Source of the DNA: a virus | Virus record (IMG/VR): IMGVR_UViG_3300001533_003144 | Span: 55,996 to 119,995 of that record | Direction: 5' to 3' (one strand) | DNA: 64,000 nt | Part shown: positions 1 through 64,000 of the stretch, piece after piece | Layout of the letters: every line of letters starts with the position of its first letter | How positions within the stretch are numbered: position 1 is the stretch's first letter | Notes under the pieces: model-generated | The model's database searches: none | The model's input: the letters and a program-made list of their open reading frames with translations, nothing else | What the model was told of the DNA's origin: nothing | Made by a program: the position numbers and the translations under genes

Positions 1-2
1 TG

Positions 3-2072
3 AAAACTCTTTTTGGTTCTTCATCGGATACTCTTGACTATTTTCATCAAACGGAAAATAATGACAATCAGATAGGTATGTTTGATGCCGGTATTGGAAC
101 GTCACGCAAGGTATTTTTTACTTCTGCTTTTTTGATTGATAACACATACCATATTGATAGTTCGTACAGTAAGACTACTAAATTATGGACAATTACAAGA
201 ACTAACCTAACAAGCGGAGTCGATAATGAAACTGCGAATATAGACTGCACTGGATATAATTTCGACCTGCAAATTAATAGACTATTCTCAAGAGGTTATG
301 GCGATAGATTCTTACCCGACTCTATTTGTTGTCTTAAAATGTCAATTGATGGTGTATTAGTAACTAACTACCCTTTAGAGCTGTCGGGTTATGACATATC
401 AGGAAACGCCAACCATCTAACCAATTACGGTGTTGACCTTGGAGCAACCTACGAAAACGCAAACGGTGTATATTCCTACAATCTTAACAACGGTTTCGAC
501 CTCTACTCTAAAGACGGAACAGACCCAGTTGAATACATGGAAGTCCCCTATGTGGACGGTTCACCAGTTGTATCATCTGTCACAGGATATACAAAGGTAT
601 CAGAACACCCAGCGGGATTCCATTTTAACAATTCTTCTATCAAGTTCGTGCCTTTTTCAACAGGACATGACGGAACTGGATGGGTGGTTCCGCAGGAGAT
701 AAAGGATATAGATACGGACTTTATATTACATAACGAAACAACAGGCTATGCAATTGAGTTCGATAGAGATACCATACAGGATATATTGACAGCGGACAGC
801 GATTATGTATTCATAGACCTGTCCGAAGAAAATAAAGTCAAAAATCTGATGCTCTACAGAGAACCGTTGACAGGCGTTGAGCTTGTAAAAGCAAGGAAGT
901 TCTGCAACTATGAGGAGTCGTGGGATAATGTTACTTTGAATTTGACACTTACCACAACTTCTGATTCCGAATCTGTTTCGATTGAAAAAGTTATGTTGAG
1001 CGAAGAGAGTGAGATTGACTGGGGTGATGGTAATACAACAACTCTTAATGCTGAAACTGATTATGTACCGCTGTCACATACATACGCAAGTGCAGGCAGT
1101 TACACTGCCAAGATCAAGAAACCGAGCAGTATAACTCAGATATGGATTCGTAACAACAAAATAAGCGGTTTCCATTCCGCTCAGTTGAGGTTTGCAGATG
1201 TCTATGATCTTAGATGCAATAATCTTGGCACTGCAAAAGAATGCGTGGTGAAATCGGAGCACATGACTTCTTGGATAGGGTATTATTGGATGTTACACTC
1301 AATGCCGAGCGGAACCTATAATATCGACAGTTCAGACCTGACATCTTGGACAGGGTATTATTGGCAGTTACACTCAATGCCGAGTGGAACATACAACATA
1401 GACAGTTCGGACATGACATCATGGACTGGGGGTTATTGGCAGTTATACTCAATGCCGAGCGGAACCTATAATATCGACAGTTCAGACATGACATCTTGGA
1501 CAGGGTATTCTTGGCTTTTACGCTCCATGCCGAGCGGGACATATAACATAGATTCAGCCCACATGGTGGATTGGACTGGGACTGCTTGGTATCTCTACTC
1601 CATGCCGAGCGGGACATATAACATAGATTCAGCCCACATGGTGGATTGGACTGGGACTATTTGGATTCTCTACTCCATGCCGAGCGGAACCTATAATATC
1701 GACAGTTCAGACATGACTTCTTGGACTGGGCAGTATTGGCGGTTATACTCAATGCCGAGCGGGACATACAACATCGGTGCATCAACTATCAGGAACTGGA
1801 CAACGAATGAGGTTATCAATCTTTATAATTTAGAGGATTCAGTAAGTGGTCTGAATGTCCTTGCAACAGAATCCGAGTGCATAAAGGTTATTGACGACAT
1901 CTACGCAGGTAGATTGACCTTTAGAGGGACACCTGTTCTTATCCTAACAGGAACTAACGCGGATATAACCGATGCAGGAACACGAACCAAGATAGATCAC
2001 TTGAGAGCAGGCGATGACGGAGTCGATACATTTCAGCCTTGGGAAATTAATGTTAACGGATATCCAGCATAA
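3..2072 (+). CDS. Receptor-binding/tail-associated protein with PKD-like domain and 25-aa LRR-like solenoid repeats (probably 5'-truncated by window edge)
   Basis: Frame is open from nt 3 through ATG 78 to TAA 2072. PKD-like motif IDWGDG...SHTYASAGSYTAKI; seven SMPSGTYNIDS repeats. Confidence 0.65.
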   Translation, partial: KTLFGSSSDTLDYFHQTENNDNQIGMFDAGIGTSRKVFFTSAFLIDNTYHIDSSYSKTTKLWTITRTNLTSGVDNETANIDCTGYNFDLQINRLFSRGYGDRFLPDSICCLKMSIDGVLVTNYPLELSGYDISGNANHLTNYGVDLGATYENANGVYSYNLNNGFDLYSKDGTDPVEYMEVPYVDGSPVVSSVTGYTKVSEHPAGFHFNNSSIKFVPFSTGHDGTGWVVPQEIKDIDTDFILHNETTGYAIEFDRDTIQDILTADSDYVFIDLSEENKVKNLMLYREPLTGVELVKARKFCNYEESWDNVTLNLTLTTTSDSESVSIEKVMLSEESEIDWGDGNTTTLNAETDYVPLSHTYASAGSYTAKIKKPSSITQIWIRNNKISGFHSAQLRFADVYDLRCNNLGTAKECVVKSEHMTSWIGYYWMLHSMPSGTYNIDSSDLTSWTGYYWQLHSMPSGTYNIDSSDMTSWTGGYWQLYSMPSGTYNIDSSDMTSWTGYSWLLRSMPSGTYNIDSAHMVDWTGTAWYLYSMPSGTYNIDSAHMVDWTGTIWILYSMPSGTYNIDSSDMTSWTGQYWRLYSMPSGTYNIGASTIRNWTTNEVINLYNLEDSVSGLNVLATESECIKVIDDIYAGRLTFRGTPVLILTGTNADITDAGTRTKIDHLRAGDDGVDTFQPWEINVNGYPA
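1260..1784 (+). repeat. Seven in-frame 75-bp (25-aa) tandem repeats
   Basis: ATGCCGAG recurs at 1302, 1377, 1452, 1527, 1602, 1677 and 1752 (exact 75-bp period). Confidence 0.97.
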
Positions 2073-2084
2073 TAGGAGGAAACA

Positions 2085-2585
2085 ATGATAAAAATTAAAG
2101 ATTTCACCCACGAAGAACTCACAACCCTTCTGAATTCCGACACGGACTTCACCCTGGACAACACTGATAAGGTAGGAATAGAAGTTCCTGTCAGAGCGTT
2201 GGAAATAACTATTAAGAAAAAGATGTATCAGGAAGATATAATTGATACACTTGAAGGGACGCTGACAAAAGAACCAGACTGCAAAGACGGAAAGGAACCA
2301 GTAAAGAAAACCGAAATAGACTGTAAACTAGCAATTGCTCCAGACCACGAAAGAAAGATAAGGGAGTATTTCAGAGTCTATGAGGAAACAAAGGACAAAG
2401 CGATACTATTGCCTTTTATACAGGACACCAGAGGTCACGAATGCTTCACCAAAGAACAATTGAAATTTCTCCTTGAGATAACAGGCGGACAAATTGTTGA
2501 AAGACCTGTTAAAGAAGAAGCCGAAGAGACACCTGAATTACAAGTTATAGAAGGAGGGAAAGTATGTTTTATCATCCCGAACTAA
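2085..2585 (+). CDS. Hypothetical protein (possible fibre-associated protein)
   Basis: AGGAGG RBS; directly follows the repeat protein and shares its A-rich composition. Confidence 0.6.
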   Translation: MIKIKDFTHEELTTLLNSDTDFTLDNTDKVGIEVPVRALEITIKKKMYQEDIIDTLEGTLTKEPDCKDGKEPVKKTEIDCKLAIAPDHERKIREYFRVYEETKDKAILLPFIQDTRGHECFTKEQLKFLLEITGGQIVERPVKEEAEETPELQVIEGGKVCFIIPN

Positions 2586-2776
2586 ATAAAGCAACTATCC
2601 GTCCAAGAATAAAAAATGTAAGTAACCCCTCAGATGATACTATTTATCAGAAGGGTTGGATAGATCTTGTTGATGAAATCCCTGAATATAATCCTGAAAC
2701 ACATTTTATTCAGGTAAAGAAAATAAGGGTAGAGGGGGGTAAAGCATATAGAGAGTTTGAGGTAGTTTCATTATGA
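2564..2776 (+). CDS. Small protein, possible tail fibre assembly chaperone
   Basis: GGAGG RBS; GW...PEYNPETH motif resembling fibre chaperones; position after fibre-like gene. Confidence 0.45.
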   Translation: MFYHPELNKATIRPRIKNVSNPSDDTIYQKGWIDLVDEIPEYNPETHFIQVKKIRVEGGKAYREFEVVSL

Positions 2777-2928
2777 GAAAACTCTTTTTCTTAATGATTT
2801 TATTGGTTGTTTGTATTGTTGCTTTAGAGGAATGCCGTAAGGGGTGTGGAAGCTCTTACAATCCTCTTTGTTTGGTCAAGTGTTATGATCAATATAATGA
2901 ATGTAAGAGAAATGCTTCCGTATTATAG
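2773..2928 (+). CDS. 51-aa secreted/membrane Cys-rich peptide (not in ORF track)
   Basis: ATGA overlap with upstream stop; MRKLFFLMILLVVCIVA signal-like N-terminus followed by CRKGC...CLVKC...C. Confidence 0.55.
   Translation: MRKLFFLMILLVVCIVALEECRKGCGSSYNPLCLVKCYDQYNECKRNASVL
2916..2927 (+). promoter_or_regulatory. TTCCGTATTATA motif, copy 1 (putative phage-specific promoter)
   Basis: Exact 12-mer seen 7 times, always upstream of an RBS/start. Confidence 0.6.
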
Positions 2929-2965
2929 TGGTGTCCTTTGTTAATTTATTTTTTGTGAGGTTATT

Positions 2966-3286
2966 ATGCGAAATTTAGTTTTGGTTATTTTACTTGTTAC
3001 TATGTTTATTGTTGCCGGTTGTCCTACTTCTCGGATTATCCGGGGAAGTTTCCGGGATGGTAGTGGTAATTTGTACAGTTACCTTCTTGAAGATGATCCA
3101 AAGGAGAAGGTGGCTGAGGTTTCTGTTGCTTACAAAGGTAAGGAGTACCGTTGTCAGGTTAAGTACACTACAGACGATCCTAACCTGCTTGAGGTTGATG
3201 TCGATGTCAGTCAGGCGGATATTACCGGATCGGTTAAAGTTACTTATAAGAAGGTTTCGGTGCATTGTTCTCTTTTAGAAGTTTAG
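2966..3286 (+). CDS. Putative lipoprotein
   Basis: GAGG RBS; hydrophobic signal ending in lipobox-like IVAGC. Confidence 0.6.
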   Translation: MRNLVLVILLVTMFIVAGCPTSRIIRGSFRDGSGNLYSYLLEDDPKEKVAEVSVAYKGKEYRCQVKYTTDDPNLLEVDVDVSQADITGSVKVTYKKVSVHCSLLEV

Positions 3287-3296
3287 GGAGGTTACT

Positions 3297-3518
3297 ATGC
3301 CTGTTGAGATGATTCCTGTGGAAAGTTCTAACCTTTCTGCAATCGGGTACGATTCTGATACTTCTACTTTGTATGTAAACTTTCTTAATGGTAGCCAGTA
3401 TGCTTACAAGGAGGTTCCGGAAGAGGTCTTTGAAGAGTTTAAAGAGTCTGATTCTAAGGGTCAGTTTCTTCATCGTAGAATTAAGTTGGGTGGGTTTGAG
3501 TACGAAAGGGCTATTTAG
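3297..3518 (+). CDS. KTSC domain protein
   Basis: VESSNLSAIGYD...LYVNFLNGSQYAYKEVP...SKGQFL is the KTSC signature. Confidence 0.92.
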   Translation: MPVEMIPVESSNLSAIGYDSDTSTLYVNFLNGSQYAYKEVPEEVFEEFKESDSKGQFLHRRIKLGGFEYERAI

Positions 3519-3533
3519 CTTTTGGGGTTTGGT

Positions 3534-4271
3534 ATGCGTAATTTTCTGTTAGTTCTCTTGGTTATGGTTTTATTGCTTGCTCTTGGTGTTTTTGGCGCTT
3601 TTTATGGGGTTGACTTTAGTTTTATTTTTAATGACATTTCAAACTTTCTTACGGTAGCGGTGCTTCCTGGTTTTATTGCTTGGTCCTCAAAGAATCTTTC
3701 TGGACATCTAAAACAGGTAGATTTTAGGATATCTGAGACTACTCGTGAAACTACCGAGAAATATAATAAAGTTGAATCCGGGATAATGTCCTTACAGAAG
3801 GATATAGGGCACATAAGAACACAAGTGAAGCGAATGGTTAAACTAAAAGATACTAAAGCTTTTTACCGCAGAGAGTTACTTAATACACAAAACTTGTGCT
3901 TAGAATTTATGAGGTACAACGAAAACCTGTTCAAGTTTGCTTCATTAAAAGGAGACTCTTTCAGGTCTTTTGTGTTGGATGTCCACGATATGGATATTAC
4001 TGCTGATTGTGTAGAGGCCGTTATCCGTTTAGGAATAACGGTATCTGAGGAGATGAGGCAAAAGGGTTGTGCTTTGCTTGGTCAGCCTTTTATGAATGCT
4101 TTTTATGAGGAGCATTCTGTAGAAGTAGAAAAGTTTCTTAAAGACATTTGCCGGATATTTACCGATCCCGATAATTCTAAACATGAAAGGTTACAAGAAC
4201 ATAGTGTTCGGTTTTTACGGCAGTTTCTTTCGGCCTTAAATAAGTCTTTTATGGGCTTTCAAAAAAATTAA
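3534..4271 (+). CDS. Membrane-anchored protein (possible holin-like)
   Basis: Two N-terminal hydrophobic segments, then a coiled coil and a soluble domain. Confidence 0.4.
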   Translation: MRNFLLVLLVMVLLLALGVFGAFYGVDFSFIFNDISNFLTVAVLPGFIAWSSKNLSGHLKQVDFRISETTRETTEKYNKVESGIMSLQKDIGHIRTQVKRMVKLKDTKAFYRRELLNTQNLCLEFMRYNENLFKFASLKGDSFRSFVLDVHDMDITADCVEAVIRLGITVSEEMRQKGCALLGQPFMNAFYEEHSVEVEKFLKDICRIFTDPDNSKHERLQEHSVRFLRQFLSALNKSFMGFQKN

Positions 4272-4300
4272 ATAAATTCAGTTTCTTATAAAAAAGTTAA

Positions 4301-4347
4301 GGAAATTGAAAATTTCTCTTGACATAGGGTTTATAGTCCTTTATCTT
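4301..4347 (+). promoter_or_regulatory. Sigma70-type early promoter with upstream GAAATT-N3-AATTTC inverted repeat
   Basis: TTGACA 4319-4324, 17-nt spacer, TATCTT 4342-4347; nt 4301-4330 are identical to 46472-46501. Confidence 0.75.
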
Positions 4348-4376
4348 TTAGAGAGTCTATGTTGAATGGGTGTTAA

Positions 4377-4886
4377 ATGAAGCTCTCCAGGGAAGTTAAA
4401 AAACAGATTACAATCCCTCAATACTACAGGTACAAAGGATTACCTTTTCCGGAAAAGGTCGAGAAAGAAGGAGGCTTGTTTTCGTGTCAGATACACGGAC
4501 CCGATCTTAACCCTTCTGCTTTTTACAATCGAAGAGAAGGTACGATGTATTGTTTTGCTTGTGGTTTTTCTGGGGATGTCTTAGCTGTAATTAAAGAACT
4601 TGAAGGGCTTACTTCTTTCCGGGAGGTTTTATCGTTTATCTACATTACTTTTAGGATAGATCCCTCTGAAACTATTATTGAGGAGGATGGAGAAGCTGAT
4701 TACAAGGACAAGTTCAGGCAGAGTATTATTGCTGAATTCGAGCCTTTTCTGTGGGAATATATTGATTTAACTCAAGACTTTTCTGTCTTGGAAGATGTGT
4801 CTGATCTATACTCTATTGAAGATAATACTAAATTTTATAAAGCTATATCACAATTTAAGGAGAAACTAAATGCAAACCGGATTTGA
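4377..4886 (+). CDS. CHC2 zinc-finger (primase zinc-binding domain) protein
   Basis: CQIH...NPSA...YCFACGFSGD motif; no TOPRIM domain follows. Confidence 0.8.
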   Translation: MKLSREVKKQITIPQYYRYKGLPFPEKVEKEGGLFSCQIHGPDLNPSAFYNRREGTMYCFACGFSGDVLAVIKELEGLTSFREVLSFIYITFRIDPSETIIEEDGEADYKDKFRQSIIAEFEPFLWEYIDLTQDFSVLEDVSDLYSIEDNTKFYKAISQFKEKLNANRI

Positions 4887-5343
4887 TTATGTCTTAAAAG
4901 AACATCAGCTTACTCTAATCGCAATTGCTAGGCAATATGAGTGGTTGACTTTTTCGTGGGAAGATCTCTATCACGATTTAGTTTTGTATGTGGTAGAGCG
5001 GTTAGATACCTACAAAGGCAAGATGCTCAATATGAACAGTCTTGTTACTTTGCTTGCTCGAAGGTGCGTGAATGATAAGGTTAAAACCTTTTACAACCGG
5101 AAAGAAAAGATTGCTTATGTGCCTTTCATAGATGATATTTTTAAGGTGTATGCTTTTGAAGATGTTCGTCTTTTAGATATGGATATGCAGCAGATAGATA
5201 AAGTTATTAAAAGCTTCTTATTAGATTGTGCTTCTATAGGAAAAGCTAAGGCGAGGAAGGTACATTGTCTTACTTCTTTTGAGGCGGACTTCTATCTTGA
5301 ACAGGCAAGAGAGTTGTTAAAAGATTATGAGGGTATGGTATGA
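4870..5343 (+). CDS. Sigma-70/ECF region-2-like factor
   Basis: IAIARQY...EDLYHDL...LDTYKG...LVTLLARRCVND resembles sigma region 2; 157 aa. Confidence 0.55.
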   Translation: MQTGFDYVLKEHQLTLIAIARQYEWLTFSWEDLYHDLVLYVVERLDTYKGKMLNMNSLVTLLARRCVNDKVKTFYNRKEKIAYVPFIDDIFKVYAFEDVRLLDMDMQQIDKVIKSFLLDCASIGKAKARKVHCLTSFEADFYLEQARELLKDYEGMV

Positions 5344-5903
5344 CTACTTGTAAAAAATGTAAAGGAAAGGGGTTTATTTTAAACTCGGATAACAGTACAT
5401 CTTTGTGTGTATGTCAAAAAACCTTACAATTTAAAAAGGACTTGGAAGATCGTGGCTTCCGGTTAGGTATGATTAAGCCTTGGGATGTTTTAAATTCTCC
5501 TGCTGTTCATAAAATAAAATCTTTGTCTTATAAGGATATTTTTCTTATAGGTAAATCAGGTGAAACTGTTTTTTATTCTTATATGACACATCTTCTTTCA
5601 AAGGAAACCCGTACACGAATCTTTTCCAGTTCGGAACTGACTGAGATATTTCTAAGCAAGGGCTCTGAATACCAGTCTAAACTGTCTTACCTTAGTTTAG
5701 GAATAGTGTTAGGGTTTGATCTGACCAACAGTATTCAGGGAAAAGTTATGGCGGATTTTTTATTCTTCCGGAAATCAAATAAGAACTGGCAGACAGTCTT
5801 TTGGTTGCCTTACAATTCTATGAGGAGGCTGGAAACCGAGTATGGTGATGTTTTTTCGGAATATATTAAAGAAGGTGATTTAAATTTGGTTGAGGTTAAA
5901 TAA
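5340..5903 (+). CDS. DnaC/DnaI-like helicase loader (degenerate P-loop)
   Basis: N-terminal CKKCKGKG...CVC; FLIGKSGET in place of Walker A; directly upstream of DnaB. Confidence 0.6.
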   Translation: MTTCKKCKGKGFILNSDNSTSLCVCQKTLQFKKDLEDRGFRLGMIKPWDVLNSPAVHKIKSLSYKDIFLIGKSGETVFYSYMTHLLSKETRTRIFSSSELTEIFLSKGSEYQSKLSYLSLGIVLGFDLTNSIQGKVMADFLFFRKSNKNWQTVFWLPYNSMRRLETEYGDVFSEYIKEGDLNLVEVK

Positions 5904-7369
5904 TGTCTATTAAACAAGAAAAGGAAACCTTAGAAATACAATTAAAAGATCTGTTGGCTGTAGGGTTCCAATCGAGGTCTTTGGACTATTTACAGCAGTT
6001 ACTACTTATCCGGGAAGATTTTTATGTGAATGCTTATTGGTACACTCTGGTTAATGTTTGTGCCGATGCTATGATCGAGTATCGTACTGAGGAAATGTCC
6101 GAAGAATTTTTGCTCCGTTTTATTGAAAAGAAGAAACTTTTAGCAGGTCCTCTTTTGGCTTATAAAGATTTTATGGCTATGGAAGTTGAGGCTTTGAGCC
6201 TTAACAGGTTCAGGCTTGAGGTAGATATTTATATTGAAAATATGTCCAAATATCTGTTTAAAAAGTCTATCTACAACTCACTCAAGAACTGGGACGATAA
6301 TACCTATCCCAGTATAAAATCTAAGATGTTTAAGGATGTGGGTGTTATTGATACTTACAGAGGTACGGGCAGTTTGCCTGAAGGTAACATTAATCAGGAT
6401 ATGGCTGATGTTCTAATTAACATTGAGGCAGGTAAAGCTCTTACTGATCGTGGGGTACTTACCGGGTTTTCTCACATAGACTCTACAACAGGGGGGTTTA
6501 TTCCGGGAGATCTTGTTTTTATTCTTGCTTATACTTCTCAAGGTAAATCTACGATGTTACTTAATACAGGTTACAGTTGTATGCTTAATGGGGGTAACTG
6601 TGTTTATTTTGTGAATGAGTTACAATACCGTCAGGTCAAGGTCAAGTTTCTTGCTAGGCATACAGCAAACTCGGTGTTCTGGGACGGGCAGCTTAACGGT
6701 GTGGCAACAAAATCACTTGAGCAAGGTACTTTATCCAAGACCGAACTTAAAGTCGTTAAACAGGCAGCGAGGGATATAAGGACAAATAAAAAATATGGTA
6801 GAATTTATGTTGTTCAGTTACCTTCCGGATCATCACTAAACTATATTGAGGCTAAATTGACTTCATTACAGGCCACCTTTCCGGTGGATCTGGTTATTAT
6901 AGATGATTTACGGCTTTGTACTGGTGATCTTAAAGGGGATGATAAGGCGGTATTGAGTAAGGTAGTGGTTGCAGCAAAGAAACTGGCTGTAAACTTTAAT
7001 CAGGGTAAAGGTGTTCCAATTTTATCTCCTTGGCAGACAAAACAGGTTTCTTTTGAGGAAGCAAAGAATAAGGGTAGATACCCGATAAATATTGCTTCGG
7101 ACACTAATGAAGTTGAGAAACAGGGAGATGTTTTGATATGGTTACTGCAGACAGAGGATCTTAAACGGAAACACCAGATCCTTTCTGGTATTACAAAAAA
7201 CCGTATGGGTTCAACTATAGAATCTTTTGTTCTTATGGAAGAATGGTCTTATAGCTATATGTCTGAGCTTTCCGGGGTAGCTGTTGAAGTTGGTGGTAAT
7301 ACTTCTCCTGAGATTGAGTCTCCGGAAGAGTTTAAGTTTTTGTTAGATGAGGCTTTAAATATTGATTGA
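5903..7369 (+). CDS. dnaB: DnaB-like replicative helicase
   Basis: TGFSHIDSTTGGFIPGDL, Walker A AYTSQGKS, Walker B LVIIDDL, EKQGDV, KNRMG. Confidence 0.92.
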   Translation: MSIKQEKETLEIQLKDLLAVGFQSRSLDYLQQLLLIREDFYVNAYWYTLVNVCADAMIEYRTEEMSEEFLLRFIEKKKLLAGPLLAYKDFMAMEVEALSLNRFRLEVDIYIENMSKYLFKKSIYNSLKNWDDNTYPSIKSKMFKDVGVIDTYRGTGSLPEGNINQDMADVLINIEAGKALTDRGVLTGFSHIDSTTGGFIPGDLVFILAYTSQGKSTMLLNTGYSCMLNGGNCVYFVNELQYRQVKVKFLARHTANSVFWDGQLNGVATKSLEQGTLSKTELKVVKQAARDIRTNKKYGRIYVVQLPSGSSLNYIEAKLTSLQATFPVDLVIIDDLRLCTGDLKGDDKAVLSKVVVAAKKLAVNFNQGKGVPILSPWQTKQVSFEEAKNKGRYPINIASDTNEVEKQGDVLIWLLQTEDLKRKHQILSGITKNRMGSTIESFVLMEEWSYSYMSELSGVAVEVGGNTSPEIESPEEFKFLLDEALNID

Positions 7370-7572
7370 GGTGTTTTATGAAAAAACTAGACAAGTATCT
7401 TTTAAAACTGGCTAAGGAGATCGGTGTTAATGTTGTTGTTAGGTCTGCTAAGTATCCTGATAAACCTATCTTTAGATTAGAGGTAAGTTCCGATCTTTTA
7501 ACTCAGTATAATAGGCAGTGTGATGTTTACCGGTTTTGTAAAAAACACGGGATAAAGATTTTGAATGATTGA
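7366..7572 (+). CDS. Hypothetical protein
   Basis: GAGG RBS before ATG 7378; packed after helicase. Confidence 0.5.
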   Translation: MRCFMKKLDKYLLKLAKEIGVNVVVRSAKYPDKPIFRLEVSSDLLTQYNRQCDVYRFCKKHGIKILND

Positions 7573-7660
7573 GATAAGCCTATGATTAGATTTGAAAGCC
7601 TTGTGGTAAAGGAGTTTCCCGTAAAGGGGTTTACGCTTGATATAAAATATGGGGTATTAA

Positions 7661-7840
7661 ATGAAAAAAGCTTTAATGACACTGACTATGATAGATGCCT
7701 ACAATCAGATACACGATATGTTTGATACAGGTAAAGGTTGGAGGAAACCTCCTGTAGCTAACAAACCTAAGCAGGGTAAGAAAAGACCTGCTGGGAAAGG
7801 TAAAAAGGCAAAAAAATTTGGTAAAAAGAAGAAGAGGTAA
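7661..7840 (+). CDS. 59-aa extremely basic protein (not in ORF track)
   Basis: GGGG RBS; translation ends KPKQGKKRPAGKGKKAKKFGKKKKR*. Confidence 0.6.
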   Translation: MKKALMTLTMIDAYNQIHDMFDTGKGWRKPPVANKPKQGKKRPAGKGKKAKKFGKKKKR

Positions 7841-7845
7841 GTTAA

Positions 7846-8025
7846 ATGCCTTGTAAAAACTGTATGAACATGGGCTGTCCTTTCAGGTGGGTTAGAATCA
7901 CCATTAATGGGGTTCTTAGAGATCCTCAGTTTATAGTGGTAAGGCACGAAATGGCTGGTAGGTTTTTGTTTGGTTGTAAGAAATATCTACCTGATGAAGA
8001 TTTAAGGGAAGGTTTTAATGGGTAG
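7846..8025 (+). CDS. 59-aa Cys-containing protein (not in ORF track)
   Basis: GAGG RBS; MPCKNCMNMGC...GCKKY; fills the gap between neighbours. Confidence 0.5.
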   Translation: MPCKNCMNMGCPFRWVRITINGVLRDPQFIVVRHEMAGRFLFGCKKYLPDEDLREGFNG

Positions 8026-8344
8026 TTTCGAGTATGTATTATCTTCTTTTATTGAGGATTATGCTGAAGTGTTTAGAGAGGAAAAGGAAAGCGTTCGTAC
8101 CTATAGCCAGATGTGGTTATATATTTGCCACTTTACAAAGCTTCTTTATTTTCGGAGCTTTTTTGATAGAGAAACCTTTTCTATTTTTAGTGAGGTTAGA
8201 CTTCCTGTTGCAAGCAAACCTCCTATTAATTTGATAGTGTTTATGTTTATAGAATCCTATAAGGAGCGTGTTAGGGGGATACAAAATATCTCAGTTATTT
8301 CGGATAGAAACATTAGATATTACGGGTTTGATGAAGAAATTTAA
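8018..8344 (+). CDS. Hypothetical protein
   Basis: 108-aa ORF with GGAAGG RBS. Confidence 0.55.
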   Translation: MGSFEYVLSSFIEDYAEVFREEKESVRTYSQMWLYICHFTKLLYFRSFFDRETFSIFSEVRLPVASKPPINLIVFMFIESYKERVRGIQNISVISDRNIRYYGFDEEI

Positions 8345-8380
8345 AATTTCTTTTGACATTGGGGGCTGGTTTGTTATAAT
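8336..8380 (+). promoter_or_regulatory. Strong sigma70 promoter with extended -10, driving the ncRNA
   Basis: TTGACA 8353-8358, 16-nt spacer, TG-T-TATAAT ending 8380; preceded by GAAATT-TAA-AATTTC. Confidence 0.85.
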
Positions 8381-8399
8381 AGTATTAGATCTTTGAAAA

Positions 8400-8835
8400 A
8401 TGAGTAGAGCTGAAAAGGGTTCTTCTGGACGATGATTCCAAGAGTCGTGGATGCCAAGAAAGAGAACATTTGTGAGGTAGGCAGGGTTGAGGGCATAGCT
8501 GTAAAGGCTGGTATTGCTTAATTTAAAATTCCTTAACATAATACAGAAGTCCGGAACTGACGAAAGAAGTAGTCAAGTCCTACGGAACAGCAATAGAACA
8601 GTAATGAAAATCAAGGTAGCACCTTAGTAGGGGGTTTGGTCTGGATACCATCAGCAGTGGTGGAGTAAGATGGGGGGCTTAACGGACGGGAAGTAACTGT
8701 TATTTCTGAACAACAGAATATTGGAGTACCTGAAGCATGAGGAGGATTCCTAGTGAAAAAGTCGGGGAGTGTAAACTTAAAAAGAAAAATCATTCAGACA
8801 AGTAGCGTTGGAGAGTCCTTTTGAGTTCTATTTAT
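8400..8835 (+). ncRNA. Large structured ncRNA (~435 nt), candidate ROOL/GOLLD-class phage RNA
   Basis: 8400-8425 pairs with 8810-8835 at 25 of 26 positions (G-U allowed); nested internal helices and GUAA loops; no + strand ORF of 60 aa or more inside; promoter immediately upstream. Confidence 0.75.
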
Positions 8836-8846
8836 GGAGGTGTGAT

Positions 8847-9626
8847 ATGCGAGTAGTTGTTTCTGTTTGGGCTTCTTATCAAACAAGAGAGCGGTCAGAT
8901 TTTAAGGAAGGGACTGTATCGTTAGTTTTTAACGGTGTTCCTTGTAAGGACCGGATTACTGCTGAGATAGTTTCTCAGACTGCTTATATTGCTGATAACA
9001 ACGGTAATACACCATTGAACTGGGCTTCCTATTATGGAAACATCGAAATAGTAGAACTACTTTTACAAGCAGGAGCAGACCCGAATATTGCCAATAAAAA
9101 CGGCAATACACCGTTGTACGAGGCTTCCTCTAAGGGTCATAAGGAAGTTGTAGAACTACTTTTACAAGCAGGGGCAGACCCGAATATTGCCGATAACAAC
9201 GGCAATACGCCGTTGAACTGGGCTTCCTATTATGGAAACATCGAAATAGTAGAACTACTTTTACAAGCAGGAGCAGACCCGAATATTGCCAATAAAAACG
9301 GCTATACACCGTTGTACTGGGCTTCCTATAATGTACACCACGAGGTTGTAGAATTACTTTTAAAATCAGGAGCAGACCCGAATATTGCCGATAAATACGG
9401 CCAAACACCGTTATACTGGGCTTCCTATAGGGGGCACCGCGAAATAGTAGAACTACTGTTACAAGCAGGAGCAGACCCGAATATTGCCAATAAAAACGGC
9501 AATACACCGTTGTACGAGGCTTCCTCTAAGGGTCATAAGGAAGTTGTAGAATTACTGTTACAAGCAGGGGCAGACCCGAATATTGCCGATAACCTCTTTG
9601 GTTTGGTCTCTTGTATCAGTGAGTAA
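8847..9626 (+). CDS. Ankyrin-repeat protein (six repeats within an unrelated small protein frame)
   Basis: GGAGG RBS 8836-8840; GNTPL..AS..G..E.VELLLQAGADPN x6. Confidence 0.93.
   Translation: MRVVVSVWASYQTRERSDFKEGTVSLVFNGVPCKDRITAEIVSQTAYIADNNGNTPLNWASYYGNIEIVELLLQAGADPNIANKNGNTPLYEASSKGHKEVVELLLQAGADPNIADNNGNTPLNWASYYGNIEIVELLLQAGADPNIANKNGYTPLYWASYNVHHEVVELLLKSGADPNIADKYGQTPLYWASYRGHREIVELLLQAGADPNIANKNGNTPLYEASSKGHKEVVELLLQAGADPNIADNLFGLVSCISE
8988..9593 (+). repeat. Six 99-bp tandem ankyrin-coding repeats (order A-B-A-C-D-B)
   Basis: ATTGC(T/C) at 8988 and 9582 are exactly 594 bp apart; units 1/3 and 2/6 are nearly identical. Confidence 0.97.
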
Positions 9627-9701
9627 ACTTACCGATGAGGAGTATAAAAAAATGTCTGGTAGTGACTTTTTTATTATGGTTATATAGGAGGTGGGGGTAT
9701 T

Positions 9702-10277
9702 ATGAAGTGTATTAAAGACTCCCAAGAAAGGTTTGGGGTTATGTCTTATCAAACCCGTATGACAGAAGAGTTTAGTCTGGTTGTTGATCAGGCTGTTGAG
9801 TTATTAGAGCCTGTAGTCCGGGATATAGGTGTTCCTGTTGAGGTAACGACTTTTCTTGTCAATGGAGAGGATTCCGATGAGATGTGTTGCGAGAAGGAAG
9901 AATGTATTTCAGTTGTAAGGTCTAAGCTTGTTTCAAAATATGGTGAAGATGCTATTGAAGATTACCGCTACTCCAATGATGGAGACCTTGATGTGGTTGA
10001 GGGATGTAGTCAGTGTGGTTCTCCTTTAAATTCGCATCTTACATGGTGTGAATCCGAACTGGTATATGTTGAAGGTCTGTATGATGAGCGTTTTCGGAAA
10101 GAGGGTTTTGTGCTTTATGCTATTCTGAACAGTATGCCTACCTTTGACAGAGAAATAAAGCCTTGGACACTACAGAAGGGGGGAAAGATTCTTGCCAGTG
10201 CTATAGAGGACCGTGAGGCTTTTTTTCAAAGGGTGTTAGTTGTTGCTCAGAGAGTTAAAAAGGTATTTGGTCGATAA
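9702..10277 (+). CDS. Hypothetical protein with CxxC motif
   Basis: GGAGG/GGGGG RBS; CSQCGSPL. Confidence 0.6.
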   Translation: MKCIKDSQERFGVMSYQTRMTEEFSLVVDQAVELLEPVVRDIGVPVEVTTFLVNGEDSDEMCCEKEECISVVRSKLVSKYGEDAIEDYRYSNDGDLDVVEGCSQCGSPLNSHLTWCESELVYVEGLYDERFRKEGFVLYAILNSMPTFDREIKPWTLQKGGKILASAIEDREAFFQRVLVVAQRVKKVFGR

Positions 10278-10303
10278 TATGAGTTTAAATTGGAGGCATT
10301 AAG

Positions 10304-10702
10304 ATGCAGATGATTATTTTGGTTGTATTGGTATTAGTGGTAATTTTTGAGACAGTTAAATCTGTTGTTGAGATTAAAAAGAAAAACAAAGAAAGCCGTG
10401 ATTTCGATTCTCGTTTGACTGAACATCTTTCGGAAACAAGGGTTAGTTTAAATGGTTTCCTTGGTAAAGCTGAGGATCAGATAAATCAGTTTACTGATCA
10501 TATTAAGAGTGATGTATTTGATCAGTTTGCTAAAGAGCTTGAAAAGGCTGAACAGGAGAAGTGGAAAGCCATATCCGAGTTGAACTTATATGTTACGGCA
10601 ATCCGGTCGCTGGATCCTAACTACCGGAAAAAAATCCAGACAAGGGTTGATGCTATGGTTAATAGATCTAAACAACAGCCGGTACAAAAAGACAAGGGGT
10701 AG
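10304..10702 (+). CDS. Membrane-anchored coiled-coil protein
   Basis: GGAGG RBS; N-terminal TM helix. Confidence 0.6.
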   Translation: MQMIILVVLVLVVIFETVKSVVEIKKKNKESRDFDSRLTEHLSETRVSLNGFLGKAEDQINQFTDHIKSDVFDQFAKELEKAEQEKWKAISELNLYVTAIRSLDPNYRKKIQTRVDAMVNRSKQQPVQKDKG

Positions 10703-10705
10703 TTA

Positions 10706-11506
10706 ATGTTGAGAACTAAGCAAGAAATAAAAAATCTTCTTAAAGAGAGAGTTAAGCAGTTAATGGAGACCCGAATAGGTGCGGTGGAAGATGCTCTTAA
10801 TCTGTGGGGTAAGGTAGAACACACTGATAAACAATCTTGGTGGTATATACCGCCAAAGGGAGGAAAGCCGCCTAAAGCCTGTATGGTAGCCCACATAGAC
10901 ACGGTTGACGATGATAGCAGGAGGGTTGTTAAAGATCTGGATGCTGTCCTGTTATTGGATCCCCCTTCCGAGTCGAGTTGTTTAGGGGCAGATGATCGTG
11001 CCGGGGTAGTTGCTTCTACCTTTTTATGGGAACAGAATCCTGAAGTAGCTCTACTTCTTACTAATTATGAAGAGTCCGGTCGTGCGGGGGTTGCTAATTT
11101 TTGCGATGCTTTTGAATCCCTTGGTATAGATTTTTCGGATCTCAGACTATTTATCTCAATAGACCGTAAAGGTACGCACCATTTTGTGGATTATGCTGGT
11201 AATCCTTATGCGGGGAATGATTGGGTGCGTTCTTTTGGGTGGGAAGAGGAGTACGGGTCTTTTTCAGACATTGCTACTTTACAGCTCCTATTAAAAGTAC
11301 CTGCAATAAATATAGCTACAGGGTATTATCACGAACATACCCTGTACGAACTTTTGGTAATGTCTGAATGGGTTTTTGCTATAGATTTTGTTCAAAAGCT
11401 TATAGATAATATTGCTGGGTGTCCTGTTTTAAGGATTACTGGTGAAATTGATCCTGATGCTGTTTTTTGTTATGATGATATTTATAGATCTGGTTCCGTA
11501 TTATAA
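10706..11506 (+). CDS. Zn-dependent M20/M28-family peptidase-like protein
   Basis: AHIDTV, LGADDRAG, EESG, IDRKG, SFSDI and GYYHEHT metal-binding motifs. Confidence 0.85.
   Translation: MLRTKQEIKNLLKERVKQLMETRIGAVEDALNLWGKVEHTDKQSWWYIPPKGGKPPKACMVAHIDTVDDDSRRVVKDLDAVLLLDPPSESSCLGADDRAGVVASTFLWEQNPEVALLLTNYEESGRAGVANFCDAFESLGIDFSDLRLFISIDRKGTHHFVDYAGNPYAGNDWVRSFGWEEEYGSFSDIATLQLLLKVPAINIATGYYHEHTLYELLVMSEWVFAIDFVQKLIDNIAGCPVLRITGEIDPDAVFCYDDIYRSGSVL
11494..11505 (+). promoter_or_regulatory. TTCCGTATTATA motif, copy 2
   Basis: Exact 12-mer upstream of GGAGG and ORF 11530. Confidence 0.6.
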
Positions 11507-11529
11507 TATAGATAGGCTTTGGAGGTTTT

Positions 11530-11991
11530 GTGATGGATATGTCTGATTATTTTCAGTTGTTGAGACCCTTTTTTGCTTGGCGTTCCTCTGAGTTCTTGGG
11601 GGTTAAGTTAATACATAAATCAGCTAAACGCCCTAATTATGTGATTTACAGGGGTCTATCCGAGTCAGGTTCTACAAAACATATCCGGATATATGTTCCA
11701 AAAAAAGACGAGGAGGTTATAGTTCCTTTTTCTAAGGGGTGGTATCTCTGGCAATCGTTTGATGAGGTTAAAGCCTCGATAGATTCTGTGGCATTGGGGG
11801 TTTTGCAGGAGATAAGTAAGGATACTTCTTTAATTGAAGCTATTTTACAGAGTATAAATGTGCTGATAATTGAAAACCGGGTTAAAAGCCCTCGGTTGAT
11901 TTCTCCGGAAGTGGGTAGGGCTGTTTTAGATTTAATCGATAAAAGTCACCGGAGAGACGAGATTAGGGATATCTCTTCTGATGGGGGTTAA
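11530..11991 (+). CDS. Hypothetical protein
   Basis: GGAGG RBS; 153-aa ORF. Confidence 0.6.
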   Translation: MMDMSDYFQLLRPFFAWRSSEFLGVKLIHKSAKRPNYVIYRGLSESGSTKHIRIYVPKKDEEVIVPFSKGWYLWQSFDEVKASIDSVALGVLQEISKDTSLIEAILQSINVLIIENRVKSPRLISPEVGRAVLDLIDKSHRRDEIRDISSDGG

Positions 11992-12150
11992 TTTGAAAGA
12001 GAGAATTAGTTTTGGGTTTTTCCCTAGGATTTTTCTTGTAGTACCTACCTTTATTATTAGTTGGACGGACGAGGGGGTTGCTCTAAGCTTGAGTTGGTTA
12101 TGTTTAGGTATATCTTTTTTAGTAAAAAAACGCAGGAAATGGGGGTGTAA

Positions 12151-12447
12151 GTGATGTGGAGACCTATAAGAAATTCTGCAGGTGAGTGTACTTGTGGTGA
12201 GGCTGTTTTTGGGCTTTACAAGTTTATGGTAAAGTTTGAGGCAGGTGAGTGGGTTACTCGTTGCCCTCAGCTTAATACGGGTTGGATTAGTCTCAAGCTT
12301 CCCGAAAAGACCCCTTTTGAGTTGATCTGTTTCCACGCCTCAAAAAGGCTTTTCCAAGAGTATAAACAAGAAAACGATAAATTTGTTACAAGTTATATAA
12401 ACTATCAAAGGGGATTTCAAAAGGAAGTTGAAGCCCTTAGAAAGTAG
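12151..12447 (+). CDS. Hypothetical protein
   Basis: GGGGG RBS; 98-aa ORF. Confidence 0.5.
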   Translation: MMWRPIRNSAGECTCGEAVFGLYKFMVKFEAGEWVTRCPQLNTGWISLKLPEKTPFELICFHASKRLFQEYKQENDKFVTSYINYQRGFQKEVEALRK

Positions 12448-12467
12448 ATTGTTAAATGGAGGATTTA

Positions 12468-13034
12468 ATGTTAGCTGTGTTTTATGGTAATTTAATTTTT
12501 GCGGATTATTTCCCTAAAAACTACCCTTTAAAGGTAGTGAACTTTGAGCACTATTCTTCTTCTAAGGATATGCTTGACGCCGTTACAGACCCTAATTCGG
12601 TCGTGATTGTTGAAAATGTCTATAAACTGAAAATCTACTATGAATATTTTATCAGTAGGGCAATATCAAACAGTAAAGAAAGTATTGTGGTGTTATCTGA
12701 ACTCCGGTTTGATTATTTCAGGGAAGTGAAAAGGGCTATGGCTACTTTTCTTGCTAAACTTTCAAAGGTGCCTAATCCGGTGGTATTCACTTTCCCTTTA
12801 GAGGAGAGGGAGAATAATCTTTATAACCGTATATACCCTGCTGGGTACGATGATTTTTCTTTGTTTGGAGGTAACTTCAAGATGATCGTACCTTTTACGG
12901 AGGTTGATGGCAGTCCTATAGCTATAACCTCTTTAGCTCTACAGAGGAATGTGAAGTTTAAGAACTTTTCAGAGTATCGGGAATATCTCCTATCTTTTCT
13001 ACCTAAAGAAGATTCTGGGGGAAGTGCCTCTTAA
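12468..13034 (+). CDS. Hypothetical protein (possibly degenerate P-loop/AAA-like fold)
   Basis: GGAGG RBS before ATG 12468; alpha/beta pattern only, no intact Walker A. Confidence 0.45.
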   Translation: MLAVFYGNLIFADYFPKNYPLKVVNFEHYSSSKDMLDAVTDPNSVVIVENVYKLKIYYEYFISRAISNSKESIVVLSELRFDYFREVKRAMATFLAKLSKVPNPVVFTFPLEERENNLYNRIYPAGYDDFSLFGGNFKMIVPFTEVDGSPIAITSLALQRNVKFKNFSEYREYLLSFLPKEDSGGSAS

Positions 13035-13038
13035 AGCT

Positions 13039-13048
13039 TTATATAATA
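13039..13048 (+). promoter_or_regulatory. TTATA(T/G)AATA putative late promoter, copy 1
   Basis: 10-mer seen 7 times in front of lysis/structural genes; no -35 element. Confidence 0.65.
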
Positions 13049-13072
13049 CTTGAGCAAGGCTGTGAGGTTAAA

Positions 13073-13489
13073 ATGTTTTCGGTTGCCTTTAAAATTATAA
13101 AAGACTTCGTTTTAAAATACTGGTATGTTGTCCTTATAGCTTTGCTCGTTTTGGCTGTTTTAGCTTATGTGGGTGTATTGAGGTACAGGTTGGTTAGAGT
13201 TAATCGTGAAAATGAGCGGCTTACTACGGAACTGATTGAACAGCAGTTTATTATATCCTCTTTAAAGGAGGAGGTTGCTCGTTTTAAAAAGGAGAGGGTT
13301 TACCGGGACAAGTTAATTAAGGTGTTAGAAGAAATGAAAAGAGAGGAGATTATCCGGGAAAAACATTTTCATACTCAAGTTGAGAATAATAAAACTGTTG
13401 TAGAAAAATATGAGGAAACTAATGATCTTTTACCCGTCTTTTGTGAGATTGATCGGTACTTCGGTATTACTACTGATCAGTGTGAGTAG
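13073..13489 (+). CDS. Putative inner-membrane spanin (Rz-like)
   Basis: N-terminal TM helix plus long coiled coil with C-terminal Cys; overlapped by a lipoprotein gene. Confidence 0.6.
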   Translation: MFSVAFKIIKDFVLKYWYVVLIALLVLAVLAYVGVLRYRLVRVNRENERLTTELIEQQFIISSLKEEVARFKKERVYRDKLIKVLEEMKREEIIREKHFHTQVENNKTVVEKYEETNDLLPVFCEIDRYFGITTDQCE

Positions 13490-13763
13490 CTGCTGTCACT
13501 TTTGTCCTACAGAGGTAGTTACTCAGACTCGCTATGTTATACCTGATTTTGCTGAATGCAGTTTATTCTATCCGGAAGAGGTGGAGTACAGTCCCTTACC
13601 TAAAAACAGTTTAAGTCGGTTTACCGGGGAAGATCTTCTGGTGTTATTGAACAATTTAGCCCTTAGAGAGAAGGAATTAAATTCTCTCAAGGCGGTTATA
13701 TCTTGTTACAGTAGGGTTTTAAAGGAAGCTTCTACAGTTTTTAAGGGAGATAAAGATGAATAA
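13410..13763 (+). CDS. Putative outer-membrane spanin lipoprotein (Rz1-like)
   Basis: Overlaps the 3' end of 13073 in another frame; LLLISVSSC lipobox-like; Pro-containing linker then helix. Confidence 0.55.
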   Translation: MRKLMIFYPSFVRLIGTSVLLLISVSSCCHFCPTEVVTQTRYVIPDFAECSLFYPEEVEYSPLPKNSLSRFTGEDLLVLLNNLALREKELNSLKAVISCYSRVLKEASTVFKGDKDE

Positions 13764-14772
13764 GGTGAATGTTTTTTATGTGGATCAGTTTTATAGTGAT
13801 ATAGTCCTTCTGGGGGATTCTGCTCCTGCCAAAGTACATTGTTGTGAGTTAAGTTTACCTTTTGCACTGGCAGCAGAAGTAAAGACTCCTAAACTTTTTG
13901 CAGGTGAACTTACTCATATCATACTTAAAAGTGATTCAGGTTACGGGTTTAGTCCTAATTTGGTTTGTATTTCTGGAGACACTATTATTACCCCTGTACT
14001 GATTAGTGAGGGTATTTTGGCTATCCCTGTAAAAAAGAGTGCCGGTACACATAGTTTTGTTCTTACGGACGGGGTTTCTAACTTAGGGTTTTCGGTAGAG
14101 TTTGTGGGTGTGTTAGATTCTGTGGATACTTTTTCTTTTATAGACAAGTATTACTTTCCTTTCTTTGGTGGATTAACTCGTAAGGTTGTTTTAGAGGTTG
14201 ATTCTTCTTTTCAAATACACAAAATTACCGCTAATGGGATACCTGTAGGGGATTTGTCTTTTCTGGATTCTCATTATGTCCTCTTCAGTTGTTCTTTTCC
14301 TTTAAATGGTTCCTATGGTATTGTTCTATATGATGATGAAGATAACATTCTACATTCGTTTTCGGTTACAGTTGCTTTGGAGCAGCAAATAGATGTAGGT
14401 GTTGTCGGTACTTTTTTTGAGGACTTTATGTATGTTTATCTTCTTTCCGGCCAGTATCCTGCAGGAGGTGTGTTTGTCATAGATCATGGTGATTTTCTTA
14501 TTAAACCTGTCTCAAATTTGGAGACATTGCCCGACAAGATGGCGTTATCTGAATCCGATAGGTTCGTTTTTGTTGTTCGGGACAGGGCAGGTGGTGTTGT
14601 TCCTTTAACGGGCTATACCATTACTTCTCAGGGGTTTTCTTTGTCGGGTTTTACTGATCACAATGGGGTTATCTCTTTATCTTGGTATCAGTTACCTAAA
14701 GTTTTTGATCTGAGTTTTTCCAGCTATGACTTGACTTATCTTAACTGTACATTAAGCAATAAGGGAAAATAA
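13756..14772 (+). CDS. Putative virion structural protein (beta-rich)
   Basis: 338 aa; in late operon upstream of neck genes. Confidence 0.45.
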   Translation: MNKVNVFYVDQFYSDIVLLGDSAPAKVHCCELSLPFALAAEVKTPKLFAGELTHIILKSDSGYGFSPNLVCISGDTIITPVLISEGILAIPVKKSAGTHSFVLTDGVSNLGFSVEFVGVLDSVDTFSFIDKYYFPFFGGLTRKVVLEVDSSFQIHKITANGIPVGDLSFLDSHYVLFSCSFPLNGSYGIVLYDDEDNILHSFSVTVALEQQIDVGVVGTFFEDFMYVYLLSGQYPAGGVFVIDHGDFLIKPVSNLETLPDKMALSESDRFVFVVRDRAGGVVPLTGYTITSQGFSLSGFTDHNGVISLSWYQLPKVFDLSFSSYDLTYLNCTLSNKGK

Positions 14773-15527
14773 TGCGAATCTTCTTTGATCGGCAATTTAA
14801 GCAGATGCAGGTTGTTACTGAGATAGAGAACCTTTCAGAGTTCGTTTTGCTAGAAGTATATCGCGGTACCTTTTCTCCTTTAGAAGAACCGGGTCAGAGT
14901 AAGTTTCTGGCAGATAACTCTCCTACAGATATTTTTTTTATAGACTTTAAATACTCCTATAGGCAAACTGGTAATGTTTATCTCGTGGGTGTCCTTGCTG
15001 ACGGAAACAAGAGAGCAGTTTCATCCTGTTCTATATCTTCAGGGACACATCATAACAACATGTATGATAATGCTGTCCGGGGTCTTAATACTCGGAAGGA
15101 CTGGTATCAGAAGCTGAGGTCTGAAAGGGTTAAGATATTTTTTAAGTCTCTTCAAGGTACTTGCACATGCTGGGATGAAGAGATGAAGGTGGCTAACCCT
15201 AATTGTGCTTTGTGTGGGGGTTCGGGTAAGGTGTTGGGTTATGTGGGTAGTTATTTTAATGTAATGATTGACAATGATTTTAAAAAGGTCAAAATGCGTA
15301 CACAGGAAGGTAGATCTGTGTCCGTTGAGGGTTTAGAGGGTTGGCTTTTTAAGTATCCTTTTGTTAATGATGAATGTATCTTGGAAAGAAAAAGCGGTGA
15401 TCGTTATACAATAAATAATGTTACCTATAAACATTTCGGGGGGCATTTGATTGAAATGAGTTTTATGTTGATTATGTTAGGGGATTCATTTAATTTTAAA
15501 CTGACTTTACTTGGTGGTGGTGATTAG
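14772..15527 (+). CDS. Putative neck/head-closure protein
   Basis: CTCWD...NCALCGGSG..GY motif typical of neck proteins of large myophages; position. Confidence 0.55.
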   Translation: MRIFFDRQFKQMQVVTEIENLSEFVLLEVYRGTFSPLEEPGQSKFLADNSPTDIFFIDFKYSYRQTGNVYLVGVLADGNKRAVSSCSISSGTHHNNMYDNAVRGLNTRKDWYQKLRSERVKIFFKSLQGTCTCWDEEMKVANPNCALCGGSGKVLGYVGSYFNVMIDNDFKKVKMRTQEGRSVSVEGLEGWLFKYPFVNDECILERKSGDRYTINNVTYKHFGGHLIEMSFMLIMLGDSFNFKLTLLGGGD

Positions 15528-15528
15528 T

Positions 15529-16188
15529 ATGGAAATTACATTGTATATGGGTGAGGTTCAGCATACCTTTATTGTTTCTAAGTTTATTAAACGGTTTATA
15601 ATTCCCTTGGAGGAGATTTCCCGTATCTTAGGTAAACCTAACGGCTTCGAGGTTATGCGTGTAGTTCGTGAAGGGAAGTTGTTCAATTTTGTAGTTGAGA
15701 CTGATGAGAAAAACCTGTCGGCAATAGCGCCGTTAAAACCGGGAGATTTTTCTTTTCTAGTTCAAAAAACTAATGAAGGGGGTTTTGGGTTTAGCCGGTT
15801 TGTTTTAGACAGTGAGGTTAGTGGCTGTTCTCAAGGGGTTATTACGGTTATTGTTAAAAGTTGTGATAAACCTCCTTACAGTGGGTATTATTTGAATGGG
15901 TTCTGGGGTTATCCTGTGGAGCCTGAGCCTTTCTCCTTTTCTTTGTCGGTTGAGCGGCAAAAGAAAAGTATTGAGTTTTGGTCAAAAAATGCTTACAGAC
16001 TTAATGGTAAAGAGATAGATACTTCTCAAGTGATTATTTCAATATCGGATCACACTCCGGAGAACATAGAAAAGCTGGAATCTTCTTTAGGGAGGTCTTT
16101 AAGCCCAATAGGAAGGTGTAGTTTAAGTCCTGATTATAAACAGGTTTTAATAGACTCTAAAGGAGAATTTTTTGCTTTACGGGGATAA
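15529..16188 (+). CDS. Putative structural protein
   Basis: Tightly packed in the neck-tail operon. Confidence 0.45.
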   Translation: MEITLYMGEVQHTFIVSKFIKRFIIPLEEISRILGKPNGFEVMRVVREGKLFNFVVETDEKNLSAIAPLKPGDFSFLVQKTNEGGFGFSRFVLDSEVSGCSQGVITVIVKSCDKPPYSGYYLNGFWGYPVEPEPFSFSLSVERQKKSIEFWSKNAYRLNGKEIDTSQVIISISDHTPENIEKLESSLGRSLSPIGRCSLSPDYKQVLIDSKGEFFALRG

Positions 16189-16848
16189 ATGAAAAGTATT
16201 CAAGAGCTTATTACGGAAAACATTAACAGGTTTAGAGGGGATCGTGGTGACTGGTCGCCCGTTCCTGTAGGAGACCGGGAGCTTATTTCAAGAGGGTTTT
16301 ATCTTCTTTTACTTCACCTGTTTTCTGTTGAAGGTATTGCCGATGCCTACCCTAACTTACCTTGTGACTTTATAGAGAACATCAAAGAAGGTTCGGGTCT
16401 TTTTGTGAAAGGTGCAGATGTTAAGGCGGTAAACCCTTCTTTGATGGTCGGTTTTCCTTCTGGGTCTTTCCGATTACTTCAGTTAGGGGTTGGTTCACAT
16501 AATGAGGATAGGTCCGAGCCTGATTTTGTGGTTAAGAAAAAGTTTTCTGGATCCATATCTTTATCCTCAAAAGGTAGAACCTCTCTGGAAGCTTGTAGAA
16601 TTATAGATATTGTAGAGTCTGCTTTAAATAGTGTTTTATCTGACTGTTTAAGGGCTTTATCTATACAGATTACCTCTATAAATGTTTCGGATGGTAAGGA
16701 AGATAAAGCAGGAAACGATGTTCCTTATTGGAGGTTCGATACAGTTATTACTTGTGATATTCCTGACCTAACTGCTTTATATGGTCTCAGTCCTGATTAT
16801 GGTGTTTTTAAGGATCTGTACCTTGACGAGATAGAGGTTAAAGCGTGA
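16189..16848 (+). CDS. Putative tail completion/terminator protein
   Basis: Directly upstream of the sheath; size and beta pattern are consistent. Confidence 0.5.
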   Translation: MKSIQELITENINRFRGDRGDWSPVPVGDRELISRGFYLLLLHLFSVEGIADAYPNLPCDFIENIKEGSGLFVKGADVKAVNPSLMVGFPSGSFRLLQLGVGSHNEDRSEPDFVVKKKFSGSISLSSKGRTSLEACRIIDIVESALNSVLSDCLRALSIQITSINVSDGKEDKAGNDVPYWRFDTVITCDIPDLTALYGLSPDYGVFKDLYLDEIEVKA

Positions 16849-16864
16849 GGCTAAAGATAGAAGT

Positions 16865-16874
16865 TTATAGAATA
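16865..16874 (+). promoter_or_regulatory. Putative late promoter TTATAGAATA, copy 2
   Basis: Upstream of sheath gene. Confidence 0.6.
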
Positions 16875-16926
16875 CAGTGTATTTGGTTGTTTTGACTTTT
16901 TTTTTACTTTAATAGGGAGAAATGTT

Positions 16927-19287
16927 ATGAGTTACAAGAAACCTCAAGTTATTACCAAAAGAGATAACTTAACCGGGAACAGGGCTTCGGCTGGGGTGTT
17001 TACCAATGTTGGTATTATTGGTGAAGGTTCTGGGGGTGTTTCCTCTGTACCTAAGACGGTTATAAGATCTGCTGTAGGGCTTAGTGATTTTGTTGATCCT
17101 AATATGCGTTCTGCTGAATGCTCATATCTTGGATTCAATTACCTAGAAGGTGTGGATTATGATGTTACTTCCGAAGGTAAGATACTTTGGAAAGCTACTA
17201 AAATATCTAATCCTTACCTGATGAAGGTGCTTGTAAGTGATTCGGGTAGTTTACCTGTCGGGAATTATTACTATGCTGTAACTGCAATTAAAAAGGTTAC
17301 AACAGATGCGTTTGGTGAGTCTCTTCCGTCTAATGTCTTGGGTGCTGTGCTTGGTACAGTAGGTAAGGCTGTCCTGAATTGGTCTGAAGTTGAGCTTGCT
17401 GACGGTTATCGTATTTATCGGGGGACTTCTCCTACAAACCTGACACTCATCAGGGAAATTTCTGGGGGTAATACTACGGTATGGGAAGATACAGGTATTT
17501 ATACCCCTGGAGCTACTTCTCTTCCGGCTTCAAATACAGCATATAAAAGACCTCCTACAAGTGAGGAAGATACTAAAGGGTACTGGTCTGGTGGGGATGC
17601 TTCGGGAAACTTGGCTTCTCTTGAGGCCGTAGCTGATGGTTCTATTAAAATAGATGCGGATAGTCGAGGTGTTGTAGAGGTTACTGGGGTTGGTTTTACC
17701 AGTCTTGTCGATCCTGATCTTAGTGACATTGCAGCACATCTTCAGTCTGTTGCAAGGGAGCAGCTAGGGGATCGTGGTTTTTATATATCAGGGTCGGCTT
17801 CGTTAAATCTGAGTACCCTTGTTGGGGTTACTACAGGTAGATTAAATATTAGGCTTGATGGCGGTGCTTTAGCAGAAACTGGGGATATAGATCTTAGTTC
17901 TGCTGAGACTCTGGGAGATGTTGCCGGTCTTATTCAGGCGGAATTACGGTCGGCTACAGCTACTCAGGTTACTTGTGAGTACGATACTGATCAAGGTGTC
18001 TTTATTATTACTTCCGAGAAAGGGGGTTCTGCTTCTAAAGTTGAGTTTGATGCTCCCTCGACTGGGGTGGATTTGAGATTAAGTCCTTATCTGAACCTTG
18101 CTGGAGGTACGGGTGTTGATGGTAAACCTTATGCAATTGAAATAGAGTATGTGGCGGTTTCTTCCAGTTTTGTTATAACTTCTGCTACTGCCGGGGATAG
18201 TTCTTCTATAGATGTTACTGCTGGGGAGACCGGTACAGATCTTTCTGTTGCAGGTTTGACTGCTTTAGACTTGTCCGCCGGGGGTTCTGGTGTTGTAGGT
18301 GTTACTGGTGAGAAGGTTACTTATGAGGTGGATGCTGCTATAGTCGGTCAGAACTTCTTTGAAGCTGAGACTTTCTTTGATCTTATTTCTCTTGGTATGG
18401 CTCACGGGTTTGATTCTCAACTATATGCTGTTGCTAAGGATATGATGTCTGAGCCTCCTCAAGGTTTTGGTACTCCTATGTTGACAGTTGTAGCTGTTCC
18501 TGAAATGACCCGTTCTTCTGTAGGGGGTGCTTTACAGGAGCTTGGTAAAGTAGATGTTGATATTGTTGTGGCTATTTCAAATGATGTGGACATAGCAAGG
18601 GATATTGTGTCCCACTCAGTTCACTTCAGTAGGGATGATATTAAAAAAGAGCGTGTAGCTATTGTTTCTCTTGATGCTTCTAAGGTGTCTTACAACGATT
18701 TTATTTCTCTGGCAAAAGAGTTTTCAGTACACGGCGATCGTGCTGTTGTTGTGTATGATAACTATACTAATGAGGGCTATGTTTCTCCTCTTCTGGCAGC
18801 AATGCAAGCAGCCCTTCCTGACAGGGCTACCTCTACTTTAACTTCTACTTTTAGCACTAATCTCCCTGTCAGAAAATCAGGTAGAGTGGACGGTAAAGCA
18901 GAGACATATATGCTTAGTCAGGGGGTTCTTGTTATATCTAAAAACGAAGAAAATGTTCTCACCGTTATTGACGACCTTACTTGCGGAGGTCCTTCTTTGG
19001 ATCTTCCTGGTAGGCTGGTTGAGGACTTTCTTAGAAAAACGCTGAGAAGGGCTTGCTCCCCTCTGAAGGGTCTCAAGATCCGTGACAGAATTACTACGGG
19101 TGTAGAAGAGATAGGTAGAGCTACTTTGGATTCTTTTACTTTCTTGGAGCTTATAGATTCTTGGTTGCCTGAGACTCTTGTGGCATCCCCTCATCCTACT
19201 AATCCTGAAGGGGTTGTCTTGAGATTCACCTATGTCAGGGGCAGAACATTGAAACTGATCGAGGTTGCTTATACTGTTATCGGTTAA
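16927..19287 (+). CDS. Contractile tail sheath protein with inserted Fn3-like and repeated beta domains
   Basis: N-terminal Y..P.V and GIIG; C-terminal KERVAIV...GVLVI...VIDDLT...LKLIEV sheath-like core; 786 aa. Confidence 0.8.
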   Translation: MSYKKPQVITKRDNLTGNRASAGVFTNVGIIGEGSGGVSSVPKTVIRSAVGLSDFVDPNMRSAECSYLGFNYLEGVDYDVTSEGKILWKATKISNPYLMKVLVSDSGSLPVGNYYYAVTAIKKVTTDAFGESLPSNVLGAVLGTVGKAVLNWSEVELADGYRIYRGTSPTNLTLIREISGGNTTVWEDTGIYTPGATSLPASNTAYKRPPTSEEDTKGYWSGGDASGNLASLEAVADGSIKIDADSRGVVEVTGVGFTSLVDPDLSDIAAHLQSVAREQLGDRGFYISGSASLNLSTLVGVTTGRLNIRLDGGALAETGDIDLSSAETLGDVAGLIQAELRSATATQVTCEYDTDQGVFIITSEKGGSASKVEFDAPSTGVDLRLSPYLNLAGGTGVDGKPYAIEIEYVAVSSSFVITSATAGDSSSIDVTAGETGTDLSVAGLTALDLSAGGSGVVGVTGEKVTYEVDAAIVGQNFFEAETFFDLISLGMAHGFDSQLYAVAKDMMSEPPQGFGTPMLTVVAVPEMTRSSVGGALQELGKVDVDIVVAISNDVDIARDIVSHSVHFSRDDIKKERVAIVSLDASKVSYNDFISLAKEFSVHGDRAVVVYDNYTNEGYVSPLLAAMQAALPDRATSTLTSTFSTNLPVRKSGRVDGKAETYMLSQGVLVISKNEENVLTVIDDLTCGGPSLDLPGRLVEDFLRKTLRRACSPLKGLKIRDRITTGVEEIGRATLDSFTFLELIDSWLPETLVASPHPTNPEGVVLRFTYVRGRTLKLIEVAYTVIG

Positions 19288-19317
19288 TTTTACATTATTT
19301 AGTTTCGGGGGGTCTCT

Positions 19318-21306
19318 ATGTTTAAGGAATTTCTAAACAAGCTTGCTCAAGACAAAGAAAAGGCATACAATCAGATAGATTTCTTTCTGGAAGATGTTCT
19401 TGAGATGTCAGAGGAGTTAATGGCTTCTGAAGGGTTTGAGAGCTTCTCTGGTAAGTTTACTCAAAGTCCGGGGTATAAAAGGTTACTGGGTTTTGAGATA
19501 GATATAGATCCTCCGGAATATTCTGATATAGAAAAAGCCATAAAGTATAAGTTTGGTGACAGTAGTGATATTACTTTTGGTGAGTCCGATTATTATCGGG
19601 TTTACTCAGAGCAATTGTTTACTGATCTGTTGGGTGATTATGATTCTACAGATGGTTTTGTTGGTATTAAGGTGCAGGACTTGGATCCTGAAGTTGACCA
19701 GGAAAAGGCGGCAGAGGTTCTTATCCGGGTACTTAAATCAGGGGAGTATGATTCCGAGTTGGTTCCTGTTTTTGAGGATCTGTTCCCTGATGGTGAGATC
19801 GATCTTAAATCTTTTACATCTGATACTGATCTTTATTTGGTGCTAAAAACTGCCGGGGTACTGGATTCTGTTGTTTCTGAGATTGCAAAAGAGGGCGTTG
19901 TCCTTAAAAAGCTTTCTAAACTGGAAGATCTCAAAGAAGCTATAGATAATTCTTTAGCTTCTATTAACGATCCTCAGTTCTGGGTAGATTGGGTTGATAC
20001 TGAGGAACTTGTTTCAGAAGAGAAAGAAGATACGGTTAAGGCTTCTGTTGAGCGGGTTTTTGATGGTAAAGATCCTTTAAGGGTTAAGGTTAAGTCCTCC
20101 GATGTTGGGGTTTCCCTTTCTGAGTTAGAGTCCGACTATTCTGAGGGTTACTCAGATGATTCCTCTTTGCGAGTGTTTCTTTCCGGTAGAGATCCTTATT
20201 ATGTTGTTATTGATGGTAATATTTACCCTGTGGGGGATAAAGAAGGTACTGCTCCTGATTTGCAAAGAGACAATCCTGATTATGGTACAGTTTTTTACAG
20301 GATAGAAGGTAATAGTGAACTCCTTTTATTGCGAGATGTTCACGAGGGTTCTTATTCTATCTATGATAGTAGTGGTCTTAACTTAGGGGACTTCTTGTTT
20401 TGTCCTTCTGACCTTGAGGAGCGTTTTGATATTGCTAGGGATGTCTATCAGTTTGATTTTCAGGATTCTACTTTAATAGTGTCTGAAGAAGTTTTGGTTG
20501 AGTTGAGTGGTACGGGTACTGTAGATCATTACGCTTTAAAGAGGATTAATGGGGATATTTACATTGGGTACTTATCTCGTTATGCTGATAGTGGGTGGTT
20601 CTTGTTTCCTTACCCAGACGGAGGGTTTTTAAAAGAAGATTTTCCGGATTCTTTTTTGGAGGAGGTTCTTGCTTTCGTTTCGGGTCAGGTGGGTAATGAA
20701 GATAATACCGTTGAAGCTAAAGTAAAGGCTTCATACCCTAGGGAAGTTACCGAGTCCTTTGCTCGGGCTTTAAAGGAAGAAAAACCTGAATGGTTTGAAG
20801 AGATTGTTTCCCGTATAAGGGCTGAAAGGTCTATGGATAATATTCATTTTAAAGATAAAGAGATTTCAGATTACTTTGTAGGTCAGAAGGTGTTGGGTTT
20901 GTATCAGGTAGGTCTCTTAGATTCTCTTGTATCTTTTGATAAGGAGTTGGAGTCCTTTGTTTCTGATAAGCTGCCCTCTATGCCTAATGTTGAAGGTTCT
21001 CAGGTAGAGTTTGGTATGGAAGGTTCCCCAGCAGGATCCGAATACACCCCGAAAGACTATGCCGAGATGTTGGAGGAAAGGTTTTTGAACTCCTTTGGAG
21101 ATATGGGTGATTATACTCCGGAAGTTTATTTTACTTTAGAAAGTTGGGAATATCCTTCAATAGTCTTTGCGGTTACTGAGGAGGTTTCTGATCCTGATCA
21201 GCTTCAGCAGCGGTTTGACTGGTTGACTACTGCCGGGGTAGAGTATCTTAAAGAGAACGGTTATCGGGGTAATTTATATATTGGGGATCATGGTATTACA
21301 ATATAA
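19318..21306 (+). CDS. Acidic modular polyprotein (candidate virion-packaged protein)
   Basis: D/E-rich modules separated by TVKAS, KVKSS and VEAKVKAS linkers. Confidence 0.6.
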   Translation: MFKEFLNKLAQDKEKAYNQIDFFLEDVLEMSEELMASEGFESFSGKFTQSPGYKRLLGFEIDIDPPEYSDIEKAIKYKFGDSSDITFGESDYYRVYSEQLFTDLLGDYDSTDGFVGIKVQDLDPEVDQEKAAEVLIRVLKSGEYDSELVPVFEDLFPDGEIDLKSFTSDTDLYLVLKTAGVLDSVVSEIAKEGVVLKKLSKLEDLKEAIDNSLASINDPQFWVDWVDTEELVSEEKEDTVKASVERVFDGKDPLRVKVKSSDVGVSLSELESDYSEGYSDDSSLRVFLSGRDPYYVVIDGNIYPVGDKEGTAPDLQRDNPDYGTVFYRIEGNSELLLLRDVHEGSYSIYDSSGLNLGDFLFCPSDLEERFDIARDVYQFDFQDSTLIVSEEVLVELSGTGTVDHYALKRINGDIYIGYLSRYADSGWFLFPYPDGGFLKEDFPDSFLEEVLAFVSGQVGNEDNTVEAKVKASYPREVTESFARALKEEKPEWFEEIVSRIRAERSMDNIHFKDKEISDYFVGQKVLGLYQVGLLDSLVSFDKELESFVSDKLPSMPNVEGSQVEFGMEGSPAGSEYTPKDYAEMLEERFLNSFGDMGDYTPEVYFTLESWEYPSIVFAVTEEVSDPDQLQQRFDWLTTAGVEYLKENGYRGNLYIGDHGITI

Positions 21307-21318
21307 AGGGAGTTAATT

Positions 21319-23313
21319 ATGTCAAAAAAGAGAATAGAGTCTTTAGCAAAGAGAATTAGGGCTTCTAAGGGGGCTTTAGTTGACTTTAGTGAGTTTAAAC
21401 GGTGGCTTAAAGAAGATGCTGTAAAAGAGGGTTCTATTTCTGAAAGAGCTACAGAAACCGAGGGCTTTGCTTTTGAAACCCTTGATCAAATGGCCTATAG
21501 AGAAGTTCTTGATCATGTACAGAATACCGGTATTTATGAAAACACGGGCGAACCTGACGACAATCCTGAGTGGGGTACTAAAGTTCCTATTTATGATTGG
21601 GACTATAAGTGGCTTACTATGCCCTCTGAAGCAAAGAAAATTAGGTCCTCTGAAGATAAGTCTCTTGCAGAAGTTGAGAAAGATGCAGATAAATTAAAAG
21701 AGGATATCAAGAAAGCTAAAGAGGTTCTTAAAAAGGAAGATACCGAATCTAGCCGGGCTAAGGTTGCTGATCTTGAAGAAAGATTAAGACGGGCTGCTGA
21801 TGTTATTAGGAACAAAAGGGCTGATAAGGTTAAAGCTTCTGAAGGTAGGTATAAAAGTGATGAAGATATAGTGGCCGAGTTTGCGGGTGTTACTATAGGA
21901 GAGATTGATTTAAATCCTGATAAAGGTTTTGGTGGTATTTCCGGGTATGTGGATCTCTCCTTTCCTGAAGCTGGGGGGCATGTTGCCGGGGGTACTGATT
22001 CTGTTTCCGAGCATTTTTATTTTTATAATTACCACGAATGGAAAGAGGATCCTTCTATTACCCCAAAGATAGCTTTTGAGAACTGGTATCCTGAAGATGT
22101 TTTTCTTCAAATTAAGGAGGCTATAATTAATCATTTGGGAAGTACAGAGGTTCAGGCTAAGAAAGTCAGGGCTGCTAAAACTTCTGAAACTGTTGTCTCT
22201 TTGGGTACTGTTGTTTCAGATCGAGGGGATATTGTTTCCGATAACTACGGGGTGGTTGGTGTTATTTACAGTAGAACAGACCATCCAAAGTCCTCATTAT
22301 TACCTGTGGAGGCCGATGCTGTAGCTAAACAGGTGGCACAGGTTTTGAGTGGGCTTGAGGTGGACATGGGTAAATATATGTCTGCTTCTGGTAAGTCTAA
22401 TTATGTTATAAGAGACCGTGAGGCTGGTAACTTTATTGCTGAATTTGGTACGGAAGAACTCGCTGAAGAGGAGCTTAAACGGTACGAATCCGAAGATAAG
22501 GCTACGGGTACTTATACCCCTGATTTTTATGAAATTGTGCCGGTCTCAGGGAAAGTTAAACCCTTATTTGCTACAAAAACTAAAGCAGCTCGTAAAGTTA
22601 AAGCAGTTGAAGGTAAAACAATTCCGGAACTGGAAAAAGAAGGTTTTGAGGGTATAGATGCTTCCTTGGACATTTCTTTATATGAGTATGGGCTGATCTG
22701 GAAAGAAACCGAATCCGAGTATGAGTTTATTTATGGCGTGGGTAAGAGTGCTGTGGGTAATTACGATGCCTTTTTGACCGCTTCTTTTCCTAAAACAACG
22801 GATCCTCGTGAAGAGTTCAATTGGGTGTATTGGGATGAGGTGTTCTCTTTTGTTGGTGCTGATCCTGATACCTATTTTGAAGAATCGGATCTTCCGAGAA
22901 TTATATTTGATCTGAAAAGTTTTTATGGTTATCAAAATGTTTTTGGAGATTCCTATGTAGAGCCTTTTCCTATGGATGATGGACAGATGCCTGGAGATAT
23001 AAAGCCTAAAGCTTTTGCGGATACCGATCTTCCTTTAAGCAAAGCCGGTGTTGAAAAGTTTCAGGAAGGGGATTTTTACGGTTTAAGGATAATTGATACT
23101 GAAGAAGTTCTTCTGGATCCTGTTTATAGTTGGATAGATGATGTTTACAACAGTGTCTCCGGGCTTGTGCAGGTTGAAGATTCCAATGGGAACCATAGGG
23201 CGGTTGAGTTTCTTCTTGAGGGTGAAGAAGAAGATGTGGGTGTTGAGTCTTATAAAGATACTGAGACACAAAAAGATGATGAAGCTATAGATACTTTCTT
23301 TAACGAGGGTTGA
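21319..23313 (+). CDS. Acidic modular polyprotein (candidate virion-packaged protein)
   Basis: Linkers RIRAS, KIRSS, KVKAS, VQAKKVRAA, MSAS, TKAARKVKA; modules include YVIRDREAGN...DFYEIV, GIDASLDISLYEYGLIW and a WG-repeat-like C-terminus. Confidence 0.65.
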   Translation: MSKKRIESLAKRIRASKGALVDFSEFKRWLKEDAVKEGSISERATETEGFAFETLDQMAYREVLDHVQNTGIYENTGEPDDNPEWGTKVPIYDWDYKWLTMPSEAKKIRSSEDKSLAEVEKDADKLKEDIKKAKEVLKKEDTESSRAKVADLEERLRRAADVIRNKRADKVKASEGRYKSDEDIVAEFAGVTIGEIDLNPDKGFGGISGYVDLSFPEAGGHVAGGTDSVSEHFYFYNYHEWKEDPSITPKIAFENWYPEDVFLQIKEAIINHLGSTEVQAKKVRAAKTSETVVSLGTVVSDRGDIVSDNYGVVGVIYSRTDHPKSSLLPVEADAVAKQVAQVLSGLEVDMGKYMSASGKSNYVIRDREAGNFIAEFGTEELAEEELKRYESEDKATGTYTPDFYEIVPVSGKVKPLFATKTKAARKVKAVEGKTIPELEKEGFEGIDASLDISLYEYGLIWKETESEYEFIYGVGKSAVGNYDAFLTASFPKTTDPREEFNWVYWDEVFSFVGADPDTYFEESDLPRIIFDLKSFYGYQNVFGDSYVEPFPMDDGQMPGDIKPKAFADTDLPLSKAGVEKFQEGDFYGLRIIDTEEVLLDPVYSWIDDVYNSVSGLVQVEDSNGNHRAVEFLLEGEEEDVGVESYKDTETQKDDEAIDTFFNEG

Positions 23314-23314
23314 T

Positions 23315-23324
23315 TTATATAATA
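23315..23324 (+). promoter_or_regulatory. Putative late promoter TTATATAATA, copy 3
   Basis: Upstream of tail tube gene. Confidence 0.65.
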
Positions 23325-23360
23325 AACCGTGCTTAGTTAATTTATTTTTTGGAGGATATT

Positions 23361-23855
23361 ATGCCAGTAGTAAGTGGTACCCCTAGAACAACCCCACCGG
23401 ATAGCCAGAAAACGGTAATCTCTACCTCTATAGATATTGAGGTAGATGGTAAAAAGGTTGGTGCGGTTGACAGTTTTAATGTTAATATGTCTCGTGTGGT
23501 TCAGCGTATTCGTGAACTTAACAGTGAATACGCTGGTGAAACTATTGAGATAGTTCCGGGTCCTGGTGAGGCTAATATTAATGTAACCGGTTTTATGCTT
23601 TATACTAAAGGAGAACACTCCCTTTTCCAAAGGATGCCTGGAGAAGATGGTAAGAAGTTTGTTAATCTGATTAGTCAGATTAAGCCTTTTACTATCGTAG
23701 AGAGGTACACGCATCAAGGTACGGGCGTTTCTTTTACGGTAAAGTATATTGGCTGTTGGTTGACTAATTACAGTAAAACCCAGAACATCAATACAGCTAT
23801 GGTTGTTGAAAATGCTACTATAGAGGTTCAGGCCGTTAGATCAGAGGCAGACTAA
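23361..23855 (+). CDS. Tail tube protein
   Basis: GGAGG RBS; IEVDGKKVGAV...RIREL...EIVPG...Y.GCWLTNYS tube-like motifs; precedes chaperone and tape measure. Confidence 0.82.
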   Translation: MPVVSGTPRTTPPDSQKTVISTSIDIEVDGKKVGAVDSFNVNMSRVVQRIRELNSEYAGETIEIVPGPGEANINVTGFMLYTKGEHSLFQRMPGEDGKKFVNLISQIKPFTIVERYTHQGTGVSFTVKYIGCWLTNYSKTQNINTAMVVENATIEVQAVRSEAD

Positions 23856-23891
23856 TATTTAGCTTATTGTTATATTTTATTGGAGTGTTAA

Positions 23892-24308
23892 ATGGAAGAT
23901 TTAAAAAGGTTGCTTGATCCTCTTCTTTCTATGGGAAAATATGAATATCCTTTCCGTCTCGGTGATTATAAGGTATTTTTTAATTTAGCCGATGTCGGTT
24001 CTACTTCGGCAGCTTTGGTTTCTTTGCCTGTTAAAGTTGAAGCAGATGTTAAGGCGGCGAAAATGGCAGTTGCTTTGATGTCCGTAAATAACTACACCTT
24101 CCAAGGTCTTGAGGGAGAGCCTTTGTTGGAAAAGTATAGATTTCTTTGTTCTCTTAAAGAGCCTGTATTTGATCACTTTTGGGACCAATTCGTAGCTGCT
24201 CGTAACCTTCAGTATAAACTGTTTGAAGAGGTACATTTTAAAGGAAAAAAATCTTTGCCGATCCAGGATTCCGAGCAATCTGGAGACTCTTCAAGTTCTC
24301 CGGAGTGA
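23892..24308 (+). CDS. Tail assembly chaperone (gpG-like)
   Basis: Between tube and tape measure; A-AAA-AAA slippery site near its 3' end. Confidence 0.75.
   Translation: MEDLKRLLDPLLSMGKYEYPFRLGDYKVFFNLADVGSTSAALVSLPVKVEADVKAAKMAVALMSVNNYTFQGLEGEPLLEKYRFLCSLKEPVFDHFWDQFVAARNLQYKLFEEVHFKGKKSLPIQDSEQSGDSSSSPE
24245..24251 (+). other. Programmed -1 ribosomal frameshift site A AAA AAA
   Basis: In-frame GGA AAA AAA; the -1 frame is open from 24251 into ORF 24305-24598. Confidence 0.75.
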
Positions 24309-24598
24309 TTGACCCCTCTTGGATCGGTTATGAAAATGGTGGGTTGAAGCTCGACTTCCTTTATACTATCCGGAGATATTTTGTATTTTACAGTCTTTCT
24401 TTAGATAATTCGGATGATGTTGAGTATCATAAAGGGTTATCCGAGCTTCTGGGTTTTTATTGTAACCCTGAATTTTATCAGCAAAGGAAAAAGGCTGAGG
24501 ACTCCGAAAAGCATGTTAATTTGGGGTATCAGGCTTTACTTGAACGGGTTAAAGAGGGGTTTGACCCTTTTGAAGATGAAGATGAGCCTGTTTTATAG
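24251..24598 (+). CDS. Frameshifted tail chaperone extension (gpT-like)
   Basis: -1 frame reads IFADPGFRAIWRLFKFSGVIDPSW...DEPVL* without stops. Confidence 0.7.
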   Translation: MFADPGFRAIWRLFKFSGVIDPSWIGYENGGLKLDFLYTIRRYFVFYSLSLDNSDDVEYHKGLSELLGFYCNPEFYQQRKKAEDSEKHVNLGYQALLERVKEGFDPFEDEDEPVL

Positions 24599-24602
24599 AA
24601 TA
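24593..24602 (+). promoter_or_regulatory. Putative late promoter TTATAGAATA, copy 4
   Basis: Upstream of tape measure gene. Confidence 0.55.
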
Positions 24603-24629
24603 TATTAGGACTATTTTGAGGTTGTTGTA

Positions 24630-27119
24630 GTGGCACAGATTATACTGGATTTCAGTTCAATTACTCCTGAACAGATTAAAGAAGCTACGGCCGTCTTACA
24701 AAAAGAAATTACGACACAGGTTAATGATGCTATGTCTAAAGGGCTTACCGGTAGTTTGGATCGGTATTCAAGGGACATTGCTAAGTCTGTTTCTGGTGCT
24801 TTAAGGGATAGTCTTTTAAAGGTTGTTGAAGTGGATATTGCTAAAGGTTTTGAAAAGGCTTTTAATTCAGTTTCCTTAGCTTCCGGGTTATCAGACAGTC
24901 TTAAAAAATCCATAGAAGAAGCTTTTAAATCTTTACCTGCTTTCACGGTTGATATTAAACCGGTTATAAAACCTGAAAACAAACTGATGATGAGGGATGT
25001 TTTTGATGAAGATCCCCAATCGGTTTTACAGCAGGTTAAGGGAACTGATCGAGTGGTTAAGGAAGAACCTAAATCTGATATAATTATAACAGATCGTGAT
25101 GTTCGTGAAGAAGAAGTTGCTTCTTCTAAAAAAGGTTTGGGTGGTATAATGCCTTTACCTCTGTATGAAGTAGGCCGTGATACTGAACCCTCTAAAGCGA
25201 GTATAGAAAAATTGTTTCAGTCCTTCATTAAACAAGATGTTCCTAAACCTGAAGCAAGAGAAATGGCTGAACGCTTTGCTGAATCCCCTATGGTACAGGA
25301 TACTGATTTTGAAGATTCTAAACAGGTAGCCCTTCTGAGGGAGTTTAATAAAGCTATAAATACTCAATCTTTTGAAATGAAAGGGCTCTCTGAACAGTTA
25401 GAGGGTTTAACCGAGGTTACAGAAGATCTGGAAGATGCTACTCGGAAGAGTGCAGAGATTGCTGAGAAAGACTCACGGCTTTCTAAAATAGAAAAACCTC
25501 CGGGACCCGATCCCACAAAAAAACTGGTTGACTGGACAGACAGTTTCCGGTTGACTGTGGGAATGTGGCTTACTTCTATTCCTCGTGTGCTTCTAGGGGT
25601 GTTAAAAGAGACTGTGCTTTCTTTTAAACCTCGTCAAAGGGAAGCAACGACCGCTGTGGCTAGTGTGGTAGGTTCTGATGAGATGTTACGGTTTTTTGAT
25701 GTTTATCAAAAACATATGAGTGAAATAGATACCGCTTTAAAGCACGATCCTCTTTTACAGGCTTATGGAGGTGAGAATGCAAAAGAGTCTTATTTGGGGT
25801 TAAAAGGGGTTACTGGTGGCGTAGGTATTGGGGAGGTTGTTGAGGGGGTAGATGTTGTTGCTGTCGAGATGAAGGGTTTGGCGGCTAAAGCTCTTCTTGC
25901 TGGAATGAACCTTGATGATTTTGCTACTAAGGTTAAGGAAGGCATTACAGCTTTAGGTTTAAGTCAGGATATCTCAGAGAAGTTTATTATATCGGTTGCG
26001 GATCGTGCTAAAGAGCTTAATATAAGTTTTGACAGTCTATACTCTAATGTGAATTCTGCAAATGGGTCAATAAGGCAGTGGGGGCATTCTTTGTATGAAG
26101 CTTATGGTATCTCTTCAAGATTTGCCAGAAGTCTTGAACAAGGTAGAATGGCAATGGGGGATATAGTTGAGTTTGCAGCTGCTTTACACGGTACGGAGGA
26201 AGGTACTTCCGTTTTTCTTATGGATCAGTTATCCCGTGTTGAGGGTATGGGAGGGGACATCGCTAGAGCCGTCAGGGAAGCTTCTGGCGGGGACCCTATG
26301 ATAGAAAGGAATTTGTGGCGCAGGGTTTCTGAAGGGCATCCGGGGATGGCTAAGGAGCTTGGTTTAGGTATTAGTGATGCTCAAATGCAGAAGGATTTCA
26401 GGACATCTATATTTAAGATGATAGATCAAATGGTTGAGGGTATTGCCGGTGAAAATGTTTATGCTCAAGCCGAGGTGCGGAGAAAATTGCTTCAGCAGTT
26501 TTTAGGTATTGCCGGAAATTTAAGTGAAGTTGCTTTTGAGGATATTCATAAGGTTTTTGGTGAGGGTGGTACTGCTCGTGGTTTTGTTCCAAGAGGCACT
26601 AGAGAAGTTGAGGATAAGGCTGAAGAGGCTAAGGAACGGATGGATAGGGATTTGGGTACTTTTGAGTCGGTTACTTTAACGGGTAAGAATGTGATTGTTA
26701 ATGTGGTTGATGCTATTAGGGGTATAGATAGGGGTACTGATGCTAAACTTAGTATGCTTGATAGTGCTTTAACGGGTCTCCGAGAAAAAGATGATGAATC
26801 CTATGCTTTAGGTAGGAAGTATCTTGAAGAGCGGGGAGGTTTAACCCATCCTCCTTCTGAGACCTTGTTAGGGGTTTTAGATAGAATGGCGACAAAGTTT
26901 GAGGGTTTGGCAAAATCAGGGGATATAGGCAGGGCAGATAAGTTAATTGAATTACTTCCTTTAGTAATCCCTCCCGAATACCAAGATGAAATAATGAGAC
27001 ATTATCAGAATTTTATTAAGGGGCAGATCACTAATGAGGATATTAGGAGATTTAATACCATAGTAGAGAAGGTTAAAGAGCAAGTGCAGTATAAAAAAAT
27101 GACGGGTTATTCTGGTTAG
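24630..27119 (+). CDS. Tape measure protein
   Basis: Long, helical, A/G/L-rich 829-aa protein following the G/GT chaperones. Confidence 0.7.
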   Translation: MAQIILDFSSITPEQIKEATAVLQKEITTQVNDAMSKGLTGSLDRYSRDIAKSVSGALRDSLLKVVEVDIAKGFEKAFNSVSLASGLSDSLKKSIEEAFKSLPAFTVDIKPVIKPENKLMMRDVFDEDPQSVLQQVKGTDRVVKEEPKSDIIITDRDVREEEVASSKKGLGGIMPLPLYEVGRDTEPSKASIEKLFQSFIKQDVPKPEAREMAERFAESPMVQDTDFEDSKQVALLREFNKAINTQSFEMKGLSEQLEGLTEVTEDLEDATRKSAEIAEKDSRLSKIEKPPGPDPTKKLVDWTDSFRLTVGMWLTSIPRVLLGVLKETVLSFKPRQREATTAVASVVGSDEMLRFFDVYQKHMSEIDTALKHDPLLQAYGGENAKESYLGLKGVTGGVGIGEVVEGVDVVAVEMKGLAAKALLAGMNLDDFATKVKEGITALGLSQDISEKFIISVADRAKELNISFDSLYSNVNSANGSIRQWGHSLYEAYGISSRFARSLEQGRMAMGDIVEFAAALHGTEEGTSVFLMDQLSRVEGMGGDIARAVREASGGDPMIERNLWRRVSEGHPGMAKELGLGISDAQMQKDFRTSIFKMIDQMVEGIAGENVYAQAEVRRKLLQQFLGIAGNLSEVAFEDIHKVFGEGGTARGFVPRGTREVEDKAEEAKERMDRDLGTFESVTLTGKNVIVNVVDAIRGIDRGTDAKLSMLDSALTGLREKDDESYALGRKYLEERGGLTHPPSETLLGVLDRMATKFEGLAKSGDIGRADKLIELLPLVIPPEYQDEIMRHYQNFIKGQITNEDIRRFNTIVEKVKEQVQYKKMTGYSG

Positions 27120-27128
27120 GGGGTTTTA

Positions 27129-27731
27129 ATGGTTGATCGTGTAATTATTCGTACAAGAAACCCTGAAGCCACTTCTATGGATTCTCCTACTTCAGGTATA
27201 AGTGAGGTAAAGTTTCGGGTTAATCCTGCCTCAGTATCTATAGATCAGGGATCTTTAAGTACCCTTAAAAAGGCTCGTTACGGTTTTGTCCGGACCTACT
27301 TTGGTGAAGGACTTTTTAATTTAGGTTTTTCCGGGGTAGTAAACATACATCCTTCTTCCTCGGATTTAGTTCTTCAAGACCCTACGGCTTCTTTAAAAAG
27401 AGACCTTAATAAAGCAATAGAGGAAGGTAGGGGTATGACTATAGATCAAGTAAAGAATAGTTCGGGTTGGAGATGGTTTCAGAAGTTTGCTAAATTTGTC
27501 CGGGCTTATCAGCCGAGTTTATTCGAGTTACATTACTTAGGGACACCTTTATTACTTTCGCAAGAGAATCCTGTTTTTGTTGGGGAATGTTCACCGGTAA
27601 AATATACCCAAAACTCGGACAGTCCTTTTACTTTATCTTACAGTTTTACTTTTATAGGGATCTTACAGACAGACGAGTCTGCCTATGCCTATGCAAGGGA
27701 GACTGTTGAGACACTGAAGGTAAAGTTATGA
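27129..27731 (+). CDS. Tail tube initiator/baseplate protein
   Basis: FRVNPASVSI...YFGEG...FSG...SPFTLSYSFTF motif; position after tape measure. Confidence 0.65.
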   Translation: MVDRVIIRTRNPEATSMDSPTSGISEVKFRVNPASVSIDQGSLSTLKKARYGFVRTYFGEGLFNLGFSGVVNIHPSSSDLVLQDPTASLKRDLNKAIEEGRGMTIDQVKNSSGWRWFQKFAKFVRAYQPSLFELHYLGTPLLLSQENPVFVGECSPVKYTQNSDSPFTLSYSFTFIGILQTDESAYAYARETVETLKVKL

Positions 27732-29584
27732 ATAAGGTACTGGATGAAAAAATTTCTGTAAGGTTATTTATTGAGGAAATAAATTTTGTCGGGGACAGTC
27801 TTTTCTCGACAAAAAAGGTAATAGAGTTTCCTTTTTTTGATTCGTTATTATGGAAAACTTCGCTTGATTTTCAGAAATCGGCTACAATAACCTTTGATAA
27901 TCCTCTTGAAAAGCTGAGTACATCAGTACGACATCCTGATTCTATGCCTATATCTCCTTTTCCTAAAGGTATGGATGAAAATACGGAAAAGTATTGTTCT
28001 GATATTTATGATCATTATAGTGATCAGTTGAATGTTCTGAACGATAAACAAGAACTAAGTCCGGAAACCTATTTAAGGGGAGACGACTTTTTACTTGGTT
28101 TAGAGAATCTTGAAAGTTATGTCCATATAGGCGAATTGGGTCCTGTGTGTTTTACGGTGTATCAGCGTGTCTGGATTGTGTCCGAGTCTTATATAGGGGA
28201 AGATAGGGATAAAAAATATAATATATGGTCAGGTATTATTTCAGGGTTTAACGAAACCTCTTCTGAAACAGGTATTACTTTTACTGTTCTGGTTTCGGGT
28301 TTAAGTAGGTTTCTTGACCTAACTAATATCTATGAAAATTATCGTATAACAGCTTTTACAGGGGATCTTATTGAAAAGTATATCCAAGAACTCAACGATA
28401 GCCTTTATAGTAAATTTATTGGGACACAGTTACTTACAAAACTTCCTGTAGTTTCTTATGCTTTATTGCCGGTGTTTCTCGCAAACTTTTATTATACTGC
28501 AAAAGGTAATAAAAAAGACTATGGTATTGGTTCAAGGGATCCTTTTTTATCTGATGCTGTTCCTGACAAGGACTTCTTTTTACAGGATGCTTTATGGTTG
28601 TTAAATGTAGATGAGTCTAATTGTTGGGATGCCATTATTGATGGTCACGAGGGGGCTTTATTTGGTAAACGGGGGGGTCAGGCTTATTTATCTGAAATAG
28701 TTCCTCGGCTCTTTAACGGTGAGCAGGTTTATGTATATGAATTAACGCCCTCAGTATATGTGGATCCTCTTATAATAGAGGTATTTAATAACCCTGAAAT
28801 TAATGTTATGAATGTCCTTTTACAACAGGCATTTAATCTTATAGACGAAACTGCTATGACTGGTAAAGACTTGCTAACTAAGGTAGCTCAGAATATTATG
28901 GGCGTTTCTTATGAAGATGATTTCGGTAATATTATTCTTGAAATTAGTAAAGTCTGGTCTGCTCCTGAAAATCCTGACGGTTTTGTTGTTACTCCGGAGT
29001 ACCGGAATGATAGTATTTTAAAAGATGTTGGTCATAATCGGGATTATGTTATTCCTGATTCTTGGTGGTTTAGTCATACTAAAGGGTTTAATGAGAGTAA
29101 TTTGGTAACTCATGTGGAAGTTCCTTCCGGTTTTGATTATGGTATTCTTCCTGATGAGTATGTTTTAAGAACTCGTCTTACGGGGAGAACTTCTTCTACC
29201 GAGCAGGAGATATTAAGGTTACAAAGAAGGTATGGTGTTCGGTCGCTTGTCACTTCTAATATAGCGTTAGCTGGGATGTCTTTAGGTAAAGATCACGATG
29301 ATTATATTGAGTCTTTAAATACTTTCGCTAAAGCGGTTCTATCTTTAAGGAACTTTTCTTCGGTTGCCGTAACATTAAACACAAGGTTTTTAGATCATTT
29401 AAGTGTGGGTAAAAATATACTTTTTTTAAAGGATGAGTCTTTATGCCTGTTAAATGAAAAGACGGTGAGTTATGCGGTTGAGGAGGCGAGTGCTTCTTAC
29501 AGTTGTGATTTTGTTGTGTCATACCGGCATAGGTTGACTGAAAAGATTACTTATCCTTTCTACGATTTGATCTTAGGGGGTTAA
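27728..29584 (+). CDS. Baseplate hub protein (gp27/VgrG-like)
   Basis: WSGIISG...VSGLSRFL, YEDDFGNII, RRYGVR, LSVGKNI; position. Confidence 0.65.
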   Translation: MNKVLDEKISVRLFIEEINFVGDSLFSTKKVIEFPFFDSLLWKTSLDFQKSATITFDNPLEKLSTSVRHPDSMPISPFPKGMDENTEKYCSDIYDHYSDQLNVLNDKQELSPETYLRGDDFLLGLENLESYVHIGELGPVCFTVYQRVWIVSESYIGEDRDKKYNIWSGIISGFNETSSETGITFTVLVSGLSRFLDLTNIYENYRITAFTGDLIEKYIQELNDSLYSKFIGTQLLTKLPVVSYALLPVFLANFYYTAKGNKKDYGIGSRDPFLSDAVPDKDFFLQDALWLLNVDESNCWDAIIDGHEGALFGKRGGQAYLSEIVPRLFNGEQVYVYELTPSVYVDPLIIEVFNNPEINVMNVLLQQAFNLIDETAMTGKDLLTKVAQNIMGVSYEDDFGNIILEISKVWSAPENPDGFVVTPEYRNDSILKDVGHNRDYVIPDSWWFSHTKGFNESNLVTHVEVPSGFDYGILPDEYVLRTRLTGRTSSTEQEILRLQRRYGVRSLVTSNIALAGMSLGKDHDDYIESLNTFAKAVLSLRNFSSVAVTLNTRFLDHLSVGKNILFLKDESLCLLNEKTVSYAVEEASASYSCDFVVSYRHRLTEKITYPFYDLILGG

Positions 29585-29585
29585 G

Positions 29586-30890
29586 ATGTTAAATGCAATA
29601 CTTAAAACACTGCCTTATACCTCTTCTGAAGGGTTTGAGTTTGGGCTTGTTGAAGGTCTTGAGTACATAAATCCTGATAGTGAAAAAGATAAAAGTGCTA
29701 AAAAGGTTGCCGAAGGTGAAGATCTTGATCCGTCAAAACATTTTACAGGGTATGTCTGGGTAAAAAAATTTACAGATAATGTTACGGTAAAAGCTCTGTT
29801 CATAGTCCCCTTAGCTGGTAGAAGTATGTTTATGGGTGGTATGCCTGAACGAGGTTCTATTTGTTTTATGTGTAAAGTAGCTAACCCTACTGGAGACGCT
29901 TCAAGGGTTATTATAGGGTTTGTTCCTGTACCCGTTAATATGATGATAGCTGCCCGAAAGGAGATGGAAAGTCTTAATGAAGGTGAAATGCTTTTCCAAG
30001 GATCTACTTATGATGAGACTATGGGCGATTTTTATAGTTCGGCATCAATGAAATATGATTGCTATGGTAGGTTATTGATTGAAAATGGTCAGGACGATTT
30101 CAGGATAGTTATCGGAGATCTTCTCAGTAATGAATATACAAAAGATGTTGATTACCTCAAAGATTCTATTACGGGGGAGGTTGTTTGTTTTCAGGAAAAA
30201 TATAAAGATAAATACAGCCGGTCAATTGATCGTAGTGGTAACACTATTTTCCGGGCGTTGTCTGTTCTATGGGATGTTATGGGAGATGAGATCCATCGTA
30301 TTGCTGGTAGATATATTATTTCTTCTTCTGAACAGATAAGACTTGAGCAGAGAGGAAACTATATTGATATGTCCAAAGATGGTTTTAAGGTTATGGCTGC
30401 GAAAGACTTCATTGTTAATGTAGTGGGTGGGGCTGAGATCAGTTCTGGTTCTTATCTGGCTTTCTCTTCTTTTCTTGACCTCAGTCTATCTACAAGTGCT
30501 TCTATAGTGATGAAAGCTTTAAAAGAGTTTTTAATGGTAGCTTCCGGGAAAGTTACTTTATCTTCTTCTGAAAAAGAGGTTATAGTGGAAGCCTTTGAAG
30601 ATATTATATTAAAGTCTCTTACAGGGAAAGGTGAGTTGTCTGCTTTACAGGATGTTGCTGTTACCTCCAAGGTGGGTAAGGTTGATATTAAGGCGGAGTT
30701 GGTTGCTACCTTGGACGGTTCTTTGGTTAAATTAGGTGCAGGTAGTCAGCCGGTACTTAAAGGGACTTCTACACAACTGGATCTGTCTTTACATCAGCAT
30801 ACAGGAAACTTCGGGTACCCCACTAGCCCTCCTTTACCTGCTTTTTTCCTACCGTTAAACATACTATCTACAAAAGTTTTTACGGAGTAG
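29586..30890 (+). CDS. Baseplate central spike (gpV/gp5-like)
   Basis: OB-fold region GGMPERGS; beta-repeat stalk; C-terminal HQH metal-binding tip LSLHQHTGNFGYPTSPP. Confidence 0.8.
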   Translation: MLNAILKTLPYTSSEGFEFGLVEGLEYINPDSEKDKSAKKVAEGEDLDPSKHFTGYVWVKKFTDNVTVKALFIVPLAGRSMFMGGMPERGSICFMCKVANPTGDASRVIIGFVPVPVNMMIAARKEMESLNEGEMLFQGSTYDETMGDFYSSASMKYDCYGRLLIENGQDDFRIVIGDLLSNEYTKDVDYLKDSITGEVVCFQEKYKDKYSRSIDRSGNTIFRALSVLWDVMGDEIHRIAGRYIISSSEQIRLEQRGNYIDMSKDGFKVMAAKDFIVNVVGGAEISSGSYLAFSSFLDLSLSTSASIVMKALKEFLMVASGKVTLSSSEKEVIVEAFEDIILKSLTGKGELSALQDVAVTSKVGKVDIKAELVATLDGSLVKLGAGSQPVLKGTSTQLDLSLHQHTGNFGYPTSPPLPAFFLPLNILSTKVFTE

Positions 30891-30893
30891 TTT

Positions 30894-31373
30894 ATGGCTT
30901 TTTCTAATTATCTTAAAGAAATAGGGTTGCCTGATGGTCCTGCTGAAGATTATGATAAAGCTGGGGATGTTTTGTATTCTGAATACCAAAGGTGTATAGA
31001 TGAGGGTGGTGTGGGTTTTGAAGAGCCGGATTATACTGTAACCCCTTTAGTAATCCCTGAAATAGATATGATTCCTTTAGGGGACATAAACTATTATTCG
31101 TATGATACTATTATTGCTGTATGTTTGGCTTTTAATAGGTATATTGATGCAGTTGCCAAAGGGTTACAAGAGCTTCCTTGGCCGATATTACCTCCGGCAA
31201 GTTTGAGTGGGTTAAGTTCAGCTTTTTTTACTCAGTACACAAAAGAAAAAACTCAGCAAAGTGTTAAGATAACTAAACCTTCTGCTCCCGATCAGGACGA
31301 ATCTTTACCTTTTGTAGATCTTTTTTATGGTGCTTGTGGAAAATTTCTTTATAATATTTATGCGGATGCTTAG
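30894..31373 (+). CDS. Baseplate-associated hypothetical protein
   Basis: Position in baseplate cluster. Confidence 0.45.
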   Translation: MAFSNYLKEIGLPDGPAEDYDKAGDVLYSEYQRCIDEGGVGFEEPDYTVTPLVIPEIDMIPLGDINYYSYDTIIAVCLAFNRYIDAVAKGLQELPWPILPPASLSGLSSAFFTQYTKEKTQQSVKITKPSAPDQDESLPFVDLFYGACGKFLYNIYADA

Positions 31374-31385
31374 GAGGATTGTTAA

Positions 31386-32669
31386 ATGTTTATGCAAAAA
31401 CTTGAGAGTACTAGGGGTACGGTTATTCTCGCTAATGTTAATACTAAAGATTTCCTTCCTGCATTTTTACAGGCTTTTGCAGATTCCGCTTTATTAATAC
31501 AGGAAACTTTAGAAACCTTCTGGTTAGTTCAGAAAGCTGAAATGTATCTTACTGATGCTAAACGGGTTATAAGTACAGGTTTGACTGCTTTAGGTCTTGT
31601 GAAAGCTATTTTGGATTCTGTTGTAGGGTTTGTGGGTGAGATGGCGGATACTTCTTTTTATACTTTGTTTTTGACTCCTGAGACGGGGGGTTTAAGTGAT
31701 TTTGTTAATAGATTTAAGTTTAATTTATTTAACGCTTCTGATCCTGATCGTCCTTATGATGAGGGTAATGCGGTTTTACTTCCTATTTTTTTCCTTGTAT
31801 CTTATGCAGATATTTCCAGGGCTAAGGAAGGATTCAAGAATTTGGAAAATCTTTTTGGTAAGTTTAAAGATGAGGGTACGGGTTTTGTGAAAGAGTTTAC
31901 AGAGGCTTTTGGTTCTCTAAGGGGTATGGAAGATACGGTTGAACCCTCTGGTTTCTGGAATCATTACTATACTAAAAGAACTGTTGGTTCTCATAAAAAG
32001 CAGATTGATATGGGCGGTTGGAACAAAATATCTCTAATGGATATGTTACCTGAAGAGGCTATACTGATGTTTGAAGCTCTTTTAGAGTCTTGGTCAAAGG
32101 CTTCTGAGGGTGTTCCTGATTCTAGTTCTCTTATTAAACGGACAGAAGCTATTTATGAGGCGATATTTGCTTCAATAAAAGAAGTAGTTAGGATAATAGA
32201 GGGTTACACTCGCTTGTTCTTGGATAACCAACTAACTCTTATTCAAGCTCCCCCTATACACGGAGAGGTACTAAAGGCAGGAAATACTGTCTATAAGTTT
32301 AATGAAGAGATGTTTAAGCTGTTGAGTCAGCCTGATTTTGATTATTCAGGGAAAAAACCGGCGGTGCAGGTGCTTTCCGAGTTCGTGTCAGAACTCCCAA
32401 GTTTCATACAGGAATCAGCTTTTGAAATTGAACAGGATCCTTTAATAGATGTAAGTCTTGACATGTCTGAAGAAACTCAGGAGGATCTTTTTGGTAAGAC
32501 CGGAATTAAGAATCCTTTTAGTAAGGACAGTGTTCAGCCTAATTTCACTAATTTCCTTCGTAATGATTATTATGTAGGGGGGATGGTTTGTGTTTTTAAG
32601 TCCGGAAGCTTGAAAGCAGTTGTTGACCAGGCTAAGGCTTTTTTAAGTCTTTTTGGTGTCTCTTTATAG
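31386..32669 (+). CDS. Baseplate-associated helical protein
   Basis: GGAGG RBS; lies between spike and gp25-like gene. Confidence 0.45.
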   Translation: MFMQKLESTRGTVILANVNTKDFLPAFLQAFADSALLIQETLETFWLVQKAEMYLTDAKRVISTGLTALGLVKAILDSVVGFVGEMADTSFYTLFLTPETGGLSDFVNRFKFNLFNASDPDRPYDEGNAVLLPIFFLVSYADISRAKEGFKNLENLFGKFKDEGTGFVKEFTEAFGSLRGMEDTVEPSGFWNHYYTKRTVGSHKKQIDMGGWNKISLMDMLPEEAILMFEALLESWSKASEGVPDSSSLIKRTEAIYEAIFASIKEVVRIIEGYTRLFLDNQLTLIQAPPIHGEVLKAGNTVYKFNEEMFKLLSQPDFDYSGKKPAVQVLSEFVSELPSFIQESAFEIEQDPLIDVSLDMSEETQEDLFGKTGIKNPFSKDSVQPNFTNFLRNDYYVGGMVCVFKSGSLKAVVDQAKAFLSLFGVSL

Positions 32670-32673
32670 AATA
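32664..32673 (+). promoter_or_regulatory. Putative late promoter TTATAGAATA, copy 5
   Basis: Upstream of the gp25-like gene. Confidence 0.6.
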
Positions 32674-32685
32674 TAATGTAATTGT

Positions 32686-33087
32686 TTGGAGGTTCTGTTG
32701 AAAACTTTGAAAATTAAGCGTTCAAAAAGTTTTTGTGATTTTACTAAAGATGCTTCTGGTCGTTTAGTTTCTTTATCTTCTTCTTCTTTTGAGGGAAGAG
32801 GTTCCATACTGGATCAGCGGATTGTTAAGGCTGTTTTAAGCAAACGCTATAGGTTTGAATCTTTTTATGGTGCAGGTCTTAAAACCTTTATTGGTCAAAA
32901 AACAAATGTTTTATCCATACTGCAAAGAATTAATGACTTAAATTCTTTCTTTAAAAAATATGCTTTCGTATCTCAGGGTGTAGGTATTCGGAAAGTTATG
33001 GCTTCTTTACACAACGAGTCTGTGCTTGTTACGGTGCAATCAGAGGTAGGGTATTCCCGTAGAATTGGGTTTGAGAGGGAGGGGTAG
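32686..33087 (+). CDS. Baseplate sheath initiator (gp25-like); likely start TTG 32698
   Basis: D...GRL...LDQRIVKAVLS...YGAGLKTFIG; directly before the J-like gene. Confidence 0.65.
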   Translation: MEVLLKTLKIKRSKSFCDFTKDASGRLVSLSSSSFEGRGSILDQRIVKAVLSKRYRFESFYGAGLKTFIGQKTNVLSILQRINDLNSFFKKYAFVSQGVGIRKVMASLHNESVLVTVQSEVGYSRRIGFEREG

Positions 33088-34563
33088 ATGCCTAGTTTGG
33101 TTAAAAGTACCGAGCAAATAAGAAAAAGTCTTTTAGAAAAGCTTACGGTAGATCTTCCGGATTTTCTTTGGGTACCAGGCGAGTTACAGGTAGATATTTT
33201 AGATGCTGTTGCTGAGTTTCATTATGAAAGAGAACGGATTGTTGAACTGTTTACATCTATGCGTAACCTGTCTGGGTTTAAGAGGTTAGTGGACGATTAT
33301 ATTTATCGTCAAGAAATGTCAGAAATACTTGGGTTGTCTCTAAAAGTAAGAACCCCCTCCAGTGTCTTTATCGGAGTCCCTTCTTCGGTTACAAACGATT
33401 TTGATGTCTTTATTTTTTATTATCTGGACAGGTTTGCCGAAAGGTATGGAAGGAAAAGGGGTCGAGGTTCTTCTGCCAGTGGTCTGTTTTCAATGAACTA
33501 TACTCCGGGGATTGTGGGGAAAGCTCGACTGGTTTTAAGTTATTCCGGGATGTCTTATACTTCTACGGTTAATCTTGATGGTAGTGGTGTTTATTCCGGG
33601 ACACTTTTTTCTTTCGGGTATGGTGAAAAGTTTAATGTTAAGGCAGGTAATCTGTCTATCAGTCTTGTAATATCTGATGTGCTTACTGTTGAAAACATTT
33701 TTAATTTTAAATCTTCCAATTTGATAGGTGGTACTGATTATCAGTCAAATGAGTCTTTTATTAAAGCTTTAGACGGTAGGTTGAATATCTTTTCAGGTCC
33801 TCTTTCAATTAATGCTATTTCAACGGTGATACAAAAAATAAAGACTGTAGATAAATTCTTGATTACTAAGGCTTCTGCTTCTTATAGGTTTAAGGGTAGT
33901 ACCAATGTGTTTCTCAAGGGAGGTATCCAGTCAGAGCAAAAGGTGGTCAGGACGGTGGGGACGGATAGTAAGATACTCATTCCTTTACAGCCTTCAGAGA
34001 TTCTTGAGATAACTAAGTTGGGGGCAGTTATTCCCGAAACGGAATACACGATAGTTACTCCTGATCCCGATACGGAGTATTATAACAGTGCTAAACAAAT
34101 GGTTTGGGTTGAGTTTGCCGGGAGTTTAGTTTTTCCGGGAGATATGGTCGAGTTGTCTTTATTGGTAGATCTTACCATACAGGATGTACACACCCAGTTA
34201 ATGTCACATTACAGCTCATATAATGAGACTGCTCGTGATGTAGTGGTGTATAAAGCTCAGCCTCAGCAGGTTAATGTTTATACCGAGATTATGACTTACC
34301 GTAACCTTCCTTATGATGAAGTTAAGCGTGAGGTAAAGAAGGTTTTGATTGAAAAAATAGGTGGTCTTGATATACAGGAAGAGTTACAGGCGGATGATCT
34401 TCGTTTGGAGTTGCGTAAGCTGTTGTGTCGGGGTGAGTTAATGATTGATGCCGTTGTTAAGCTTGACATAGGTTTACCGGGAGAGCCTTTACTTGACCAG
34501 AATTTATCTTTAGGTAGAGGTGAGTTTTGGGTGCTTTCTGAACTGGATGTAGAGGTGCTTTAA
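33088..34563 (+). CDS. Baseplate wedge J-like protein
   Basis: LDRFAERYGRKR..G..ASG, GEKFNV.AG, GGTDYQSNE, LDIQEELQADDL. Confidence 0.8.
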   Translation: MPSLVKSTEQIRKSLLEKLTVDLPDFLWVPGELQVDILDAVAEFHYERERIVELFTSMRNLSGFKRLVDDYIYRQEMSEILGLSLKVRTPSSVFIGVPSSVTNDFDVFIFYYLDRFAERYGRKRGRGSSASGLFSMNYTPGIVGKARLVLSYSGMSYTSTVNLDGSGVYSGTLFSFGYGEKFNVKAGNLSISLVISDVLTVENIFNFKSSNLIGGTDYQSNESFIKALDGRLNIFSGPLSINAISTVIQKIKTVDKFLITKASASYRFKGSTNVFLKGGIQSEQKVVRTVGTDSKILIPLQPSEILEITKLGAVIPETEYTIVTPDPDTEYYNSAKQMVWVEFAGSLVFPGDMVELSLLVDLTIQDVHTQLMSHYSSYNETARDVVVYKAQPQQVNVYTEIMTYRNLPYDEVKREVKKVLIEKIGGLDIQEELQADDLRLELRKLLCRGELMIDAVVKLDIGLPGEPLLDQNLSLGRGEFWVLSELDVEVL

Positions 34564-36182
34564 TGTTTAATAGTATTTTATACCCTGTTGGCTTTGAAAC
34601 TCCTGTTGTTATGGGGAGTAATATAGGTCTAAAGGATATGATAAATTATACCCGTCCCGTCAGAATAGCCTATCCTGAGTCAGTAGGGGTTTGGCAGCTA
34701 ATGAACGATGATTCTAAGTTTGGTCTTTTAAGTGAGGCGGCTTATAGTGTTTTTAAGGGAAATCTCTTAGTTATAGGTGGTAAAATCTCTACGGATATAC
34801 AGAACCGTATTTTTTACAGTAAAGACTATGGTAAGTCTTGGCAGAACAAAAAAGGGGAGTTTCCCGAAAGGTGTGGGGCTTCTCTGGTTGAATTTCGGGG
34901 TTTCCTATATCTTATGGGGGGTGAGGCCTCTTCAGGGCTTACAAACGAAATTTGGAGGTCGGCGGATGGGGTGCATTGGTTACAGTCCAGTTCATCCAGT
35001 CCTTTTACTCCTCGAAAAAACTTTACGGTGGCTGTTTTAAATGATGCTCTTATCTTAACCGGTGGGTCTGGACCCGAAGCAAAAGAGGTCTGGAAATCTT
35101 ATGATGGTATAAATTGGGAACTTATTCACGCTGATGCTCCTTTTGGGGAGCTTGAAAACTCTTCTATGATTCAGTTTGGGTCAAAACTGTTCTTAGTAGG
35201 AGGTAAATCGGGTGTAATGTATTCTAATTCCGTATATTCTACCGAGAATGGTGTGGACTGGGTACTTGTTACAAATACGGCTTTTCCTTCCGGGAGATAT
35301 GGTGTAGGGTTGGTTGTAATTTCCGGGGAGTTGGTTGCTGTGGGGGGTAATGACGGTTCTTCCCTTAATGCGGTCTATTTTTCTTCGGGAGGTTTGACTT
35401 GGGTAGAGGATGCCTCCCCTCAGTTGTTTTCTCCTCGATACTCTTTTGGTGTAGGGGTGGTTGATGGGGGTTTGGTTGTTTATGGTGCTGCAAATGATGT
35501 TTATCGTAAAGTAATTTCGTATGAAATGTTTTTAGACGGTACACTTATACCCTACGGAGCAGAGTTTGTTATATGGGATGAGACTTATCACGAACTGATA
35601 ATAAAACAAGAGAAGGAATCAGTATTAACTCGATTTTGTACCTTAATTGGGGGTTTCTGGGATCAGGTTAATGAGATGGTTGGTAACATAATTGCTATTG
35701 AAGGAGATTATACAGAGAGATATTATATTGGTTCTGAGGTGTTGTTGTATAATACTGAGACCAAAGCCGAGGGGTTTAAGGAGATTGTAAGTTCTTCTTT
35801 TGACGGTACTAATACCTTGATAGAGATAGAATCCTCGGTTTCATTTACTCCGGATTATTTATGTCCTCATTCCGGGTTGAAAGAATACTTAAAGTTAAAA
35901 TTCAAGCCTGAAGTAAAGTTTATAGCTGCTTCGGTTGAAAATTTTATGAGTAAGGCTTCTTTGAAACCTCAAGGAGGTGTGATCGAGTCGGAAGGAGGTG
36001 TTGACATTCTTTCTGATAGGGTTTATGTGGCTGAATTTCTTTCTAAAGAGAGGGCAGTGGATAAAGCTGTTGTTATGTCCGGAGATTATAAAACAAAGAT
36101 ACAGCCTATGTTCCGTATTATAGTTAGGGATGAGTTTAATAAGGTTCTTTTAGAAGATAAGATAAGTTTTGATTTTATTTAA
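34563..36182 (+). CDS. Kelch-like beta-propeller baseplate/tail protein
   Basis: Repeated LYLMGG...NEIWRSADG..W / VWKSYDGINW blades. Confidence 0.8.
   Translation: MFNSILYPVGFETPVVMGSNIGLKDMINYTRPVRIAYPESVGVWQLMNDDSKFGLLSEAAYSVFKGNLLVIGGKISTDIQNRIFYSKDYGKSWQNKKGEFPERCGASLVEFRGFLYLMGGEASSGLTNEIWRSADGVHWLQSSSSSPFTPRKNFTVAVLNDALILTGGSGPEAKEVWKSYDGINWELIHADAPFGELENSSMIQFGSKLFLVGGKSGVMYSNSVYSTENGVDWVLVTNTAFPSGRYGVGLVVISGELVAVGGNDGSSLNAVYFSSGGLTWVEDASPQLFSPRYSFGVGVVDGGLVVYGAANDVYRKVISYEMFLDGTLIPYGAEFVIWDETYHELIIKQEKESVLTRFCTLIGGFWDQVNEMVGNIIAIEGDYTERYYIGSEVLLYNTETKAEGFKEIVSSSFDGTNTLIEIESSVSFTPDYLCPHSGLKEYLKLKFKPEVKFIAASVENFMSKASLKPQGGVIESEGGVDILSDRVYVAEFLSKERAVDKAVVMSGDYKTKIQPMFRIIVRDEFNKVLLEDKISFDFI
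36111..36122 (+). promoter_or_regulatory. TTCCGTATTATA motif, copy 3
   Basis: About 70 nt upstream of ATG 36193, inside the upstream gene. Confidence 0.5.
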
Positions 36183-36192
36183 GGGGGTTGGT

Positions 36193-37131
36193 ATGAAGGT
36201 TTTATCAAAAAAATACACTCAGAACGAGTGGGTACTTGCTGAACATCTTAGGGGGGCTAACACCCAGATTTATGAAAAGGGTGATGGTAGTGTTGCGGTC
36301 AATCTGCACGGTACGGAAGTTGCTGTATGGAGCCCTGTGGATAATACGGTTAAGATTAATTCTGGTGGCTATAAGACGGCTACTACGAAAAGGAGAATTA
36401 ATCAGGTATTTGATCTGGTTGGGTTAGAGTCTGAAATTGATCAAAAGGGAGGTGAATGGTTTCTTAACGCTCCTGGACAAGATGCCGTGCCGTTTGAGGA
36501 GGGTATGGTTGTGACTGCTAAGAAGAGGGTAACAAGATCCGAGGATGGAGATAAGCCTGAAACTCGTGATGGTTCAGGACCTCCTCCTTATGGAAAAAAA
36601 GAAGGTCCTGGGAAAGGTAAGCAGGATGGTTCAGGTCTTGCAGACAATCAACTTAAAAAGGGTATTGAACACGAAAAAGAGCATGATGGTATTTATGGTT
36701 GGTTGAAAGAGTATTATACAGAAAAAGACGAATTTCCTCCTGTAGAAGAGTTTCGTAAAAAGGTTGCCGAAGATCACCTTGAAAAGGATCCTGAATATTA
36801 CAGTAAACTCGAAAAGGTTGAAGAAGAAGATAAACCTGAAGCCTCGTTTAGTTCCCAGTCAAAAAAAATCACGGCTGCAGATCTTTCCGGGGTTAAGGTT
36901 TATGATTTGGGTGAGGATGCTGATGTGGTGGATCGTTATACTGTTGTAATTGAGGATGATGTTTATTCAATGTCAGAACACGCTAACCATCCTGGCGGGT
37001 TTAATTTATGGTTAGGTAAGGTAGAAGATTTTGATGTTGAGGCTTTTGGTTTGCCTATAGATGTGGCCGATCTTCCTGAAGGGGTTAAAAAGGCTGTTGA
37101 AGGCCGTTTACAGGGTTATCAGGGGGATTAA
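36193..37131 (+). CDS. Three-module polyprotein including a DUF5661-like domain
   Basis: Modules VNLHGTEVA...GGYKTATTKRRIN / KGIEHEKEH...AEDHLEKDPEYYSKL / VYDLG...DRYTVV...MSEHANHPGGF joined by VTAKKRVTRS and KKITAA. Confidence 0.65.
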   Translation: MKVLSKKYTQNEWVLAEHLRGANTQIYEKGDGSVAVNLHGTEVAVWSPVDNTVKINSGGYKTATTKRRINQVFDLVGLESEIDQKGGEWFLNAPGQDAVPFEEGMVVTAKKRVTRSEDGDKPETRDGSGPPPYGKKEGPGKGKQDGSGLADNQLKKGIEHEKEHDGIYGWLKEYYTEKDEFPPVEEFRKKVAEDHLEKDPEYYSKLEKVEEEDKPEASFSSQSKKITAADLSGVKVYDLGEDADVVDRYTVVIEDDVYSMSEHANHPGGFNLWLGKVEDFDVEAFGLPIDVADLPEGVKKAVEGRLQGYQGD

Positions 37132-37132
37132 T

Positions 37133-37753
37133 ATGAAAGTTATTGAAAATCAGAGCTATGATCTTGAAGAGGTTTTTGGTGTAGAGCTTTCTGATCTATT
37201 AGATGATATAGCTTCTTCAACCGGGATAGCTTTAGAGACAATTGACACTGTTATAATTGAAGATCTTGTCAGTGAAGAAAATAAAGAAGTCGGTTACGAG
37301 TTTAAGATGGGTGATCGTATTGTCTGGGTAGTTGAAGATGGCATGGAAAATGAACTAGCGGTTTCAGATGCTTTGTCTGATCCTATATCTTTTCTTCGTA
37401 GGGCAAGTGATTTTGAGATTAACGCTATGATAGATACTGATGTATTTCAGGAGAGGATGATTGAAGATACTGTAAGAAGCCGGGCAGACCTATCTGAAGA
37501 AAAAGTACAGCAGATTGTAAGTGATTCTGTTGCAGAGTTAGAGGAACTTGGTCCTGTTACCTATATGCGTGATGTCCTGAAACTTACTGGAGATGCTTTT
37601 TATCAGGCAATTTTAGATAACAACTTAATAGATTTAAACGATTTGGCTCAGATTATTGTTACTGAGTATGGTGCAGAAAACTTGCTTGATATAGATAAGG
37701 AAGAACGGTTTCTTTCTTTGGTAGATGATTATGTTTGCTTTTTAGTTTATTAG
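37133..37753 (+). CDS. Acidic protein, paralog 1 of tandem triplet
   Basis: GGGGG RBS; similar to the next two ORFs (LIDLNDLAQIIVTEYG). Confidence 0.65.
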   Translation: MKVIENQSYDLEEVFGVELSDLLDDIASSTGIALETIDTVIIEDLVSEENKEVGYEFKMGDRIVWVVEDGMENELAVSDALSDPISFLRRASDFEINAMIDTDVFQERMIEDTVRSRADLSEEKVQQIVSDSVAELEELGPVTYMRDVLKLTGDAFYQAILDNNLIDLNDLAQIIVTEYGAENLLDIDKEERFLSLVDDYVCFLVY

Positions 37754-37761
37754 GGGTTGAT

Positions 37762-38316
37762 ATGCCTGTAGTCTATAAAAATCATACTTTTAATTTTCCC
37801 AACATAAGAGAGGTTATTCAAGAAATATCTTCTAAATTTAATCTGTCGCCTAAAGAGGTTTTTGTTAATGACCTTGATATTGGTAATATAAACAATGCCG
37901 GGGTTGTTATTTATATTGAAGGAAACCCTTTTTATGTTGTACTTGACTCGGAAAAGGAGGAGGTTGCCAGGTTAGATGTGATTGAAGATCCTTATTATTA
38001 TCTAGCCACTTTATTGGATCAAGAGGTTGAGTCTTTAATAGATAAAAAGGCTTTAAGGCAGGTTTTGTCTGAGACTCCTTATAAAGGTTATCTGGACTTA
38101 CTTGAAAAGAAGGGTGCAGTATCTTTTCTGAAAGAGGATTTAGGTTTAAAGGGTAATGATCTTTATAGCTATCTTGTGGATAATTTTTTTATAAGTCCGC
38201 AAGAGTTGGCTTTTTATATTGTAGATGTTTATGGAGCCAGTCGCCCTTTATCTAAGTCAGATGAAGAGTTTGACTTGGAAACTGCTCCGGGCTTTGTTTA
38301 TTATTTATATAGTTAG
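37762..38316 (+). CDS. Acidic protein, paralog 2 of tandem triplet
   Basis: FISPQELAFYIVDVYG; shared architecture. Confidence 0.65.
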   Translation: MPVVYKNHTFNFPNIREVIQEISSKFNLSPKEVFVNDLDIGNINNAGVVIYIEGNPFYVVLDSEKEEVARLDVIEDPYYYLATLLDQEVESLIDKKALRQVLSETPYKGYLDLLEKKGAVSFLKEDLGLKGNDLYSYLVDNFFISPQELAFYIVDVYGASRPLSKSDEEFDLETAPGFVYYLYS

Positions 38317-38325
38317 GAGGCTATT

Positions 38326-38973
38326 ATGCCAAACCAAGAAGAACAGGGAACACTTAAAGAACAGATTAGGGAGATTTTAGAGATTAATTCTTCCCCGATT
38401 GTGGATGAAGAGGTTATAAATATCATTGAAACCCTTATGGAGGATGAGGGGCTTGATATTGATAGTTATAACCAAATAACCGTTACGGATGTCTTTTTTG
38501 CTCCTAACGGGATTTCTGTGTCTTTCGACGAAGAAGAATATTATGTTATCCCTGAAGGGGAAGAAGAAGAAGCTGCAATAGCTTATCTTCTTAACAATGA
38601 AGAGGAATTTCTTTATACTTTAAACCCTTCTTTTCTTGAAACTCATATTGAGGAAGAAGATGTTATAGATCTTTATCTGGATGATTACACTGGAAGTTTT
38701 TCTGAAGAAGGCGAAGATGAAGATACTGCTGAGGATCGTGCTAAAGAGTATCTTGAAGAGGAGTTGAGTGAGGGTGTTTTAAAGTTTTTTAAAAATCTTG
38801 GTTTAGCCAAGAAGGGTCTTTCAGGGTTTTTACTTGAAAACGGTCTTGTAGATACCCGTGAAGTGGCTGAAGATGCTGTTTCTATAGACGGTGTGGGTCA
38901 TTTCCTTTCAGGTCATGACGGTGCAGAAAGGCGGCTTGGTGATATGTCCTATTATTACTATCGTTGGAACTGA
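38326..38973 (+). CDS. Highly acidic protein, paralog 3 of tandem triplet
   Basis: LVDTREVAEDAVSIDGVGHFLSGHDGAE; AGGAGG RBS. Confidence 0.7.
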   Translation: MPNQEEQGTLKEQIREILEINSSPIVDEEVINIIETLMEDEGLDIDSYNQITVTDVFFAPNGISVSFDEEEYYVIPEGEEEEAAIAYLLNNEEEFLYTLNPSFLETHIEEEDVIDLYLDDYTGSFSEEGEDEDTAEDRAKEYLEEELSEGVLKFFKNLGLAKKGLSGFLLENGLVDTREVAEDAVSIDGVGHFLSGHDGAERRLGDMSYYYYRWN

Positions 38974-38997
38974 TTCTTATTAATTAAATCTATCTTC

Positions 38998-39007
38998 TTA
39001 TATAATA
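38998..39007 (+). promoter_or_regulatory. Putative late promoter TTATATAATA, copy 6
   Basis: Upstream of tail protein 39048. Confidence 0.65.
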
Positions 39008-39047
39008 TCTGTAGAGTATTTTTGTTGTGCTTTCTATGGAGGAAATT

Positions 39048-41357
39048 ATGTCGGGAATAATTGAGAAAATCAGGTTTGATGAGAAAGGTGTAAAAGCAAC
39101 CCCTAAACCTACAGATTATGGTGCTGTGCTTGATATGGAAGATCTCAAGCCGGGTAAGATACCTGGTACTTGGATACCTAAAGTTAAGAGAGCTTTACTT
39201 AGTTCTTTTCCTGGTGGAGGTAGTGGGGGTGAAAGCCTTTCCGTTTTTACTAATGTTATACGAATAGAGCCTAATGCTACTGAAAATATTGCAGGTAAGC
39301 TTTATAAAACTTTTGCGGATGCTGATGCCTATATTCAGGGTCAGTCTCCTGCAACTGATAACAGGTTCTCAATTGAATTGCCCTCAGGAGATTTTAATCA
39401 GAATATAATTATTAGGCCTCATGTTAAGATTGAAGGACATAAGACTGTTCTTACCGGAACAGTCTTTTCCGAATTTAAGTTTCTACCTTTTGAGAATGTC
39501 AGTCCTTTGGATAATTCAGCTTATATCGAAAATTGTGTTATTACTGATCTTGATCTGTCTAACGGTCTTATGCCTCCCTCTTTTGCTGGAGAATGGGAAT
39601 TTTTTACAGCTTATTCTGTTGATGAAAGGGTTTATCATAATACCCTTTCTACCGGAGAAATGAAAGTCTATAAGTCTTTACAGGACGCAAACACAGGTAA
39701 TGATCCAGAGATTTCTCCGACTTTTTGGGAGGATGAAACTGAACCTTATGGGATGCCGGTTCTTTTTACAAATAAATGTTTTTTCAATGTAAGTGCTTTT
39801 GTTAAGCCTGATGCAGGAGACCCCAACAACCTTCCTTGTGCAATAGTGAGTAAAGAAACTCATTATATTGATGGGGATTTTACCGGTAAAATTATAATGT
39901 TCGGTTATTATAATATGTTTTTAGCCGGAGAATATCCTGCCTATCTTTCTGAACCTTTTATGAGTATGGCAGCCTTTACCCAAAAATTTGCCAGTATAGA
40001 GGGTGGAAATTATAATAGTGGTAAACTGGAACTATGCTCTTTTCCTGATTCTGGAAAAGCTTTAGAGATGAAACGGGGTTTTTATGAAATACATACTTGT
40101 GTTTTTAATAAGGCAAAAATGAATTTTTGGGTAAATCGGGTTGATACTCCTATACCTTCTTATGATGGAAAAAGCCTTTTTGAGAACTGTGTTCTTAATG
40201 GGATTAGTTTTATATGGGAACCTACTGGAGATCCTGATCAGTATGATACTGCTTATGATTTAATTATTAGAGGGGGGGTTATTGGAGGAGGAACAGAGGT
40301 TAAAGTAGATGCAGGTTCTGTTCCCCCTGATCCGCTTTTTATGCGTAGAATACTTACTTATGGGGTTGTCGGTACGTTTACTTTCGGGGCTTCTATGGAT
40401 CAATCTTTTGTTAGAAATTCGGGGGACTATTATAGTAACGAAGTTTCCGGTTTATCTGCCGGAGATTTTCAAAACGCTATAGATGAAATTGTGGGTATGA
40501 TACCTTCAATACAGGGTAACGAGGCGTTTCCGGCTTTGTTTGAAGGAGATCCTCATACACTTACTTCTGGTGTGTTTGGTAGTGGTAGGTGTTGCTATTC
40601 CGGATTTGGTAGGGTTGTTTATACTCACAGACATCATGTGGATCCCGATGATTGGTCTTTATATATGAAACCCGATAATGTCCTTGATTCAGGTCAACTT
40701 ATGTTCTATGATGATAATGCTGGGGCTGGTACTTATCCTATTAAATCTGTTGAATTAATAGGTATTTCTACAAACAATCCTGAAGTGCTTTTTGAATTGG
40801 ACGAGGGTGGTGTTTTTAATATTTATTATAAGTTGTTGGACGGCATGGATTTTACTACAAAACATTTTCGAGTTTCGGGCAGTAACCCTTTGTATGTAGG
40901 AAAAAACCTTTCAGGGGAGAAGTGTTTTATGTATCAGGAACCTTCATTGGGGGAAGCTTATCTTTACAATTTGGATATGGGTAGTAGTTCACAGATATTT
41001 ACCACTTTTAGTTATACACAAAGCACTTATATAGGCAATGGGATTGTATTGTATGTTGGTTCTGATAATAAAATATACCGGAAAAATGTTTTTGATGGAA
41101 CTGCTCCTACTCTTGTGGTTGATAATACTTCTTGTACAGATGTTTTATACATAGGAAATAATGAGATAATTGTAAACATGGGTTCTAATCTATATCGTAA
41201 AAACCTTTCAGATGGCAACACTGATGTGGGTTCTTTTCTTTTGTCTCTTGCTGATTTTGAAGATTTAGCTTATGGTGGTAACGGTCAGATTCTTTACTTT
41301 TTAAGTGGGGGTGTTTTAGGAAGTCCTTTATACCGTAAGCAGATAAACATTAAATGA
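39048..41357 (+). CDS. Tail fibre/tailspike-like protein (beta-helix, CBM-like insert, C-terminal propeller)
   Basis: YKTFADA...IELPSG pectin-lyase-type start; W....Y...V.H...YKSL...NTGNDP....W CBM5/12-like motif; YIGN...IYRKN blades. Confidence 0.6.
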   Translation: MSGIIEKIRFDEKGVKATPKPTDYGAVLDMEDLKPGKIPGTWIPKVKRALLSSFPGGGSGGESLSVFTNVIRIEPNATENIAGKLYKTFADADAYIQGQSPATDNRFSIELPSGDFNQNIIIRPHVKIEGHKTVLTGTVFSEFKFLPFENVSPLDNSAYIENCVITDLDLSNGLMPPSFAGEWEFFTAYSVDERVYHNTLSTGEMKVYKSLQDANTGNDPEISPTFWEDETEPYGMPVLFTNKCFFNVSAFVKPDAGDPNNLPCAIVSKETHYIDGDFTGKIIMFGYYNMFLAGEYPAYLSEPFMSMAAFTQKFASIEGGNYNSGKLELCSFPDSGKALEMKRGFYEIHTCVFNKAKMNFWVNRVDTPIPSYDGKSLFENCVLNGISFIWEPTGDPDQYDTAYDLIIRGGVIGGGTEVKVDAGSVPPDPLFMRRILTYGVVGTFTFGASMDQSFVRNSGDYYSNEVSGLSAGDFQNAIDEIVGMIPSIQGNEAFPALFEGDPHTLTSGVFGSGRCCYSGFGRVVYTHRHHVDPDDWSLYMKPDNVLDSGQLMFYDDNAGAGTYPIKSVELIGISTNNPEVLFELDEGGVFNIYYKLLDGMDFTTKHFRVSGSNPLYVGKNLSGEKCFMYQEPSLGEAYLYNLDMGSSSQIFTTFSYTQSTYIGNGIVLYVGSDNKIYRKNVFDGTAPTLVVDNTSCTDVLYIGNNEIIVNMGSNLYRKNLSDGNTDVGSFLLSLADFEDLAYGGNGQILYFLSGGVLGSPLYRKQINIK

Positions 41358-41376
41358 TATGAAATAAAGGTGTTTT

Positions 41377-41916
41377 ATGAAAGCCGTTTATGTCCGGAAA
41401 AATGGTAGTATAACAGGCAGTGGTGATATCTTTTCTCCTTTACCTTCTTTGGAAGCTGCCTTATCTGTAGTTGATTCCGGGGGTATTATTGATATAGGTC
41501 CTGGTTATTTTCATTCCCTATTTTTAGATGTAGGTTTAATTTCAGTCCTTACTTTCCGTTGTTCTTACCAAACTGAGGTTAAGGTAGATTATTTTCTTGA
41601 TCGTCCCGACAGTAATATAAAGATATCGGGAGGGTCTTGGTTGGTTGGTGCTATAGATTTTCCTGATTGTATATTATGGTGTGATGAAAACGATTTTGTG
41701 TTTATGGATGAAGAAGGTAAAGCTTTCTGTGATTTAGAGGATATGTCTGTAAGTGCCTGTTGGTTTGTTGCTGATGAGGATGAGACCGTTTTTGCTGATG
41801 AAGATGATATACCTTTCTGTACCTTGTCCGATCCTTCTGTGGACACTCTTTTTGCTGATGAGGGCGAAGTTGTGTTTGTGGATGAAAGTGATAAAGGTTT
41901 TGAGGATCTTTTATGA
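41377..41916 (+). CDS. Tail-associated protein with acidic F-x-DE repeats
   Basis: VYV....GSG..FSP..SL..AL start; repeated (F/W)xDE.D/E motif. Confidence 0.5.
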   Translation: MKAVYVRKNGSITGSGDIFSPLPSLEAALSVVDSGGIIDIGPGYFHSLFLDVGLISVLTFRCSYQTEVKVDYFLDRPDSNIKISGGSWLVGAIDFPDCILWCDENDFVFMDEEGKAFCDLEDMSVSACWFVADEDETVFADEDDIPFCTLSDPSVDTLFADEGEVVFVDESDKGFEDLL

Positions 41917-43388
41917 TTATATTTGATAATGTTCAGTTAGAAGTTTTGTCTGTTTTGACTCCTTCTATTTTTTATCATTCTAATATAAAGGTTTTGGAGG
42001 ATGGCTCAAAGGGTATTTATGTTTCCTCTAAGGTTGAATTAACTGAAAAATCTTCTTATTCATTGTTGGACTTTAAATTCTACTTTTGTGAAGTAAATAA
42101 AAGTGATGTGTTGCAGGATGTTCTGGTACCTTTAAATGGCCTTATGGTCGAAAGCTTTGTAGATCTTGGTGAATATAAATATTTTGGTTCAGAAGGGTAC
42201 AAGGTAGATAAATCAGATTCCGGTAATGGTTTGTTGTTTGATGATCGTTATGGGTTTTTAAATGATTTATATGTTCCTTACAGTTCTTTAAACGGTACTG
42301 TATGGGACGCCGGTTATGATTATTCAGAAGATACTCGGTTAGATTTCTTATTTTATTATGTGAACCCTGCTTTACGGGAGTTGATAGCTTTTTCTAAAGG
42401 TATTTATGTTGGGAAGTTTGACCCCGATTATGTCTCCTCAACAGTACTATATCCTTCAAACATACTGAGATATATTTCAGGTCTGTTTCCTGAAGATATG
42501 TTTCTTTCTGAAGAGATAATAAAAATTACTGGTATATTTGATAATTATGATACATCCGGGATAGCCTCCCTTTTCCCGAAAAACGATTTGGAATTAAGGA
42601 GTTTTTTAAGGTCAATTGCTGTTACGCTCGGTAAGGTTTCCGGGAACATCTTAACATTGAAAAAGGCTATAAGATCCTTATTCGCTCCTGATTTTACTCC
42701 TGATAGCTATCAGATGGATCTCAATAAACATTTTACTTTCCGGGTAGGTGAGTCTATATTTAACTATAATCCTGCTGATGGTAAGTTGACATTTAATCCG
42801 TTGTTACGGTCTATACCTTTTTACTTTACCGGAGACAATCATTTATTGAATGTTACAAGGATCTCTGTTTTACCTGAATATTTTCTGGATCCAGATAAAA
42901 CTTATTTAGTGTACTTTAATTTAATTGATCAGGAAGTTGTTGTGGTTGAGGTGGGTTCTCCTTATGTTTTTGAGAGTATCCAAAAGGCTCTGGACATTTT
43001 AACGGGTTTAAAAATCCTGCCTCTTTTCGGTGTACATCTGAATGGGTCACGGGAGTTTGAAAAGATGCTTTTTTTTCAGACCGCTTTAATTAATTCGGAA
43101 GAGACTCCGGTAACTAAGTTTAATGCTTTGGTCAGGTCTTATGCTACTAAAAGTCGATCAGCTAATCTATTTACAAACCTGTCCAAAGAAGATGTTGCAG
43201 TACGGTTAATTGAGAATGTAGTGTCACAGTCTTTTGCAAAAGATACTCGATTATTTGTTTTTCTCCGGGATTTCTTATCGGCTTTCTTTGTGGAAGAAGA
43301 GGATGTTTTCCTTGTGGACGAAGATGAAAGTTTAATAGAAGATTTTGATGCTTCTGACAATGGTGTGTATATAAAAGAAGTTACATAG
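41913..43388 (+). CDS. Putative baseplate/tail protein
   Basis: ATGA-coupled to upstream gene; ends with the same F-x-DE repeats. Confidence 0.45.
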   Translation: MIIFDNVQLEVLSVLTPSIFYHSNIKVLEDGSKGIYVSSKVELTEKSSYSLLDFKFYFCEVNKSDVLQDVLVPLNGLMVESFVDLGEYKYFGSEGYKVDKSDSGNGLLFDDRYGFLNDLYVPYSSLNGTVWDAGYDYSEDTRLDFLFYYVNPALRELIAFSKGIYVGKFDPDYVSSTVLYPSNILRYISGLFPEDMFLSEEIIKITGIFDNYDTSGIASLFPKNDLELRSFLRSIAVTLGKVSGNILTLKKAIRSLFAPDFTPDSYQMDLNKHFTFRVGESIFNYNPADGKLTFNPLLRSIPFYFTGDNHLLNVTRISVLPEYFLDPDKTYLVYFNLIDQEVVVVEVGSPYVFESIQKALDILTGLKILPLFGVHLNGSREFEKMLFFQTALINSEETPVTKFNALVRSYATKSRSANLFTNLSKEDVAVRLIENVVSQSFAKDTRLFVFLRDFLSAFFVEEEDVFLVDEDESLIEDFDASDNGVYIKEVT

Positions 43389-43397
43389 GGGGTTGTT

Positions 43398-46379
43398 ATG
43401 TTAGTTAAATCACATAAACTGTTTATTGGTGATCAAGGTGATGTTATTCCCGTAGAAGCCCGTGTGAGTAAGGAGGCCGTATCTTCTTTACTTTCTTCTT
43501 TCTCGGTTTCCGGGGTTAAGCTTCTTCCTAAAGAAGAAGGTTCTTTTCTTTGTACTAATTATATCTTTCCTATAAAAGGTTCTGTAGTAAAGAACTCTTC
43601 AGGGAAAAGGTTTGGTAAGGTTTCCTGTTTTGGTAAATCTCATTATTTTAAACTGGTTTCCGGTGAACTTAATGATGCCATAAAACAGGTTAGAGCTATT
43701 ATAGATGAAGTGTTTGCAGGTGATGTGGTTTCGACTTTTGAGTTTAAAGATGGTTCGTATGTTTCTGCTGTAAGTATGGGATCTGGTCAGCCTGTTTATT
43801 CGCGGTTTATTTTGTCAGGGAAACCTTCCAGTCAGGCTGGTGTTTTCTTGAAAAGGGTTGAAGCTATGCCGGTAGATAAACGGACTTCTTATATAGACAA
43901 AAAGGTTGAAGGTTCTGATAAGTCCTTTGAAGTTGTATCATCAAAAAGATCGCCAAGTATGTTCCGGGTTTATGCTACAAAGATGAGTCGTGTAGTACAT
44001 CATCTTGATAAAGCGGCTATGGGAGAGGGTACTGTAGGTATTTTTACTTCGTTTCAAGCTCCTCGTAAAGGATCTACAATAGACCATACTAAGAACGAAA
44101 AGAATTATCGTGAACTCGGTAATATCTTAAAAAACCTTTTAAGCGGACCAATTCCTATGGATGGTGTGTGGCAAGGAGAAGCAGAAAAATCTTATATGGT
44201 TCCTGATATACCTTTAGAGATGTTGAAAGCCCTTAATAATAGGTACAATCAGGCTGCTTTTATCTATGCAGGACCAGAAACTTCTGGATCCTTTCAGTTA
44301 TGGGGTAGTCCTTCTCCGGGATCTGGTCCAGAGGACTATCAGATTATAGATACTTGGAACAATTATGCTGTGTCTGGTCTAAAAGAACCTCAAGGATATA
44401 CACGGTTACCTGATACTCCTCATAAATTCAGTTACTATGAGGGAGGTGATACTCCTCAAGAATATCTTAAAGCTGTGGATGATCTTAATTCTTTTGTTAA
44501 TAAAGGCATTGAACAGGTTAAAGTGCAGTTTCCTGAGGCTAAAAGGGAGCCTCGGGTTAGAGAAAAACACGAGAAGTTGAAAGAACAGGTGGCAGCTTCA
44601 AAGGAACTTCCTCCTGACCCTTTTGCAAGGCCTACTGTAGTTCCTTCTTATTATAAGGTATGGTTTTTGGAATCTGATCCTGATTTAAAAAGTAAGCCTG
44701 TAGTTCTTTTTGATAAAATCTCAAGAAAGGACTGGCAGCAATATATTAGGGATAATGTTTTAATGTTTGTTCCGGAAGAGACTCCTACTTCACTGGTTTC
44801 AGGGCATTATTCCGATACGGAAGGTAATGTTTATCTTATAGGGTATCCTGATCAGGAACACCCTTTCGGGGTAGATTCATCTTCACAGGAGGGTATTTAC
44901 TATGTCTCTGCAACTAAGTCAGGTAATCCGGAGAAGATGGAATTTGGTTGGGGGCGTGGTTTTTATTTAAATCCTCATAAAGAAGAAGCCTTAGAGATCA
45001 GTGAGAATGCTGTCCCTGTTAGGTTGAAGCTAAATAGTCCTTATGATGCCAATAAAGGGATACCTGAAGGGATTGAGGGTACTCAGGTGCATTCTGAATG
45101 GGTCAATAAGTTCCGGAACAAAGAAGAAGTCTTAGAAGAAGAGATTTTAGATCCCAGAGATTTTTGGGAGCAGTATGATCGTTATGCCTCTGAGGTTTTA
45201 CAGGAGTTGGGTTATGACGGTATTGTTAATGTAGATATTGGAAGTTCACCTACCTGGGCATTTGTTTTTAATTTAGATTCTTTAGTTGTTCAAGCCAACC
45301 TTAAACATCTTCCGTATTATAATAGAGGGAAAAGGAAACAGAACCCTGGAGGTAATATGGAAACAAAAAGTATGTATGCTTCGGTAGGGTATTGGATTAG
45401 TCCGGTTGGTGCGGTAGTTGAGTGTCATACTTCTCACATTGCAGAAATAATCCGTAAACCTGAGAATTTTGGTTACACTACAGAGAGGATTGATGAACTG
45501 TACGAGAAACACAATGAACCTAAAGGACACGAAGGTCACGCCCGTGAAGAGATTATGAGAGACCTGATCGGGAAAGGTTGGATCCGTATCCGGTGGGTCC
45601 CAAAACGGTATGCTTTTGTTGTTCAGATAGCCCGTATGTCTAAAAAGGTTATGGATAATTTACAGAAATGGGCTATGCAGCTTGTTCAAAGTGGCTCAAT
45701 GCCTAATGCGGATGTCTCTATTCTACCAATTGATTCTGGGGTAGATCAGTCTTTTCACAGCCTCAAAGACATCGCGGCAGATGTGCTTTTTACAACTTAT
45801 GCTAAGGAGGTTTCAATGTCATTTAAAGTTGTGTTTGAAAATGGTGATTATCTTTTCACTAAACTATCTCCGGGTAAGACCTTGGAAGATGCTAAAGATT
45901 ATTACATAGGAAAAGAGTTTACTTTTGGGACTGGAGATAAAACAGATCCCGAAAGAGAGGTTAAGGCTGTTGATGTCTTTTCTGTTGGTGATATTAAAGC
46001 CTCATCTTCGGTACCTCAACAGGCAATTGATGCTTACAAAGAGGCCGTGATCTGGACTAATGAAGAGATGTGGAAAAGAGATGATCCTGAAGCTTCTTTT
46101 GATTTCTCTGACTTTTCTCCGGGAGCTTTACAGACAATTCAAGAGGATCTCGGTAAGTTTTATTCCGAAAACTCCGAGGATATTGAAATGTTCAAAAAAG
46201 AACACGGTGTAGATGATTCTCAGGTGGCTCATTCTTTCTGGTTGACCAGAGAAGGACACGGTGCAGGGTTCATTGATTTCGATTCGGAATATGCTGATCG
46301 TCTTAGCGAGGCTTCCGGGGTTTTTGGTGAAGCTGATGCCTATGTCGGTGATGATGGTCAGATCTATTTTATGCGATAA
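43398..46379 (+). CDS. Polyvalent/mosaic polyprotein (DUF3293-like, ART-PolyVal-like and other modules)
   Basis: GIFTSF...N..N..L...G.WQGEAEKSY.V...YNQAAFI; GRGFYL...VPVRLKLNSP...LGYDGIV...FVFN; GYWISPVG...GWIRIR; HSFWLTREGHGAGF; linkers VEA, VYA, VAAS, VQA, IKASS. Confidence 0.7.
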   Translation: MLVKSHKLFIGDQGDVIPVEARVSKEAVSSLLSSFSVSGVKLLPKEEGSFLCTNYIFPIKGSVVKNSSGKRFGKVSCFGKSHYFKLVSGELNDAIKQVRAIIDEVFAGDVVSTFEFKDGSYVSAVSMGSGQPVYSRFILSGKPSSQAGVFLKRVEAMPVDKRTSYIDKKVEGSDKSFEVVSSKRSPSMFRVYATKMSRVVHHLDKAAMGEGTVGIFTSFQAPRKGSTIDHTKNEKNYRELGNILKNLLSGPIPMDGVWQGEAEKSYMVPDIPLEMLKALNNRYNQAAFIYAGPETSGSFQLWGSPSPGSGPEDYQIIDTWNNYAVSGLKEPQGYTRLPDTPHKFSYYEGGDTPQEYLKAVDDLNSFVNKGIEQVKVQFPEAKREPRVREKHEKLKEQVAASKELPPDPFARPTVVPSYYKVWFLESDPDLKSKPVVLFDKISRKDWQQYIRDNVLMFVPEETPTSLVSGHYSDTEGNVYLIGYPDQEHPFGVDSSSQEGIYYVSATKSGNPEKMEFGWGRGFYLNPHKEEALEISENAVPVRLKLNSPYDANKGIPEGIEGTQVHSEWVNKFRNKEEVLEEEILDPRDFWEQYDRYASEVLQELGYDGIVNVDIGSSPTWAFVFNLDSLVVQANLKHLPYYNRGKRKQNPGGNMETKSMYASVGYWISPVGAVVECHTSHIAEIIRKPENFGYTTERIDELYEKHNEPKGHEGHAREEIMRDLIGKGWIRIRWVPKRYAFVVQIARMSKKVMDNLQKWAMQLVQSGSMPNADVSILPIDSGVDQSFHSLKDIAADVLFTTYAKEVSMSFKVVFENGDYLFTKLSPGKTLEDAKDYYIGKEFTFGTGDKTDPEREVKAVDVFSVGDIKASSSVPQQAIDAYKEAVIWTNEEMWKRDDPEASFDFSDFSPGALQTIQEDLGKFYSENSEDIEMFKKEHGVDDSQVAHSFWLTREGHGAGFIDFDSEYADRLSEASGVFGEADAYVGDDGQIYFMR
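45310..45321 (+). promoter_or_regulatory. TTCCGTATTATA motif, copy 4 (inside the 993-aa ORF)
   Basis: Followed by GGAGG 45348-45352 and in-frame ATG 45357. Confidence 0.55.
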
Positions 46380-46471
46380 ATTCTCCTTTTCTCCTAAAAG
46401 TTTTAAAAATCTTTTCTTTATTTTATTTAAATAAATTGAGCAGTTATCTTCTGTGCTGTAAAAAAGTTACT

Positions 46472-46517
46472 GGAAATTGAAAATTTCTCTTGACATAGGG
46501 TGTCAATCTGATATTCT
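46472..46517 (+). promoter_or_regulatory. Sigma70-type early promoter with inverted repeats
   Basis: 30 nt identical to 4301-4330; TTGACA 46490-46495 and TG-A-TATTCT; also TTGACA-N5-TGTCAA palindrome. Confidence 0.75.
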
Positions 46518-46552
46518 TTAAGTAGATCATTTACTTTTTGTTGGAGGTAACA

Positions 46553-46945
46553 ATGTTCATATTTCAAATAATTTCTCATCCGAAAGAAGGTTACGAGTGT
46601 TACTCAATAACAGATATGTCCAGAGAAGATAAGTTTTCTCTGATCTTTTTTCGGTACGATAAAAGGTCTCAGTGGTATCTTCACTCTGCTTGGGTTGTTC
46701 CTGATAATCAAGCCGAACAATTTAATAAAGATTATGGAGATGAAGGTAGGCTTCCTTATGAGAAAAGGAACAGTGTTGTTTTTGGGTATTGTTACTGGGA
46801 GGATTGTTTTACTCCTTTTAATAAAGCTAATGCTAAACTGGTCGAGAGGTTTGTTACCTTCCGAGAGAAGGGCAGCTTTGATCAGCTACAGCGTTTCTGT
46901 ATAAGTGTTTTAAATTCCTGTCTTTATGGTGGAGGTGCTAAATGA
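46553..46945 (+). CDS. Early hypothetical protein
   Basis: GGAGG RBS; first gene after the early promoter. Confidence 0.6.
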   Translation: MFIFQIISHPKEGYECYSITDMSREDKFSLIFFRYDKRSQWYLHSAWVVPDNQAEQFNKDYGDEGRLPYEKRNSVVFGYCYWEDCFTPFNKANAKLVERFVTFREKGSFDQLQRFCISVLNSCLYGGGAK

Positions 46946-47097
46946 GTTGTCCTAAGTATGATGAAGAAAAAAATGTAATGGTTTGTCCCGAATGTGGGGC
47001 AGAAATGACAACAGAGGGGTGTTCTGATGATATGGCTGCTTATACAAGCGGTCGATGTTCAGAGTGTTGGTTTTCTTGTTGTGGTGGATGTATATAA
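46942..47097 (+). CDS. 51-aa Cys-rich zinc-ribbon-like protein (not in ORF track)
   Basis: GGAGG RBS; CPECG...CSEC..SCCGGC. Confidence 0.55.
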   Translation: MSCPKYDEEKNVMVCPECGAEMTTEGCSDDMAAYTSGRCSECWFSCCGGCI

Positions 47098-47121
47098 AAA
47101 CTTGACACTTGGAGGTTTTAA

Positions 47122-47640
47122 ATGAGAGAGATAATCAAAAAGGCTCAGGAGCTTTATGACCTTATGGAAAAGAGGACAAGGGAAAATGGTGATGAGTTTT
47201 ACTGTTTCCCTAACCGTACAGAAGAGACTCGGAAGGTATCTGATGCGGCACATCACGAGGGGGTGTGGTTTGCTGATGATTTTATTTACTCTACTCTGAA
47301 TGAGTGTCTGTCTTTTATTTCAGATCTGGATCCAGAAGGAACTGTGGATGATTTTCACGATAAGGTTTATTCTGAGATTGAGTCTGATGTATATACTTAT
47401 GACCTTACTAAATGGCTTCACAGTGATGTACGGAGAGCATATTACTTGACAGAGGTACTGGAAGAAATGGAAGTCAAAGATGGGTTTAAGTTGTTACGGT
47501 TGGCTCAGTTAAAAGAGGTTCAGGAGATATACTGTGCTGTTTTTGAGGCAATAAGAGAACTTGTAGATTCCAAAGATTCTCTTTTGTCGGTAGTACAAAA
47601 GGATGATCATTGTAACCTCAGATGTTCCTGTGGTGCTTGA
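47122..47640 (+). CDS. Ocr-like acidic anti-restriction/DNA-mimic candidate
   Basis: Acidic helical protein with IESDVYTYDLTKW motif reminiscent of Ocr-like proteins; early position. Confidence 0.45.
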   Translation: MREIIKKAQELYDLMEKRTRENGDEFYCFPNRTEETRKVSDAAHHEGVWFADDFIYSTLNECLSFISDLDPEGTVDDFHDKVYSEIESDVYTYDLTKWLHSDVRRAYYLTEVLEEMEVKDGFKLLRLAQLKEVQEIYCAVFEAIRELVDSKDSLLSVVQKDDHCNLRCSCGA

Positions 47641-47683
47641 TAGGTAAAAGAGCTTGTACTGATTGTAATTAATGGGAGGTAAT

Positions 47684-48832
47684 ATGAGAACTATTGAACT
47701 TAAAGAGATTGGAAAGTCTTTAAAGCTGTTCCAGAATGCAGGGAAACTTGTTACGATACTGGGAAATGTGCTTGTGAAAAATCAGAAAGGTAAACTTACT
47801 TTTACGGTATCTACTTTAGAAGAGTTTTTTACCGGCAGTATGATAAGTGATTGTTCCAAAGCCTTTGAAGTGCTTGTTGAGACCTCTCAGCTTGTCAAGA
47901 TTATAGACTTCTTGGAAGAGGAAGTTTTTGAAGTCGGTCTTACACAAGATCATTTAATTTTCTCTTCGGGTGGTCTGGAATACAAGCTTCTTATGAATGG
48001 TTCTGACTTGATTGGAGATTTTCCTTCAGTAGGTGTAGGTGGTGTGTCTTTTAAGGATTTCCCTAAACCTGAGTATATTTCCTGTAGCAGGGTACTTCTC
48101 GATGAGATTGTTAAAAGGGTAGGGTTTTGTACTGCTGAAAAGAGTCGCAATGCTTCTTATTCTGGTATGTTGTTTACTCCTAATCTCGATGATCCTGAAA
48201 TATCCGATATAGTTGCTACGGATATATGGCGGCTTATTCAGGCCAAGACGGGGCTTTTTAAAGTTGAAACTCCCTTTGTTCTGCCTTTAACGGTAGCAAA
48301 AAACACTCTTAAAATTTTCAAAGTGTTCACAGGGTTTGAAGTGTTCTTTACAAAAAACGATGATGAGTTACCTATGTCTTTCATCAGGGTACACAACAGT
48401 TCTGGGACATACTATGCCCGACTGCTTAGGAACGAGTTTCCTCAGTATGCTCAGATATTGTCTCCTATTGACAAGTTTCCTACCGGTAAGGTGGATCGGG
48501 TTGAGCTTCTGCATATTATAGATAAGATGGCAAAGCTGGATAAAGATGCAATTGTCCCTGTAAGGTTTGAAGTTCCTCAAGATGGGGATACTTTTTTAAA
48601 GCTTTCGTCCAAAAGCATTACAGGTAAAGTAGATTGGAAAGGTCATGGAGGGTTTCTTGTGGGGGTTAATGCAAACCTTCTTGTAGATTATCTTAAAATT
48701 TCTAAACAGGTAGAGATTGATCTTGGTGTATCTCTCAGTGAGTCTTGTGGACCTACGGTTAAACCTGTGTTCATTAAAGAGAAAACCGGTACTCTGGAGA
48801 TATTTTACATTCAGATGCCTGTAAAACTTTAG
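47684..48832 (+). CDS. dnaN: DNA polymerase III beta sliding clamp homolog
   Basis: ILGNVLV, VATD.WRL, RLL..EFPQY, GVNANLLVDYL, C-terminal QMPVKL; ~380 aa. Confidence 0.85.
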   Translation: MRTIELKEIGKSLKLFQNAGKLVTILGNVLVKNQKGKLTFTVSTLEEFFTGSMISDCSKAFEVLVETSQLVKIIDFLEEEVFEVGLTQDHLIFSSGGLEYKLLMNGSDLIGDFPSVGVGGVSFKDFPKPEYISCSRVLLDEIVKRVGFCTAEKSRNASYSGMLFTPNLDDPEISDIVATDIWRLIQAKTGLFKVETPFVLPLTVAKNTLKIFKVFTGFEVFFTKNDDELPMSFIRVHNSSGTYYARLLRNEFPQYAQILSPIDKFPTGKVDRVELLHIIDKMAKLDKDAIVPVRFEVPQDGDTFLKLSSKSITGKVDWKGHGGFLVGVNANLLVDYLKISKQVEIDLGVSLSESCGPTVKPVFIKEKTGTLEIFYIQMPVKL

Positions 48833-48841
48833 GAGGTTGCT

Positions 48842-49372
48842 ATGTGGGTAGCTTTTGTTTTTGAGGATAAAAAATTAATTGAGGTTCCTATAAATAGAAT
48901 GGATTCTGTTAAAATGTCTTATTGTGGTGACTCAATTACCCCTGAAATAATGACAGGGTTTCTATCTGAAGCAAAAAAACACCGGTACATAGATATCTAC
49001 CCCGAATGTTCTTGTAAACACATTATAGGGAAAATGTCGTACTCAAACAAGCCCCTTTTAACTTCAGCCGGGCAGAGGCAGGTAGTTCGGATTGAAAAAG
49101 ACGGTCAGGTGTTTTGGAGTAGGTATGAAAATCTTTTTATCGGGATGTTTCCTACCGGGATTGTTTATGCTGATAAAAGGAAGTGCAAGGGAGGGGACTA
49201 TAAAAGAATAGCCCATCTTTCTTTTACAACTCTGGATATTACGGTTTACGATGAGGGTAACGATCTTATGCCTCTTGTTATGGAAGATGTGGAGGGGTAT
49301 CTTGAGAAAAGAGGTCAAGAAATTGAGATCTCTTCTTCCGGGCAGACTGTAACTCTTGGCAGGGAGGAATAA
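48842..49372 (+). CDS. Hypothetical protein
   Basis: AGGAGG RBS; GMFPTGIVYAD...GDYKRIA motif. Confidence 0.6.
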   Translation: MWVAFVFEDKKLIEVPINRMDSVKMSYCGDSITPEIMTGFLSEAKKHRYIDIYPECSCKHIIGKMSYSNKPLLTSAGQRQVVRIEKDGQVFWSRYENLFIGMFPTGIVYADKRKCKGGDYKRIAHLSFTTLDITVYDEGNDLMPLVMEDVEGYLEKRGQEIEISSSGQTVTLGREE

Positions 49373-49373
49373 A

Positions 49374-49856
49374 ATGAAAAAAAGACTTATTCAACAGGCT
49401 ATATACTGGACGAAAAGGTGGGAAGAAACAGGAAGTGTTCGGTATGAAGATCTATCTACTGCTTATTTAAGAATTATGATTATGTCTAATTGGTCTATGC
49501 CGGAGTACACGGTAAGTCCTGCTTACTCTTTTTGTTCTATGTCTTTTAATGGTGCTATTCGGTATAAGAATGAACCCGTACTTAGGATAGAGAATACAGG
49601 TCAAGGTGAAGCAGACCGTATTACTCCTATAGTGCCTGAAAACAGGGAACATCTTTTACTTTTCCTTTCAGATGTCTCTGATTGGGTAAAGGCTTACGGT
49701 GTGCTTGATCTCAGTCCGGAATCTGTGTGGGCAATGTGGTGTCTTTCTGGGGGAGCTATGGGGAAAACCGAGGCGGAGTTTTTTGAAGCTTATAAGAAAC
49801 AGTTTCCCGATTCCGTTTCCGGGGAAGGTCTTGAATTAATTAAAGGGAGGAAATAG
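49374..49856 (+). CDS. Hypothetical protein
   Basis: GGAGG RBS; IENTGQG motif. Confidence 0.6.
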   Translation: MKKRLIQQAIYWTKRWEETGSVRYEDLSTAYLRIMIMSNWSMPEYTVSPAYSFCSMSFNGAIRYKNEPVLRIENTGQGEADRITPIVPENREHLLLFLSDVSDWVKAYGVLDLSPESVWAMWCLSGGAMGKTEAEFFEAYKKQFPDSVSGEGLELIKGRK

Positions 49857-50383
49857 TGTTATATTCTGTACTATACTGGGAGTGTGTGAGTTCAGTTTAT
49901 TTTGTCAGTGAGACTTTGAATAAAGATATTTTACTGATCGAGGCTGATAATGTTCAGGAAGCTCGTAAAATTTTTTTAAAGAACGCTGAACTGTGGCTTA
50001 TGCAGGGTAAGAGGTTGCCTCGTAAATTTAATGGGGATCAGGGGTTGTTGAATGTCAGGTTACTGGATTTCAAAGAAAAAGAGATAGCGGTAACTTTTCA
50101 TAAGAAAGATGTCCTGAGATCTGGTGCGGTTAAAGAAAAGAACTCTCGGAAATGGGTATGTGACGGGTCTAATACCCAAAAACTGCTCAACTTAAAGTTG
50201 GGTGAAAGTTGTGTGTTGTTCCCTAAAAAAGGAAGCTATGTTACTTTAATGAGGACTCTTGGAGGAGATAAGCTAAGGTTAGGTGTAACTCCGGAACGGG
50301 ATTTTGCTTTTGCAAAGGCGTTGGTAGTGTATCCTACCGATGAAAAAATGGTTATAGGTGTTTGTGTTACGAGAACAAAATAG
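49856..50383 (+). CDS. Hypothetical protein
   Basis: GGAGG RBS, GTG start. Confidence 0.55.
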   Translation: MLYSVLYWECVSSVYFVSETLNKDILLIEADNVQEARKIFLKNAELWLMQGKRLPRKFNGDQGLLNVRLLDFKEKEIAVTFHKKDVLRSGAVKEKNSRKWVCDGSNTQKLLNLKLGESCVLFPKKGSYVTLMRTLGGDKLRLGVTPERDFAFAKALVVYPTDEKMVIGVCVTRTK

Positions 50384-50389
50384 AAGTTG

Positions 50390-50401
50390 TTCCGTATTAT
50401 A
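50390..50401 (+). promoter_or_regulatory. TTCCGTATTATA motif, copy 5
   Basis: Intergenic, upstream of GGAGG and ATG 50433. Confidence 0.65.
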
Positions 50402-50432
50402 TTAGTGTTCATTGTTAAGCTTGGAGGTTATT

Positions 50433-51026
50433 ATGAGAAAAGTTTACGAAGTTAATGTTGGGAACATCAGGAATATTTCCTGTGGTAGTTATAAGGAAGC
50501 TGTTAAAACTTTTGATGAGTATGTTCAGCAGAGTAAATCTGACAGTGGTAGGGCTTCCGGTGAGAATGTCTTTCTGTTTGTTGATGGTGAGATTGATAAG
50601 GAGTATTTTGGTACTCTTAGTGCTGAGGAAGACGATGAAGGCATGATACAGCCTCCTCATCCTTCTTTTGATACTTGTGTTGAAGATGAGACAGAAGAAC
50701 CTAAAAAAGATATAGGTACTTTGACTGTTGAGTTTTTTGGGCTTGATAAGGATCCTGATGAGGTGTATCGGACAATAAAGGCTTTGGATAAAAGATTGCA
50801 TTACTACAGTGAACATTATTGTAACGGTGTGATTGATTCCGAAGCGTTTGATCGTGTCTCCAAACGGATCCGGGGTAGCCTTACCAAACTTCTCGGTGAA
50901 GAGGTTATGAAAAAGATACACCTGAACTCGGATCCTCGTGGAGCGGCAATTAAGATAAAGACAGAGTTTTCAGATAGCTGGAAGGGTCCTAAAGACTGGG
51001 GTGGTTACGGTTACTTTATAAAATAG
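50433..51026 (+). CDS. Two-domain hypothetical protein
   Basis: YEVNVGNI...SGRASGENV N-domain; CNG...NSDPRG...DWGGYG C-domain. Confidence 0.65.
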   Translation: MRKVYEVNVGNIRNISCGSYKEAVKTFDEYVQQSKSDSGRASGENVFLFVDGEIDKEYFGTLSAEEDDEGMIQPPHPSFDTCVEDETEEPKKDIGTLTVEFFGLDKDPDEVYRTIKALDKRLHYYSEHYCNGVIDSEAFDRVSKRIRGSLTKLLGEEVMKKIHLNSDPRGAAIKIKTEFSDSWKGPKDWGGYGYFIK

Positions 51027-51037
51027 CAGGGTTTATT

Positions 51038-52129
51038 ATGAAAAAAGATATAGACAGAATAATTGAAAAAGCTTTTCCTTCCGGGATAGGTAAAAAAGCC
51101 CGTACTCGTTTGGAAAAGGCTTTAGAAGATGTTTTAGGTGATCGTGAGGAAGATCTTAAACAAAAAGAACTTATGTTGAGGGATAGAGAACTCCGGCTGA
51201 AACAGTCGGAGTTGTTGTTTATGCTTTACCGTGATGGCTGTAAGAAAAAGTCGGAACACTTTGCAAGGGTTTTTGCAAGGTTTATTGAGCAGAATGATCA
51301 GTTAATTTCTTCTGCTAAGTCTATGTTAAACCATCCGGAACTGAATGATAAAGGTAAGACAACATCTTTAATAGAGCTTGCTACAGCTTCCAAGGAAGAG
51401 AAAGAAAGACTTACTCCTATTCCTGATGATTTTAATCCTCCGATTCCGGAACACATAAAGGAAAGGGCTAAAGGTTTCCGGGAAAAAGAGCCGGAGAAGA
51501 AGCTTGTAGAAGATGGCGTTATTATGCTTAGTCGGGCTGGTTTAAAGCCCGTTGATCTTGGAGATCTCGGTTCAGAGTCCTACAGTGTAGCGATGGAAAA
51601 GGGTCCATTTTTTTATGATTGCCCTAAAGCCGAAGAAATCAAGCCTGTAAAAAGAGATTTCAGTCTGAAAGGTAGTTTGAGTTCTACAATGTGTCCTAAG
51701 TTTCCTGCTATAGCTATTGGTTCCAGTGGATGCGATGCTTGCGCATACTTTTCCGGGACGCATTTTAGAGATAAAGAAGAAGACCGGGCTTATGTAAATT
51801 GTAACTGGGACGATAAGGATCAATTGGATAAAGAGGCAGAAGAGAAAAAAGGTTGTCAAGTGTATTTAGCGGATTATGGCTTGAGGATTTGGTTTGATCA
51901 CCTAAACAGGTCTTTCCACTGTGTTGAAATAACTCTTACTCTGGTGGATGAGGAAGGGTTTTGCGGTTATCTTGAGAAGGAGTGGAGCATATTGTCCTAT
52001 GCAAACCTTAACGATATGGGTTATCTTACAGGGGAGTTTACTGGGGATTTGACCTATGAAGAGAAAAAGGAATTTATTGAATTAATTGAAAAGGCCTATA
52101 AAAAGTTTAGATTAAAAAGGGGAATTTAG
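51038..52129 (+). CDS. Hypothetical multi-domain protein
   Basis: 363 aa; coiled coil plus CP...IGS..C..C. Confidence 0.55.
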   Translation: MKKDIDRIIEKAFPSGIGKKARTRLEKALEDVLGDREEDLKQKELMLRDRELRLKQSELLFMLYRDGCKKKSEHFARVFARFIEQNDQLISSAKSMLNHPELNDKGKTTSLIELATASKEEKERLTPIPDDFNPPIPEHIKERAKGFREKEPEKKLVEDGVIMLSRAGLKPVDLGDLGSESYSVAMEKGPFFYDCPKAEEIKPVKRDFSLKGSLSSTMCPKFPAIAIGSSGCDACAYFSGTHFRDKEEDRAYVNCNWDDKDQLDKEAEEKKGCQVYLADYGLRIWFDHLNRSFHCVEITLTLVDEEGFCGYLEKEWSILSYANLNDMGYLTGEFTGDLTYEEKKEFIELIEKAYKKFRLKRGI

Positions 52130-52143
52130 GTTGGAGGGGGAAA

Positions 52144-52446
52144 ATGAAAAGAAAAGAATATTTAAAGTGGTATAAGGTTGAGGATAAGCCCTTGCCTCAT
52201 AATAGAAAGCCTGTACTAGTTAGATTGGATAAGGAAGAGAATCCCGTTCAGGTAGGTTATTTTGATGATAAGGGTCTAAGCTCTGTTGGGTTTTATTTTG
52301 CGTTTGATCTTCCAAAGATTATGCATTGGGCGGAGATCCCTAATTTGCCTGATCAGGAGGGGGCTGCTGATGGATTATATATTGTCTATGTTAATATCTG
52401 CTTCAATTTGTTGCATTTATTTACTTTTTTTGTAGGTGGGGATTAA
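52144..52446 (+). CDS. DUF551-like protein
   Basis: W.KVED..P...VLV...I.HWAEIP pattern. Confidence 0.55.
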   Translation: MKRKEYLKWYKVEDKPLPHNRKPVLVRLDKEENPVQVGYFDDKGLSSVGFYFAFDLPKIMHWAEIPNLPDQEGAADGLYIVYVNICFNLLHLFTFFVGGD

Positions 52447-52470
52447 TTAATATTTGATGGAGGTGTAGTT

Positions 52471-52947
52471 ATGAGACCTATAATTTTTATGGTTTTATTT
52501 TTGATTGTTGGTGAGTGTTTTGCTGCCGAAAAGTATCCCGAAAGTTTCCGGAAAGAGGTTATGTCGGGGTGTGTGTCTAATTTTTCCTCTGAAGTTTGTT
52601 CTTGTGTTCTAGACATGTCTGAAACAATAATGACGGTTACAGAATTGCGTTTGGTTGCTTCAGGGGATAGAAGTGTTTCCCCCTCTCTGAAAGCTGACTT
52701 TGTTGCTGTAGCTGATATTTGTGCTTCTATGGACACTAGCCGGAAGTACCCTAAGATTATTTCCGAGGCTTTTTATACTGTCTGTAAAACCGAGTATAAA
52801 CGGTCAGCCAAATACTGCCGTTGCGTTCTTGAGGCTGCTCAGAGGTATCTATATGTAGATGAGTGGGTGTCTATGTTTTATGATAATCCTAGTCGTAAGG
52901 TGCTGATTGTTAATTCCTATATTCTAAGTAAGTGTGAGGGGAAATGA
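52471..52947 (+). CDS. Secreted Cys-rich protein with internal duplication
   Basis: Signal peptide; two KYP...C...C.CVL repeats. Confidence 0.65.
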   Translation: MRPIIFMVLFLIVGECFAAEKYPESFRKEVMSGCVSNFSSEVCSCVLDMSETIMTVTELRLVASGDRSVSPSLKADFVAVADICASMDTSRKYPKIISEAFYTVCKTEYKRSAKYCRCVLEAAQRYLYVDEWVSMFYDNPSRKVLIVNSYILSKCEGK

Positions 52948-53288
52948 ACGAGAAAACTGAAACAAGTAAAGAAATAGAGGTAGATCCTATAGTGAGGCGG
53001 TTGATTGAACTTATTCATAAAAAAGCTTCCGGGGAAGTTTTTGGTTCTGTAGATAAGGACGATATACACAAGTTTAAACCGGCTGTCCGTAAGTCTCTTC
53101 TTATGCCAAATGAAGATCTCCTCCGGGAAAGGTCAAAGGTGCTGATGAAACGGAGTAATTTGTCTCGGAGTGAACGGGACTATTGTTTAAAGATCGGTAC
53201 AGAACTCTATTTTGAGTTGTGTAGGTTACAGGAAGTCTCTGATCAGAAGAAACGGGACATTGAACAGGAGGTTGGTGATGAGGTATAG
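52944..53288 (+). CDS. Hypothetical protein
   Basis: ATGA-coupled; GAGG RBS. Confidence 0.55.
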   Translation: MNEKTETSKEIEVDPIVRRLIELIHKKASGEVFGSVDKDDIHKFKPAVRKSLLMPNEDLLRERSKVLMKRSNLSRSERDYCLKIGTELYFELCRLQEVSDQKKRDIEQEVGDEV

Positions 53289-53463
53289 GATTACACGATA
53301 TGCGGCCTTTCGGAAGGTTGTGCGGGTAGAAGCCGCAGATGAAAACGCTGCTCTTGAAAAGGCAGATGAAGTCAATGCTGAATGGGTGTTTATGTATGAA
53401 AAAGATGAAGTTGAGGTAGAAAATGATGGAGATGGTAAAAATAAGACCGAGACAGGTGGGTAG
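53278..53463 (+). CDS. Small protein with VEA.DE..A..KA motif
   Basis: GGAGG RBS before ATG 53278. Confidence 0.55.
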   Translation: MRYRITRYAAFRKVVRVEAADENAALEKADEVNAEWVFMYEKDEVEVENDGDGKNKTETGG

Positions 53464-53620
53464 AACTCTTGAATTTTTAATGGTAAAATACCCTAAACAA
53501 ATCGGAGAGAGTGAGGGAGGTTACTTGAAAAGGCTTCAACAATACCGAAAGCTCTCCTTGGGTATTCCTGATAAAACAAAAAACCGGGTGTTGGTTATAA
53601 AAGCATCGAGGGCAGAATGA
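53423..53620 (+). CDS. Hypothetical protein
   Basis: GAGG RBS; packed ORF. Confidence 0.45.
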   Translation: MMEMVKIRPRQVGRTLEFLMVKYPKQIGESEGGYLKRLQQYRKLSLGIPDKTKNRVLVIKASRAE

Positions 53621-53916
53621 GTGAGAGAATGAAATTTATTTTATCGGTTACTATTGAAATCGTTGATAGTTTTGAAAATAACAGCACTATGGCAAGAATT
53701 TTCTATCCAAATGAAGGAAATAAAATTATGATCAAAAAAGGTTTAAACACTATAGAATTTTCTGAAGCAATACACCATGAAATAGGGCATTTGTTTGATT
53801 GGTATCTTTCTAAAGGGAAACAATCTTTAGAGGTTGGTATAAGAGAAAAAAATGCTGATATTATTGGTAATGCTCTGAGGTATAAAAATGCGGATAAGAA
53901 CCCAACAAAACAATAG
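53617..53916 (+). CDS. Small HExxH metallopeptidase-like protein
   Basis: HHEIGH...E..AD motif. Confidence 0.6.
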   Translation: MSERMKFILSVTIEIVDSFENNSTMARIFYPNEGNKIMIKKGLNTIEFSEAIHHEIGHLFDWYLSKGKQSLEVGIREKNADIIGNALRYKNADKNPTKQ

Positions 53917-53991
53917 TGAGTACAATTTGAAAGATATGATTCAGGTTTGGTTTATAAATAAAATAACATTAGAGGAAAGAGTGGGGTTAGA

Positions 53992-54189
53992 ATGAATGAG
54001 AACCAGTGCAAGATTGAAAAAAAGCCTATTTGTTACGGAGATCCTGAATTACCTGACTGGGGATGTTCTTTTTATGTTGAAATGACAGGTTACTGTGCTT
54101 TAGGTAATTGTGAGTTTCTTAATGAGGATGGTTTCTGTACAAATGGGAAAGCAGTTAGTGAGGCTTACGACAAAGAAAAATCTGAATGA
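53992..54189 (+). CDS. Small Cys-rich protein
   Basis: Six Cys in 65 aa; GGGG RBS. Confidence 0.5.
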   Translation: MNENQCKIEKKPICYGDPELPDWGCSFYVEMTGYCALGNCEFLNEDGFCTNGKAVSEAYDKEKSE

Positions 54190-54197
54190 TGTTTTTT

Positions 54198-54280
54198 GGT
54201 AGGGGAGTAGGCCTTTTGGAAGGATCAAGAATGCCTCCTGATTCCCCAATAAAGCAGGGTTCGATTCCTTGCCCCCACCT
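54198..54280 (+). ncRNA. Non-canonical tRNA-like element
   Basis: T-arm CAGGG-TTCGATT-CCTTG; acceptor-like GGTAGGGG/CCCCCACC with one mismatch; atypical D and anticodon arms. Confidence 0.5.
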
Positions 54281-54298
54281 TCATTTAGGAGGTTGAAG

Positions 54299-54883
54299 TT
54301 GCTATTTTATCTAAACAAAGAACATATTAAAGTTATCCTTACCGTTAGATCTACGGAAGAAGAAGGTCTCAAGGGTGTTGTTTCCCGTTTAATTAAGGAT
54401 ATATCTAATCCTATATTACTTCCTCATTCTATCAGCAGTAGTCAAAATGTTATAGAGATAACCTTTCCTTATAAGGTAGCAATGTCTAACATAGCTTTAC
54501 AGGGGTTACAGTGTTTATTGATTCGTATAAAAGATAAGTATCGTCCAGAACTGTTTAGATTTTTATTTCCGGGTAAGGTGCAGTTATTTACTTTTAATCA
54601 GGAGCCGGGAATATCTCTGGATGAGGTTCTTCTGGTTTTTGACCTGTTCTTGAGTACAGAGCTTGCTGTAGGGTTTGTTGATTGCCTAAAAGCTTTTGTA
54701 TCTTGTCTGGTATCAACTCATTTTAAGGGCTTTCTACGGGGACATTCCTTAGATTTTACTTCTACAGAAAAAGTAAATAAATTGATGGTTACTGTTTCTG
54801 TGGTGTCTGAAGGGTTTGAGGGGTCTGAAGGGTTTGAGGAGGCTTTATTAGGGTTTCAGTCTGCTTTAATGGGTATAATTTGA
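54299..54883 (+). CDS. Hypothetical protein
   Basis: AGGAGG RBS before TTG 54299. Confidence 0.5.
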   Translation: MLFYLNKEHIKVILTVRSTEEEGLKGVVSRLIKDISNPILLPHSISSSQNVIEITFPYKVAMSNIALQGLQCLLIRIKDKYRPELFRFLFPGKVQLFTFNQEPGISLDEVLLVFDLFLSTELAVGFVDCLKAFVSCLVSTHFKGFLRGHSLDFTSTEKVNKLMVTVSVVSEGFEGSEGFEEALLGFQSALMGII

Positions 54884-54891
54884 GGTATATT

Positions 54892-55398
54892 ATGTTAAAG
54901 GCTTTATTTTTTGTATTGCTTGCTTTGTTTTTGTTGTTCCCTTCGGATCCTGTTTTGGGGGTGTTAGATTCTTTGGAGGGGGAGGGGGAGGTTTCTTTTG
55001 TTTTTAATTCTACTGAAACTGTTGAGGAGTTGTCCAGGAAAGATATAGAGGAACTGGTTATTTTAGTTGCTGGTATGTATAAAGTAGATCCTGCCTTAGT
55101 TCTCAAGATAGTTAAAGCTGAATCTAATTTTAATCCTGAAGCGGTTTCCCCGAAAGGGGCTATGGGTTTAATGCAGCTTATGCCTTTAACGGCAAGAGAA
55201 TGGGGTGTGGTAGATCCCTTTTGTCCAGAGGACAATGTTTCCGGGGGAGTCAGGTATTTTAGGCATCTTTACCTTCATTTAGGTTCTGTAGATTTGGCTT
55301 TAGCTGCCTATAATGGGGGTATAGGTAATGTAAAAAAGTATGGCGGAATACCTCCTTTTCCTGAGACGGTCACCTATGTTGAGGCTATCTTAAACTAA
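54892..55398 (+). CDS. Lytic transglycosylase (SLT family) with N-terminal signal/anchor
   Basis: AESNFNPEAVSPKGAMGLMQLMP, LALAAYNGG, GIPPFPET..YV. Confidence 0.95.
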   Translation: MLKALFFVLLALFLLFPSDPVLGVLDSLEGEGEVSFVFNSTETVEELSRKDIEELVILVAGMYKVDPALVLKIVKAESNFNPEAVSPKGAMGLMQLMPLTAREWGVVDPFCPEDNVSGGVRYFRHLYLHLGSVDLALAAYNGGIGNVKKYGGIPPFPETVTYVEAILN

Positions 55399-55401
55399 TC
55401 C

Positions 55402-55411
55402 TTATATAATA
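55402..55411 (+). promoter_or_regulatory. Putative late promoter TTATATAATA, copy 7
   Basis: Upstream of the isolated 1554-aa tail protein. Confidence 0.65.
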
Positions 55412-55445
55412 AAATAGCTTTTTCTTTTTTTAGTGGGGTTATGTT

Positions 55446-58400
55446 ATGCCTTTAGATACAAAATTCAATGCAATGATTCCGAGAGATAATAGAGATCTTT
55501 TAGTGGAAGATCTCGAAAATCAGTCAAATGCTATACACAATGCTATTGGAGATCGTCAGGATGATGTTCATCCGGAGTTTGCCGGCACCGTAAAGTCAGA
55601 GGTAGCAGGGGTTGTCTGGGGACTGAAGGTGTCGTATGTTGCCGGTACAGATACTTTGGATATAAGCCCTGGAGTTGTCTTTAACCGGGGACGAAGGGGT
55701 TCTATAGCGACTATTAAATCTATTCCTATGGCTTCGGTGTCTGTAGATGATTTTATTGTAGCTCGGATTTGGTTTGAAGATGTTGATCTCAAAACTAATC
55801 CTGTAACTCATGTTAATGAGCCTGTCTATAGGCTGTACCATTGTGACATAGAAGTTAAGGTTATAGGTGACATAGACGAGGATGATGTGGTTATCGGTAA
55901 GGTTGTAGATATAGACGGGGGTGTGCCTATACTGGGAGATACTGCTTTATGGGAATATGTTTCCGGAGGTAATCATATCCGGTTTATACCTCGTAATAAT
56001 GTAGGCGAAGATATATTTGGCCCTGTTGGTAATAAATATTTTGTGCGGTTCAGTGTATTGTCCGATACCCCTATATCCGTTCAAAAGCTTAAAGATACTT
56101 CGGGACTTGATTTTACTTATCTGAACATACAGCTACAAGGAGACAGTTCCGGGGTAGTTATATCAACTTTACAGCAGATAATTGATGCAGTGAACTCTAC
56201 TCCAGGGTATTTTCGTGCGGAACTGGTATCTGGTTCGGGTTCTTTTGTACCTACATTGCTTCCTACTTTGTATGCCTCTTACAGTCAGTTTTCGGGTGGG
56301 GTTGATTATAGGAATTATTATGAGACAGTGTCAGGCAGCCGGTCGCTTGCGGTAACTGAGCGGTTTAATACTTCGGATCCTTATACAAAACATATTTCGC
56401 AGAAAGGAAGGGGGGTTCCCTCGGACCGTAATCCGCATGGTATGACTCTTGAAGATATGGGCGTGGCTGAGTTGAGTACGGAAGAACATATTAAAAGGGA
56501 ACATTTTTCGGCTTCTACTTTACCTCGGTCAGCTTCTTCTATTTTTTTAAGAACCGAAATTGTTTCAGCCTTTGAACTTAAAATTAATAAAAGTTCAGGG
56601 GTAGATGATGTTGGTTTGATACAGGGGCGTGTTTTAAAGGTGGCTTCTGATCTGATTCTTAATACCCCTTCTTTAGCTAAACAGGAGCTTTATCAGTTCT
56701 TTCTTACCCAGGGAGGGACAATTCAACATAGGATTATTGCGGAATATAAAGAATTTCCAGGGTATCCTGAGATATTGAGCGGTATCCGTACCGTACTATC
56801 TACTGTAGATAAAGACCCTTATTTAGCCGGGGATAAGATGCTGGAACTGGTTGTTTCTGGAGGTGGTACGGTTTTTACTGCAAGGTTAGGTGATTTGGGT
56901 GCTCCTGTTGGTGTTTCAGTAGAGGGGGAGTGTTTGTTAGTAGATGTTTCAGTAGAGGGGGAGTATTTGTTAGTAGATCCTTCCGATAATACTTGGATAC
57001 GGGTTTACCGGGAAAATGAGGCTATGCCTGATGGAGATTATCGTAATACGGTTACTTTTACGCCTTTTATGGAGATTACCGAATTACCTATATCAATGGT
57101 GTTCTGGAAAGGGCATCAGACCGAATGGGGTTATAGTTCCTCACAGCTTTTTAAAGATTTAAGATCGTATGGTTCTTTTTCTGTGAATAATGAAAAATAT
57201 CTGGATCTTGCTAATACGGTTCCTGTAGATTTCCGGGAAACTTCTTTAGGAGGTTTTACTGCTTTTGAGGGATCAAGTCGGGATCTAACGGTAAACCCTT
57301 TTAAGATAAAGTACAGGGGTACCCTTTACAGAAAAACAACTGCAACGGTTTTAACTATCCCTGAAGATTTCGAGGGCTACTTGTGTGCTTCTTTTGACGG
57401 TTTACAGGGGATGTCACTTTCGGTAGTTTCTGAATCCTCTTTTGAGCTAATGCCTGATCGGGTAATACTGGCTAAAGCTGTGTCTGATGCTGTCGAGATT
57501 ACGACAGTGTCGGAAACCTTTTTTACCGGTAGTTATAATCTGTCAGATAAGTTTTACGAGTTCAATATTTCTAAGGAAGAGGATTTCATTTATGCTTTAA
57601 GGACAGTTAAGGCTTTAGAAGGTACTCCTGGTATTGCAGCTTTTGTTTTTAATGTTCGGGAGAATCTTACTATAAACACGAATTCAATTTTTTCGGGTAC
57701 CAATAGCATTTATTCTCCTTTTATTTTAAACGGCCACAATAAGAGACTCAGTTTTACTGGTAGCACGCAGATCAGGATGGATGAATCTGTAATTAAAGAC
57801 TGCTTTATAGATACAGATGCTGCTGTTTTTTATAGTATTGGTGTTGATAGTCATTGTACCTTTCAGGACAGTTTTATTACTGGGACAGTAGCTTTTGGCG
57901 AGTTTTTAGGTAGAGTAGAGTTTTTCAATTGTTATGTGGGTAAATTTAAGGTAGGTGTTCGAGTTGATATGGTTGGAGGTCGATTACTTGATTCTATTGT
58001 TACTGTAAGTGATGCTGCTCAGGTAAATATGTCTAAGGTAGAATTTAGTGCCTCTGTTCCTATGTTATATTGTGAATCTTATGTTCCTCTTATAGATGGT
58101 ACAGATATCAATGCTTTAAATGTATCTTTAATACACTGCAGGGTATTCGGTAATGGTTCTTTAATTAATGTAGATCCGGGGTGTCCTGAAGGGCACATAA
58201 ACCTAAGTCTTATAGATTCCCGAATTAAATTTTCTTCGCCTGTTACCTGTGACCTGTCTGGACATTGGTTGGATGTTAGTGTTCTTAACGGGGCTTTAGG
58301 CAATTGTGTGTTTGTTGGGCGATCAGCTTTACTTTCAGGTTATAGTGGTTTTTTTGCCGTAGAAGGTACTACGCTGTCCGGGATTATTGGGTTCAAGTAT

Positions 58401-60110
58401 GATACAGTACCTGTAGCTTGGAACGATCCTGTTCTGATAACCTTTAAAGGTGTGACTTTTTTAGGTCAGTTAGATATAACGGACTTTACTTCGTTTGTGG
58501 TTGAAAGTAATTGCGTGTTTATTAATGACGATATTTTATTAAGTCCTGTCCGGAGCGTGTTTGTTGAAGTTACAGGTCAGTTTCCTCATCCCTCTTTTAT
58601 GGAAAATACTTGGGGTTCCGGGGGTGTTCCGGTAAATGCTTTTATAACCTGCAGAGGATCTTTACTTCGTGAAAGCTTTTTTTATTTTTATACTACAGAT
58701 CCCGATGCCTTATGGATAGACTTAAATAGGTTTTTCGAGGTACTTAATCACACCGATCATACAATACATATACAAGGGGACTATACAGGGGACTTTACAG
58801 AGGAGTTGATAATTTTAGGTGTTCAAGGTTCAGGTATTGTTTCTTTAGAAATTCCTTATTTTGAGATAGGCAAGTTGTCTATTATTGAGACAGTTCCTTT
58901 TGTATCTTCTGTTGTTGTTAAGGCGCAGTTGCAGCAGGGAGAGACACATGCTCTTCTGATAGATAATGCTATGGTATTCTTGTCGGGTCTTCCCGAATTG
59001 TCTGTTGCTCCTGGAAGGGTTTCTCCTTGGGATACTGGTAGAATTCTTTGTATGAAAAACCGGGCTTATTGTGAGTTGGTTACTGTTTTTGTAGAAGGTT
59101 CTCCGGGATCGGGTGGTAAGGCCACAAAACATTTGATAGATGTTTTAGGTTTTTCTACTCTAAAAATCAATACAGGTGAATTTAAGGCGGATCCTGCTGG
59201 TGTAGGTATGACAGATTCTGTAGCAAACTCTTATATCTATACAGAATCGGGTTCACAGGTCATTCAAGAGGGTACTGTTACTTTTGATACTAACTTTGTT
59301 TCTGAAACTCCGGACTCTATATATTCCATTGACAATTTAGCTGAGAATTTTAATTATCAGCATCAATGGGGCATTCACTCTTCGGATGATCTGGGTTGGG
59401 TTAAAAGGGCTTTAAATAATATTAAAAGTATTGAAGGTAAAGTTGTTATAAGGTTTGCTGTTGCCGGTCCTACTTACGATATTGATATAGATATGAAGAA
59501 TGTATCCGGTGCTGGTGAACTTGTGATAGGGGAGGCTTGGTCATCTCCTAACAAGACTTTAGAAGTATCTACGGCAAGGAGGGCGTTTTTTCAAGACTTT
59601 CAACCTAAACTGGTTTTAGGTATTGTTGATATTACTTCTTCTTGTGATATAGCCGCTATTTCTTTAGTTAATGTACCTAATTTCCAAATAGTTACTTTAA
59701 AAATCTCTGGATCCTTTTCTTCCGGGTCTTCTGGGGATTTTAAATATGGGTGTATTATTACTAACAGTAAGGGAGTAATAGATGCTTATAGTATTGGGGA
59801 GACTGCAAGTAATGAAAATGATCTGGAAAATGCTTTTATCGGATCGGGACAGTCTGAGGTAATATTAAATAAAGTTTCTTCTGATTATAGTGGTGCTTCT
59901 ATAGAACTCCTTGTGGGTACTTTATGGGGAGGGGGTCGTTATACCATTGCAGATGCAGGTTATTATGGTACCGCTAATTGGCTTAAATTTCGGGCTCCTT
60001 TGGACAGTATGGCTTCATTACCTGGAATTTACATACGGAGAAATGTTAGTGTTTCTGCTTGGGAAATGGTTCTTCACGGCGATTCTTCGGGTGATTTGAG
60101 AGTTAATTAA
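55446..60110 (+). CDS. Large tail fibre/tailspike-like virion protein
   Basis: GVVWGLKV...ISPG baseplate-anchor-like start; NPHGMTLED motif; long beta-helix-like C-terminal half; late promoter. Confidence 0.7.
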   Translation: MPLDTKFNAMIPRDNRDLLVEDLENQSNAIHNAIGDRQDDVHPEFAGTVKSEVAGVVWGLKVSYVAGTDTLDISPGVVFNRGRRGSIATIKSIPMASVSVDDFIVARIWFEDVDLKTNPVTHVNEPVYRLYHCDIEVKVIGDIDEDDVVIGKVVDIDGGVPILGDTALWEYVSGGNHIRFIPRNNVGEDIFGPVGNKYFVRFSVLSDTPISVQKLKDTSGLDFTYLNIQLQGDSSGVVISTLQQIIDAVNSTPGYFRAELVSGSGSFVPTLLPTLYASYSQFSGGVDYRNYYETVSGSRSLAVTERFNTSDPYTKHISQKGRGVPSDRNPHGMTLEDMGVAELSTEEHIKREHFSASTLPRSASSIFLRTEIVSAFELKINKSSGVDDVGLIQGRVLKVASDLILNTPSLAKQELYQFFLTQGGTIQHRIIAEYKEFPGYPEILSGIRTVLSTVDKDPYLAGDKMLELVVSGGGTVFTARLGDLGAPVGVSVEGECLLVDVSVEGEYLLVDPSDNTWIRVYRENEAMPDGDYRNTVTFTPFMEITELPISMVFWKGHQTEWGYSSSQLFKDLRSYGSFSVNNEKYLDLANTVPVDFRETSLGGFTAFEGSSRDLTVNPFKIKYRGTLYRKTTATVLTIPEDFEGYLCASFDGLQGMSLSVVSESSFELMPDRVILAKAVSDAVEITTVSETFFTGSYNLSDKFYEFNISKEEDFIYALRTVKALEGTPGIAAFVFNVRENLTINTNSIFSGTNSIYSPFILNGHNKRLSFTGSTQIRMDESVIKDCFIDTDAAVFYSIGVDSHCTFQDSFITGTVAFGEFLGRVEFFNCYVGKFKVGVRVDMVGGRLLDSIVTVSDAAQVNMSKVEFSASVPMLYCESYVPLIDGTDINALNVSLIHCRVFGNGSLINVDPGCPEGHINLSLIDSRIKFSSPVTCDLSGHWLDVSVLNGALGNCVFVGRSALLSGYSGFFAVEGTTLSGIIGFKYDTVPVAWNDPVLITFKGVTFLGQLDITDFTSFVVESNCVFINDDILLSPVRSVFVEVTGQFPHPSFMENTWGSGGVPVNAFITCRGSLLRESFFYFYTTDPDALWIDLNRFFEVLNHTDHTIHIQGDYTGDFTEELIILGVQGSGIVSLEIPYFEIGKLSIIETVPFVSSVVVKAQLQQGETHALLIDNAMVFLSGLPELSVAPGRVSPWDTGRILCMKNRAYCELVTVFVEGSPGSGGKATKHLIDVLGFSTLKINTGEFKADPAGVGMTDSVANSYIYTESGSQVIQEGTVTFDTNFVSETPDSIYSIDNLAENFNYQHQWGIHSSDDLGWVKRALNNIKSIEGKVVIRFAVAGPTYDIDIDMKNVSGAGELVIGEAWSSPNKTLEVSTARRAFFQDFQPKLVLGIVDITSSCDIAAISLVNVPNFQIVTLKISGSFSSGSSGDFKYGCIITNSKGVIDAYSIGETASNENDLENAFIGSGQSEVILNKVSSDYSGASIELLVGTLWGGGRYTIADAGYYGTANWLKFRAPLDSMASLPGIYIRRNVSVSAWEMVLHGDSSGDLRVN
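56912..56977 (+). repeat. 33-bp tandem duplication (VSVEGE[C/Y]LLVD x2)
   Basis: Two copies differing at one base. Confidence 0.9.
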
Positions 60111-60143
60111 AAAGGTGTAAATGAAATTAGCGAGTTTGTCTAA

Positions 60144-60195
60144 TGTTGAGAAAATGTTGATAAGTTTTTGATAAATTGTTGAAAACCAGTGTTGA
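60144..60195 (+). repeat. Helically phased (TG)TTGA repeats
   Basis: TTGA at 60146, 60157, 60168, 60179 (11-bp period) and 60192. Confidence 0.55.
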
Positions 60196-60199
60196 ATGC

Positions 60200-60282
60200 T
60201 TCCGTATTATACTAGTACCGTCACTCCATTACTATGAAGGAATATAGAAAAATTACAAAGTTAAAACTCGTTCCGTATTATA
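60200..60282 (+). promoter_or_regulatory. Two TTCCGTATTATA motifs (copies 6 and 7)
   Basis: Exact 12-mers at 60200-60211 and 60271-60282, upstream of ATG 60319. Confidence 0.65.
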
Positions 60283-60318
60283 TAGGGTGAACAGAGTTTA
60301 TTGCTTTTGGAGGTAGTT

Positions 60319-61050
60319 ATGTCGGGATGTCAGGTAATTTTTAATTGTTTTAGTAATCCTGAAGCTTGTGGGTATTCTGGTGAGTGTCCTCATTTTAAGA
60401 ATGGTTATTGTAATTCCGATGAGAAGAAAATCAGTGCTATACTTAACCAAATGCGTGTTCTAAAGAAACCTCCTTTACAGGTGGGTGAGGTGTCTGACGG
60501 GTATCATACCTTTAATGAGTTGTATAGACACCGGTATGCTTTGTTTGGAGCGTTGTGCCGGAAATATAGTTTACTATCTTGGAAGAGCAAGAAACAGTCA
60601 GATGGTGGTTCTATCCAGGGCTATTTTCTTGCCGGGATAGATCTTCCGGTTGGTCAGGTCTCTTATCATATTCCTTTGGCGTACTGGAAAGAGTTCCCTG
60701 CTGAAGAGGTTGCTGTTCCTCCTGATTTTGATGGTCATACTTCGGAAGATGTTGTTGACCGGTTGTTGTCTTTATGGGAAGAACCTGAGACAGTTTTATT
60801 TATGGATACCATAAAATTTTTTGGGAAAGAACCCCAGATCAGGAAAGCTATAGAAGAGTTGGCTGAACTTATCCGGGCGTTAGCTGCGGTAAATGATAAT
60901 GCCTGTATAGATGAAGAGATGGCTGATGTCTATATTATGTTGTCGCAACTGTTGCTGATCTTTGGTAATAAATCTAAGGTAGGGGATTATATTAAAAAGA
61001 AGAAGAAACGGTTATATGATCGTATTACTGGTAAACATAACTCTTTTTAG
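60319..61050 (+). CDS. Fusion of a WDGH-like phage domain and a MazG-like NTP pyrophosphohydrolase domain
   Basis: SDGYHTFNELY.HR..LF...WKSK...QVSYH...FDGHT, then EELAEL...IDEEMADV. Confidence 0.7.
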   Translation: MSGCQVIFNCFSNPEACGYSGECPHFKNGYCNSDEKKISAILNQMRVLKKPPLQVGEVSDGYHTFNELYRHRYALFGALCRKYSLLSWKSKKQSDGGSIQGYFLAGIDLPVGQVSYHIPLAYWKEFPAEEVAVPPDFDGHTSEDVVDRLLSLWEEPETVLFMDTIKFFGKEPQIRKAIEELAELIRALAAVNDNACIDEEMADVYIMLSQLLLIFGNKSKVGDYIKKKKKRLYDRITGKHNSF

Positions 61051-61060
61051 GGGGGTATCC

Positions 61061-61453
61061 ATGAGTCTTATTTTAATTCTTTTAATGGTTTATTGGTTTG
61101 GTGTTTTTGTGCATTTTTTCTTTATGAAGATTGAAGTGGTGGGGGGTAGCTTTTTGTTATCTCTCCTTTTGAAAATAGGCCTATCTTTTTCTTGGCCTTT
61201 TGTTATGGCTTATGTCCTGATACGGTATATTTTCTTGGATACTTCTTATATTTATATCCACTCCAGGTCAGAATCTAAAGAGAATCAACCCATACAAAGC
61301 CTTAATCAGGTGGATATGGGTAAATATGAGTTAAACCTGCATCTACTCTCTGATGAAGATCTTCTTATAGAGATAGAAGATAAGGAGAGTTCTGATAGTT
61401 TGGAGGTAAAGGTTCATAAAGATTTGAAAGGAATAACAAAAAAATTAAGGTAA
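61061..61453 (+). CDS. Membrane protein
   Basis: Two hydrophobic helices; SWP motif. Confidence 0.55.
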   Translation: MSLILILLMVYWFGVFVHFFFMKIEVVGGSFLLSLLLKIGLSFSWPFVMAYVLIRYIFLDTSYIYIHSRSESKENQPIQSLNQVDMGKYELNLHLLSDEDLLIEIEDKESSDSLEVKVHKDLKGITKKLR

Positions 61454-61454
61454 A

Positions 61455-61772
61455 GTGGGGGGTTTTTTAGGTATGATAAAAGTTATTCTTATTGGCTATA
61501 AGAAACATAATCAGGTTTGCAGAATGCCTGTTGACGAGGTTAAGGCTGCTGTGAGTTTTGTTGATTCTGATATTATGGAGATATGTTCTAATCATCCTGA
61601 TTTTGTATCAACTGCTTATTACCTGTGTGATAAGAAAGGAATTAAGTGTGTTTTAAAGTATAAGGGTAAAAGGTTATCCGGGCTTGATGAGGCTTTTGGT
61701 ATCTTTAATGAGTGTTATGCTGTAATGGATAAGATTTGTGAAGGTAGTGCTGAATTTGAAGAACCTATCTAA
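61455..61772 (+). CDS. Hypothetical protein
   Basis: Packed ORF (likely start ATG 61473). Confidence 0.5.
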   Translation: MGGFLGMIKVILIGYKKHNQVCRMPVDEVKAAVSFVDSDIMEICSNHPDFVSTAYYLCDKKGIKCVLKYKGKRLSGLDEAFGIFNECYAVMDKICEGSAEFEEPI

Positions 61773-61785
61773 AGGGGTAGATGCT

Positions 61786-62274
61786 ATGGTTGAAAAAAAA
61801 GCCCTTTTATCTCATTGTGGTAAGTATCGTTATACCTTATCCCGAATATGGGATACAGAAAAACCTTGTGTAATGTTTCTTATGCTGAGCCCTTCTACGG
61901 CTGATGCTTTCTCGGATGATCCTACAATCCGGAGATGTATAGGGTTCGCTAAGTCTTGGGGTTTTGGTGGGCTTTTTGTGTGTAATCTTTTTGCTTATAG
62001 GTCAACCAATCCTAAAGAGTTGTTGGTGGTGGAAGATCCAATTGGCCCAGACAACTTAACAGAAATAAGAAGGGCTGCTGACCATTCCGCTGTTGTAGTA
62101 TGTGCTTGGGGTAACGGTGGTATCGTTGACAAGTTGTTTAGTAGGTTTCCTGAATATAAGCCTTTAAAGGGTCTCGATTTACAGTTGTCTTGTTTAGGTT
62201 TATCTAAAGGAGGGCATCCTAAACATCCTTTATATTTAAAAAAAGATACGGAAAGAAAATACTACTCTTTTTAG
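61786..62274 (+). CDS. DUF1643 family protein
   Basis: CGKYRYTLSRIW...PSTADA..DDPTIRRC...NLFAYRST.P...AWG...HPLY. Confidence 0.9.
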   Translation: MVEKKALLSHCGKYRYTLSRIWDTEKPCVMFLMLSPSTADAFSDDPTIRRCIGFAKSWGFGGLFVCNLFAYRSTNPKELLVVEDPIGPDNLTEIRRAADHSAVVVCAWGNGGIVDKLFSRFPEYKPLKGLDLQLSCLGLSKGGHPKHPLYLKKDTERKYYSF

Positions 62275-62371
62275 GGAGGAATAAAATGACTTGGTTAAAA
62301 TTTGTTAATATGTTCTTTTTTCAATGGTTTCTTAGGTTCGCAAGGGGTCACCCTTTTAAAGTGAGGTAAGT

Positions 62372-62575
62372 ATGTCTGAAAAAACTATTAAGTCTGTTGT
62401 TGATCAGTTAATGGAAGATAAAGAGATCTCCGAAAAGGAGAAGAAGATGTTCTTAAATATTTGGATAAAGTTAGTGTCTGATAACATTTATAATAAAAAG
62501 ATGAGTATAGAAGAGTTAAAGGAACATAGAGAAGGTTTGGAGTATATGGATAGGTGTTTAGAGCTTCTATCATAG
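62372..62575 (+). CDS. Hypothetical protein
   Basis: GAGG RBS. Confidence 0.5.
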   Translation: MSEKTIKSVVDQLMEDKEISEKEKKMFLNIWIKLVSDNIYNKKMSIEELKEHREGLEYMDRCLELLS

Positions 62576-62785
62576 GGGGTTTTGTTGTGTTTAAATTAGT
62601 TAAAGACTTTATTACTTTTTTGTTAGGGCTTCAACCTTTAGAGTGGTGTTCTGTTTATAGGTTATCTTCTATCTTCTTTACCTGCGATCTAAATAAGTGT
62701 CCTGATATAACTTTAAAGGACATAGATAGATCCTACCTTTGGAGATTTACCTTTACCTGAAGAGTTTTCTTTCCATATAAGTGCT

Positions 62786-63232
62786 ATGGGGTGTTCTATA
62801 AATAGGACAGAATATAACTGTGCCTTATCCCAACCTGTTACAATTTTACCTGGTTTTCGTACGGGGGTGTCCTGTAAGGTTTTTAAAGTTGTAAATAATA
62901 AAGAGGTGTTATTTCGTACCTCTATTACTGGCAGGGACCGTATGAAACGATCATTAGGCTTTGTTCATTTTGGTAACAGAAAAACCGCAAAAAAGTGGTT
63001 AAAGGCTAACGGAGGCTTCTCTGTTCCAGAAAATCCCCTTACTCTTAACAGCTTTATAGAGGTATCTTCTACAAAATATATATCTCTTAGAAAGATCCCT
63101 CATTTACTTTTTGACGGTTATACTTCGGACATAGACAAAAGAATTTACCTTCATGGAGGGCATTACAGTCCGGATATTGATGTATCTGAAGCGGTAGGAA
63201 GAGCCGAAAAGAGGGGTGAGGTTGAGCCATGA
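62786..63232 (+). CDS. Hypothetical protein
   Basis: 148-aa ORF coupled to the next gene. Confidence 0.45.
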   Translation: MGCSINRTEYNCALSQPVTILPGFRTGVSCKVFKVVNNKEVLFRTSITGRDRMKRSLGFVHFGNRKTAKKWLKANGGFSVPENPLTLNSFIEVSSTKYISLRKIPHLLFDGYTSDIDKRIYLHGGHYSPDIDVSEAVGRAEKRGEVEP

Positions 63233-63420
63233 AAGTTAAAAACTTAATAAAAAAGCTTTTCATTAAATTTGCTTCAGAAGAGCTTCCTGGCTGTGATTTT
63301 GAGATAGGTACTGGTGGAGATCCTAAAAGGTGTGTGGTTAGGTGGTTACAGGAGAATGATCGTTATATTGACCGGTGTATAAAAGAGTTAAGGAATAAAA
63401 ATGAAAATAGAAACCCTTGA
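63229..63420 (+). CDS. Hypothetical protein
   Basis: GAGG RBS; ATGA overlap. Confidence 0.5.
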   Translation: MKVKNLIKKLFIKFASEELPGCDFEIGTGGDPKRCVVRWLQENDRYIDRCIKELRNKNENRNP

Positions 63421-63907
63421 ACTTGAGATAGCTGTAGCTTCTTATTTCAATACAAGAAAGAATGTTATTGTTCCAAATGTTTCTTGGGGATTTCAGTTGA
63501 ATTATGAGGCTGATTTAATGGTACTCACTCAACGGGATTATCTTTGTGAAGTAGAGTTAAAGGTAACTAAGTCTGACATGAAAGCTGAAAAGAAGAAAAG
63601 GAAAGCTCATACCTGTATCTATGTTAAATATATGTATTATGCTTTTCCGGAGGAACTTCTTGATACAGCTTTAGATGTATGTCCGGAAGATGCAGGGCTG
63701 CTTCTTGCTTCTGTTACTCCTCGTGGTAATGTGAAGATCTTTCTTCATAGGAAACCTGTTGCTCGTCCTTTTAAAAAAGTTCCTATTGAAAAGCAGTTTC
63801 AGTTAGCCCGTTTAGGTGCTATGAGAATCTGGAATATTAAGAATGTGCTTTACTCTATGCAGCCAAAACAGTTAAAGTTTAATTTTGATGATGAGTGTTT
63901 ATTATAG
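63401..63907 (+). CDS. PD-(D/E)XK / MmcB-like nuclease-fold protein
   Basis: VPNVSWG...EADL...EVELKVTKSD...YYAFP...AGLL. Confidence 0.75.
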   Translation: MKIETLELEIAVASYFNTRKNVIVPNVSWGFQLNYEADLMVLTQRDYLCEVELKVTKSDMKAEKKKRKAHTCIYVKYMYYAFPEELLDTALDVCPEDAGLLLASVTPRGNVKIFLHRKPVARPFKKVPIEKQFQLARLGAMRIWNIKNVLYSMQPKQLKFNFDDECLL

Positions 63908-64000
63908 ATTAAGGGGGTATTAAGGTGGATTTATTGATCAGAGTGACTTCTTGGTTGGATGCTATAACGCAGGGTAATCAGATATTAGCTGGTGCCGTTT

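Follow-up and report, generated by a model that had tools for sequence, protein, structure and literature searches.

A 500-base gene-free stretch of an uncultured phage probably yields an RNA that is produced and processed in the manner of a ribosomal RNA precursor

The ribosomal RNA (rrn) operons of E. coli combine a promoter, a boxA accompanied by boxB and boxC, an rrn antitermination complex and processing by RNase III. A helix between leader and trailer, longer than 17 bp, is described as essential there, and it has been proposed that tethering of boxA aids the formation of this helix (PMC10250234). The rrn boxA consensus of B. subtilis binds NusB (PMC13753749), and boxA is also known in mRNA leaders such as that of suhB (PMC5725501) and as part of the nut sites of lambda (PMC10250234). 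Large non-coding RNAs of the ROOL and GOLLD kind occur in phages, often near tRNA islands, and the lengths given for them are 659 nt for a ROOL example and more than 800 nt for GOLLD (PMC12286853). In this study, we examined a locus in a 64-kb window (the whole stretch of DNA analysed, 64,000 nucleotides out of a 120-kb virus record) where a sequence-only reading had described a large structured RNA between a promoter and an ankyrin-repeat gene. That observation as a whole was partly confirmed and its interpretation partly supported. We put the probability at about 0.5 that the locus encodes a Nus-protected, RNase III-trimmed phage RNA that is co-transcribed with the ankyrin gene. The features concerned are the following:

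8353 to 8380, + strand: sigma-70-type promoter, TTGACA (8353-8358), a 16-nt spacer and TATAAT (8375-8380), matching at 12/12 positions
8386 to 8398, + strand: boxA-like element UAGAUCUUUGAAA, with the core GAUCUUUGAAA at 8388-8398
8400 to 8425, + strand: leader (5') strand of the closing helix, ATGAGTAGAGCTGAAAAGGGTTCTTC, pairing probability 0.94-0.99
8426 to 8809, + strand: interior of 384 nt, purine-rich, enclosed by the closing helix
8432 to 8448, + strand: hairpin predicted from helix probabilities
8639 to 8799, + strand: predicted 3' domain, closed by GUCUGGAU/AUUCAGAC
8648 to 8663, 8704 to 8718, 8729 to 8766 and 8767 to 8778, + strand: predicted hairpins within the 3' domain, the last with a GUAA loop
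8753 to 8824, + strand: possible mini-ORF of 23 codons, GTG to TGA, uncertain, with AGGAGG upstream at 8740-8745
8810 to 8835, + strand: trailer (3') strand of the closing helix, pairing probability 0.94-0.99
8836 to 8842, + strand: Shine-Dalgarno (SD) sequence GGAGGTG of the ankyrin gene, ahead of the ATG at 8847
8847 to 9626, + strand: gene for an ankyrin-repeat protein of 259 aa (Pfam Ank_2, E 8.6e-87)

The TTGACA-N16-TATAAT promoter that had been claimed upstream of the stem is found at that place with all 12 positions matching, and it is an extended -10 promoter with a TG at 8372-8373 inside the spacer. It is the sole site with no mismatch within the 120-kb record and, outside real + strand genes, the sole promoter-like site there with 0-1 mismatches. 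An AT-rich run lies directly upstream of it, and the promoter is labelled as falling inside a minus-strand ORF of 82 aa that has no family match. Transcription would start at about 8387-8388. A terminator scan of 8381-8846 found no terminator-like site between the promoter and the ankyrin gene, all genes are co-oriented, and the RNA region is the largest ORF-free gap of the window; a 603-nt "gap" at 37132-37734 in a crude ORF map is actually coding.

The boxA-like element lies between the promoter and the stem, 7 nt past the -10 box, and begins on, or directly beside, the base at which transcription is predicted to start. It agrees at 11 of 13 positions with AUGAUCUUUGAAA, the consensus for rrn boxA in B. 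subtilis, and its 11-nt core is identical to that of Bacillus, which may not be the host. The sequence TCTTTGAAAA has one exact copy in the 120-kb record, at boxA. Moreover, the partition function of 8387-8846 predicts that the boxA bases AUCUUU (8389-8394) are paired with GGAGGU (8836-8841) in the SD of the ankyrin gene (P 0.89). The element at 8388-8398 and its pairing with the SD are two new features added to the earlier description of the locus, and boxA adds independent support for the view that full transcription of a long untranslated RNA is intended.

As had been stated, the stretch is non-coding. Each + frame contains all three stop codons (TAA, TAG and TGA), which also rules out stop-codon recoding, and Pfam gave nothing above its cut-off for the minus-strand ORFs of 82, 60 and 40 aa or for a + strand ORF of 37 aa (one chance-level match, E 0.037), while a PHROGs scan of those of 82, 60 and 37 aa had no match. 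The uncertain mini-ORF has its stop codon inside the 3' arm, 22 nt ahead of the ankyrin ATG, and the AGGA upstream of it, part of its putative SD, falls within a predicted helix (P 0.89).

The two strands of the closing helix pair at 25 of 26 positions, the helix is present in both the MFE and the centroid fold, and the duplex of the two isolated arms has an energy of -28.7 kcal/mol. The 26-position stem that had been proposed therefore stands, together with its single G.G mismatch and its six G-U pairs. Its 3' arm indeed abuts the ribosome-binding site (RBS) of the ankyrin gene, since the arm ends at 8835 and GGAGGTG starts at 8836. Pairing of the first 60 nt with the last 60 nt of 8387-8846 reaches -36.7 kcal/mol, an energy that only 2 in 2000 shuffled sequences and 2 of the 1223 other windows of the genome attain, and the closing helix, when tested on this single transcript, is significantly beyond chance. 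The genome-wide case for this is modest. Helices with at least 25/26 pairs occur in two of eight dinucleotide-shuffled genomes (5 windows), where they arise because the + strand is G+T-rich, and the real record has two of them on its + strand and none on the minus strand. The second such helix of the record sits within an ORF elsewhere. The preference for RNA over DNA structure was justified: read as DNA, the arms are complementary by only 75% over 24 nt, and folding of the minus strand does not surpass that of shuffled sequence (z +0.47), so that the pairing of the closing helix is specific to the + strand RNA.

The interior is a different matter from the "ornate" RNA of the sequence-only reading. 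Folding of the entire transcript gave z -1.53 (5/100 shuffles) and, in a second run, z -1.13 (12/100), so that its energy lies inside the shuffle range and is not clearly better than that of shuffled sequences. The 5' half of the interior has no stability in excess of its shuffled versions (z +0.57, 138/200), the 3' domain reaches z -2.04 (5/200), and for comparison a genuine phage RNA with a comparable layout, that of Bxz1, has z -4.6. Seven internal helices had been named, of which TTCTG/CAGAA (P 0.78) and AGT-GTAA-ACT (P 0.87) were recovered, AAGGT/ACCTT weakly so (P 0.61, 3 bp), and the other four were not: ATGATT pairs locally with GAGTCGT (P 0.91) instead of with AATCAT, a competing partner was found for the GTTGAGGG helix, and GTCCG/CGGAC and CCTAC/GTAGG both fall below P 0.5. 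With regard to composition, 61.7% of 8400-8835 is purine, a value equalled or exceeded in 61 of 4783 genomic windows, and the G+C content of the RNA region is above average. No internal repeats of at least 8 nt were found in the region. A sponge for a CsrA-type protein was rejected (14 GGA observed vs 13.4 expected), as was a sponge based on SD-like GGAG (6 observed, a number reached by 524 of 2000 shuffles), and the idea that the region was pieced together from (ankyrin) genes of the phage itself was rejected likewise, the only matches being 11-13-mers expected by chance.

Membership of ROOL, GOLLD, tmRNA, RNase P or the group I introns, which had been suggested as checks, was not borne out. 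Rfam gave no match at the gathering cut-off in the 64-kb window and, at E<=10 in 8250-8900, merely two unrelated matches at chance level; ARAGORN found no tRNA or tmRNA gene in the window, and there is no tRNA in the whole 120-kb record. RNase P RNA, tmRNA, group I and II introns, 6S and SRP RNAs were rejected, with no match to a covariance model or in ARAGORN, and RF00177 (SSU) has no match in the record. Short motifs that recall conserved regions of RNase P stand in what we take to be the wrong order and position. The RNA described here shares with ROOL and GOLLD that it is a large phage-encoded non-coding RNA of no assigned function, as those are presented in PMC12286853, but at 436 nt it is shorter than the lengths given there, is not near tRNAs, has no Rfam match and shows weak support for an elaborate fold.

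Relatives were sought in several ways. No match to 8336-8847 was obtained by blastn against GenBank phages, and a search of the phage's own genome returned the element itself only. The neighbouring helicase led to no related loci in IMG/VR, whether one sequence or an alignment of 9 proteins served as the query; helicase relatives with 82-45% identity exist (P0002-P0009). The alignment led to three loci in JGI metagenomes, none with the RNA, where downstream synteny is lost or the contig ends too early, and in species genomes the sole match was a helicase with 24% identity. The downstream 266-aa protein has no match in IMG/VR, nor has the 786-aa protein encoded at 16927-19287 in GenBank phages (tblastn). 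A 17-nt stretch that joins boxA and the 5' arm occurs at six IMG/VR loci, none of which resembles the RNA by eye. Over 7400-8980, the contigs in two DNA datasets show 0 differences from the window and therefore provide no population variants; these datasets may be a second deposit of the source data. Since no homolog was found in these searches, no base pair is backed by covariation. As to the host, GGAGG stands upstream of 36 of 119 long ORFs, and this common use of SD sequences presumably argues against a Bacteroidota host.

The combination of promoter and boxA is nevertheless seen elsewhere. The pattern TTGACA-N16-18-TATAAT-N5-10-GATCTTTGAAA occurs in IMG/VR in exactly seven contigs (the identical L031 and L050, the identical L033, L078, L079 and L098, and L114), and in 7/7 it heads an uncatalogued structured RNA inside a tRNA array. 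The spacer is 16 nt in these contigs and the gap to GATCTTTGAAA 7-8 nt, and our locus has a spacer of 16 nt, TG included, and a gap of 7 nt; the three bases before TATAAT are TGA in six of the seven and CGA in L114. As in our locus, the 5' strand of the closing helix begins within a few bases of GATCTTTGAAA. However, those RNAs are located among tRNA genes, and the 120 kb of our record hold none. With an nhmmer profile of their RNA body, the best match in our region was E 15 over 23 nt, and judged by sequence the two RNA bodies are unrelated. Comparison of five cassette-bearing records with our RNA and helicase yielded just A-rich matches of 19-25 nt and no helicase.

A second likeness is to an uncatalogued RNA, about 300-430 nt long, that is present in mycobacteriophages of the Bxz1 type (cluster C) and in a relative from IMG/VR (L006 1190-1617, L007 286-716, L014 9567-9872). 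It too lies in a gene-free gap of a large phage, has a closing stem of about 25 bp around a purine-rich interior and is followed, directly past the 3' arm, by the SD of the next gene, and a few short motifs are collinear with our RNA. In contrast to our RNA it is strongly structured, as its z value indicates, and it covaries, with compensatory changes in 26 of 90 pairs. The CAG of a common AACAG motif pairs beside its 3' arm (by eye), whereas here it has no such partner. An nhmmer profile made from four sequences (alignment of 447 columns) found nothing in 8345-8846, its best match in the 120-kb record being E 29 and elsewhere, and a search of IMG/VR with the motif pattern common to both RNAs retrieved actinophage members alone.

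Three rare features stand here in the order in which they occur in rrn operons (promoter, boxA, helix), and we propose that the gap is a phage transcription unit built like the start of a bacterial rrn operon. In the mechanism that we propose, host RNA polymerase would initiate at the consensus promoter, at about 8387, and the Bacillus-type boxA, as the first bases of the RNA, would recruit NusB/NusE and other Nus factors, by which the polymerase would come to resist Rho and terminators over some 450 untranslated bases. Tethered to the polymerase, boxA would keep the leader strand 8400-8425 near until the trailer strand 8810-8835 emerges and the 26-position helix forms, and pairing of boxA with the ankyrin RBS would lengthen that helix. 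Cutting of the duplex by RNase III would then release an RNA of about 410-436 nt, which we expect to be stable, and would unmask the RBS on the ankyrin mRNA. Our guess is that the released RNA would most likely be abundant and trans-acting, for instance a decoy or scaffold for host RNA-handling factors. The purine richness, the strand-specific pairing, the missing coding capacity, the cassette of the seven contigs and the plan shared with the Bxz1-type RNA speak for this reading as well. Against it speak the failure to find homologs, the folding energies of the whole transcript and the 5' half within the shuffle range, the helices of like quality in two of eight shuffled genomes, the six G-U pairs and the G.G of the helix, a boxA match to Bacillus instead of to the actual host, and a mini-ORF with a good SD inside the RNA.

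Much of the same evidence could be read as a regulatory 5' leader, a long one that precedes the ankyrin or early operon in the manner of the lambda pL-nutL-N leader. Here boxA would bring about Nus-dependent antitermination for the co-oriented genes further on, the helix and the boxA-SD pairing would control how strongly the ankyrin gene is translated, and the interior would act as a spacer that may encode a leader peptide, with no accumulation of a stable RNA. The lack of a terminator ahead of the ankyrin gene, the co-orientation of the genes behind the only consensus promoter in 120 kb, the predicted boxA-SD pairing, a thermodynamically unexceptional interior and a mini-ORF (8753-8824) that stops 22 nt ahead of the ankyrin ATG are all consistent with such a leader, and boxA is found in leaders of this type (suhB, PMC5725501; lambda nut, PMC10250234). 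We consider it unlikely all the same, because a 450-nt untranslated leader with a 26-position helix exceeds the needs of translational control, the promoter-boxA cassette of other phages heads structured or stable RNAs in 7/7, and purine richness and above-average G+C count against a neutral spacer.

Two further readings appear to us quite improbable. That the locus has no dedicated RNA function, being plain intergenic sequence or what is left of a lost gene, with a strong promoter for the ankyrin gene, and that helix and boxA arose by chance, could be argued from the comparable helices in two of eight shuffled genomes, the other 25/26 helix inside an ORF of the record, the unremarkable folding energy and the failure of our searches to find relatives. 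Yet three independent rare features are placed in the right order within 50 nt, namely the 12/12 promoter and the exact boxA core, each of them unique, and a helix ending at boxA and the SD; the end-to-end duplex is matched by just 2/2000 shuffles, and the gap is the largest ORF-free one of the window. The other, about equally improbable, is an ornate, highly structured non-coding RNA, either a compact relative of ROOL and GOLLD or a new class of that kind. It would account for a helix-closed RNA of about 436 nt and for the 3' domain (z -2.04, 5/200) with its GUAA-loop hairpin, and such RNAs exist in phages (PMC12286853); against it stand the lack of an Rfam match above chance level even at E<=10, a 120-kb record with no tRNA island and a length below the 659 nt of the ROOL example and the >800 nt of GOLLD (PMC12286853), the weak z of the whole RNA with a 5' half of no excess stability, and the lack of homologs and hence of covariation.

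If the Nus-protected, RNase III-trimmed RNA that we favour is real, boxA and the leader-trailer helix would not be private to ribosomal RNA and the nut sites of lambdoid phages, but would form a portable packaging signal that gives unrelated phage RNAs rRNA-grade transcription, resistance to Rho, assisted folding and trimming by RNase III. More tentatively, dressing their own RNAs as pre-rRNA by means of a consensus promoter, a host-type boxA and a leader-trailer helix might be a general trick by which phages hijack the host rrn antitermination and RNA-chaperone complex together with RNase III. The present locus would then be an orphan case, with a purine-rich RNA of 436 nt standing where an rrn operon has 16S rRNA, and excision of this RNA would also unmask the boxA-held RBS of an ankyrin host-takeover gene. 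In open-access main texts, we found no paper on phage RNA genes with this promoter-boxA-helix layout. Under the same assumption, a sequence rule (promoter, host-type boxA, end-to-end helix) would find stable phage RNAs that have neither homologs nor an Rfam model, the type of boxA could hint at the hosts of uncultured phages, and the pairing of boxA with the RBS of the next gene would be a new coupling of RNA processing to translation.

The N leader of lambda contains an RNase III site. Our locus resembles the lambda pL-nutL-N leader in its succession of promoter, boxA, structured leader and first gene (for the role of boxA and nut see PMC10250234), but its leader has roughly double the length and its two ends are joined by the helix. 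The likeness to rrn leaders goes further. Right behind a strong promoter stands a boxA with the 11-nt core of the B. subtilis rrn consensus (PMC13753749), the leader strand comes directly after boxA and the trailer strand about 385 nt downstream. As in rrn operons the helix is long, with 26 positions compared with the >17 bp needed in E. coli (PMC10250234), and the boxA just past the promoter agrees at 11/13 positions with the consensus of Bacillus, which may differ from that of the host. Promoter, boxA and leader-trailer helix thus follow one another in an order that copies the layout of a bacterial rrn leader. The differences lie in what is enclosed and in how it is joined: the RNA is not rRNA (neither RF00177 nor the Rfam search of the window gave a match), the helix begins 1 nt past the A-run of boxA as against 18-19 nt in rrn, and directly behind the trailer comes a protein gene, with pairing predicted between its SD and boxA. 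By analogy, the element would work like an rrn leader, yet it is not one.

The gene-free stretch at 8345-8846 (+) is best read, with a probability of roughly 0.5, as a transcription unit organized in the manner of a bacterial ribosomal RNA (rrn) operon. The features of the locus are as follows (window positions):

3' end 1 kb upstream of 8345-8846: gene for a DnaB-type helicase
upstream of 8345-8846: ORF of 108 aa, no family match
8353-8358 (+): promoter -35 box, TTGACA
8375-8380 (+): promoter -10 box, TATAAT
8386-8398 (+): boxA-like UAGAUCUUUGAAA (boxA, the Nus-factor antitermination signal)
8400-8425 (+): 5' arm, or leader strand, of the closing helix
8810-8835 (+): 3' arm, or trailer strand, of the closing helix
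8836-8841 (+): Shine-Dalgarno (SD) sequence GGAGGU of the ankyrin gene
ATG at 8847, downstream of 8345-8846: ankyrin-repeat gene (Pfam Ank_2, E 8.6e-87)

The promoter proposed in the sequence-only reading is borne out at 12 of 12 positions with a 16-nt spacer, which also bears an extended -10 TG. It is the only zero-mismatch site in the 120-kb record, and the two sites with one mismatch both lie within long genes. An AT-rich 15-mer just 5' of the -35 box (8338-8352) recurs inside the RNA at 8520-8534 with 93% identity. The IMG/VR record, of which the window is bases 55996-119995, has 119,995 bases and an estimated completeness of 65%, and a crude ORF map of the whole record places nearly all long ORFs on the + strand. 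Judged from its sequence, the phage is far removed from cultured phages; the 786-aa protein at 16927-19287 has no tblastn match among 50,697 GenBank phage records, and the best match of the helicase in GenBank phage records is to a Microbacterium phage (30.7% identity).

The stretch 8345-8846 does not look coding, as far as can be judged from its reading frames. No ORF-free gap in the window is larger; an apparent exception at 37132-37734 turned out to be coding. Its longest + strand ORF has 37 aa, and TAA, TAG and TGA are present in every + frame, so that no single stop-codon reassignment opens it. The ORFs of the gap gave nothing above the cut-off against Pfam on both strands, and those scanned against PHROGs gave no match. 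Within the RNA, an ORF of 23 codons (8753-8824) with a GTG start lies 7 nt behind an AGGAGG. The ORF stops within the 3' arm, 22 nt short of the ankyrin ATG, and may encode a leader peptide or have arisen by chance.

The 26-position closing stem of the sequence-only reading was recovered in both the MFE and centroid folds, with 25 of 26 positions paired, one G.G, six G-U pairs and pairing probabilities of 0.94-0.99. The arms are only 75% complementary as DNA and the reverse strand shows no excess of folding stability over shuffles (z +0.47), which places the signal in the + strand RNA. The + strand of the record is T- and G-rich with a strong skew (T 32.7%, A 28.7%, G 24.0%, C 14.7%), so that helices rich in G-U are common and claims of long stems in this genome need shuffled controls. 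When the record was scanned for helices with at least 25 of 26 pairs (G-U allowed) and arms within 700 nt, two were found on the + strand and none on the minus strand. The other one, at 29893-30111 of the record (G000:C1:29893-30111), lies outside the window, within an ORF of 354 aa, and probably arose by chance. Such helices also arose in two of eight dinucleotide-shuffled genomes, as a G+T-rich strand makes G-U pairs easy to come by, and the stem thus exceeds chance only modestly on a genome-wide scale. In a single-transcript test fixed beforehand, the first 60 nt of 8387-8846 were paired with the last 60 nt; the resulting duplex of -36.7 kcal/mol was reached by 2/2000 shuffles of the region and in 2/1223 other 460-nt windows of the genome, and the end-to-end pairing of this transcript is significant. 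That the whole arrangement is pure chance, for which the shuffled genomes leave some room, is in our judgment improbable.

The boxA consensus of B. subtilis rrn operons, AUGAUCUUUGAAA, binds NusB, as a recent paper shows (mBio 2026, PMC13753749). The boxA-like sequence matches this consensus, which may not be that of the host, at 11 of 13 positions with an exact 11-nt core, and exact TCTTTGAAAA has a single copy in 120 kb. Its start, 7 nt past the -10 box, coincides with the point where transcription is expected to begin, and its end is 1 nt short of the A-run leading into the 5' arm. In a fold from the predicted start, boxA bases 8389-8394 (AUCUUU) pair with the ankyrin SD (P 0.89), a pairing predicted to lengthen the closing helix beyond a 5-nt bulge.

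The same cassette is found elsewhere. TATAAT-N4-12-GATCTTTGAAA occurs at no fewer than 114 loci in IMG/VR; seven among the 114 matches listed also have TTGACA without mismatch at a 16-nt spacing, and a search for TTGACA-N16-18-TATAAT-N5-10-GATCTTTGAAA returned exactly the same seven. All seven carry one RNA family of three sequence types, within tRNA arrays:

L031, 4960-5366 (-): tRNA-array RNA
L033, 2126-2500 (+): tRNA-array RNA
L114, 9255-9600 (+): tRNA-array RNA
L050, L078, L079 and L098: tRNA-array RNA

This RNA of ~330-400 nt heads tRNA arrays in seven large IMG/VR phage fragments. TGn stands just 5' of the -10 box in 6/7, a Bacillus-type boxA lies behind the promoter, and the closing helix begins a few bases past boxA. 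Compensatory changes are found at 27 of 55 predicted pairs across the three types, and Rfam gave no match. The long-range pairing of two conserved segments may resemble P4 of RNase P. Outside the record studied here, the cassette therefore heads a structured stable RNA in all seven cases; the bodies of these RNAs are unrelated to the element, and only the cassette is common.

It had also been proposed that the region encodes an ornate RNA, either a compact member of a class such as ROOL and GOLLD, which PMC12286853 describes as RNAs of phages and prophages that lie near tRNA islands, or a new one. Membership of a class in Rfam did not hold up: Rfam 15 gave no gathering match in the window, and at E<=10 region 8250-8900 gave two chance-level matches only. 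Neither tRNAs nor tmRNAs were found by ARAGORN in the window or in the record as a whole, and blastn of the element against GenBank phages gave no match. Relatives of the helicase are present in the protein collection (82-45% identity) and none were found in IMG/VR; three JGI contigs with a helicase relative end too soon or have different downstream genes, with no relative of the RNA. The two sequencing runs containing the region, X1 and X2 from two coded studies, gave contigs identical to the window; the 5369-nt contig is the same in both, its depth is nearly equal, and the runs may be duplicates of a single data set.

In these predictions the interior is not convincingly highly structured. 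Folding z was -1.13 for the whole transcript (12/100 shuffles as good), -1.53 for the span of the sequence-only reading (5/100), +0.57 for the 5' interior at 8426-8638 (138/200) and -2.04 for the 3' domain at 8636-8802 (5/200). Three of the seven internal helices proposed earlier appear in the ensemble, whereas ATGATT pairs locally instead and the rest are ambiguous or have P <0.5. The 3' domain contains the following predicted hairpins, all well supported in the ensemble:

8648-8663: hairpin, P 0.95
8704-8718: hairpin, P 0.78
8729-8766: hairpin, P 0.89-0.96
8767-8778: GUAA-loop hairpin, P 0.87

A gap RNA of Bxz1-type mycobacteriophages (L006, 1190-1617) has a folding z of -4.6. Of the 203 phage records that match it, 202 are near-identical and one is a diverged relative; when an IMG/VR relative is added, compensatory changes are seen at 26 of 90 predicted pairs, some of them in a ~25-bp closing stem, and by this covariation the gap RNA is real. 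It has a ground plan in common with the element, and in both the SD of the next gene follows the 3' arm. A Bxz1-family profile search of the element region returned nothing, and at the level of sequence the element is not a detectable member of that family. We estimate that the 9- and 10-base motifs common to both are within chance for such lengths; a motif pattern derived from a three-way alignment found nine loci in IMG/VR, two of them Bxz1-like, one a shorter family member and six, judged by eye, chance matches. An ornate RNA is likewise improbable. The main rival, possible though unlikely, keeps promoter, boxA and helix but has the interior serve as a leader from which no stable product accumulates. 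It accords with the weakly folded interior and with the 23-codon ORF with its SD and its stop in the 3' arm. In composition the RNA (8400-8835) is atypical of the genome, being purine-rich (61.7%, matched by 61/4783 genome windows) and of higher G+C (0.42 against a mean of 0.386), which speaks against a neutral AT-rich spacer.

For the preferred rrn-style unit, we infer each biochemical step from the sequence features and statistics reported here. The host polymerase would start at the consensus promoter, and boxA would load Nus factors, shielding ~450 untranslated bases from Rho and holding the leader strand. The trailer would then pair with it and RNase III would cut the duplex, releasing an RNA of 410-436 nt and freeing the ankyrin SD. 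As set out in PMC10250234, boxA right behind the promoter of rrn operons nucleates the Nus antitermination complex; the leader-trailer helix, formed from sequences flanking the rRNA, is essential when >17 bp and carries an RNase III site, and it has been proposed that boxA, tethered to the polymerase, positions the leader strand to meet the trailer. We found no description of phage RNA genes with boxA and a leader-trailer helix in the open full-text literature searched, which is not proof of absence. The locus has promoter, boxA and leader-trailer helix in the same order as an rrn operon, and this single orphan sequence may represent the boxA logic of rrn and nut applied to an unrelated phage RNA.
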